This document shows, piece after piece, positions 1 to 64,000 of a stretch of DNA of 64,000 bases. The DNA is from Orbicella franksi. Its lineage: Eukaryota. Within the stretch, counting starts at the first letter, position 1. The number at the start of each line of letters is the position of its first letter. The translations under genes and the position numbers were made by a program. A model generated the notes under the pieces. That model worked only from the letters and a program-made list of their open reading frames with translations, was not told the DNA's origin and ran no database searches. The stretch is taken from the NCBI GenBank assembly GCA_964199315.1, contig OZ116699.1, forward strand, positions 1,922,001 through 1,986,000. The letters are read 5' to 3'.

Positions 1-1074
1 GAAACGTGGTGGTATTTTTTTTCTTGAAATGTTTTTTTAAACCCGCCAAAAAATCACAAATTCGTTACAGTCCCACGTCTGATCAAAAACACGCAAAATT
101 TAGTGATTAATACCTTATCATAAACTTCGCTCTGTTCAATCCGCATCACAATAACACTCCATTTTGAGCCTGGAAACTTATTTTTGAGGGGTTTACAAGT
201 ATTTTGAGGCCAATTATACTTTTGTGGTTTTATTTTCAAGGTCACGACGAGCCGCTTAAAATCACTAAAATTCCCTTCCTCAAAATTCTTAATTTTGCAC
301 ACTTTTTCAACCGGCAAATTCACTACCCGGTGAAACACCAAAACACCTAAAATTCTAACATTTCGAAAGAAGAAATGTCAGTGTATATTCTGGTATAAAA
401 TTTATTTTCGAGCCTTTCTTTAGCGCTGAATACTAACGCTCTCATGATCGTGATAATCACAACACCAACCAGCTAAAAACGAAAACAATAGGCAAGTGTC
501 TGTGACCAGATAATCAAAAGGAACGTGAATATGTCTTCTTGCATTTGATTTCCTTGGTGTTTGGACTTAAACTATATGGCATAAAAGTCATGTTTAGCTC
601 ACCTTCTGTAAGATATTACATTCAAATATTAAGTGCTGGTGTATTCAGAATCCTACACGATAACCATTGCGACACGTGGAGTTCGGCAAAGTACATCATC
701 TTCTTATTGACATTCAATCAATGACTCCGAGATAATCCGCTACATTCCTATCTCTTGTTCTTAAACAGCAATCCATGAAAGTTAGGAAGCCTTCCAGCGT
801 CAGTCCCTTGCTTGCTAAAGCGAAATACTTATGGGCTGTTCTGCCTGCGGCTCGTGTTTTCTATACATCTCCCTCTTGTTCTCAAATGCCCGTCATATTT
901 TATGATGATACCCACTTGTATTTCAGTCTTTTGTCAAGCTAATGTTGCTTTTTGACCAAACGAACGAACAAAAAATCAAACAAACAAACAAAGACAAGCA
1001 AACTTTTCAGTTTTAAAATTAACTCATTATCTTCTCAAGTTTTAAGTTTGTCCTAAATAAATTGTAGTGTTGTG

Positions 1075-1220
1075 AATGACACTCTGCTCAAAGCAGTAAT
1101 AACCATTTTAACGACTGATTCTGGAGAGCTGGTACACCGACTTTGAGAAATCACCTCTTGACAGATGCCTTACAGACGACTTATTTACGACATAAACAAA
1201 GCCGAAGGACGGACTTAATG
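1075..1220 (+). mobile_element. Degenerate 3' end of a Penelope-like (GIY-YIG) retroelement
   Basis: Translates, with a stop and a small deletion, as ...NHF*RLILESWYTDFEKSPLDRC/PYRRLIYDIN. This resembles from memory the 'RLxLESWxTN...PLNRC...PYKRLI' tail of cnidarian Penelope-type ORFs. No database search was run. Confidence 0.5.
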
Positions 1221-1349
1221 ACCGGTGGCTTAGTTGTATAATAAGTTCCGCCCACCCTTATTGACACCATACGCACATGTAAATAACATGATCATGACAC
1301 AACAGATTGCTTTTACGGGTGATTGCTATCATGATTAAAGGATGACATT

Positions 1350-2075
1350 GCAAAATTTGGTACTTGAGGTAATGAGATGTTTAACCCGCAAACTGAGGAT
1401 CAAATTGAATGCGTTGGGTGGAAACACGCATCGCCGTTATATGGGTCTGTTTTTAGCGAACAAAAGACCGCAATCAACACTTGTGGAATGGTGTTTTCTA
1501 CATTTCTCGAGTGTTCTCAAATCTCCGGAGTGTTTTGTCACAGTATAATGCACGGCTTAGGCTTCTTTATTTGCTATATGATATAGAGGTAATGTGGCGT
1601 AAAACAATAAAACACGCTTTTTCTACTTTTTATACTCTATTAGAAAACAGTCCAAAGAAAATACGCGCGCTGATTGGTTAAAAATCGTGTTTCTATTAAA
1701 CAATTAGATTATGAGCTCGAGATTTCTATCACGCATAGAAATCGAGAGGGAATAATCTAATTGTTTCAGTATAAATCTACTAGTCGTTCAAAAATTTATT
1801 TAAATCCTCTTCACAGACAAATGCACTTCAAAACGGCAAGAAACGGCCGTCATTTTGTTAACAAGGGCTCACGTCTACGCTACTCACTATCTATCACAGA
1901 ATAGATAGTGAGTAGCGCAGCCAATCAGAGAACGGCATTCGTGAAAGAACGTTAGTAGATTTATACTGAAACTCGATAGAAACACGATACATGTTTTCTA
2001 TTTCTTAAAGAAAACATGGGATTTGAACCAATCAAAGCGCGCGCAAGGTCCTATCTATATTATAATAAATAATAA
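1350..2075. repeat. Interspersed non-coding repeat cluster (coral-type non-autonomous elements)
   Basis: No coherent ORF. Motifs such as 'ataaaacacg...tttctac...ttttatactct' and 'gaccaatcagagcgcgcg' recur in diverged form at about 33040-33320 and 38700-38910. Confidence 0.45.
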
Positions 2076-2222
2076 GATAGTGTAGTTTGAGGTTCCTGGT
2101 GCTGAAAATTCCACTTGCGTTTTGATCAGTTTTCCATTGATTCACAACTATAGTATAAACTAGCGCGGCCGCATTTTTTCCTTAAGAATAATTATTTTCC
2201 TTCGTCACTGACATATTTCTAG

Positions 2223-5200
2223 CTTCAGAATATTACCTTAGTGAACCAAAGGCTGAACCATGCAAGCATCTGTGTTTTACTGGAGATCCCACACTTGAAG
2301 AAAGAATTGATTTACAGGAGCTAAGCACGATATCGCCTTGTGGAATACAGCAAAGGCTGCAAGCAAATGCGACAGCATTAAGGTATGCATGCATTGAACA
2401 CTTTGGGAAATATTTATACACATTTTTATTTGGGCACAACTCACCCTTACTTCAGAAAAGCATCCGTACATTCAAAACACGATCTCATCAGAAGTCAACT
2501 CTATCCTTTGCAAAGTCATCAATTCTCGCACACTACAAGTCGAAGTTGTCGCTTTATTTCTTTAGCGGGAAAAGATTAGGAAAAGGTTTCCACAAATAGA
2601 GCTAGTCTCTGAAAACATATTCTTTGCTTTGTTAGAAATTTGTCTTCACCCCAGTTTAAGGAAGAGGAATCACCATACTTTGCCAAAACAGGTAACTGAA
2701 TTAATAATGCTCCGCGTGAATGCGTCATTAATTTCAGCTGGAAATATTCACTCTTTATTTCAAAAATAAATTGGCGCTTATGTCCCATGCACAGGCATTT
2801 CTCTGCCATCTGTAAGTTTTAGGATTGAGAAAGAACGAGTCATTGAGAAGTTTTACAACTGCCCTCAAGTTAAATTTATACATGCATTACTTCAAAAACG
2901 TTAAGGTCTTCTTTGCATTAAATTAATACGAAATTCACGTAATCTTGAAAGTTTTTATTTGTAGCTAGACCCTGAGATTGTGCTGGAAACTAATCAGTGG
3001 CTGTTCTTCCTAACTCGCGATCGTTTATTTCCAGGATTGACCGACATATCCAATTTCTCCTCATGATATCAATATCATGATGGGTTATGGCAATTAAAAA
3101 AAATTCGTCTGCCTCAACTAGTTGGGGGATATTGCTTTGTATCAGTCAAGTTCTTATGTGAACTAACATTACAAGTAACTTGTTTTAGATACTTCCAGCT
3201 AATGAATGAGAAGTTCTCTTAGTCTTGAAGTCTTCTAGCCTTCAATACTTCCTTCTATATCGCCTTATTAAAAGGTTTCCGTGTAACTGCAAGGAACAGC
3301 AGCTGCACGCTTTGGAAAATGACCTTTGAGCTCTTCCTTTTTGATATTAAAGACCACACGTCATCAAGAGAGGAGGAGAATAACGATCAGTCAGGGAGAA
3401 ACACTGAAAACGCAAACAAAAGGAAAGCACAGCAGAGTCCAATCACCAGTTACTTCAAAGAAAGGAAAACTGTTCAAGGGAACGATGCTAAGAGAGCACA
3501 AACAGCGGACACAGGTAAATAAACTTATATTATCCACCAGTCCTTTAAGACCGTATTCGATTACTTACACTGCGAAGGAATTTTTCCAGTAGCGTCACAA
3601 AATAGCAAACCTGAGTTTCCAAAGGCGCTTTTAACACTAAAAGTATCATACTTTTGCTTATGCTGATAGTGCGGCTAAAGTTCTTAACGACAAATTTAAG
3701 TCGAGCATTTTCAGACCTTCAAGATCCTACTTTTAAAATCTGTAAATTCTTTCACTCACTCAGTTATATTGATGGCTACGCACTGCTTTCGTTCACTGCG
3801 TATTCCATGCTAAACTCAATGAGTCGCAATGCCTGGTTTCATTTATTAAGAGAGAATTCATCGACAGTTTATCGTTTCCGCAGAAACTACACCGAAAGAG
3901 AACGTCACCAAGAATCAAAAGCGAGGGAGTAAAACGTGGGAAAATCAGCCTATTAAAGTCTCGACGATGAGTCTAGGTCAAAGAGAGGTGTTTAAACAGA
4001 ACCTCAAATCAGCAGAAGAGGTCGCGTGCACTCTGGTTTATGAAGACGGGTGGTCGCTCTTAAGACCGAACAAACAACAAGTATGTCATATCGTGGTGTA
4101 ACCACAGAGGCATACTGGTATGCAGAACACAATACTGTGTTGAGATCTTATTTAAAGAATTTACATAGGTATCAAGCTATATCCTATACTTTCTGGGCCA
4201 TCAAGTGATGTCAGTACATGCAAGTTTTTACCTTGCTCGATTTCTTGTGTCTCTCACTCTAGAGAAGTGGCTTTTCGGGTTTCGAGCACAGGCTTATTTC
4301 TTAGTGCTGCTGATGAATACGAAACCCAAACAGGTCAAGACTATTTATAATTTCAGTAACTGCTATATATACAGTGCTTGTTGAGTTGTGTACTCTAATT
4401 ATAGAAAACGAAGAAACAAGTCCAAGAAGCCTCTGGCAAAAAGGTACCAATAAGGCATTGACTCATTTTCACTGCTTTCTCTGCTCATTTTCCTAAACAA
4501 GAGGTTCGAGGCACTGCTTAAACAGACTATACATAAAAGAACCTTGATTTAGCTGTGTATTTGAGCTTACAGGCTCCTGCCATGGTTGTTGCACTACCTT
4601 GGTCTGAAACGACTTCAAGTACCATTGATTCCTCACAAGGCCGACTAACGTTCGTGGAAATTCCTATAGACACAGCGGAGGATTCTTTAACAAACTGGTG
4701 CAGGTATGATGGAGAATAATGCCTCTTATATAGTGCAAACTTAAAATGTAGTAGGAAAACATTAATAAGAAATATAATAAATTGTTCTTTTTTGTTGACG
4801 TAAAAAGGTGCCCCAGCTACAAAGTACCACTTGCACCTAAAAAGTTTATATTAGATATCCTAGTTTGAAATCTAGTTAGTTTATGGCTTATAAACTACGC
4901 AGCGCAATGTTGTTAATATTAAGAGCCCGTTCACTGCCTCAAAGTCAGTATGTTACAGTTTTTCAGTACAGACTGTGAGTTAACAACCAAGTTACTTGTG
5001 TTTCTTTATGTACACAGTCAAGGTATTCAACCCGAAATCATGCATGGCATCGCAGTTTTAGTCAAGTTGTGGGCGGGGACAACTGAGGACTGTAATGCGA
5101 AATATTGCATTGTTATCTTTCAATATGCGCTCCTTTCCAGTCTTCCAACTGCTCCCTTCCTGTTGCACCTCAATACGACTAATAAGAAACTCAACATTTC

Positions 5201-8200
5201 GTTATTTTCGTGGTACTTTGTTTCACTGTGAAGTTAATCATGATTGTATATCATATTTGAATAGGAGAGTAGTGGATGATCTAATGACGTCATCATCGAC
5301 CAGGAAAATCTGCTTCGATTCCCAGAAAATAGTTCGGTATCTTGTGGAGACAACACATTATGACGTCAAAAAAGGTAACGTGTGCTTGCTGCAGACATAC
5401 ATTACGTCCGTCTTAAGACATTCAAGAGTAACAATCAACTGAAAAGCTGACCTGCCAATTTAAAAAAAAAGCATTGTGGCGTTCATCGTATTGGCTGAGA
5501 TAAACAGTCCAAAGTACCGTTTAATTGACAACAAAATCAATAGACATAAATAAGATGCACGTTGTTTCAAGTGGTTTTTCTTGAAACGTTACGCCTCGCT
5601 CTCTTTAAAACCATACCTGCGTTGATAACTTTCTTTCTTCACTCCGCAGTTTGTCTCAGGTGGCGTCTTCTTGATCCTAGAATAGCTGCTTGGCTATTAA
5701 ACCCGGACAACCCGCCAGGAACCTTTGCAGACGTTCTTGCATCCGTCCAGCTCAGACTTCCAGAGGTACACTAGCTACATTTATATGGTCCCAAGAGAGT
5801 ATTAAAGATGATTTGAAATCTCTTGACTGTGCGTCTGAGATGACTATGTTGTTTACTTCACAGAGTGGGGCAGAGGATGATTCAATGATTTGCCAAGATG
5901 TTGCGATGCTTGGGCCTCTCATGGTGAAACAATATGGGAAGCTTAAGGTAAGTACGCAAGTCTGAAATTTTCGCTTTCCACTGTCCTCATTTTTGGAAAA
6001 ATTAGGAACTATGTCGGGAGGGGGGCGGAGAACTCAACTCCAGCTGTCAAACTCTGTCTTTTTCAACTGGCAGGTACAGCACAAATATAATACAACATCT
6101 GAGTTGCATGTAACTGCTAAACAACACGGTAACTTTTTTCTTCCAGATGCTATCACTCTGGGACTTGTTCATCAGCATCGAGACACCGCTCTGTTCAGTT
6201 TTAGCAGGTAATGCGAAAGCTAATTTGATTTCACGATGATTCATTCCGTGACATTCCGATCAATTGGCAATAAACGCTTTCTTTATTGGCGACGATCTTT
6301 TGAAACCAAAACTTAGCTAATATGATTTTTCCTGCTATTGTATATCTTGTAAAACGAGAAATATAACCTTACTTTTTGCTTTACCAAGTAATGGAAACTC
6401 AAGGAATCGGAATCAACTCTCAAGTCTTGATTGAAGCCAGCAATACCCTTAAGGTAAATTCATAGCTTTATGCTTACAACCATGTTGTTTTTTTAAAACC
6501 AAAGCCGTTTTTTTAACAACAGTCTTGTCTGCACGGAATGCGAACGAAATGGTCTCTTTGGTTCATAATCTCTACATTAAAACTATGGTGAAAATTTCTA
6601 TACTCCAAAGCCAGCCTGTATAAAATTAATATCAGCTAATTGAATCACATTTCATTTCAGATGAAAATTGTAAAGGTCGAAGCAGAAGCCCACAAGGTAA
6701 GGTAGACTGAAGTAACCATACGGTTTGGCGTACAGCTGATACCAAGTGTTCATATCCTAGTAAAACTCTCATCCGAATTGGTTTTATGAATACATCAATG
6801 ACCAAGGCGGTCATTTCCAGCCCCTGCGTCGCAAAACGTTTGTTCATAGCAACAATAAAATGAGTGCACTTGATTTTCTTAATTTGCAGGCTGCAGGGCA
6901 TCCTTTTCTTATCAACAGTCCTCAGCAGCTGAGAGAGGTGAGTTAACTTATAGCGAATAAAGGTCCATTCTAATTAGAGATGTAATTACTCGCTGTACGT
7001 TATTGGATGGAATCCAGCTTTATGACGCTGATGTCTACTATTTTGTAAGGTAAACAGTTGTCTTTGGATTTTCTAGGATTTCTTTTGAATCTGAGTATAG
7101 AAGCGACGAAAGCTATTCAGCTTAATTTCCTTTAACTGATTCTTCTGCCTCTTTTAAAGGTGCTGTTTGAAGAGCTGAGACTAGACCAAAAATGTAAGAA
7201 GAAGCTTGCAAGAACCACAATCAAGAATTACAAATCCACCTCAGAAGCTGTGGTAAGTATATGGCACACTGAATTTAGTACACATAAATTATATGAATTA
7301 CTAGTTGCTTAAATTACGGCCTTCCTTTCGGTTTTTCCTTATTGCATTCCCCTTATCTGAAATACATCGCCTTCTTCTTTGCGTATAGGCGGATCGTCTT
7401 TGGCTATCCAAGTTTAGATTACACATTTTCTCTTCTTGCACCTCATCAGTGTTTACCGAAAAATCAATGTCGATGCACATTTGTTGTTTTTTTTTTGTTT
7501 GCTTATCTTTACAGCTGCTTCACCTGCAAGAGTTTCATCCATTACCAAAGCTTGTTCTGCAGTACAGACATGTATGTTTCGTTGAAGTTATATGAATATC
7601 TTCACAGGGCGGGGTGGGGACAGCTCAGAGTCTGGACTACTCACAGGCATACACTGTACTCTGTAGTGAGTAATTGCTCAAGTTTGACCGAGCTAAGCGA
7701 CTATGCGGCAATATCACGAAACGCAATGTAAGTAAACTTGAGAGCAAGTGTGATATTCACTGGAACAAACCCTACATCTGTTCACCTGTAAGTGGCCATG
7801 TAAACGTCCTCGTTCATGTCTGTTTTTTATTTTTGTCGACAGTTGGTAAAACTAAAGTCGACGTACTTTGATGGAATACTCTCACATGTCCATGAGGTAA
7901 ATGCCACTTTCTTTCCCGAAACATAAATCCGGCAAATGCAACAATACCGGCTCTTCAGGTTATGTAATCATAGTTTTTGATTGCTGTTATCTCCTTTTTC
8001 CTGCAGGGAATTCTTTTAACAAGCTGGTGAGTTCGTTGAGAGATACAAATTAGTACTCACTGATTAGTACGGCTTTTTACGGATTTAAATTTCTGATCAT
8101 TTGAACATTTCAATTGCCTCAACTGACACCAACTGACCAGAGACCTGACGAAGGGGTGTGCACATGTAAATGCCAGAAAAAGAGTCTGAAAAATCTAAAT

Positions 8201-11200
8201 GTAATGAATATACATGCCGTAAGGCTCATAATCGGGGAATATGGACTGATCAGAAAGTGTTTGTTTTTTTGGTTTGTTAGTTAATGCATATTTACGCGAT
8301 AACCAGCTAAGTCATTCGTCTTATTTGCAGGGACCAAACAGCAGCGGCCACTGGAAGACTAACGTCAGCAAATCCAGTAAGTGCTGTGTGGCTTGCTGCT
8401 GTATATCGATCTTACTTCAACTTCTTTTTGTAAGTAAACCTTTCCCAATCTCGATCCAGCAATGTCATACGTTATTTCCACCACTTACCAGCATTTTCAG
8501 GTAATTAAATTGAAGTAGAAAGCAAAGTGGCCTTTCACTAAAAGCCAATACCGCAAAACTACCCAGTACTTCTATAGTATGGTGGTCACCGTGGTGTCTA
8601 CATTACAGGGGTTAATTATTATGTGTATCTTCGGTTGTCTTGTAGAACCTTCAGGCCATCCCAAAACAAGTTATAGAGGTATCTGGAATCAAGAAACAGT
8701 TCATCGTAGGTACGATAGAACATTGTTTTCCGATTCGGCTTCAGTATCAAAAGAAATGCTCTTCGACGATTTGGAACAAACTAGGAAGATATTTATGTAC
8801 GAAAAGGCTGTATCTATTAAAAAACCTTCCGTGGTCGAGGAAAACCGAATTGAAGACGAGTCTTTGATAAACATGCTCAGAGAGTTTCCTAATTCTCTTC
8901 GTGCAATCTGAATTAGCCAAGGCTCTTAAAATGCTTGTGTATTAATTTTAACTCAATTTATCTCTAGTCTGTGTCTTGTTGCCATGGGAAATGGGTGGAT
9001 GTACAGGTTACAACATTCTAAATGAAATGATACTTATTCCTCAGAAGGCTCACTGTTGCTAAAGGACGGAGCTACAAGGAAATGTAACAGATGAATGAAC
9101 AAAGTAATGCGAGTTGTCACCGAAGGAAAGTCTCCATCTTCTAGACACTGGTTATTCTGAAACCCTTCTTTCATCATCTTTAGGCAAACCGGAAGAAGTG
9201 GTAACCATTTATGCACGGGACGCTTACACAAGTAGAGAAGGCTGGTTATTACTTGCGGCAGGTATTTGGTATTGAATGATTATGTTACTTTAGTTACGCA
9301 CGCCTGCTTGTGACCACAGTAAAATATCTTCTCAGTAATTGACCGGCTGTGGTCTATTTCTAGATTTTCAGTCCATTGAGCTTCGCTTACTGTCCCACCT
9401 GTCCGGAGACCCGTCGCTGATACAGATCTTCAACGACAAACAATGTGCAGACGTATTTACCACACTTGCCTCACAGTGGTAATGTAATAATTTGATTGCT
9501 CTTTCAAAAATGTTCTCGTTTTTACTTTATTTACTATTTGCATTCCCGGTACCAGAAAAAGGATCGATCATCGTGCATTGAATGAGATAATTCTAAGTTT
9601 AAACTAAAAGAAAGTTCCTCCTTATGCCTTAGAACTTTTTCTGATGTACCAAAACCGTATGTCTAGGTTGGACAAAAGCTGTGAGGAAGTTCAGTTTCAT
9701 GAGAGAGAAAGGACCAAACGAATTGTGTATTCTGTTATCTACGGTGTTGGTAAGGAGAACCCTTTACATATATACTGTTTTTTGTTTACTCCTATAAGTC
9801 CTCTCTGAGAAGCACTTGGAAGAATAGTCAACGCGTATAAATATTATATGTTTGTTTTGGTTAACAATTCGTCAATATTTGTTGTACAGGAAGCGAAAAA
9901 CTTGGGCATACCCTCAAAGTGAGTGCTGATGAAGCAAAAGGATTCATTGAGAGCTTTTTAGGTGTGTTTACAATCCCTGTCTGGCACTAGGTTTCTGCTC
10001 CTATAACAGAGATCGTTAATTTTAATTGTACTGAAAAATTCATTATCTATACTGTACTTACGTCTTTTTATGCGTATACGTTGAATAATTTCAGGGAGAT
10101 TTCCAAGAATAAAGGAATTCACCCGACGCTGTATTGAGAGTTGTCAAAGAAACGGTTTGTAACGGAGTAGTTTATGTACTAAGTTCAGAATTGCTTTGGC
10201 CATGTCCAGGTTGAATCAGCTAAATTGTAAGAGATTAGACCTCCGAGAGAAAAGCTGGTCCCACAAAGGACAAAAACTTTGCCTTTAGAGCGACATAGAA
10301 GGGCTTATAGATAGGATATCGTTTAAGTTGACAGAAGAGCCTTGCTCAACTCTACGTTTTCTGTGGCCTCACCATACGTTTGTTTTCTGTAAACAGGCTA
10401 CGTGTCCACCATTTTGAACAGAAGGCGATGGCTGCCACATATCAAGTCTTATGATTTCACCCAAAGATCGCAGGCTGAACGACAGGCTGTCAATTTTATC
10501 GTGCAGGGTTTGTGCGTGTGTAGATTTAATCACCTCTGTTGAACATAACTCCCATGTCTGTCAAAGTTCTTAAAAGTGGTCTCAACATTTTCCCTGAATG
10601 CTGAATAAATACCTGAATTTAACATTTCCCCCTGGCTTCGGATCCATGCAACTTCCTGAAATTTGAACATTTCCATCTAGTCGAAAGTCTCTGGCATTCC
10701 ATCTTAGTTGATATCTCACTGGTTGAATTACCTCACTGGTACGTTCCAAAACGCTTTTAAACCCGGTTCCAAGGCCTTTTCTTTTAAAGGCTTTTTAAAA
10801 ACTGATCAGGCTCGTTGATTTGTAACATTTTGTTTGAATTTAAGGTTCTGCCGCCGATATTTGTAAAGCAGCGATGATTCAGGTCATAAGTGCCATAAGC
10901 GAGGATACCTCTCTGCACGCAAGGTAAAGAACTGTTTTGATGAAGTGTTTCATAATAAGTTGCAATGCAATATTTAAATAGACTTCAAGCTGACTTTCAG
11001 GCTTCATGGCCATCCTTAATTTGTGCTGCCCCTTTCTTTTCACACCCTCATCAAGACAGGCGATTTTTTTAATCGAGTCTTACTTCCACTCTTGCCTCCC
11101 TTTCTCATTTTTTTTTTAAACAGTCCATAGTCAGCGTTTTCTATTACTTAGCGTTTTTAAGTGTAAGTAAGCGACTAAAAACTTTTAACACCAAAATAGT

Positions 11201-11865
11201 GAGATAAAGTAACGCTGACTTGTATAAAAGCTGGTGTGTTCCGTTATTATTTTCTTTATAGACTGCTGTTACAAATACACGATGAGCTTCTATTGGAGGT
11301 CCCTGAAGATGAAATTAACAAAGTGACAGGTAGCATATCTCTGTCAGTTTTCTTATGTTTTCTACGAAACATTGCGCGGAGAATAATGTAAAATATCTGT
11401 TTATGATTGCAGCAAGCGTCAAGTCAATAATGGAATCTACAGAGAAACTTTGTGGTGGCAAGGTCAAGGTGAAGGTAATAAAAGTATTACTATTGGTGGA
11501 AGTCATAAACTGGGACTTATACTGCATGTATTCAGCGAAAACAAGGATTTTTATTGACATATAACAGACCATAGAAGAGAATGAAGTGCATGCGGCATGC
11601 TTTGGCGTAATTGGGCAAGTAATTTTAATTTTAAAAATGTTTGGCCTCTACTTAGAATTTGTACTTGTATCATACATAAGATTAAAAATTTGTGAAAACC
11701 AAACAACATCTCAAGCCAGTACGTAATCCATTTTAAAACAGCCACCAATTGAACGCTTGCATTTCTTATTCATAGGTACCACTTCCTGTGTCTATCAGTA
11801 CTGGACAGACGTGGGGACACATGGACACCTTCCCTGTTTCAATGCCGCCCCTAACGCCTTCATAA
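2223..11865 (+). CDS. POLN: DNA polymerase nu (family A, error-prone); 5' exon(s) not located
   Basis: Phase-consistent exons: 2223-2382, 2636-2691, 3353-3514, 3884-4080, 4573-4703, 5265-5374, 5650-5765, 5864-5947, 6147-6207, 6389-6453, 6661-6696, 6890-6937, 7160-7252, 7515-7571, 7843-7896, 8007-8026, 8331-8376, 8646-8709, 9184-9261, 9364-9478, 9667-9749, 9890-9961, 10095-10154, 10397-10507, 10845-10923, 11262-11329, 11413-11474, 11776-11865 (TAA). Motifs: [35 protein letters not shown], motif [11 protein letters not shown], motif [34 protein letters not shown], motif [13 protein letters not shown]-terminal [14 protein letters not shown]. These match vertebrate POLN closely. Confidence 0.93.
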
Positions 11866-12748
11866 TTAACAGCTCTGGAATGACATTTATACGCTTTCCT
11901 TGTAATAACCTTGCCCTAAATCAAAGATGGCGTAATTGTATGCCACACATTAAAATTTAACCTACTCGCTGTCTTAATGAATCAGTGTTATAACGTTTTT
12001 TCAGAGAAGAGTGGAAAAATTTCTCGTTACTTAATCAATTTTTTTTTCTCGTCGGTCCGATGCAAGGCACTGTACTTGTTGTTCAATATCACCAAACTGT
12101 AGAGCAAAGACTGCTAAAGATGAAGGGTCTTAAGTAATGTACGAAAACTGTTATTAAAACTAATTGTATAACATCGGTCATTCCAATGTAGAGGAAACGA
12201 CGCTGTTATATATCTTAGTAAATGGAAATACCGGTTAACAATTCCAATTTTGAAACACATTTGTACTTTATGCATGAATCTCTGAATTGCTAAGCATCAG
12301 GTTTTTTTTAATAAACTAAGACATAATACTGAGTCAACAGTGTTACTTATAGCTATTAAGATTAACATTTCAAACGTCTGTTGCATCAGATTTGCTTCAT
12401 TTTGAGCGTTTGAGAGCTTATCAAAGTTTTGCCATCTCATTTATCGCAGCTATTCACCTCACCTCACCTATCTTCTTCGCGCTCTGTTACGCATAAGGCC
12501 GCTATCGCAGCTATTACTGTAAATTGAATAGCTGTCTCAGTGATTGAAGAACTACTTGCAAGTACCTGATTCCTTTTTCGTGAAAATTTCGTAGGAAACG
12601 ACAACAAACAATTTGATCCTGTTTGCCTTGATCCCTTCACCTGAATAAACAACACAAGTTGTCAGGCTTCTAATTTAGGCAATGATTCCACTACCTTCTT
12701 ATCACATTTTGTGGTCGGAGGAGTTATGAATACAAAATAAAAACGCTA

Positions 12749-13744
12749 TTATGGCCTAAAAGAAAAGGTCGCAATTCCGAATAATTCGCGCTCACTCTTA
12801 GGAGAGCCCTCTGGCCATTGGTTTCTTTTCCGGAAACAACAACATATCCACAATTTAACCTCCCGTACAATCTCTTTGTAAGCTTTCCGATAATTGGAAC
12901 TGCGAAACGCATAGATAATTGGGTTAATAGCCGAGCTACAGTACAGTAAATAAATACAGAGGTAGTGTGCTTTAGGTAGCTGTCGACGAATTATAAACTT
13001 GACCACGACGAATGGAATATACCACACAAAAAACCCAACAACTTGAATAAGCAGCAGCTTTACAATCCTGCGCTTGGATTCAAAATCTTGCCCGACATCT
13101 TCGTTGCAAATCGTTTTGCTAAAATAAAGCTCCTTGATAATCCTACAGTAGCAAAACGTGATGGTACACGCGGAAAACGAAGCAAACAAAACGATAACGA
13201 CAGCATGCGAGGTCTCATTCCAAGTATACACACATTGCTCTGTCTTCTCGTCATACACAGCGTAAAGGACAGTTGGCATGTTCAGCAAAGGGCCAAAACC
13301 CGGCCACTGCAAACCAAACAGAGCCTTTCTTTAACCTCAGCTGCGCGTTCATCGGGTTTAACAAGGCGTGGTATCTCTCAACCGCTAGCACTGCACCGTC
13401 ATCGTACAAACCGATACAAGAATCGACAATCCACTCATGTTATTCATGGACAAAAACTTGCGCGAGAAATCACCAACTTTGCCTTGTGGATGAGTTAAAG
13501 AACTAAGCACAACGTAAGGCACACTCCATATTGCCGTCCATCGACCAGCAACAGCCAGATTAGCCAGTAGAAAGTTTGTTGTCGTGTGCACATGCCGGTT
13601 CTTTTTCACGGCGAAAAGCACCAAGATATTGCCAAGGAAGGCGACTATTACAAGAGCGCAGTAAATCAACACGTTAAACATGGTCTTCAATGTCATCCTT
13701 GAGCGTGCGAAAAGTATGAAATCGCTTTGAGGTATGTGGTCCAA
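12749..13744 (-). pseudogene. Rhodopsin-class (class A) GPCR, neuropeptide-receptor-like, frameshifted
   Basis: TM1 GNILV, TM2 LANLAVA(G), ERY motif (AVERYHALL) only in a shifted frame, TM6 FFVWYIP, TM7 SAINPIIYAF, helix 8 NYRKAY. A 5-bp insertion (gtgca|gtgct, about 13390) creates a TAG at 13385-13387. A second shift near 13295 restores the frame. The conserved TM2 Asp reads Gly and the TM3 Cys is lost (GDFSRKF). A possible extra 3' exon exists (donor 12795, acceptor 12641, stop 12552). Confidence 0.85.
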
Positions 13745-24121: not shown

Positions 24122-27100
24122 TTGAAATGCCCAGCTCCGGCCGGCCGTGAAACGAGAAATGGGACGAAAAACTTAGCTTGCTATTCAACGGAGAGAATTA
24201 ATTTTTCAGTTACAAAGCCTTGTAATGTTTGTTGACGGATTTAATAGCGATTAAAGTGGCATGGATGTTACAATGACATACGAATATTTGTGTTTGGTTA
24301 GAGATGTGTTTTGCCCTGACCCTTCCCATGTGGGGCCTCCATCGAATTTTCCATGGGGGAGGGGGTGCATCTGAGTTCTCCAAATCAAGACCCTATTTGA
24401 CAAAATACCTCATTACCTGTTTTCAAACCTTCTGATGTATCTGAAGTAATACGTAATTAAGTCGCCCTTTATAAAATCCAATGAAATCTTTTAGTTATCA
24501 GTCTCCCTTTTTCGTTTGCAATCGAAGATCCAGGTGAAAAGATGTGAAATACGGTTAATTTGCTTCGATGGATATTGTTCCCTTAAAACTAAACTACACA
24601 AACTTCAGGGACCAAAATTGCAAAGCATTTGACCTTATTTCTGACCAAACTGCTCATCGGCAAAATAGCTTACATCCGGGATTACACACTCCAGCGCACT
24701 GTCTAAACAGATCGAGGGAAAAAACCTAATTTGTTAACAGACGAAAATAAATATGGTGAGGTGTTTTCGTGTGTTTTCCCGCCCTGGTAACAGGCGGTAC
24801 TTTCTCGTCACGTTTTTCTCAAAAAAGGGCGGTCCTTGTTGGCTGATTAAGTACGCCCTCGTTACGTCATTAGCGATCGTTCAGATTGGCCGAAAATCGG
24901 CGGAGCCAAGTAACAGCTGGAAATACGTTTATTTCGCAGCCTATCCAGGGAGATGAACTTATTTTATCTTGTAGTCTTTGAGCTGGCTTAATAAATTGGT
25001 CACAAACGAGATCGAGTGAAGAGTCGGCAAGCGTTCAACAAACGACCAAGAGTTAACAGCAAAATAAACGGAGAGGAAATGATAAAGCTAGCTTTCTTAC
25101 AAGTCAACATTTACGACCTTTACACGATCGAGTCTAGACCGCCATCATAACGAAACTGACCAATCAGTTTACATCTCCCACAAGAGACTTCGAAAACACC
25201 ATTGACGTACGGACGTCTTTATATTTGACTCTGTAGAGTCCTGAAGACACACCATCTGCTCGGGTTGTCGAAATATTAGCACAAACGTATACTTCGTAGT
25301 TTCGTTTAGCTAAAATATCATCTTTTACCTCTCCAGACGGATCCAAAGAAGAAAAAAAAGAAAGAAAATCAAACTACCATTGATTTTAGTGTTTTGCCTT
25401 TGCTGATATTTATTTAGCAACTCATCATGATTATCTTTATCTTGTTGACAACGCTAATTTTAAGAGTAGATTTATTGTTGGATTATCCCAGGAGTGTTAA
25501 TAAACTTCTCGAAATTCAGGTTACCACCAACACTTTTCCTAAGTGCCTCTTCGAATGCTTGTTCCTTCGATGTGATCAGTACAGGTCGATACAGGTAGGC
25601 TGAACATCAAGCGACTAAGTCAAATGCTAACAATATCGCTTGTGTGAAAGCGTTATTGTTTTTAATTTACGGTAGGTAAGTAGCCGTAAAATTTCCAATT
25701 ACAGGGTTTTAGGGTAGTCTTACCGAAAATTTTGGCGTTTCCCTCAGATAAAAGTGATTTCTCACACAGATTAAAAAAAGATATATACATACTTTTTCAG
25801 TTCAATCTTCCTTTTCGTCTCTGGAATTGCAGTTTTAGTTTTATTTTGCCAGTAACTCAGTCTCGATGTCTGTGATCTGATCTATCTGTTTATTTAACCA
25901 AAGTCTGATCGAAAACATCTCAAACTTAAATGTATACTGTTAGTTTTTTAATTTAGAAGACCTCTTTTCAATTTCGCTCTGAAAATACATTTTATCTTCC
26001 CAAATGTGTCCAAAAACTCGATTTTACCCGATTTATTTTTTATCTTCACTCACTGCTATTCACGTCGAAACTGTATTTTTTATTCACTTGTCAGCTACAT
26101 ATAACTAACAAAAAAATAAATAGATGTAAAATCACCACATATAAACTTAAAATAGATGCGCCGTGGCGTGATCTACATCAGCGTGAAAAATGACCTCTTT
26201 CCCAACTAATTTTCAGCTTACTTCTGACAGCTTATCGTACGAGAGAAACTCGTTCTGTTGTTGCAATGAAACCACTAGATAGCTGTCGCATATAAGAGGC
26301 ATTTGTTTTCCGAAACTAGCACTCCTACAGAGTCCGCCCTCTCTCTTTAGCTTCACGAACATGTTGTATTTTTGTCATATTGTGAGATGTTCAAGCAGGT
26401 GTCTCAAGTCGTTTACAATCGGCATTGTTCGCTGACCAATCGGAAACCGAGCAGCTGCCATTACGGGGAATCGAGTGTGACCAAACAGAGCAAGACCTCG
26501 TCCATTTTGCATCTCCTTCCAATTACAAGTGCGATAAATTTGAGCGGCTCCATGTAATCTACAGTCATTAAGCTTGATTTTGGCATTGTCTGTTGCCTTT
26601 GTTTGGACTTTCTGGAAGTTCCTTTCGCCGTCCAACGTCATGATCGGTTTGCTGGTTTAGACAGCAAATACTTTCTCCGGTCAGTGCATGGCGGATAAAA
26701 GAGAACATCCGTTCACATATGTTGTTCGTTGGAGAAGTTCTGTGTTGCATGGTGATGTTGGTTAATCGACAGGGACAGCCTTGAAAACACTGATTGTCAT
26801 TTAACATGTCGAATCCGTCGTTCGGAGGGCCAAGAGACCGCCCAAGTAAGTAATAACCGAAGTGTAACTTATTTCCAAGTTTACAACACAGCTGACTACG
26901 AATTGTTCATCGATGCGCGCCTTTGAAAAATATATAGCGGACGTTTAGCTCTGCCGCGGCAATTCAAGTTTATAGAGTTTGACGTAGTAATTCTGTATAT
27001 GCTCGATATATTTGCTTTTCATTTCGTCTCGTAATGTGGCGTTGCGTGGTGTACGGCATATTAAGACTTCTATGTGTGGTTGGTTGTTAAGCAAAATGAC

Positions 27101-28837
27101 ATGCGATTTAATGATGCGAAGGAAAAAGGACAATTAATTTTTATCTTGCTCGTAATTCTTCACAGACGTTTAGTTTCGACGTAGATCGATCAGCACTATT
27201 GTAGAAATGATCCTTTTTAAAACTGAGCAAAGAAAAATTGCGGAAAAACGATTCCGAGTTTTGAAATCGCTTCGCGCGCGACCTCGTTATCACCTGGGGG
27301 TCTTTGTTTTGGAAAATTCAATTTTCCCAACCATTCCTCTGAAGATGTGTTTAGGAAGGGCTTACCGAGAGAAGGTTTAATTCACCGCAACCGGAGTTGC
27401 CGTTTTCGCATTCTCTTACAGATTTAATGTTTGTTTGAGATATTGTGATTTTGGAAAGCCAAACCAAATTCGTTTTTCACGGCAAATTTTACGCATATTA
27501 TTTATGGAGGTTGTATTGTATTTACATGCTATGATTTTTAATAGCAAGGTTCATTCTCTTCTCTAGCAATATATTTATTAAATCGACTTTCATTGACGGG
27601 ATTTCGGATTTTGTCGTTTAAGAAGAACACGTTATAAATAATTTTTATTTGAATCTTTCCGAAAATTATATAGAGAAAAATAGAATAAACTCTGGCAACA
27701 GTTTCCATCACTTTCCAGCATTATTTTGATGGATCAATACTTCAACTCTTTATGAAATGATATTACAATATCACACAAATGCCCAATAATTGGTAAATGA
27801 GTTATGGTAATGTTCATGGCATAATAAGTTACCATAGTAATGATACAAACCAGTGTTAAAAACACCCTTAACTTTAGCTTCAAGTGCTCGATGGATTGGT
27901 GAAACTCATGTATCTTTGGCAACTTCAAATTAATTTTACCAAAATTCTGTAGGGTAGTTGAGAGCCATTTTGAATTTTTGAAAATTTAAGGTGGCTCTGA
28001 ACTCCCCAGTATGTTGTAAACTTACATCTATCACGACGGACCTTACTGATGTCACGCAATGTCAACAATTTTACATACTTTTTAAGTAAACGAAAAACCA
28101 CCTCCATAGTTCAATTTATCATGCAGAATTGATGAAATCTATGAGGTTTCATAAGAATTGGTTGCAAACTAGTAATTAAAAACATGGGAGCCCAAACTTG
28201 CAAAGAAATGTATGCCAGGGGGCAAGCACCCTGGCATACATTTCTTTGTAAAAACTGGCAAGTTAGGGCTCCCATATTTTTTATAAGTTTGCAACGGTTT
28301 CTAATGAAGCTTTGCATATTTTCTAATATTCAGCAAGAGAAATCAAGCAGTGAGGTTTTTTTTGTTTGAGCCATGAGCAAAAGTGCAACATCGGTAAGAA
28401 GGTCCATTCGATACATTACACACAGGAATGATTGAGCACTGACCAGTGTTTTAGTAGTGATGCATTCTCTTGAGCATTCACTGTGTTTATAGTGTATGTC
28501 TCCACTGAAGAATACAAGTGTGCGCTAGAAACTGTTGTACATTAGGGTTAAACATGTGAAAATGATGGTGGGAGGTGTACCTGCAAATTGGGCTAACATT
28601 CTGTCCAGCAGGAGCAATAATTGAAAAAAACTCAAAGCCACATTGTATTACTGTAACAGAAACTTGGATAAAACTTGATTTCAAGAACTACTGGCATGGT
28701 GAACTATTCATTCTGTCAGTCTCAAAGTTCATGTACTTGTACATGTACTGTTCAAACACTGCTGTGCACTAGCTAGGACAGTTGATGATTTGTTTTTTGA
28801 TTTGATTTGACTAGGAGGCTCCATCTGTGAGCCATTA

Positions 28838-31800
28838 ATGCAGACAACAACAGCAGGAAGAGTAATGTTAATCCATCAGCTTGTGTTGAAGGGCGATTTG
28901 AAAGAATTAAAGAAGGAGATTGCAAGGGATATAGGTCAGTTCATGATAAACATGATTGTACAATTTACAAACTGCACATTAATTATTTACATGAAGTGAT
29001 TTATCCTGTGGATAGCATTATCCAGCCTTTGAAAAACTGGGTGCAAGATTACAATGTATATACATGTATGTATTTACAGAGACATTATATCAGAGACAAA
29101 TTTATGCATATTTTAAACTGTCTTGCATCATCACTACAGAACGGGTTACTCTAACTAATGTCCCTCTTATGGGAGATGGAAATAGTGCAATAATCATGTG
29201 ATGATATGTTTATTTGAAATCTCAGGTTTGTATGACACTTGCATGCCAGGTGATGTTTCCCTAATATATTGTCTCAGTGTTATAATTATACCTGTGCTGG
29301 GCATTAATGTGTTGAAATTAAGATGTATTTCTCTTGAAGATCTTTTAGAAGGCAAGAATAGCCAGGGCATGACGCCATTGTTCCAAGCTGTCAGTTGTAA
29401 CAACTTAGAGTGTGTTCAGTATCTTGTTACATCCGGTTCAAATATTGATACACGTGATAATGTCGGAAGAACTCCAGTTGCACTGGCTGCTTATCAGGTA
29501 CATTTAATGTTAGTGACTATAACTAATCATTACCATTACAAAATATACATGAACAGTATGTCATAGCTCAGCTTTGCTTTGTTTTGTTTTGTTTTTTTCC
29601 TTTGCTGACTTGCCATGGCAAGTTCACCTCGTAAATTGAAGATCATACAATGTACATGTAGTCATCAAAGGTTCTTTTAATTTAAGTTGTTAAAATTCAT
29701 CTTGCTCGTGGACTGACTTTTTTTAATTTGCTGTGATGTTATAATTTTGGTACAGGCTGTATTAACTTGTAAGAAAATTATCATTTTCAAATTCATAATG
29801 AACTATATAATTATGTAATGTTTCATTTTTTAGGGCTGGCATGATGGATTGTATTATCTACTTGCAAAAGGTGCCAATTGTTTGATTGCCGATAATTGTG
29901 GAAGGCTTCCTCTTCATGCAGCAACATACTTCAGCAATGAAAAGTAATTTTACTGCTTATTTTTAAATGCGCTGTCTATTTCTAGTGACACATTTGGCTG
30001 CTTGAAGCCTGATTGAGTAAATAGGAAACTCTCAATGTACAAATTTTAATCCCAGCCTCAAGTAGGGGGAGTTTCTTAATACTGACAATGTAACAGTAGG
30101 TGATGTACAAATAACCTAGTGACACTTACATGAAGTTGAATGTACACTGTAAGTGTGTGTCAAGTCTTCTGAGCTGCAGGTGGCTGTTACCATAAATTTC
30201 CTGTGAAGATTTAAAATTGGACAACAATCAAACCAAAATGTTTGCCACACTGATACACATGGATCTCACAGGGCTTTGTACATTAATTATTTTTATGGTC
30301 AATTCTCAGCTGTTTCAGTCAGGAGTAGAGATGTCAGTTTTATTGAGCTAGTTGCCCAGGGCTAATTAAGCCTATTTGAGTTGCCTAACACTTGCACTCA
30401 CAACACTGTGAGGTTCACCTTCAGTTGTGAAGTCAACGTACAAATTCTCAATATTGCTTTACACAATCATGATTGGTTTTGTGTATTGGACATCAGATGA
30501 TGGAACTTACCAATGCAATACATGGCATTACACATACAATCAGTAATTTTTTGTCTATTGTTCATTTTTGCTCATTCTGTGTGGTGCATTTAAACAGAAT
30601 TTGCATGTTCTTTTCTCTGATAGTTCCCTTGAAGTTCTGTTGCAGCATCTTTCACTTCAAGATGTAGACGCTCGAGATAATGAGGTATAATAATGTAACC
30701 CTTACGTTTGTGTAGATGTAAGTGTCCCTTGGTCCCAGCTATGTATAGTCTCTACATTGTTAACTGCAGTGCCCATATGCATCACCTCCCTTAATTACAA
30801 GGACACTTTTTCTGGTCCCAGGGTTGTCTGCATCTGAGAGGCAGACTACATGTACACAGTACATGAAAGTGCTGCATATTATGTGAAATTATCAGTACAT
30901 ACATTGCATTAAATGTAATTGATGTGCATTTTATTTTCTCCAGGGAATGACTGCTCTTCATTGGGCTGCTTTCCATGGCCGAACAGGTCACGTCAGGTTA
31001 TTAGTGGAAAAGAAAGCTGATCTATTGTCAAGAGACACTGATGGAAAACTGCCACTACATTGGGCAGCTCAGGTCTTTAAAATTTTCTACTGTTCTGCAT
31101 GAATATAATTATATGGTTTATTTATCAAGTGTGAGGTCAAGATGGCTGGATATTGGGCAAGTTCTTTTTTTGCGTGTTTTATATGGACCAAGGCCTAGTT
31201 GAGGTCTGTAAACATGCAAAAAAGAGGCCAATATCCAGCCATCTTGACTGAACAAGCTTGGTTAATAAGAATATGTTATATGGAAAAAGAACACTATTTC
31301 TTGTGGGACACAACAGGTAATCCGGAGCAGGCAAGATAGCATTATCTTGCCTCCTTGGGTGGTCAGTCACAGCACAGGATTTGTTTCATCTTGCCCGCTC
31401 ACGGGGCTTAAGCTATATAATATATAATAAGTAGTTATAATAATTATTATATACAGTCTTTTCACTCAGATACATGTAGTGTAGTACTTACAATGTAGGA
31501 CAGTACAATGTAATTTATTTTGTATATATATGATTGTATAATACATGTACATGTAGGTATAATGTTTCACTTTAATAGTCATACACCAAACCTTTTAACC
31601 ATAGATACTAGTTACCTAGAATTGTACTTCCCTACTGTTACCTGTAGCAGGACTATTTCTGGGTTAACAGGGAAGTGCTGTGAAAAAGTCACCCAAAGAT
31701 GGATTGTGTGATTAAGTGAATGAACAGAAACCAAATTTTATTTTGAAAGCCTGCTTTTTTTAAGTCATTTTTTTTTTTCTGTTTAATAGAATGGCTACCT

Positions 31801-34800
31801 ACAAACATGTCAAGTAATGCTAGAGGTAAGTGACAGCCACAACCTGGTCAATGGAAAGGACTTCTCTGGACGGACACCCATTCACCTAGCAGCTGCCGCT
31901 GGACAATGCTCTGTCCTGGTTGAGTTGACTTCAGTAGCATTTGTAAATATTGAAGCCTTGGATAATAATGGCAGGTACATGTATGTCGTAGAATGATGTT
32001 ATGGTTCAATTTTTACCTCAGTCTCAGGGCTTGAAAAAAGTGCCATCCAGTCATCTGCAACAAGTAAATACTCCTTCTGGGCAAGTAACTTTTCGCTCTC
32101 ACTTTCCCAATGGGCAAGGGATCAGGCAAGTCGTCTGCCAACTAAATCATTAAAAGAGCAAACTAAGAGTTGCCCGGGGCAAGCAAAATTGTAGAGCTAC
32201 CGGTCCCAAGGGTAAGCTAGAATTCAATTTTAAATTTGTTCAAACCAGTTTATTTTGTTCTACCAGACTGTTTTTTTTTTCCCTGAATGGCTGTATACAA
32301 GTCTGTAGTAATATAACATACTTAGACGTAATGTAACATCAAATCATCATCATCATCATCGTCGTCGTCATTTGGTTTAGTCGGCAGATGACTTGCCTGG
32401 GCCCTTGCCCAGCAGGAAAATCTACTTGCCCTGGATGACCAGACAGCACTTTTTTCGAGCCCTGACAGTTTGTGACAGTGTCTGTGGTACATACATGTAT
32501 GTCCCTATTGCGTGGTCCTTAGTGTGGCTCACATACCTTACAGTTGTAATTGCAGCCTCATATGTGTCAAGTGTTATATTCACTGTGTTGATTGTAGGAC
32601 CCCACTTCACTGGGCGGCAGCAACTGGACATGCCCCTTGTGTTGCTCATTTGCTGAGGCTTGAAAGCCACAAGGATGCTGAAGACAAACATGGTGGAACA
32701 CCATTTCAATATGCTCAACAGGGACACCACTCTGCATGCTGTCAGCTGTTAATAGATCATGATCCAAACAATCCTCTTGCCACAGAAATACCAGTGAGAA
32801 GAGGTAATACTTGTTTTGTTAACAATTAGTTTGTTCCTCTGACAATTTTTAGAGCCTTGCCTGGTACTCACAGACTAATAATAGTGACTCTGTAATTACT
32901 TGTACATGTACTATACTAGGGTGGCAGTAACGGTAAAAAGAATAGTGAGATGGGATGGGACTGTACAGTACATGTCATTCAAATGGGCAGAATTGAGATA
33001 CTGTACAATATACTGTTATATGTTTTAAAATAACTGACAGATACTCTGGGCTCTCATTGAATTGGTCAGTAGGTGTGTTCTGATGAGAGCAGGCAAACAC
33101 AGTTGTGATGTTTTGGATTTGTGCATATTTTTGAGAAATAGTTTATAAAAGCAATAGAGATTTTACCTTGTTTACATGGCCTCATGAATCTAAACACTTG
33201 GCGGGGGTGGGGTGGGGGGGGGGTGGAGAATAATTGTTCTCAAAAGTTATGCAAATCCTTGACTGCATCTTGGGCTTGCACAACTGTCTCAAATTTTCTG
33301 AACCCTCCTCGTGTGTAGATGAGGTGGCTATGTAAACATGGAAAAAGTACTTTATTGCTTAAATCTTGCTCATTTCGTATACAATGTACATGTTATTTTG
33401 TTAAATGGCTTACTGTTTGTTTTTGCACTGTTTTTTCCTTAAATTATTTGCACTTGTACTGTCTTGTACTTAAGTTTGGCTTATTGGTAGCTGCCAGATG
33501 AGTGGGAGGTGAATTATTAGCTCTACATGTACATTGATAGAGAAGCCACTTAATACTGTACCTACATGTACAGTACATGTATCTGAGGGTTGTGAGTTAC
33601 ATGATTTACAAAACTTGTGTTCCAAGAAATGTAACAACTTCTGGTTTCATTAAATTAATGACTGTACATTTACATATATTTGACCTTGTATACAAAAATA
33701 CAGAACTGTAGTTCTAAGCTAATTTGCACCACACACATCAGGTGAACAGTTTTCCATTTAGCCTTTGTAACTTGAGAGGAATTTCAAATCTTTTGGTCCG
33801 CTAGTTATTCAGCTTGTACTTATAATTCAAAACAATTATTCACCTCAGTGTCAGTGAAAGTGGTGGATATGTACCTAACCACTTTATTTTTGGCTCAGTA
33901 AATATCCACCACTATTCACCTCCACTTCAGTAAATAATTGCTTTTAAAAATTATTCACAAAATCAATTTATGCCAGATCATGTGCTAAATAAACACTAAT
34001 TTTAGATGTCTGAGGGACTGCTCTTCCTCGCCATAGAAACTGCAAAGTAGTGAGTTACTCTTTGTACAATAGTCATGTAAATATACATTTACATGTATAT
34101 CTTCAGTTAGAAAAAGTTAAAGTGGCTAAGTACTGCATTGCTCAGAGATCTTAGTGGATTACAAGAAATACATTTCAAAGGTTCGACACTGGCCCAAACA
34201 GCTGAGTCAAAGTTTCCTGTACCCGTTTAATCACTTAGTTATTAGTGATAGGCATTTGAGAATATACTTTGAATTTCTGTCAGGTGAACAATAATATTTG
34301 AAGTATTGCTCTGTTCCTTGGTCTGGCATCAAACACAGTGGTTTATTTCAAACACAATAATACTAGTACGTACTGTGCTTGTTCATTTTAGGTTCATGTG
34401 TTTTTAAAATAATGTAAATACATGTAGTGGTGGTGAATTTTCCTTCAGAAACCATGGATCTGGCAGAATTATCGTAGAATTTCATGGGTCTTGCAGTCTC
34501 ATTTTTAGTGGTTTTGTGCTTCTTATGCTTTGCTATTTTCACTAGGCTGTCTCGGAGTCTCAAATTTTTTGCAAGGCCAAGAAAGTCCCGAGGTCTTTAT
34601 TTTTTTGTTTTTCTTTTACATGATGTCTAAATGTTTTTGAGTCTGAATGTCTTGTAGTCAGATTTTAATGCTTTGAAATCTCAGTCACATAACTGAAGAA
34701 GTCAAAATGTCTGGGCTGGTAAAGAAAAACACTATTAGTCTTACCTCCTTGCAAAGTCTTGCACTTACCATTTACCATCCTTCTAAATGTGAGGACACAT

Positions 34801-37800
34801 TCAGGTCTATTATTAAAAAGAAATAATAATTAAAGATACCCGTAATGTATATGTGGTTGTGACAATCGTCTTTGCACTCAATCATCAAAGGAAATTTAAC
34901 ACTTTCAAATTGCCAGATTCTAATTTGTAAGACATGAAAATTGAATATTAGCAGCATGCATGAACATGTTATTTTTTATTTCAATGGTCTAGCATGTATG
35001 GTGCATTTTAACATCCGCAGGATTCCATGTTAGAACCAATGTACGTGTACATGTACAACTATAATATTATTATTTAATAGTTAAATTATTAATGCAATAA
35101 AACATGTCCATGGCTTTTATTTTCTTTGTCCTACACTAGCTTTAAAGAGCATTTTATTTTTTATAGGCGATAAAATTAGAACCACATTTGGTGAGTTGAG
35201 GAAATTGACTGTAAAAGTGAAATGGTTAACAGATAACAAATTATAATTGCTAACAACACTTGCTACGTTTACATACATGTGCAATAGATTTCAGTAAAGA
35301 ATTGAACTCTCGATCAATGCAGGTTTTGGATGAATTTTAGTTACTTGACCTGAAGAGGTACATGTATACGTTGAGTGACTGAATAACTAAAATGTTTCGT
35401 TTCTTCTCGCCTTTTTTTGGCCTATTTTTTTCCAGTTTCTCTGTTTGATTTAAAATATGCAAATGAACACCTGCCCAACAACAAATTACTGTCAGTTTAA
35501 TACCCCAAAAGAATTGTTAATATTGTGTCACTGAATTTATGGCTTAAACATTCGGTGTACATTGGTTTGGAGAATAATATCACAGATTGTCTCTACTGCT
35601 TCAAAAATATTACTGACAATGGGTAAGACCTTTCAGATTTTAGCGGATTTTGTTTTGTTGTTATCTTTTATTTCTTTTTAAAAACACTGAACATGCATAT
35701 GGCTGTTATCAATTTAGCTGTGTTGTTTGAGTTTTGTCTACTGAAATTCAATATGGTATGAAATTTGCATTTTATTTTTCAAGAGTAGACACATTATTAA
35801 TTACACTCAGCTTGTGTCAAATTAAAAAAAGGCCTTGTTGTTTTGGTGGTCAGTTTGTCTTTCAAGATGATTGAGTGAACAAGCACATCTACTCTTGTGT
35901 TCTTTGTACGTGTGCATGTGAAACTGGAAACGTTATCCATTCTGTTAATTTTTTATTGGGTCTGTGTCTTAAGAGCTTGATCAGTAGGCACATATCATCT
36001 TCAGCGGATTCATTTTCTTATGTCAGATTGTAAGTATTGCAAGTGATTGCTTTTCGTGATCTCGTGTCAACTAGCAGGTAGACATATTTGGAATCACTTG
36101 TCATTAAAGACCCGCGATGTCTGTGCCAGCCACAAATAAGCTCTTACTGCAGATGATCATGTACAGTGTACGTACATCTATGTTAGAGCTTTTCTAACAC
36201 AGGTTCACAGAACAAGGCTTGTTCTGGTTTTATGTTTACATTTTCTCCTACACCTTCATGCCGATGGCTCCTAGCTAAATCAATTTTTTTTTTTTGGAAG
36301 AAAAAAAATAGCAAACTGTTGCGGTAAATTTTTGTTTTAATGAGTTTAGTAGGGGGCATGATTTGTGTTTCACTGCACTGGGAAGCTACAGTATTTTCAT
36401 AATTAGTTTTGTGTGTGCTTAATCTCTTTTCGATTCCTATGACTTGTTTTTGCCAAAATAGTCTTCTATTTCTTTCAATTTCAAGCCCACACGATGTTTA
36501 AATTATAATGTTTACAGAAAATTTTGGTATGAGCTTAGTTTTTGGAAAATACCACGGGTTTCTGTAAGTTTTACACAACTGTATCAATTATATAATTTCA
36601 CATACGTGTATACATTGTATAAAATATTAATTTTTTTTGTGCTGTTAAATAAAGCCTGAGGCAGTTTTGTCTGTAACAAGAAGTATACCATGTTCCAAAT
36701 TTTGATTTGGTGGCAGATGTGATCTAAAATATATACCTGTATACATGTCAAGGTTAAAGTAATTTCAAGTAGAGATTTGAATGGCTGTTATTATGATAGC
36801 ATTATAAGGCTTTGTAAAATGTCAAAAAAATCGATTTTTTTCTGTGTGGATGCAGATCAGAGAATCTTTTTGTTAAAATCTAAGGTGATGGATAGAAAAC
36901 ACTCAATTGTTCCCACACACATGATATAAATATAACCTCATACATGTAACTACATGTGTGCAGTACATTGCAAATGTGTAGAACCTCCTGAGTGTTGCAG
37001 GATTACATTCTTTGCAGGGAAGGTACTTTCACGTGTATGTATGTGTGTTGTATTGTTTGGTCAGCTGTGTGATGTCAGGCCACTAAAAATACACTTTTTG
37101 CAAGCAGATACAATAATGTAGTAGTGTTAACATTTGCCTGTAAGCTAGATTTCCAAGTAAAACCATGTAGTATGTTCCTTGCTCTTTTATGGCTTTATTG
37201 TGTGTAAAAAATGTCTCTTTTGTGTGTATTGATTTTGCAGAATCTCCCGTAGAGAATCTTGCTGTTCCCGACAATAGTCAGCATGGCTCTGATGGTGTGC
37301 AATTGTTTGATCGTGTCCGTGGCACTAGAATAACAAATGGTTACCACCCACAGCTTGCAGCAGATCTTGGTGATTCAGAGGTGCAGGAGATACTTGGTAA
37401 CGACACTGCGACTGTGCAGGTTCTTGTTGAGATGAACGGTCAGGATGATGGGTCAACTGAAGCAGGTTGGACACCTTGTTTTCCTTGACGTTCTTTGAAT
37501 CCTTGGTCACAAAATTTAACCTAAAATCCTTTCAATAGCAAGATCAAAATATAGATTCTCCTTGTAAACATGGATTTCTCTTTGTGGAAGTTCTAAGTGT
37601 TCAATTAAGACCTTTTGTATCATTTTTTTCAGTTGATCCTCTACAGGTACTGTATTTTCATCAACATGTTTGCATCTATTTCTGTGTCTTGACATTGCTT
37701 TCATTTCATGATATTGTTACCTCATTTGCCAAAAAAATATATGTAAATATTATTTTGAAGGATAGAAATAATGCATCAATTGTTGCATGTCAACTCTGCA

Positions 37801-40800
37801 TTTTATAAAATGTTTTCAGAAAAATCTTTCCATGCCTGTTTATTTTTACAAGAATAAAATTGCAGTGAACATCAAGATTGATATAATTATAATAATATAC
37901 AAAGACGGAGTGGCAAATGATATTTATATTATTTCAATTTGATTTACTCCAAACAGTCTTCTAGATCTGTTACTCTTCTAAAACTGTCTTTTGCTCCTTA
38001 AAACAAACTCGAGTCATTTGATATATGATTCTTATATATTATATAGTATAGTTTGTCGCAACTTGTTTTCCAAATGGATAGTATTTGTGACTTACTACTC
38101 AAAATGTATCCTCCTGCATGGAACTAAAAAAATGTAGCATTTTAAGTTTTCTTTCTGGTCTTAAATATGTAATTAGGACCACTTGATATTGCATGCTCTG
38201 TCATGACTAATATGTAGGATATTTCCTGCACAGGGGACATGGTTTCATTGCTGCATGATGTTAGTGCATGGCCCAGTATAACACCCCCGACGTCACCCTG
38301 TAAGATGACATCCTCTAGTTTTAAAATCTGAAACCTTCACTGTTGAAACATACATTGCCTCTAGAGTGTTGGAAATGTTGCCCTCATTTGTTAAAAATAA
38401 AAAATAAATAAATAAATAAAAACCAGTGAAATTAAGAAATTATCCAAGAAGCTTTTGTTGTAACCGAATATTTTATCAAATTGCCATAGCAGGCACGGAG
38501 TGATCATGATAAAGTCATGGCCAAATTGTTGTACAGTTTAAATAAATCATTTTATTTAGCTGCATTTTGTCATGTACACACCCATGTAATTCCTGGCCAA
38601 GTTTCACTCTCGTACTGACTGCCACTACCGATATTGTGGTTCCTGTACGCTGCCATTTTGGATTTTGCTTTTTAACATTACAATGCAAAATTCGAAAGAA
38701 AACAAGAAGTTTTTTATTAGTTATTTAGACAATAGACCACAAGTTTTTATGGTTTATAGGCTGATAAAACCTGCGTGGTTTGTCATGCTACTAAACCATA
38801 GAAACTTGTGGTCTATTGCTTTTATATGATAATTCAGAAGACACGCGAAATTTCCATGTGTTTACTGGCACAATAAACCATAGCTGATTGACCAATCAGA
38901 GCACGCGCTTTTGTTTTATTATTGTCCAAATGTTATCCAAATGTGGTCTACAACTCTTTGCCATTGCATTTTGACATTTCAAACAACTGGAAGACAGTGT
39001 GTTCCAACAGTGCAGGTTTTATTTAATTGAGTACTCATACACATGTGACTACCAGTAAATTCTGGAATCATTAAAGTTAAATCTGATAGACTAACAGTGT
39101 ATTTAACCCTTGGATTTTTTATTTACCAAAACTATAAACCCCAAGTTAACCCTGACAGGTTCATTGTTACATGACACACAAAGGATCATGTTGCAGGGTT
39201 ACATGTGTATTTAGGGTCACCAAAACCTTGATGGGAACAAATATAATTAAGGGCATGTCGTAGTGACAACGTTTGTTGCACAAGCTGAGAGGTATCAGTG
39301 CACTCAAGGAGAAGTGTCACTGCTGTGACACGCCCTTCCATCATGACTCCTGGTATGAATCGACAAAGTTTCAGTCGGGACGTCAACAGTGTCATATTAA
39401 AGTTAGCATATACATGTACCTTTGAATGACTGATGTATACCGTACATGTACCTGTTAAGAATTTTATTAGGATATTTATATACTTACTAGTGATTTGATA
39501 CAACCAGGAATTGGTCATTTGGATTTGACTTGAAAATGTACAAAGACAGTTTCCCACGCAGATACTCTTTGGTACTATCACTCATGAATTATCTAGATGT
39601 ATGCTGCATGTAGGTGTCCAGACTCTCCGTTCTAAATGTAACATCCTGAGGAATGTGACTATCGTTGAGCAAATCGATTTATTTGGTAATTTCTTTCAAT
39701 TTTTCTTTCTTTCTTGTGCAAGTGAGTTTTTGAACTCATGTGTTCTGTTGTTTAGATTTTCTCCATCCCAGCATGAATGGTGAGAGTGATGCTGCTGGTT
39801 ATAGCAGTGAGGAAGACAGTCGTTACCCTCCGCAAATGGCTCTTACCCCCATACCGGGCTCGCCCGTCCCACCTGAGGATTCTAACCACAGCAACCCGAC
39901 CAGACCACCCATTCTGCCGAGGTTTAGCTTTGAGGTACATGTATGTTTCTTTTGTGCTGAGGCTGCGTTAGTTTATAATGCACTGGTCAATTTTGTTTAT
40001 GATTTGACCCAACTCAACATGAGCCATGACTTTTTTCTGGACATTGTCAGGCAGTCAAGTTAGCTTGTAATAATAGGGCGTGGGTTGTTCTCACTCCGGC
40101 ACCAACCCAACCCCTGTTATTACTGTAGCACCTGCTATGCAGGCTAAGAAGTGATGAATCCAACAGGTGCAGCATTAGCAGACAAATGGTGACATGACAG
40201 CTCTCGCTGCAGGGTGGTATAAATGCCTGTAAATTAATATCACTCAACGTATTCCAGTCATACATGTAGTTGCTGAAGTTCATAAAGGACGCAGTGGCCA
40301 TTGTGTGTGCTAGGTGAAATGTCAGTTTTGGTAAATTTATGCTAATATCAAGATCAGAAACAGCCGACATAAACTGAGATCCCGTTTGACAGGAGAGGGT
40401 TGAGGGGGTCGGGGAGGAGATCACGCTATAGTGATTGTTTAAGTTAGATGTTCTCTTTTTCTAGGATCAAGCACCCTTTGTGCGGCCATCAGGTACTACA
40501 ACCTCCACCCTGGCACCAATCAAATCCAAGACAATGCCAGAGAGACTACGACTGAATAACTACCGACCCACTCCCGTGAAAGCAGTGGATGTGAAGCCAC
40601 CCTCCCCCTCAGTGGACACTCAGTTAGCTCCACTCAAGGTGTCTAAAGCTAAGCAGAGTCCAGTCCCTTTGAATGTTAAAACCCAGCACACGAGTCCTAC
40701 GTCATCTAGTCCGCGGGAGACTGGGACTCCAGAGAGCAACGAGGCTGGAAAACAATGGGCAAGGAAAAGCAAAGTCAAGACGGATCCGCTTGCCCTCTCC

Positions 40801-43154
40801 CCTGTTGGGTTTGTTTTCACTCGTGTTATTGCTATAAATGTCGTGAATAGAGAGTGATTGTATAAGCGATTTTTCAATGGCTGGCATGGCATTACATATG
40901 CGAGCAAAGCTAAGATTATTCAGCTGTTCACCGAGATAAGCAACATGTTGAGGGGCTTTCAATCGATTGCTAAGTTGTTGTGTTGGCTTCAATTTTATCC
41001 CGAGATCAAGAATTGGTTTTCAAATCTTTCTCTATTAACCATTCAGAGAAAGCATGATGTTTCTTAAGTATTCAAGATCAACACCAAAACGTGACTAGCG
41101 TGGGTTCTCCCGCGGTCTACACCAGTTGCATTGTTTGACTTCCAAGTTGTGATGTGCTACGTGTGTTATTTGTATTTGTTGAAATTGGCTTGGTACTGGC
41201 CTTAAACTGTGATACTGATAGCCTTTTGATAACCCTTCGCCCAAGATATGTATTTTCCTAAATGATTGCCGGACGTTTTTGTTTTTGTTTTTGTTTTTGT
41301 TGTTTTTTTTCATGGAGAATTTAATGACACATCAAAGATACATGTTCATATCGTAGTAGTTGGTGACTATCTTTATTCTTATCACCTGTCCCTTTACGGT
41401 CCCACAAAAAAGAGCTTTGAAAACCATTACAAGCACACTATAATAGGCTCCTGTAGTTACCTGCTTTTGACTCATTTTTTGCTTGCTTTTTCTTTGTTAG
41501 TGACAATATAGAGCCAGACTTTTTCCGTAAAGTGAAAGACAAGCGTCCCTCCGCGGGAAGTACCGCTGGACAGATTCTGCCAGTCATTTCAGATAAGTCG
41601 AGTCACGTGACACAAGTTCAGGGCTCCAGACAGGATCAGATAGGTAACTTGAGAATCAAACAACGCTGTCCGGGAAGAGACCATTAATTTACAGTTGTCT
41701 GCTTGGTGACCTGGCCTTTGAATGGTAGCGAGACTGGAGGTGACCCCGCTTTGATACAGACCTCTCTGCTTTTGTCATGTAAATGCACCTAGTTAGAACA
41801 ACTTGATTTACACAACAAAAGCAGTAAGGTTTGTATCAAAACAAGGTCACCTCCAGCCTCACTGCCATTCAGGGACCAGGTCACTGAACAGACAACTGTA
41901 AAATGGTTTATTTCGGCAGCAAGATTCACTCCCTGCCTGCAAGCAGTGATGACATTTGCTACCTTGCTCTATACAACACCTGCCCCTCTCGGCAGTGTAG
42001 TAGCAACTCTACTAAACTTGTGATTCTAAATTCGTCCAAATGTAGCAGCTGTCATTTTTATTGGGCTACGGGCATTGTTTCTCTCAAAGGGTATCGAGCC
42101 ATCTTACAGTGAGGAGGTCCGAAATAACAGTTCCTGTTACTTGTAGGGTAAATTGCTCAGTTGGATGTCAGGAGTCGAGTTCTATTACAAGTAATGTTTG
42201 TAGCTGTAAATAATGTGTTTCAACCAACTGGCCGTTTTATTTTTCAGAAGCAAGGAAGAAAAACAAGAAGAAAACTTCCAAGAACCGAAGTATTCCTGAA
42301 GACTTAGGTACATCTTAAAAAGCCTTTTTGAATTCAATTTTGAAAATGTAACTGGCACCTTTCTGTTACCTGCGTGTTGTATCTGTGACCGTTAGCCTGT
42401 GAACAGGTTCCGGCTGAAAGGGTCTGACAGCGGCTGGGGCCGAGAAAGAACTGGTTGAGAGTGAAATGGCCGCAGAGGGAATGGGGTGGGGGTTGAGACC
42501 GCATCAAGAGGTTCCACAACAGTTTTTCTGCTCCGCTGACATTTTTTCTCGCTGTAGAAACCGATTCTTGTGAAAGTTCCTGTACCGCAACTTTATGTTG
42601 TATTTTCTTTTTTCCTTGCACTCATTTTGTTTTGTTTTTCTGTTCTTTTATAGACGTAAGCGGTGGAGAGGAAATGGAGGAAAGCGTCGAAGAAGAGACT
42701 CGATCAAACAGAAGTATAGGAATCTCAAAAGAAAAGACAAAGAAAAAGAAAAAAATTAGGAAAGTAATGAGCTGGAACTTCTAGTTATAAATAGATAATG
42801 TCATCCTTAAGGAATACACTCAGAAACCCAGAGGAGTTTAGAGCTCCACTGCACAATCTCAACCAAATGGACTCTTTTGGCCGGGTTTGTAACAGAGAAA
42901 AGCTTTGGGCTCCAGACTCCAAAGCGAAAACGGCAGTACATAGCACCAGGAGTCAAGAGACTCGCAAAATATAAAGTATGCAATTTACTATGTGCGCGGT
43001 TTGCGTGCACAGCTGAGGTGTGAAAGGTTACAGTCACGGAACAAAACAGTCTCCTCTCTCGCAGAAATTAGTCGCGGGAAGCGACGGGGACATGCGGGAA
43101 GAGGCGAGCAGGATACTCGATGCGAGCGGGATACACAAGGATCGATCTGCTTGA
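28838..43154 (+). CDS. ANKRD55: Ankyrin repeat domain-containing protein 55-like (N-terminal ankyrin array, low-complexity and basic C-terminus)
   Basis: Exons 28838-28934, 29340-29497, 29834-29943, 30624-30684, 30944-31072, 31790-31974, 32598-32803, (candidate 35167-35190), 37241-37465, 39756-39934, 40465-40808, 41501-41643, 42248-42307, 42654-42763, 43065-43154 (TGA). Repeats GRTPVALAAYQGWHDG, GRLPLHAAT, DNEGMTALHWAAFH, GRTPIHLAAAAG and RTPLHWAAATG follow the order and wording I recall for human ANKRD55. C-terminal exons are less certain. Confidence 0.8.
31120..31410. repeat. Palindromic interspersed repeat (MITE-like), CpG-decayed
   Basis: caagtgtgaggtcaagatggctggatattgg...ccaatatccagccatcttgactgaacaagcttg forms an inverted pair. 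Intronic. Confidence 0.7.
33825..33942. repeat. Short palindromic repeat
   Basis: aacaattattcacctcagtg...gtggtggatat / atatccaccac...cacttcagtaaataattg form inverted arms. Confidence 0.65.
41680..41905. mobile_element. MITE with long inverted arms
   Basis: tttacagttgtctg...ggtgacc...ggaggtgacc...ttgataca is mirrored by tgtatcaa...ggtcacctcc...ggtcac...cagacaactgtaaa. Confidence 0.7.
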
Positions 43155-44059
43155 CGCATCTACACCCGCACCGTCAGACCCGAACAGACTCAAACTCAAG
43201 GACTGCAATACAGTCTTTTCTTGTCATCAGTTCAAATTTAAGAGGATCTCCAGAAATTCGTTAACTTGCTTTTTGAGAACAGAGCTAGAGCCAGTGGGAA
43301 TTAGTAATATCAAGCTAACGATGTCAGAGATATAAATGGAGTGAAAACTGAATGAAGAAACTTGTAAAATTCAAGGCTAAGACTTTCCAGTCTGACTTGA
43401 AGTGATTTCTAAATGCTTCATTGTAGTTTTGAGCAACTTCCAGTTTACAACATACAATATGCAGCTGGGCCCATTGAGAATTATTATGCAGAATTGAACA
43501 GTACGATGTATAAATGAAATTATTTAATTATCATTTTATAAAGAGGTAATACTTGTTAGCAGAAGAATTTAAATTCAAAAAAATTGATTTTTTCCGAGAT
43601 TTTCATTTGTACAGAGTATAGTGAAGTATTTATTATTCCAATGATGTAAATTTTATTCCCATACGGTAGTTCGTGAAATGTAATTGAAATTGCAGATATT
43701 GCATGTTTAACCCAGAACGAGGCGAAACATAGTCTCCTGCCCATGTCCTCTCCGTATGTTAGAGAGGAAAAAGGCTAGGCAGGGGTACAAGGTGTCATTG
43801 CATACAGATATGAACAACTGTCCAACAGAAAGAAAGTGGCCTGTATATATTGGAGGTGGCAATCCATTCGTAGGATTGAATCTCAATTCTCTTTACCAAT
43901 TGTCATAAAATTTCTTGTGAAGTTAGTACGGAGAATTTAGTGGAACATCGAGAGAATGTTCATTTATTGTTGTCGCCTTTCTGCTCAACAATGTGTTGAT
44001 TTTCCCCCACGTAGCGACAAAGATTTTTTGCAACCCCCCCAACTCCAGGGGGAAACTGG

Positions 44060-44297
44060 TTAAAGGAGCTCAGTTAAAGTATTTTGAGTTCTTTTAGCCA
44101 GGTGCAAAATTATCTTTAAATTAAAGGAAACCTGAAAATAACAGTTTACTAAGATAGTGAAACAACCAAGAGATAATATTAAACCATAAAGGAGCAAGGA
44201 CGGTTAAGGATGGAGAAGATTGACACGGATTACAGACGAACTTGACAAATTTAGGCTAAACTTTTCAAGATGCGCAAACCGTGACGTAGCTCCTTTG
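44060..44297. mobile_element. Non-autonomous DNA element, Kolobok-like (TTAA context)
   Basis: Starts ttaaaggagct and ends agctcctttga. Short inverted termini, non-coding interior. Confidence 0.45.
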
Positions 44298-44901
44298 ATA
44301 GGTGCATGAAACGTTGATGAGTTCAGAAATTAGTTTTCATTTCTGTATTGCAATGCGAATGTGTCCGTTAGACGTTGTTGGAACTTTTTGTAATCAGTGC
44401 ACTGAGATAAAGTGTTGATACAAATTCATATAATTTGAGAAATATACGAAAATAATTTAGAGATTAGAATGAAAATATTAAGAGATGTAAATTATTATAG
44501 GAAAAGGTCAAATTCTTCAGCAACCTTAAAGTTATTCTCAGAGTTCAATTATTGATGTAAGAGATAAAATGAATAAATTAATAATCGTATTAAATTATTT
44601 ACGTACGCTTCTTTGAGCACAGACGTTTTATTCGTTACCGGGCGTCTCATTTATATCTGCCGGTGGTGGTAATTTCAGCTCTCGCTTTGTCGTTATCAGC
44701 CTCAGTTATTGAACATCTAGAACCTGAGTTCGATGGTTGTGAAGCAAGAAAGCTAGCATTTTTCCGAGAGTTTTCGTTTTGGCGACGCCCCTTAAGACAG
44801 AAACAAAACTCCCGTACAAATTATTTTTATTTCTCACCTCTCGCTGCTCATTGTTGGCCGAACGATGACTATCAAGGTAAACTTTGAACAAGTCCAAATT
44901 T

Positions 44902-45000
44902 ACTGAGAGCACACTAGGATCACTGAGAGCGCACGAACCTCGCCGAGAACACACGACAGTCACCGAGAGCGTACGAAAGTCGCTGAGAGCGCCCTAGGCT
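44902..45000 (+). repeat. Five-unit array with an exact 20-bp period
   Basis: Units start at 44902, 44922, 44942, 44962 and 44982: actgagagc, actgagagc, gccgagaac, accgagagc, gctgagagc, each followed by 11 variable bases. Confidence 0.85.
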
Positions 45001-45368
45001 GGTGGAATGAATGTGATGCTGACGTCAATGTGAAGCAACATTAGCCACAGGCGGCCCACCCTCCATCTGTGAGATCAGTTCTTTGTTTTCTGTTGACGTC
45101 ATCAAATGCTTCAATCAAAAATGTCATCGGCTATAAGACTTTCAAAATTTATATTTTCTCCCAAGCTTTCAGCTCGATAGCATCCTTTGGTTTTAGAGTA
45201 GAGCATTTTTAAAATCTTCCTTTCTACATCAAGACGGCCGCGGGAAGAACAGTGGATTTTAGCAGTCTACGGAAAGACTTGTTTAAACGTTGTATTTTGT
45301 ATAAACTGTTGATGTGAAGGTTACAGATGTTTGCTGATTGATTTGTTCCTCCTCGAGACACAAATATG

Positions 45369-47471
45369 TATGGAAAGCCATAACTTTCTTATGTGGTTGT
45401 TTATCATTATTTGGTGTGGTTTCTTCATTATGTGTTGTAGTACTTCATTATGTTGTGTGGTTTCTTCATTATATCCTGTAATGTAGTCCTCACGTGATGT
45501 GTTTTATCATGATGTGGTGTAATAACTTCATTATGTGGTGTGGTTCTATCGTGATGTATTGAGGTTGTTAAGTTATGTTTTGTGCTCTTGTCATGATGTA
45601 ATGTGGTTACGCTGTTATGTTGTCTGGTATCTTCGCTATGAGGTTTGATCATTACGTGATGTGGTTTCGTCTTTATGTCTTCTTGGCCTCACTTCCGATA
45701 CCAAGCTCTAGTACCCGGGCTTCACTCGCTATCACGAACTGGTGAAACCGGTTTTTAGATGGGTCCCAGTTCCTTCTCTTCCCCGGTGTTAAAGACAACA
45801 AAATGGCGGGAATAAGCAACGACATTTTGTCAACTATACTTGATAAGATGCACCTTGGTCATCTTATTGAGAACTTCCAGCGTGAAAAGGTAACTGTGGA
45901 TCAAATACGTAAGCTATCTTCGAAGAAATGGAACTTTTAGGTGTGAACGATCGCAACGCAGTGACGACTTTGGGTTAGAGTGTTTAAACTACGGTAGCAA
46001 TCCACCGTCAAGGAAACCAGGAAAACAAGTTTGTGGCGCCCCTGGAAACTTAATTTCTAAGTCAGTTTTAGAGGGGTACCTGGAGGATGGCTTTAATGTT
46101 AAGGACATCGCGTCGTTACTTTCTGTTTCAGAAAGTACTGTTTATCGAAGAATGGGTTGTTACGGCCTCAGTCAGTTGCAGCTCACAGAAAAAAAAGAAG
46201 ATCAGCTTGATGAAGTTGTAGAGGAAATAACTTGGGAATATCCTTCTTGTGGAGAGGGACTGCTAAAGCAAATACTGGCAGATCGGGGAATAAAGGTTCA
46301 GAGGATGAGGCTCCATGACAGCGTTCATAGGGTCGATCATGAAGGAGTCGAAAATAGGAAGAAAGGCCGTCTACGTCGAAGGACCTATGATGTTCAGGGT
46401 TCATTTCTTCAGAAGATAGCTTACATATTTGATCACGTGACAGTTAGCTTTTCACGCTGGAAGTTCTCAATATTAAAGATACCCAAGGTGCATCTTGTCA
46501 AGTATAGTTGACAAGTTGTCGTTGCTTGTTCTCGCTATTTTGTTGTCTTTAACACCGGGGAAGAGAAGCAACTGGGACCCATCTTGTTTAACCAGTTCGT
46601 GATAGCAAGAAGCCTGGGTACTAGAGCTCGGTATTGGAAGTGAGGTCAAGAAGACTGTAACTAACATTAAGCCGAAAAGACGCTTGGGTAAATTCCCAAG
46701 GTTCTTAGCGCGCGCTCGACAAAAACACGTGTGCTTGCCAACGCCAGATGTAAGGCAATCGAAGTTATCTTGCTCGTTTGTGACAAAATAGATCATTTTT
46801 TCCTTGGATCCTTTAAGATTTAAGACCAGTCATTGCCCTTCGTCGCTGGACAAAGGTATTTGTAACTCGTTTTCGCTCTGATTTATTGTATTGTCGTAAG
46901 ATTTTCTTGTATTTTGGCTTGCACATGTACTCGCGAACGGTTCAGTTTCTCATGGAATTTCGTCATGTATTTGCTTTCTAGTTTTACGGTTCTATCCTAC
47001 TGAGGAGATTAAAGAATCTGTAATTCTGCCAGCTATTTAATTGTTGATTGTCCTTTGGATCATTTTGGATGAATTTAGAGTCTATTTATCGAGCGAAAGG
47101 TCGCCGGTAACAAAGACATAAAGACGAAACCACATAACGTAATGATCAAACCACATATTGAGGATACCAGAAAACATAACAGCGGCGTAACCACATTACA
47201 TCATGACAATAGCACAAGACATAACTTAACAACCTCAGTACATCACGATAAAACCTCACCACGTAATGAAGTTATTACACCACATCATGATAAAACACAT
47301 CACGTGAGAGCTACATTACAACACATACTGAAGAAACCACAAAACACAATGGAGTAACTACAACACATAATGAAGAAACCACACGACGTTATGAAGTAAC
47401 TACAACACATTATGAAGAAAAAACACCAAATAATGATAAACAACCACATAAGAAAGTTATGGCTTTCCATA
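45369..47471. mobile_element. IS3EU-type DNA transposon derivative (non-autonomous, palindromic chimera)
   Basis: Termini TATGGAAAGCC...GGCTTTCCATA. 6-bp TSD AATATG (45363-45368, 47472-47477). Imperfect TIRs of about 320-360 bp containing cattatg subrepeats. Internal transposase 5' fragment. TAY..RTA termini with a 6-bp TSD fit IS3EU as I recall it from Repbase descriptions. Confidence 0.8.
45803..46402 (+). pseudogene. Truncated transposase N-terminus (SAM-like region + HTH; DDE core absent)
   Basis: MAGISNDILSTILDKMHLGHLIENFQREKVTVDQIRKLS / EEMELLGVNDR / ...GFNVKDIASLLSVSESTVYRRM...YPSCGEGLLKQILADRGIKVQRMRLHDSVHRVD...RLRRRTYDVQG. Two frameshifts (about 45922 and 45972). It ends just before the expected integrase-core motif. 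Confidence 0.75.
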
Positions 47472-48063
47472 AATATGGCCTATTCATACTGCTGAGCTTC
47501 ACAAATCCAGTTGAAAATTTGTGACGGATGACTTGAGTACGGAGTGTCTCGCAAACCTGAGATTGGAGAAGTTGATTATTTATTAATCTTCAATAATTTC
47601 AAACTCTTGTCCTCTTTTATTCAGTGGTTTCGATTGTACTTTTTCGTGGCGTGACAATATAAACCTGAGCTTGTATGGGAATATTTTAATGCGACTGTAT
47701 TTAGGAAGTGGAAATACTAGATAAAAAGTTCCTTCTCCGTCACTTGCACGCTGTATTCATTGTTGTCTGCTCGCCATAATACTTCGTTAATTCGAGTTCC
47801 TCTTCCTGCTCACGTGTAAACCCGTCTTAAGCATAAATTGAGTCATTACTCGTCTTCCTTCGTGTTTCTTTCGATCTTCCGGTCTCTGGGTTTTACAGAG
47901 GTAATATTTACTTTTAATCAATGGCAAAAAAACACCAATGGCAAAAAAAAACACATAAGTTGACACTCGGGGCGCTGTGGGTTGGTTCGGGGTAGGCGAG
48001 TCATAAATGTTCAGTATGAGAAAAAGTTTTGTCGCTTGCCATGTTTTACCATATAGCCACTGA

Positions 48064-48479
48064 GGCCTCGTCCGCACTGCTCCGGATGAAGAAAAAAGAG
48101 GTTTCGCTCTGAAAACGCATCAAATGTGTTCCGTCCACACTACGCCGGAGAAATTTAAAACACAATAATCACCGGTCATTTTGGATTTCTGTTTGAGGAA
48201 ACCTCGGACAGTGAATTCACAGGATTATCGTGACTAGATCGTTTTCGAAAAGCTTCTTCTTCAAAATGTTTTCCGTCCACACGAAAACGTAAAGCCGGCG
48301 TTTTTAAATTCCTCCGGTTTGAAGAGCGTTTTCGAAAAGTTTCGTTTTCATTGTTGACGGTAGGCCTAACCGTTGAAATAAAGCTGCGTTTTCAAATTTC
48401 TCCGGTGTGAAGAGCGTTTTCGAAAAGCTGCGTTTTCAAATTCCTCAGGCGTGGTATGAACCGGGGTGTTAACGGGGCT
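48064..48479. mobile_element. PIF/Harbinger-type MITE (same family as 14469-15034)
   Basis: ggcctcgtccgcac...ccgtccacactacgccggag...gtgttaacggggct, flanked by TGA on both sides. Confidence 0.7.
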
Positions 48480-51400
48480 TGAGTTGTCTCCTCGCTGAGA
48501 TCCCTAGACAACTCGCAGAGAATCGCACAACGTGCTTCACATTTTTACGACTCTTTTACTGAAACAGTGAATATTTAGCTCGTCCATGATAACTAGGAGC
48601 AGAGGGGAAGGGTTGTCTGAGGCAGCCGAAACGTTGCAAATGGCGCCTTAGAACATGCGAGAACAAATTGTTCTAAATTGAAGTTGGCAGAGGCAGCAGA
48701 GGGTATAAGATCTATGAACTCAACGGATTGAAAGACTTTTTTCATTTGGAAGCCGGCCAAAAACGCCGCTAAGCGCGTCAGGGAATGCCTGAAGCAAAAT
48801 TGCCTAAATTGATAAGGTAAAAAAAGAATATATCAACGTAAAAAGAATAAATAAGACGGTACCTTCTCTTTGAATTATTCGTATTTTGCAGTTGAATTAT
48901 GCAATAGGCGTTGACAAGTTATGCCGACGTACTTTCGAAGATGATAGTAGTCAATAGTGTGGGCGAAGCACATCAAGTACAGTCTAGTGCCTTATTGAGA
49001 GCATAATAGAGCCATTACAATAAAACAATTCCTTTTTCTTAAGTTTTGCCATAGCTGACTAACTAGCATCAATTTATTTTGTAAGAAATTGTTAAATTGC
49101 ACTTGACAAGTATTATTTCATGTTAATTCCTTTGAGCTGAATGTTTACAGCGTGTCAGTGATCTGTTTGTCTCAGTTTGATTATTTGTTAAGTAGTTTCT
49201 ATGGAAATGAAATTTGTTTTGCGGAAGCGCGGGGGATGGGAAATTGTTTTTTGGCACAATAACGATATTACGACAGCCGAGCATAATTAGCAACACAACG
49301 GTCAGTTTTGGGGCATATATTGAGCGATTTTAGAAGCATATTGCCAACTATAATGCAAGTATGGTCTTTTGAAGAAACTTTGTGTCCAAACAAATGTTAA
49401 AATTGCTTTAAATTGCGGTACGTAAAGGAATTGCGGTTTGGGTTTTAATTGTATAACTCGCGAACAGCTAGACGTGAACGTGTCCTTAAAAACATGATGA
49501 ACGATTTTAGGAGCATGTTGTCAACATTTATGCAAATCCAATCTATGGAAGCCACTTTGTGTCTAAGAAATATGTTAAAAGAGCGAAGCAATAAGTGTTT
49601 CTTTTGTTTGGTTTGTAATTATAACCTGCGAACAGACGACATTCTGTGTCGGCAGCCGGTTATTAACCCAATCAAATTCACCCTACTTTTACTACATCCT
49701 TTTCTTTATTGACGATATTAAAAAAGTTACAGACGACGACGCGCAGTCGAGTAGATCCCACACAAACTACCTTGACAATGATATGACAAAATTTATCATC
49801 CCAAGGACGACAGACCCAGGCCATGCCTTTACATCTAACTGACAAGAAGCTCATGTCACAATATTGACGTAAAAAACAGCTGAAGGACTCCCTGCCGGTT
49901 GCCTTTACTGATCTTTACTTCGCTCCCTCTTCATACATCACTTTCATAGACACTGTCATTCTGTAAAGCTAAATCTAAGTGGAAGAATGATAAATATTGA
50001 AAATATTGCCAACTAGTACCATTTTGGTTGAAGTAAACAGATCCAATGTTGCTTACTTGTTTATTAATTAATGTATATTCATGTTATTTTAATAGTGGGC
50101 TTCATCGAAGTAGCAAAGCGGTGTTGTCCCTTTTCGCAACATAGCGGCTACCACCGCACTTTTAGCTGACGATCTTAGATAAGATAAGACAATTTACACC
50201 AAGGCAAATGATAAACCTGTAGCGCTACTAAAATCTGCTCATGTTTCAATTCTTTTGGAAACTTTTGCAGTCCAGAAGAAGCTAACAGTGCGAGAGAAAC
50301 TAAATTTAAAGCTAGAATGATTCCGAAACTCTTGATGTCACAGAAACTTTAAAACTACGATGTAACTAGAACGGAATTTCATTCGGAAATTCTTGAAGAC
50401 CCGTTGAATTATTACCGAATTCGGTCAACTTCAGATCAGTGCAGAGTTCAGGTTCCACCTGAAGCTTTTACAATGTATTAATTTAAATGCGTGGTTTGCT
50501 CCTGAAAATTATGCCATTTTGGTGGCCGCTATATTGCGAAAAGCGAAGCTATTTAGCTCGTGATAGGAAACACGAAGGAGCGTGTCTTGTTATTTAACAT
50601 GATGTTTATCAAGATGTTTAACATGATGTGTCCCCTTGCCAGACCGTTTAATAATTCAGGAACAGATTGCTGGAGCAAGGGCACCGCAAATAACACAAGA
50701 TAGACTTTGTACTCGCCAAAATAAATCGGTGATTTTACTCGCTTAGCGGGAATCATTTCCGCATTTAGCGAGCGGCCGAACGTTAATCCAACGCAGAGAT
50801 TCTGGTTTTAATAGAAAATCAGTGCGCTTGCTGTCAGAAACTCCCGATGTAAATCGCAATGTCCTTGTCAGTGTTTCAAACGTACGTAGTAACAGTTAGA
50901 GAACTATGAAACAGTATCAAGGCGAGTATCTTGTGATTTGTCCTCTAACTTGCCTTGTTGTTGAAGGAAGTGTTACAAGCTCATACGAGCTGAAGGAAGC
51001 TCGTTTCAGCGGCTCGTCTTTTCTGCTGAACGTTACTGTCAATGTGTGCTTCCGGTTAAAACAATTCCCTTGTTCTGTTCTTTTCGGTCAGTGTTATGTT
51101 TGGTTATGCTATGGAGAAATCATCCTGGTATATGTTATCTCATTTTAAATTTTCTTTTTTGCTGCGGAAAACTCTATGGCTAGCTTAGTGAATTCAAAGA
51201 CGAGCGAGGGAACTGCTCGGGCTTCTTATGTTCTATTGTAGCTTATTGCCACTGAGAAGTCTAGCACCAGCGGATTTGATGCGTCAATAAAGTTATTATA
51301 TTGTATTGGTGAAAATCCGGGTGTCAGCGATTCGAAGGGGAACCAAGGGACAATAGCTGCAGTGAATCTAAATATAGCGGGTGTCACATAAACAGGAAAT

Positions 51401-51513
51401 ACGTCTTGAGGACGGTAGCGTACGATTGGCTCGCGCTTGATTACACTCTATGAGAGCACACAATTTGTTATACAGCATCGTAAGCCGTTTTGGATCACTT
51501 GCACCGTCGCACC

Positions 51514-54500
51514 ATGGACAGCAAGACAGTTCTGTGTGCCTCTGTCACTGGAACAGTAACTTTAAAAGATGACAAAGACTCTGAGGTTAGTTGCTTGTAT
51601 TTTCTTCACTTCGCTACTTAAAGTCACAACTAAGCGAGGAAACGTCGATTAACCGCCGCACCCAAACTCTAACGGAGAAACTTATCGGTAAAACACGAAT
51701 TGCATAAGTGACCTTTTATCAATTAGTCAGCACTATTCACGCCAACCGTAAAGCTTTTCAGGCTAAACGAAGCTACATTCAGCCTAAACGAGTTACTTTC
51801 CAGGGTATCCGCAACCCAGTGCTAAATAATGTTCTCTCTAGAAAACATCAGAGAGAGATTGCGGACCCTGTAATACCTCAAACAAGCTGTGAAAGCATTC
51901 GCCTGCGGCGCGTGTTTTTGAATGTCTCAAACTTTCACTCGATTTTAACTCGATTAAAACTCAACCCTATTTCCAGAGATTTTCCTTAACGAGCTTGGAT
52001 AAAAAGGCAGGAAGTGTTGTTTAATCTCACCTCCTGCTGTTTACATTGATTTTAGACGTCATACACGAATATAGTGCTCGTGCGGTCGAGATTATATAAC
52101 TGTGCCAAGTTCCCAGATGTAGTAAGAATTGTTTAGACGTATTTACATCACGTGAAACGCCACTTCCCTTAGGACATTTTTTATTGAGTGATTTTTTAAG
52201 ACACTTAACTTGTCTCGAAGAAAATTCAAAACTTGCATACCATTACGGTATCTCGTCCAAAAACGATGACAGCCTTAAACTTATGGCACATCACTCCGAT
52301 TGCGGGAAAATCTAACACTAGTGTTCTTTTTTTTTTTTTAATCTATTTTCATTTTTTCGCTCTCCAAGAGTAGAGCTGTTTTCTGCTGCATTCAAGTAGC
52401 GTGTTTTAGTGAGCGAGCGAGCATCTCTCCTGATTGCCTTCATCTGACTAACTCCTCACGTGCTTACGGACACCTCGTCCTTTCGCCATGGCTGTGTTAA
52501 ACACCCGCCCTTTCTTCCTCAAGCTGGGATTACAGCACTCGTCTAGAATACAGCCACCTCTCTTTGTTCACTTGACGTTACATTGGCCTTGTAGCTTTGT
52601 TAGCCTTGAAAGTTTTGTTCACCTGATACTGTACGTTTTCAAGAGTATGTCAGGCATAGGCGCTAGGCGTACGGACAATTTTTCCGGGGTGGGGGGGAGA
52701 ATCACTTTCCCAAAAAATTTTCCCAAGTTTCCCAAATTTTTTATAAAACAATCGATGCAAACATTTTTTAAAAGGTGATTGCATGTTGTCTTTTAGAAAC
52801 CTTTAATTTTCAACGCACTGACAGTATCTCTTTGCAATTCGTGACATTTGGTAAAGAGCATAAGAGGGAAAATTTGCGTGTTTGCGCCTGTGAATTTCGA
52901 CACGGCAGCATTGACAATAAAGCACGCTTCGGTAAAAACATGAATGAAATTTCTGCAATGTTTAAAGTTGTAAACAGTGGGCATTGAGAATGAAAAAAAA
53001 AATCCAAATGCTTGCAAAAATAAAGCTCTCGTCTCAGTGACAACATAAGACACGAAAAATAATGGGTGTTAAGAAAATGCCGACTCTCAGGACGTTTGAG
53101 TGTCGAGACTCACTTTATTGTAATGATTGATTACCAGTATTGTTATTCTCTGTTTTTAGTGACATATATAATAACTTCTCGAAACAAATGGAAACGTTTT
53201 AAAAACCCCTTGCCCAAATTTTTCCTGTTGCCCCAAAAAAACTGACTCAGTGCCCAAATTTTGGGGGTACGCCAATGATGGATTGATTTTCTGAACGTTA
53301 CCACAATTTGCAACAAATTTTATCTGTTGCCTTCTGCACTGCTTTACAAATTGAATAAATGTGTAGGCTTGAAATTTCAATAGTCACGATGTCCTAAGAA
53401 ACCTTCAATTGCGATTCCTTCATCTCTATTGTAGCATGCCATCGCAGAAGTATCTGCGGCTGTGGCTGAATACATCTGCTCTCTATTGAAAATCAGTAAC
53501 GCGGAGTAAAACACTTCGAACCCGCGCTTTCCGAGCGTGGGCACAGGTACAGTGTATGGCGTGGCTCGCTCATTCTATCCACTGGACCAGGGCTAAGCCC
53601 GAAAGGTTTAGTAAACCAGCTATTATTTGACACTTTAAAGAGCCTTTAGCCTGGTCATATTTAGCTAACCTTATTCCACGTGATCTTGTGGTTGGGTGGG
53701 TTGCATAATTACTCGGCTTTCAAGTGGGTTAGTAACAATAGGGCTGCCGGTCATGAAGGAGCACTTGAAAATCAAGAACACCTTTAGTTTAATTAATTCT
53801 CTTGATTTTCTTTAACTTTTACAGACATACAAGATTACCGTTGTTTATGGCGACGGCAGCAAGTCTGTACTTCAAAAGAAGTATGAAGAATTTGTAGACT
53901 TTCAAGTAAGTTTGATTACAGTGTTTTTCTTTTTGCCTCACCAAACGTATTTTTCTGACTGGCTTTTTTAAAACATATTTATTTGAATTTATGCATCAAG
54001 ACTCATTTTCATTATCAATTCGGACAAACAAATACCTTTAGTTATCGCCTTAGGCAAGAGCCATAGTCTCTTGCGAAGTTAGATAGAAGTTCGAACTGCC
54101 GAAAATGAACTTGGAGTTTGGCCGTCGGAGTTTTTCGTTTTTAGGGGCTTCAATTTTTAACAGTTTACCGGCGGACATAAGAACTCTGAACTCTAGGCTT
54201 TTATTTAGGCAAAAGGCGAACGAACATTTTTATTTGTAATTTTTAATCGTGAGTTTTTATATGTTTCCCAATGTACTAGTTTTGCCTTTTTAACTTTTTA
54301 CCTTTTTTAAATTTTTAAATTTTTAAATCTTACAGGATCCCTTTGATAACAGTACTTTATAGTACTGATGGGTTAATCCTGTCTAAAGATTTGTTTATTA
54401 TTTATTATTATTATTATTATTATTATAAAACGAGACCCAGTTTTTTCGGATTATAGATGAAAATGAAACAACAAAATAATAAGATGGCTAATGTTTAAGG

Positions 54501-57500
54501 AAACAGAGGCGGGAATTAAATCAAACAGAATCCTGATGCATTTCAGATGCTAAAATGGTAGATTACAGAAATTTTCCAGTTTCCTGTTGAGATTTCAAGA
54601 TTTTTCATGGAAGAAAACTACTTTTCAGTTTGAAAGCTCACCGAAAGTATTCTGAAAAGAAATGAAAAGCAAAAATATCTTTCTAAAGGTTCAGTGTTTC
54701 TACTTCTCGTCTCCACTATTGTATTAAACGTATTGATCATTATCAACTGAAGGTGAAAAGCTGAAACAAGGTGAGATAGTAAGGTTACCATGTAAGAATA
54801 GATTCTGAATTATGAACTTTCAAAGCAAACAAAAGGAAATTCAAAATAGTAAATATTGGGTAAACTGTCCTTACATGGGTTTAAGGGCTGTGTGTAAACT
54901 TTTGAATCCAATCTCGACATTGTATTTCAAGTGAACGTTCTTACTTCTTCTTTAAACACTCTTACCTCCTATCATTTGCAGGTTACAGTTTATGACTTAC
55001 TCAAGAGTGAGGTTGGCTATTCAAAAAAGACTTCAAGAAGTCTTATTACCAGCCTGCCAGGTGCGTGATTTGAGAAACTATGCTATATGATAATTAGAAG
55101 GACTGTCTTCATTTATAACTCCTTTTGTTGATCGATTTCGAACGCATGTTTTATCCCGATTAAGGTTAGCTTTTTCCTTTAATCATAATTGTCTTAAAAT
55201 CTTCCTCAATAAGATGGCTTGGCCGTTGATTTGGATACCTAATCGTACCTTTCTAGTACGCTTCGGTGGCATATCACGGGAGTTTGGCCTCGCCATGATT
55301 CGCTGATTCGCTTTTTACCCAAAGGCGTACTAAAAATGAAAAAGTACGATTAGGTATTTACCGCACTTATATTCGGCTAAGTGACCATGATATCGTAGAT
55401 ATCGGATATCACATGGTATCAGGCCAGTACGTGGACACACAGGCGGCCCAAGCTCTCAATGTTATCCTTTTTTTTTCCTTTTTATGCGAACGTTCAGGCT
55501 AACGTGACATATGGCGTGTACTATTACATAACGACCGAATTTGACCACGCGAAACATGACTCTCGCCTTGCAGCATATGGAGGTGTTGTGTTACAACGGT
55601 TTGAATTTATAAAGGTTTGTATGGGAATGCCACTGCTTTGCTTGAAAAGCCAATTATTCTAATATTTTGTGAATAAAATCGACTTACCCTGTTGCTGTGT
55701 TGTGTTCTTTGTTGTTTGCCAGCTCCTCAGGCCGATCTAACGCGATTTCGGCGAGTTATCGTTCTGTGGGTTTCCACTACTAAAAGAAAGACAAGGCCGG
55801 ACACTGATTTCCGGAGTGCCCGCCGCTCGAAGCGAATAAATCCACTGAAAATAACCCTGCCGGCTCAATTCCTCCGTAGAATCGAAGAAGAGATGTTGAA
55901 GTTCCATGTCAGTTCACTCGCTACGCGATTCCGTCCACAACGCCTTCGCTACGAAACATTTATTTCCAGATTGCTTCGCTCGCAAAGTCGAAAACAGCCG
56001 TGTCACAAAAGTTAGGACACTTTTGCGGTTCGCATAGTACGTTGGGTCACTAAAATAAGCCCGACCGGGGGTAGTCAGCAACGATTTGTCAACACGCAAA
56101 CCAAAATGCTCCCCGGGTACCCTCGTGATTTATTTGACAAACCCACCAAGACGCGCATTGTTACCACCGGCCAATCAAAATCAAGTCGAGTCGTGTTTAC
56201 AAAATTTCAAACGTAAAACCTAATTTCCCTGAGTAGTGTGCTAATCTATCTCAGCTTCTATGCCAAAAAAGTGATCTACGCCATAACCGTTCATATATTT
56301 TGTAAGTTGTTATCAAACTTCGAACACTGCGAGGGTAAACTGGTAGCAGTCCGGGAAATCCTAGCTGAAGGAGAAAGGATAAAGGAAAACTTTGCCTGTC
56401 CGGCAAGTTTGTGTTTGTTCGGCGTTTTAATTAAACAGATCTGGGGTGATAGAGTAAGGGTCGTCAAACGTGGTTCGCGAAAAGGAAGACAAAACTATTA
56501 CCTAGGTCTTACAAACACAAACTTGCCGGACAGGCAAAGTTTTCCTTTATCCTTTCTCCCTCAGCTAGGATTTCCCGGACTGCTACCAGTTTACCCTCGC
56601 AGTGTTCGAAGTTTGATAACAACTTACAAAATATATGAACGGTTAACGTCTCAATCTACATCGAGATGGGGATAAATGTTGGCGTCGAGCGTTGAGTATA
56701 CTGCAAAACCTATCATGTCTTCCATTTCCACGATGAAGAAGTCATCGTTATGGCGTAGATCACTTTTTTGGCATAGAAGCTGAGATAGATTAGCACACTA
56801 CTCAGGGAAATTAGGTTTTACGTTTGAAATTTTGTAAACACGACTCGACTTGATTTTGATTGGCCGGTGGTAACAATGCGCGTCTTGGTGGGTTTGTCAA
56901 ATAAATCACGAGGGTACCCGGGGAGCATTTTGGTTTGCGTGTTGACAAATCGTTGCTGACTACCCCCGGTCGGGCTTATTTTAGTGACCCAACGTACTAT
57001 GCGAACCGCAAAAGTGTCCTAACTTTTGTGACACGGCTGTTTTCGACTTTGCGAGCGAAGCAATCTGGAAATAAATGTTTCGTAGCGAAGGCGTTGTGGA
57101 CGGAATCGCGTAGCGAGTGAACTGACATGGAACTTCAACATCTCTTCTTCGATTCTACGGAGGAATTGAGCCGGCAGGGTTATTTTCAGTGGATTTATTC
57201 GCTTCGAGCGGCGGGCACTCCGGAAATCAGTGTCCGGCCTTGTCTTTCTTTTAGTAGTGGAAACCCACAGAACGATAACTCGCCGAAATCGCGTTAGATC
57301 GGCCTGAGGAGCTGGCAAACAACAAAGAACACAACACAGCAACAGGGTAAGTCGATTTTATTCACAAAATATTAGAATAATTGGCTTTTCAAGCAAAGCA
57401 GTGGCATTCCCATACAAACCTTTATAAATTCAAACCGTTGTAACACAACACCTCCATATGCTGCAAGGCGAGAGTCATGTTTCGCGTGGTCAAATTCGGT

Positions 57501-60500
57501 CGTTATGTAATAGTACACGCCATATGTCACGTTAGCCTGAACGTTCGCATAAAAAGGAAAAAAAAAAAAGGATAACATTGAGAGCTTGGGCCGCCTGTGG
57601 TGGACACGGCTTTTGATTAGCTCATCAGTTGCGAATTTGGGTACGGTAATAAACGTAACAAAACGACATACATACTGGCTAGTTGTCACGCAGTATTGTC
57701 GTCTCGTCCATAGCAGTGAAAGATGCTAGTATAAACACACAAATTTGACGTACATGGAAGTGACAGGATAAAAACAAATCTGGGTGACTTTAGACGATAT
57801 TCATTGACTAATCAGACGATTTTACCTTGCAGAAAATACCCCAGGATTATCCCGCATTCTCTTTAAGGACAGTGATTTGAAAAAAATGGGGAGAATGGAT
57901 AATTTCATGAAGGTAAATTCTTACGCCATTAACCCTAGTACTCTAACCAAGTCAGGTTCGATTGGTAAAAACATATCATTGTGATCTTATGGGGCACTGC
58001 TCTTTTAATTTAGCATTTAATTTAATATCTTTGTATAATTACAGGAGCTGTTGGCCCTTCCAAGTGCAGTGCAAGAATCTGAAGCGGTCCTGAAATTTTT
58101 CGGTGCCCTTAACAGAAAAAAGGGAACAATTGAAAGGTAAGTATGAGGTACATTATTACACAAGTTTCAATTCATCCAAACCGTCGGCCACTGACCAAAA
58201 TCGATTCCATCCGCAGGTCCTCAGAAGATGAGAAATTGAAAACCGTCAACAAAGTAGCTGAAATGTTAAGTGGTAAGAGAAATACACGTGAAGAATCTGC
58301 CAAAAATATGTTGTTTCAATGCAGTTATTATGCCAACTGTTAGTAGAGTTGACGTTTTGCAAGTTTTTTTCTTAGAGAGTTTATTGCTGTCATAGGCTAG
58401 TATTTTCCTCTAATCTTCCAGAGGGATGGAGAGGTAAATAGAAAGTGATCTTGGAGAAGTAATTCCTCTCAACGAGAAATGCTTTTGAACTTCGAATCTG
58501 ACCCGTCCCCAGTTATCTTCATACAGCTTCATACATAATAAAAAGTCTGTTTTGCTGTTTCTTTTTCTTGAAGGTCGAGATCCGCTCAGAAATATACCTG
58601 AACAAAGTCCATTAGTAAAGAGAAAGGCGAAACATAACTCGAACAGGATTGCGGAGGACCAGACTGTCCTCAGCGGGGAAACAAGTGATCACAAAACATT
58701 GCTCAGATTGAATGCACGACAGCCTGATAAAAGTATTCCAGTGATTACTGGTAAAGCGAGAGCAGCCACCTTGGATGATGAAATTCTCATCCGAAACACG
58801 GCATCTCAAAGACCTGGTCTGAAGAAGAGGCCTTTCAGTGCTGGTGTCGGTCTTGCTGATTTTGTCAGGCAAACTGAGGAAGTGAAAGGAAGGATGCTCG
58901 GGAGAGAAGAAAGCCTTTCAGCACATGACGAGAATTCAGTCATTGATTCTGAGTATTCTAAAGTGGCGGAGACACACTTCAGACCCGAAATTCTTGTAAC
59001 GCATTGCCATGGAACAGCGAGCCCCAATAGGAAAACGCATGTCGTTATTGCGTCATATTTAGCAGAGGAAAGAGGCGAGGTGTCCCTAGAGGAGGGCGAG
59101 GAGTTTGACTTGCTACAGAAAGAGTCTAACGGTTGGTGGTACGTCAAAAATGATTTCTGTGAGGGGTGGGCACCAAGTGCTTTCCTGGCACCTGCCAGAT
59201 CCAGGCCCCCATCTCCAGAGACGCCAGATCAGCAGCAAGTTTCAGACAGTCAGGAAGAGTCTTGCCACATCAAAGAAAATTTGGAAACCTGTCCCAAAGA
59301 GCAAGGTGTTGACCAGATAAAATTCGCCCCTCAAGGAAAAGAGAAGGTACGTATTATTTTCATTAATTGACTGACGCCATTGCCTGACACGAAATGTAAG
59401 GCAGTAGTATAATTTTATGCTCAATGAAGCGTTAGGGACATCACGTGACAGACTCTGGCATTTGTTTTTCAGTCTCCAGATAAAAACGTTGCAAGACAAG
59501 CTCAGACGATGACAACCGAAATGAACCGACGAGCCAAGTTCCTTACAGTTGAAGGAATACAAAAGAGGAAGAATCCTGATAAAAACTACGTAAGTAAAGT
59601 TATTGTTGTTCCTTTTCTCTCATTAATGAAAATAAAAAGTTTTAAGAAACTCTCAAAGCTGTAGTCGAGAGTCTATTGGTTTCAATATGGTGATACTTTC
59701 AAAAGAGAAAATTATGTTCAAATTGTCTCCGATTTGAGTTCATTTGCCGTTCAAAAACAACTAAAACCTGAACACGCTGTAAAAAGTTGGGCAAATTTTA
59801 AGATCCGCGCATCTTCATTTTCTTCTATGTGTCTGTACTATTATTGACAATAAACATAAGTCAATGAGCGCGCGAAAAAATTTGACATTATTGTAAAATA
59901 ACATTCGTTATTTTCATAACCTCTACTAAGATGTTTATCTCATAGCAAAAATTATAAAGAGTTACCAATATATAATTTCAAATCTTCTCCAGGTTTATAT
60001 TGTCAAAGTGGTGTGGTCAGATGGAAATATCAATATAATTTACAGGACATGCAGCGATTTTTTCTTTCTTCAGGTAATTGTAAATATCTGTTCAAAACTC
60101 TTCCAAGGTTAATTTCTTAATTTAATTTGGGCCGGTTTTTCTTTGTAGCACATAGGTCTTGCATTGAAGGACTATGTTTTTAATAAAGGATATTATATTT
60201 AAGGGACCAAATTTTTTTTTTTTTTTTTTTCATTTATGTAATGCTCACGCTCAAATTGCAATATTGGTTATACGCATATATATTTATAACATAAGTACAA
60301 CGTAACAAAGCCGTTACAAACAAACTGATTTATGCTTTTAGCTGCATGTATATCATCAAGTTATCATGTACTTGGTGACGTTTGTAGAGCACTCAATTCA
60401 AGAAACGAGCATTGTGCCCCGTCGAGCAACTCTCACGATTGTTTCCTGTTTCCAAACTTCCAACATGCATTGTAACTCTATGACGCGTGCTAACTTGAAT

Positions 60501-63500
60501 CGTCATTCCGGCAAGTGCTTCTTTGGTAAAAGTTGTTACGAAATAAGGCCAGTGAAAAGGTAACAAAACTTTTGTTATTCTTTGGTCTTGTTTGTCTTGT
60601 TGTATAGGAAAACCTCAGAAAGGAATTTCCGACAGCCATTGGAAAGGAAATCCCTGCGCTTAAAGGTAACAAATTAAATCCCAAAATATTTGTCAATTCC
60701 AATTCATCACAAAGTTACCTCAATACATTTAACATTATGCAGCTTTCAGAAGAAGTTTTTACTCATTTATATTTTTCTAGGGAGGAAATTCAATGAAAAC
60801 TGCCAGCTCTGCTTTAAAGATGGAACGTGCAAGAGACAGAAGTTCATGAATCAATTCTGCCACGTAAGTCAAAACAAAATTTAATCCAGTCACCAAATAG
60901 AAGTGTATCCACAGATTTGTGAAAAAAGTGCCTCAGCAGAGACAAGTGCCAAGGAATTTAATAAGGCCTAAGATCCTCTAAAGCTTTTTATTTTGTTTTC
61001 AGGAACTAATCAATGCACCTGACAACATCTCAAAAAGCAAAGTTGTTATGGACTTCTGCAGGTCTCGTGCCAGTGATGTCCATTCTCATGGAAAGTGAGT
61101 AGTCGTTCCTTCGTTTCTCCGTTCCTTCGTTCCTTCGTTTCTCCGTTCCTTCGTTCCTTCGTACCTTCGTTCCTTCGTTTCTTCGTTCCCTCGTTCTCAA
61201 ATCTCTACTACCTAAGAAAAGATCCCGAATCATTGAAAAATGGGAAATGTCTAGAGTGCAGTTCGTACCTTTTATAAATTTGTTGTGATGAGATGCCTCT
61301 GAGCATTAACATTTGCCAACAATTTGTCGTTTATTCTCAGGGCTACGAAAAAGGATGGGAAGTCACCAAAGAGTAAGTCTATTCCACAAGTTTTATTTTC
61401 TCATAGATTCTTGATAATTTGCAACTAATTATTGCTGGAATTTACTTTCAATAAAATGTAAACTATTTTCTTGTAAATTTGCTATGCAGCTGAGGACAAC
61501 AACGTGGAGATCTCGGCACCAATGATGTTTGAACAATACGTAGTGACAGCTGATTACCAGAAGAAAAACAAGAATGACATTTCTCTCAAAGCTGGCGATA
61601 TAATTGATGTCATTGAACGGAACGACTACGGTGAGACATAAGAAAAGTTATTTATTTCTCGTTTGATTTGAAGGACCAAGTAACTTTCGCAGTATCTCTC
61701 GAGAAATTGAGATTTTATTCTCGGGTGTTCCTTCCGAGTTCACAGTGGTATCACAAGAATTAGTCTGTTGCCTGTTCATAAGTACGATTTGAAGGACCAG
61801 TGACTTTTGCGGAAGATCTGGAGAAATTGTGATTAATCCTTGTGAACTCATTGTGGCATCAAAAGCTTTAGCTTGTTGCCTAGCAACAGCCATGAGGAAT
61901 GCAGGCTTGGGGTTCTCAGAATGTAGTTATTGACATGAATTAAAATAATTATTCCCTTCAATATTTTCATTTCTCTTTCTTTTCTTTGTAAGGCTGGTGG
62001 CTTGTTGACCGGGAAGGAGAGTTAGGTTGGGCTCCTGCATCTCATCTTGAGCCCACGGACAACGGGTCAGAGATTACAACGTCAAAAGTCTTTGCACCCG
62101 GAAAAGGTAAGCTTACCTCTGTTAACAATGAGGAATGGTTTTGGAATGACAAGAGATTAACTTAGTGACTTTTAATTATAAGAAAATTGTGACATTCAGG
62201 GATGCGTTTAACTCCGAGATGTACCATGTTGGAAACTCCCCATGGATTTTCTTGTAGACATACCAAACTTATTTTCCTTTTGTACATAGCTCCCATATTA
62301 CCCTACATACAAGATTTGTTTGTAGGTTATGACATCAGATGACCCCATTAAATGCGCCATATTGGATCCTCCATGTTAGATTTCATTTCTTCAGAAAGTC
62401 AGAAACGAAATGATGCTAATTGATTAATCCCAAAATGATAATCGCATGAAAAAAGTAGTAACTCTACAATGCTGCTTGGGAAATTGTGGAAACAAAAATT
62501 AAAAATGCCCAAAAAAGAAAATTTGGCTTCATCTAAAATGACGTGGGTGGGAGGCGCGGTGGCCTCATGGTTAGTGCGCTCGTCTCCGGATCGAGCGGTC
62601 CGGGTTCGAGCCCTGGCCGGGGACATTGTGTTGTGTTCTTGGGCAAGACACTTCACTCTCACAGTGCCTCTCTCCACCCAGGTGTATAAATGGGTACCGG
62701 CGAACTTAATGCTGGGGGCTAACCCTGCGATGGACTAGCATCCCATCCAGGGGGGAGTAGAAATACTCTTAGTGGCTTCATGCTACAGAAACCGGGATAA
62801 GCTCCGGCCTGATGGGCCACTTGGCTCGTGTGCAGACTTTACCGTTTTTTACCAAAATGACGTGGTAAAACTATTGACACATCAAAATTTCTGCTCGGAA
62901 TGAATTAACAGCTACTGAAAGTTTCATCGCGACAGAGTAAATCTCTTGTACGTCGGATTGTTAATATATCAGAAGTATGTGCCGTTTTCCAGCATCGAAG
63001 TATCTGTAAAGTACACAGTGATAAAGGTGACCGTGTATTTTGCTTCAATTCAACAGAGGAGATATACATGTCTCTAGAAAGCTATCAGGCTAAAGCTGAC
63101 GATGAGCTGACTTTTGATGCTGACGTAATGCTTAAAGTGGTGGAAAAGACTTTAGATGGATGGTGGCTCGTAAGGTAAATAAAAAAAATATTTGCATTTG
63201 TTCTATTTTGCTGTTGTTGTTGTTGTTGTTGTTGTTGTTGTCTGAAATTCCTTTCCTGACATTCTTTAGATTTATTTTTGGATTGTTCAGTTCATCTTCT
63301 CAGATTCTGCAAAAACGATGTCAATTACTTACACAGCATTAAAATTATTTCATTAGGTACCAGGGAGAGGAAGGCTGGGCTCCTGCCATGCTCCTAAAAA
63401 GAGTCAATTCTGATGAATCCTCCACTTCAATGATAGGGGGAAAAGATCCTTTGGACACAGTTTCCTTCACCGGAGGTAAGCTGCTGTCACTGAATATTCC

Positions 63501-63869
63501 ACTCAACCTTTTTTGCCTCATATCATGAAGGCGAGTTGTTAAAACGTCTATAAGAGACTAACCTTTTCTTTCAATTTTCAATCAATCAATCAGTCAATCA
63601 ATCATTTATTCCTAAAGTATCATTTTCACTTTTTTAGCATTCATTGAAAGCGATTTTTTGGAGTGGGAAATGCGTTCATTTTAATCCCCCTAGTGCTATA
63701 TTTTAGCTAACACAAACTTGCCAGGATGTCGCTTTATATTCTTTTATTAACCCGTAAATGTAAAGACGTTTTCCATCTGAAGCCTTATGACGTTTTCTTC
63801 TTGGCAGATTCTGAAGATGGCGACAGCCAAAGAATCCAGCGGCGGACACCTCCTACAAGGCGAAGCATG
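51514..63869 (+). CDS. p47phox/NOXO1/Tks (SH3PXD2)-family adaptor, PX-SH3-PX-SH3-SH3, 3'-incomplete
   Basis: Exons 51514-51585, 53825-53905, 54982-55060, 57833-57912, 58045-58136 (PX1), 58217-58272, 58574-59346 (linker + SH3 ...GWWYV...GWAPSAFL), 59473-59589 (IQKRKNPDKNY), 59993-60073 (VYIVKVVWSDG..IYR), 60608-60665, 60781-60863, 61003-61094 (PX2), 61341-61372, 61490-61630 + 61993-62106 (SH3), 63057-63174 + 63357-63475 (SH3), 63808-63869 (RRTPPTRRSM). Phases are continuous throughout. Confidence 0.88.
54080..54426 (+). mobile_element. 5'-truncated LINE (CR1/L2-like) 3' end
   Basis: Encodes ELPKMNLEFGRRSFSFLGASIFNSLPADIR...HFYL*, typical of the ORF2 C-terminus. It is followed by a 3' UTR and a (TAT)n tail at about 54396-54426. 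Confidence 0.75.
55235..55357. mobile_element. Small MITE-like element (123 bp)
   Basis: Perfect 14-bp TIR atacctaatcgtac / gtacgattaggtat, plus an inner tagtacgc / gcgtacta pair. Confidence 0.6.
55438..57599. mobile_element. 2.16-kb foldback (palindromic) DNA element with a 7-bp TSD
   Basis: Outer arms 55438-56287 / 56747-57599, inner arms 56284-56418 / 56511-56645, 92-bp loop 56419-56510, and 101 bp present only on the right (56646-56746). Termini CACAGGCGGCCC...GGGCCGCCTGTG. TSD GTGGACA (55431-55437, 57600-57606). Confidence 0.9.
61104..61195. repeat. Minisatellite (CGTTCCTT / CGTTTCTC units)
   Basis: Directly visible tandem 8-bp units just after the donor at 61095. Confidence 0.85.
62547..62853 (+). 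mobile_element. Full-length tRNA-derived SINE
   Basis: A-box tggcctcatgg, B-box ggttcgagccc, central 'cctctctccacccaggtgtataaatgggtacc' domain, 'cagactttacc' tail. 12-bp TSD AAAATGACGTGG (62535-62546, 62854-62865). Confidence 0.92.
63210..63240. repeat. (GTT)n microsatellite
   Basis: Directly visible, intronic. Confidence 0.9.
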
Positions 63870-64000
63870 GTGAGAATTTTCAATTCTGTAGAGATCTAAA
63901 TTAAGGTGGTTCAAAACAGGTCAAAGCAGTCAGATTTTGATGGATCGTGCTACAATCAAGTGATAAAAAATCAAAAACTGCCCAATCATTGGTGAACAAG

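Follow-up and report, generated by a model that had tools for sequence, protein, structure and literature searches.

The 2,162-bp foldback at positions 55438-57599 of the window, i.e. the 64,000-nucleotide stretch of Orbicella franksi DNA that was analysed, is best read as a P-superfamily transposon copy that is non-autonomous, has lost internal sequence and has become palindromic. Both of its arms would derive from one end of the parent element, and it would have been mobilised in trans into an older MITE-like repeat within an intron. We put the probability of this reading at about 0.87. The first-pass annotation had described a 2.16-kb near-perfect palindrome at this location, and its coordinates proved exact. 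Taken by itself the window copy is an ordinary non-autonomous intronic transposon. The features of the locus are collected in Table 1.

Table 1. Features of the foldback, its target and the host gene in window coordinates
Feature	Position	Strand	Description
Host exon, PX domain, second coding piece	54981-55059	+	acceptor ...ttgcag, donor gtgcgt
Host intron	55060-57832	+	2,773 bp; ~604 bp once the element and one TSD copy are subtracted
Older short MITE-like repeat, left half	55227-55437	.	repeat into which the element inserted
Left TSD copy	55431-55437	.	GTGGACA, directly adjoins the left arm
Left arm	55438-56418	+	981 bp
Left arm, part 1	55438-56203	+	the family's TIR proper, ~766 bp, begins CACAGGCGGCCC
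Left arm, part 2	56204-56418	+	inverted copy of sequence unique to the transposase-side end of the long copy
Unpaired centre (loop)	56419-56510		92 bp
Centre	56419-56512	+	92-bp loop and the next 2 nt; continues the left-arm parent copy colinearly
Right arm	56511-57599	-	1,089 bp; colinear copy of the parent's transposase-side end
Right arm content			TIR, the 105 bp at 56646-56750, and the first 135 bp of coding region on the transposase side
Right TSD copy	57600-57606	.	GTGGACA, directly adjoins the right arm
Older MITE-like repeat, right half	57607-57665	.	paralogous copies exist
Host exon, PX domain, third coding piece	57833-57913	+	acceptor ...ccttgcag, donor gtaaat

The complementarity between the two arms is far beyond chance, and its longest uninterrupted stretch measures 810-820 bp. 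Three differences were found: a run of nine T (55468-55476) facing a run of twelve A (57558-57569), a single substitution (56369 versus 56560), and an indel corresponding to the 105-bp segment of the right arm, which is bounded by the 4-nt repeat GTTA. The first two had been reported correctly before, whereas the indel had been given as 101 bp. Comparison with the long copy identifies it as a deletion from the left arm and not an insertion into the right one. No coding capacity remains in the window copy. Its TIR is unique sequence, and no tandem or direct repeats of note were found inside the arm.

A genome-wide family search together with a TSD consensus, which had been suggested as a check, was carried out. 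The family comprises roughly 100 copies with 211 termini in the Orbicella franksi genome (at least 80 matches), the terminal 30-mer occurring 108+103 times compared to 0 in the control. Perfect 7-bp TSDs flank 17 of the 19 copies surveyed, including the window copy, all with identical CACAGG...CCTGTG ends, and the 7-bp duplication is hence a property of the family. TIR length varies: the long copy has ~766 bp, the window copy 981/1,089 bp and the C4 copy ~1,367 bp. Neither of the two long copies has TSDs; when their non-matching flanks were paired by eye as inversion partners, no match was found. The segment C14:21760618-21770378 was rejected as a third long copy, being a short element plus a solo TIR.

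The arms can be traced to the parent by alignment. Part 1 of the left arm is 97-98% identical to either end of the long copies. Part 2 matches only the long-copy locus L036, in inverted orientation, and consists of parent positions ~767-850 followed by the 135-bp stretch, without the 105 bp of the right arm. The right arm aligns to L036 (1398-2491) over 1,096 bp at 97.4% identity. Since the nearest long copy is only 97.4% identical, the true parent is absent from the assembly. Apart from one mismatch in the loop, the window follows the parent up to 56512 and diverges beyond, placing the strand switch at 56511-56512 with a 2-nt microhomology (AC). By this alignment both arms are copies of the transposase-side parent end, joined head to head at the microhomology.

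The parent would have been an autonomous cnidarian P-superfamily transposon with TIRs of ~766 bp. The likeliest origin of the palindrome would be a snap-back event in which strand or template was switched while a parent copy was being replicated or gap-repaired, with one arm losing 105 bp between the GTTA repeats later or simultaneously. Transposase provided in trans would have inserted the product by cut-and-paste into the MITE-like repeat in the intron of the PX-SH3 gene, duplicating the 7-bp target, and the window copy is probably still mobilisable. In the C4 copy, the TIR is extended at the opposite parent end, with arms of ~1.37 kb of which 1,336 nt are 100% identical; this would be an independent occurrence of the same process, which is also the one that lengthens TIRs in the '2RT' copies of Galileo. 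The window and C4 copies have clean, datable breakpoints (2-nt and 4-nt microhomologies), useful for studying how long palindromes originate and persist.

Another possibility, to which we give clearly less weight, is that the palindrome was made in place. A deletion derivative would have inserted first, and gene conversion or hairpin-templated repair would then have copied the right end into the left arm and kept the arms identical, so that arm identity would be uninformative on age. It fits this scenario that the two copies with extended arms, in the window and on C4, have the most perfect arms of all, that no sibling copy sharing the structure of the window copy is present in the assembly, and that the insertion was found in all three DNA data sets, carrying three organism labels. 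On the other hand, ordinary two-TIR copies accumulate 0.2-1.8% divergence between their arms, and homogenisation is therefore not general, while one switch event would account just as well for the 2-nt junction and the colinearity with the parent.

The age of the insertion was considered with the same data. Arm-to-arm divergence is 0.1% in the window copy versus 0.17-1.8% in other copies, so the earlier description of the element as young holds relative to the family. The near-perfect arms could reflect conversion within the element instead of youth. A search of the genome itself with a reconstructed 34-nt empty site, allowing 3 mismatches, gave no match, and there is thus no empty haplotig; the exact 26-nt empty-site pattern was also absent from the metagenome contigs. 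With the insertion in all three sets and no empty allele found, polymorphic or very recent status is not established. A joint of 55398 to 57629 in DNA contigs (with a side of 21 nt) was rejected as an empty allele: it lies off the TSD, its depth equals that of the junction contigs rather than half of it, and its flank is a multi-copy MITE.

The family's coding genes were sought in the long copies, the transposase and the host PX model being examined exon by exon. Only one long copy, of 9.9 kb, retains the whole transposase region. Its P/THAP9-type transposase gene has at least 8 exons and lies tail-to-tail with a gene for a PIF1-like helicase. Three P-like ORFs of this genome that lack introns and carry PF21787 and PF21788 served to build a profile. 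Eight open segments on the minus strand of the long copy match this profile in strictly colinear order over profile positions 238-772, with E values of 5e-11 to 0.14 against 4.2 for the best decoy. Pfam gave no match on single short transposase exons, while PF21789 was found in the long copy at 31 bits (cut-off 24). In a PDB search the transposase matched only 6P5A, the P transposase of Drosophila, over homologous residues 506-552, and the Atlas neighbours carry PF21788, PF21789 and PF22824. Hence the long copy holds the P-superfamily core, i.e. TNP-like RNaseH_N, GBD and RNaseH_C, and the 7-bp TSD falls within the 7-8 bp of that superfamily.

In the 255-aa N-terminal open segment, neither a Pfam match to a THAP domain nor a C2CH pattern was found, and a further upstream exon is possible. 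A single-sequence AlphaFold model of this segment reached a pLDDT of 36 and was unusable; it was likewise too poor for judging an RFX-type winged-helix reading of 56288-56510, which had no Pfam or PDB support and was rejected. The transposase frame shifts within an A8 run between two open segments, and for this reason the long copy is not demonstrated to be an active source.

The helicase carries PF05970. Its ORF starts ~25 residues ahead of the helicase domain and includes no Rep; an Atlas search with the C-terminal half gave no usable match. The transposase-helicase pair recurs in syntenic arrangement at diverged loci and in coral metagenome contigs, and the pairing is kept down to 38-47% helicase identity. 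A P-type DDE transposase coupled to a Pif1-family helicase is unusual, and no such pairing was found in the literature searched. Beyond the pairing itself, we tentatively suggest, without giving it much credence, an as yet undescribed cnidarian clade of the P superfamily with the window copy as a member. In this clade a PIF1-like helicase with a conserved C-terminal extension of ~350 aa would always lie tail-to-tail with the transposase, whose N-terminal domain would be non-THAP. The helicase might act on hairpins or cruciforms of the kilobase TIRs when the element is excised or the gap is repaired, and this activity, or its failure, might underlie the recurrent palindromisation of the window copy and the C4 copy.

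Canonical splice sites and frame continuity of the PX-domain exons agree with the annotated position inside an intron, and from these signals we place the element within the PX-SH3 gene. The predicted RNA hairpin has an energy of -1986 kcal/mol compared to about -606 for shuffles, with 980 of the 981 left-arm bases paired to the right arm. The only effect on the host would be a longer intron whose RNA may fold into a ~1-kb hairpin; targeting by ADAR or RNAi, cruciform extrusion and effects on splicing, as proposed in the first-pass annotation, are conceivable consequences of the fold. That the locus is kept as a source of hairpin RNA (endo-siRNA) or as a regulatory structure of the host gene, and is not neutral debris, appears very improbable to us. 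A near-perfect stem of this size in the pre-mRNA, present in all three DNA data sets, would suit such a role, as would the depth of 0-3.6 at the unique centre in RNA library X15 compared to 20-31 in the flanking intron. This gap could mean processing or equally that the insertion is absent from the sample. Against such a role, contigs of X15 show a 1-2% difference from the window and might belong to a different species, the arms agree with the consensus of the family and carry no sign of changes specific to the host, and ~100 similar foldbacks are found elsewhere in the genome.

Palindromes are a known artefact of long-read assembly, and a chimeric fold-back read or mis-join could in principle have produced one that is absent from the genome. 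The short-read contigs are too short for spanning the arms, and no long read covering the whole element was seen. Still, both junctions are bridged by contigs of the DNA data sets X1, X7 and X13 with a depth matching a single copy, and an X13 unitig of 152 nt (56389-56540) covers the loop and reaches 30 nt into each arm. Paralogous copies of the MITE-like repeat (L051, L053 and L054) run uninterrupted across the insertion point and represent "empty sites". Because of these three observations the foldback is not an assembly artefact. The asymmetry of the arms, the unique 92-bp centre and a perfect TSD obeying the family rule likewise speak against one, leaving this explanation with next to no probability, in line with the earlier argument for a real insertion.

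Equally hard to credit is an origin in another TIR superfamily (hAT with the 8-bp TSD GTGGACAC, or Foldback/MuDR) with the P-type gene as a nested passenger of the long copies, for although a 1-nt offset allows the duplication at this one locus to be taken as 8 bp and both long copies lack TSDs, the duplication is exactly 7 bp in seventeen copies and not the 8 bp of hAT, the transposase-side 5' region of the window copy is contiguous with its TIR, the TSD-bearing copies C11 and C1 have the 5' end of the helicase adjoining the other TIR, the gene pair is syntenic in diverged loci, and the long copies showed no second kind of transposase.

Among known systems, the Drosophila Foldback (FB) and MuDR/Foldback elements share the overall foldback look. 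FB-type elements have repetitive TIRs and 9-bp TSDs, whereas the coral family combines TIRs of unique sequence with a 7-bp TSD and a P-type transposase. Helitrons, with their Rep/Hel proteins, are the known transposons bearing Pif1-family helicases (PMC8788227). The coral element resembles them in encoding such a helicase (PF05970), but here it is a separate ORF convergent with a DDE-type transposase; in place of a Rep-Hel fusion without TIRs or TSDs, the element has both TIRs and TSDs and lacks Rep. With the Drosophila P element and human THAP9 it shares an RNase-H-like core in which TNP-like RNaseH_N, the GTP-binding insertion domain and RNaseH_C follow in the same order. The P element itself is a single-gene transposon with a THAP domain, TIRs of 31 bp and a TSD of 8 bp. 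As a rule, the non-autonomous copies of P elements carry internal deletions with microhomology at the junctions.

The closest likeness is to Galileo, and the original assignment to a Galileo-type P-superfamily foldback was right in kind, since the long copy encodes a P/THAP9-type transposase; long TIRs and the 7-bp TSD agree with it. Galileo-like elements seed inversions via ectopic recombination. Structural classes described for Galileo are nearly complete copies, deletion derivatives, abundant two-TIR copies, '2RT' copies, in which an inverted duplicate of internal sequence adjoining one end lengthens the TIR, and copies bounded by non-matching 7-mers (PMC3573991). The coral family shows the same classes, including '2RT'-style copies and non-matching 7-mer bounds, and likewise has a P-type parent transposase, a 7-bp TSD and TIRs from hundreds of bp to more than 1 kb, which suits the ~0.3-1.2 kb of Galileo. 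Membership in Galileo proper is nevertheless argued against by TIRs without internal tandem repeats, by the THAP domain not being found, by a parent with a PIF1-like helicase as second gene and by the scleractinian host, Galileo being a single-gene element of Drosophilidae; the transposase in at least 8 exons is a further difference. The family documents Galileo-like behaviour in a host other than Drosophila, a reef-building coral: its TIRs reach kilobase length and have repeatedly been extended by inverted duplication, its TSD is 7 bp, and some copies lack matching TSDs.

What stands out is that a P-type transposase and a PIF1-like helicase are conserved as a pair in the parent lineage, and that palindromisation on a kilobase scale has recurred. 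Parent here means the long two-gene element from which the 2,162-bp foldback copy in the window (55438-57599) derives. The window copy itself is ordinary.

The first-pass annotation had described this copy as a palindrome at 55438-57599, and the same coordinates were returned by repeat search and self-alignment. The GTGGACA it had named as target site duplication (TSD) directly adjoins the element on both sides. In the inverted-repeat search the outermost 39 nt of the arms matched at 100%, the blocks 55468-56287 and 56747-57566 at 100% over 820 nt, and the blocks 56284-56418 and 56511-56645 at 99% over 135 nt. The arms differ by one substitution (56369 vs 56560), a run of T9 vs A12 and one indel. 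The substitution and the run (9 vs 12) had been noticed correctly, but the indel, taken to be 101 bp, measures 105 bp (56646-56750) and has the 4-nt repeat GTTA at its borders. RNA folding of the element gave -1986 kcal/mol (shuffles about -606). In this fold the right arm pairs with 980 of the 981 bases of the left arm, and perfect helices reach 810 bp. There are no N bases across the window, and the window copy has no coding capacity beyond mechanical ORFs. The original observation is confirmed.

Logan contigs from the DNA runs X1, X7 and X13, each under a different organism label, were mapped to 53700-59600. Each run gave one 1,063-nt contig across the left junction, from 54436 into the element to 55464, and one of 1,586-1,588 nt across the right junction, from 57572-57574 out to 59159. 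These contigs have single-copy depth and differ from the window by 0-3 letters; they are not fully independent support, since the source of the assembly may be among these runs. A 152-nt X13 contig over 56389-56540 comprises the loop and 30 nt of each arm, as expected for a copy-specific centre in a k=31 assembly.

The insertion target was an older MITE-like repeat (55227-55437 and 57607-57665), three paralogous copies of which align uninterrupted over the insertion point. Inside this repeat are inverted units of about 65 bp, and the genome holds many diverged copies of it. The reconstructed empty site was absent from the element's own assembly and from metagenome contigs, and no clean empty-site joint was found in the contigs of X1, X7, X13 and the RNA library X15 on 53700-59600. 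X15 comes from a sample 1-2% diverged; one 310-nt contig from it matches 57600-57859, the match ending exactly at 57600, the right boundary of the element, and carries 50 unmatched letters. The X15 depth is 0-3.6 over the copy-specific centre vs 20-31 in the flanking intron. This pattern may reflect either an empty site in that sample, perhaps from a relative, or poor recovery of the hairpin.

Coordinates of the features in the window and in the parent family
Feature	Location	Strand	Size or basis
PX-domain coding pieces	53825-53906, 54981-55059, 57833-57913, 58045-58137	+	
SH3 domains, PF00018, 3' of PX pieces	58489-59367, 61477-61638, 62909-63175		Pfam
Left arm	55438-56418		global self-alignment
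Centre	56419-56510		92 bp; global self-alignment
Right arm	56511-57599		global self-alignment
Long copy on contig C14	C14:14960550-14970490		9,941 bp
Long copy on contig C4	C4:30779751-30786371		6,621 bp
Helicase ORF	L032 (G000:C14:14960050-14970049) 1503-3929	+	
Multi-exon P-type transposase	L032 ~9492-4911	-	
N-terminal open segment, transposase side	L032 8728-9492; window 56288-56510	- (L032)	255 aa
Perfect inverted arms of C4 copy	L031 (G000:C4:30779251-30786871) 501-1867 and 5756-7121		~1.37 kb
Other loci with tail-to-tail helicase/transposase pair	L055/L058, L056/L059, L057		

The element had been placed inside an intron, and this is borne out by canonical AG/GT borders and a continuous frame of the PX-domain coding pieces around it. 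The intron (55060-57832) measures 2,773 bp, and would be about 604 bp without the element. Single PX exons are below the length needed for Pfam, and the PX pieces were judged exon by exon. The intron status is based on sequence signals, because none of the contigs mapped to 53700-59600 was a spliced RNA contig. An upstream intron region (54094-54290) holds a very high-copy short repeat with a summed contig depth of 2,000-4,400 (single-copy depth about 40-60), and a (TTA)n microsatellite comes next, near 54400-54430. Pairing of the arms in the pre-mRNA would give a stem of about 1 kb; as the insert would thereby be looped out, splicing may be little affected. Dicer or ADAR could act on such a stem.

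A genome-wide family search, as the first-pass annotation had proposed, was run on the element's own genome (497 Mb, 805 contigs) and revealed a repeat family with at least 80 matches to the left half of the window copy. Allowing up to 3 mismatches, the terminal 30-mer was found 108 times in forward and 103 times in reverse orientation, but never in the control; these counts correspond to roughly 100 elements. The commonest form is a 1.38-kb foldback with two terminal inverted repeats (TIRs), arms of about 708 and 685 bp and 93-94% identity to the window copy; a smaller group at 97-98% includes the two long copies. Of 19 copies with pairable ends, 17 have identical ends, CACAGGCGGCCC...GGGCCGCCTGTG, and perfect 7-bp TSDs of unrelated sequence, which makes the duplication length seen at the window copy a family rule. 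Among these 19, the TSD is missing from one short copy and from the C4 long copy, and a separate check showed that the C14 long copy lacks one as well. The 7-mers bounding the C14 copy (G000:C14:14960543-14960549 and 14970491-14970497) do not match, nor do those of the C4 copy (G000:C4:30779744-30779750 and 30786372-30786378). In Galileo, copies with non-matching flanking 7-mers are marks of ectopic exchange or inversion breakpoints. Insertion in this P-type family is of the cut-and-paste type with a 7-bp duplication. The window copy has intact termini and, given an active transposase, could be mobilised.

The arms of the window copy have 0 differences in the first 600 bp and 1 in 981 overall. 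Arm divergence is 0.17-1.83% in 14 other two-arm copies, 0.33% in the C4 copy and 1.0% in the C14 copy; arms in the family do diverge, and the window foldback is therefore among the youngest structures. No other copy comes closer to the window copy than 1.5% divergence. The earlier description as young thus holds relative to the family; the insertion is present in 3 of 3 DNA data sets and may not be polymorphic.

Two genes were found inside the long copies. The helicase gene is an unbroken ORF of 783-808 aa. It encodes a PIF1-like helicase domain (PF05970, E 1e-22 to 1e-25), with Walker A and B motifs intact by eye, and a C-terminal extension of about 350 aa that matched no family. The transposase gene is multi-exon and lies on the opposite strand, tail-to-tail with the helicase; only the C14 copy keeps the whole region. 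Its last large open segment matches Pfam TNP-like_RNaseH_C (PF21789, 31 bits, cut-off 24), its sole PDB match is the Drosophila P-element transposase (6P5A, residues 506-552), and its Atlas neighbours bear PF21788, PF21789 and PF22824. Three intronless P-like ORFs elsewhere in the genome carry PF21787 and PF21788 and have colinear tblastn matches to the transposase. A profile built from them matched, in unbroken order, eight open segments on the minus strand of the C14 copy (profile positions 238-772, E 5e-11 to 0.14; best reversed-sequence decoy 4.2). The predicted domains are in P/THAP9 order: RNase H N-part, GTP-binding insertion, RNase H C-part. An A8 run between open segments one and two (L032 ~8728-8866, minus strand) contains a change of frame, which is either genuine or due to a wrong homopolymer length in the assembly. 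For the N-terminal 255-aa segment, neither Pfam nor PDB gave a THAP, RFX or other family match, and a single-sequence AlphaFold model was unusable (pLDDT 36). The segment is probably a real domain without family assignment, because residues 45-201 are conserved at 30-38% identity in the metagenome contig L062. The P-type RNase H N-terminal domain scored above the Pfam cut-off at 24 or more additional loci in the genome, several of them long intronless ORFs of 520-1,400 aa; the coral thus has several P-like lineages or domesticated genes besides this family.

Both genes belong to the element. The first ~55 helicase codons adjoin one TIR in TSD-flanked deletion derivatives on C11 and C1, and the transposase-side 5' region adjoins the other TIR in the window copy. 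Convergent helicase and transposase with the same exon pieces occur at diverged loci on C8, C10 and C5, the matched pieces having 50-82% amino-acid identity. In L062 a helicase of 47% identity is accompanied by six transposase pieces on the opposite strand, and the pair is also present in L063 and L073 (coral metagenome). Full-length helicase relatives were found in Orbicella (99%), Desmophyllum, Stylophora, Oculina, Paramuricea and Exaiptasia; the 99% match points to an Orbicella, or a coral close to it, as the source of the window. Our literature searches found no paper linking the P superfamily with a Pif1-like helicase.

Over 1,096 bp (97.4%) the right arm of the window copy, its 105-bp segment included, runs colinear to the end of the C14 copy that lies on the transposase side. 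The left arm matches both ends of the C14 copy up to about position 766, the TIR proper; positions 767-981 match the transposase-side end only, in inverted orientation, and the 92-bp centre extends this inverted copy. Colinearity with the parent stops at 56512 and the palindromic partner begins at 56511, leaving a 2-nt overlap, AC. On these matches and this overlap, the element is two copies of one end fused head-to-head, reaching inwards ~1,180 nt and 1,089 nt, respectively. The 105-bp microhomology deletion was simultaneous with the fusion or later. In the C4 copy the situation is mirrored: the arms (1,336 nt at 100%, ~1,367 bp with termini) duplicate the helicase-side end and take in the first ~129 helicase codons. 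The arms come from one end, and the junctions have microhomology. The palindrome probably arose when repair synthesis or replication of a parent copy switched strand or template; the main alternative is in-place conversion after insertion.

Galileo TIRs contain internal tandem repeats, whereas those of the coral family are without them. In D. mojavensis Galileo has a '2RT' class of extended TIRs (PMC3573991), and the extended arms of the window and C4 copies fit this class. Some Galileo copies are bounded by non-matching 7-mers (PMC3573991), like the two long coral copies. The first-pass assignment to the P superfamily as a Galileo-like element was right in kind, given the P-type transposase of the family's long copy.
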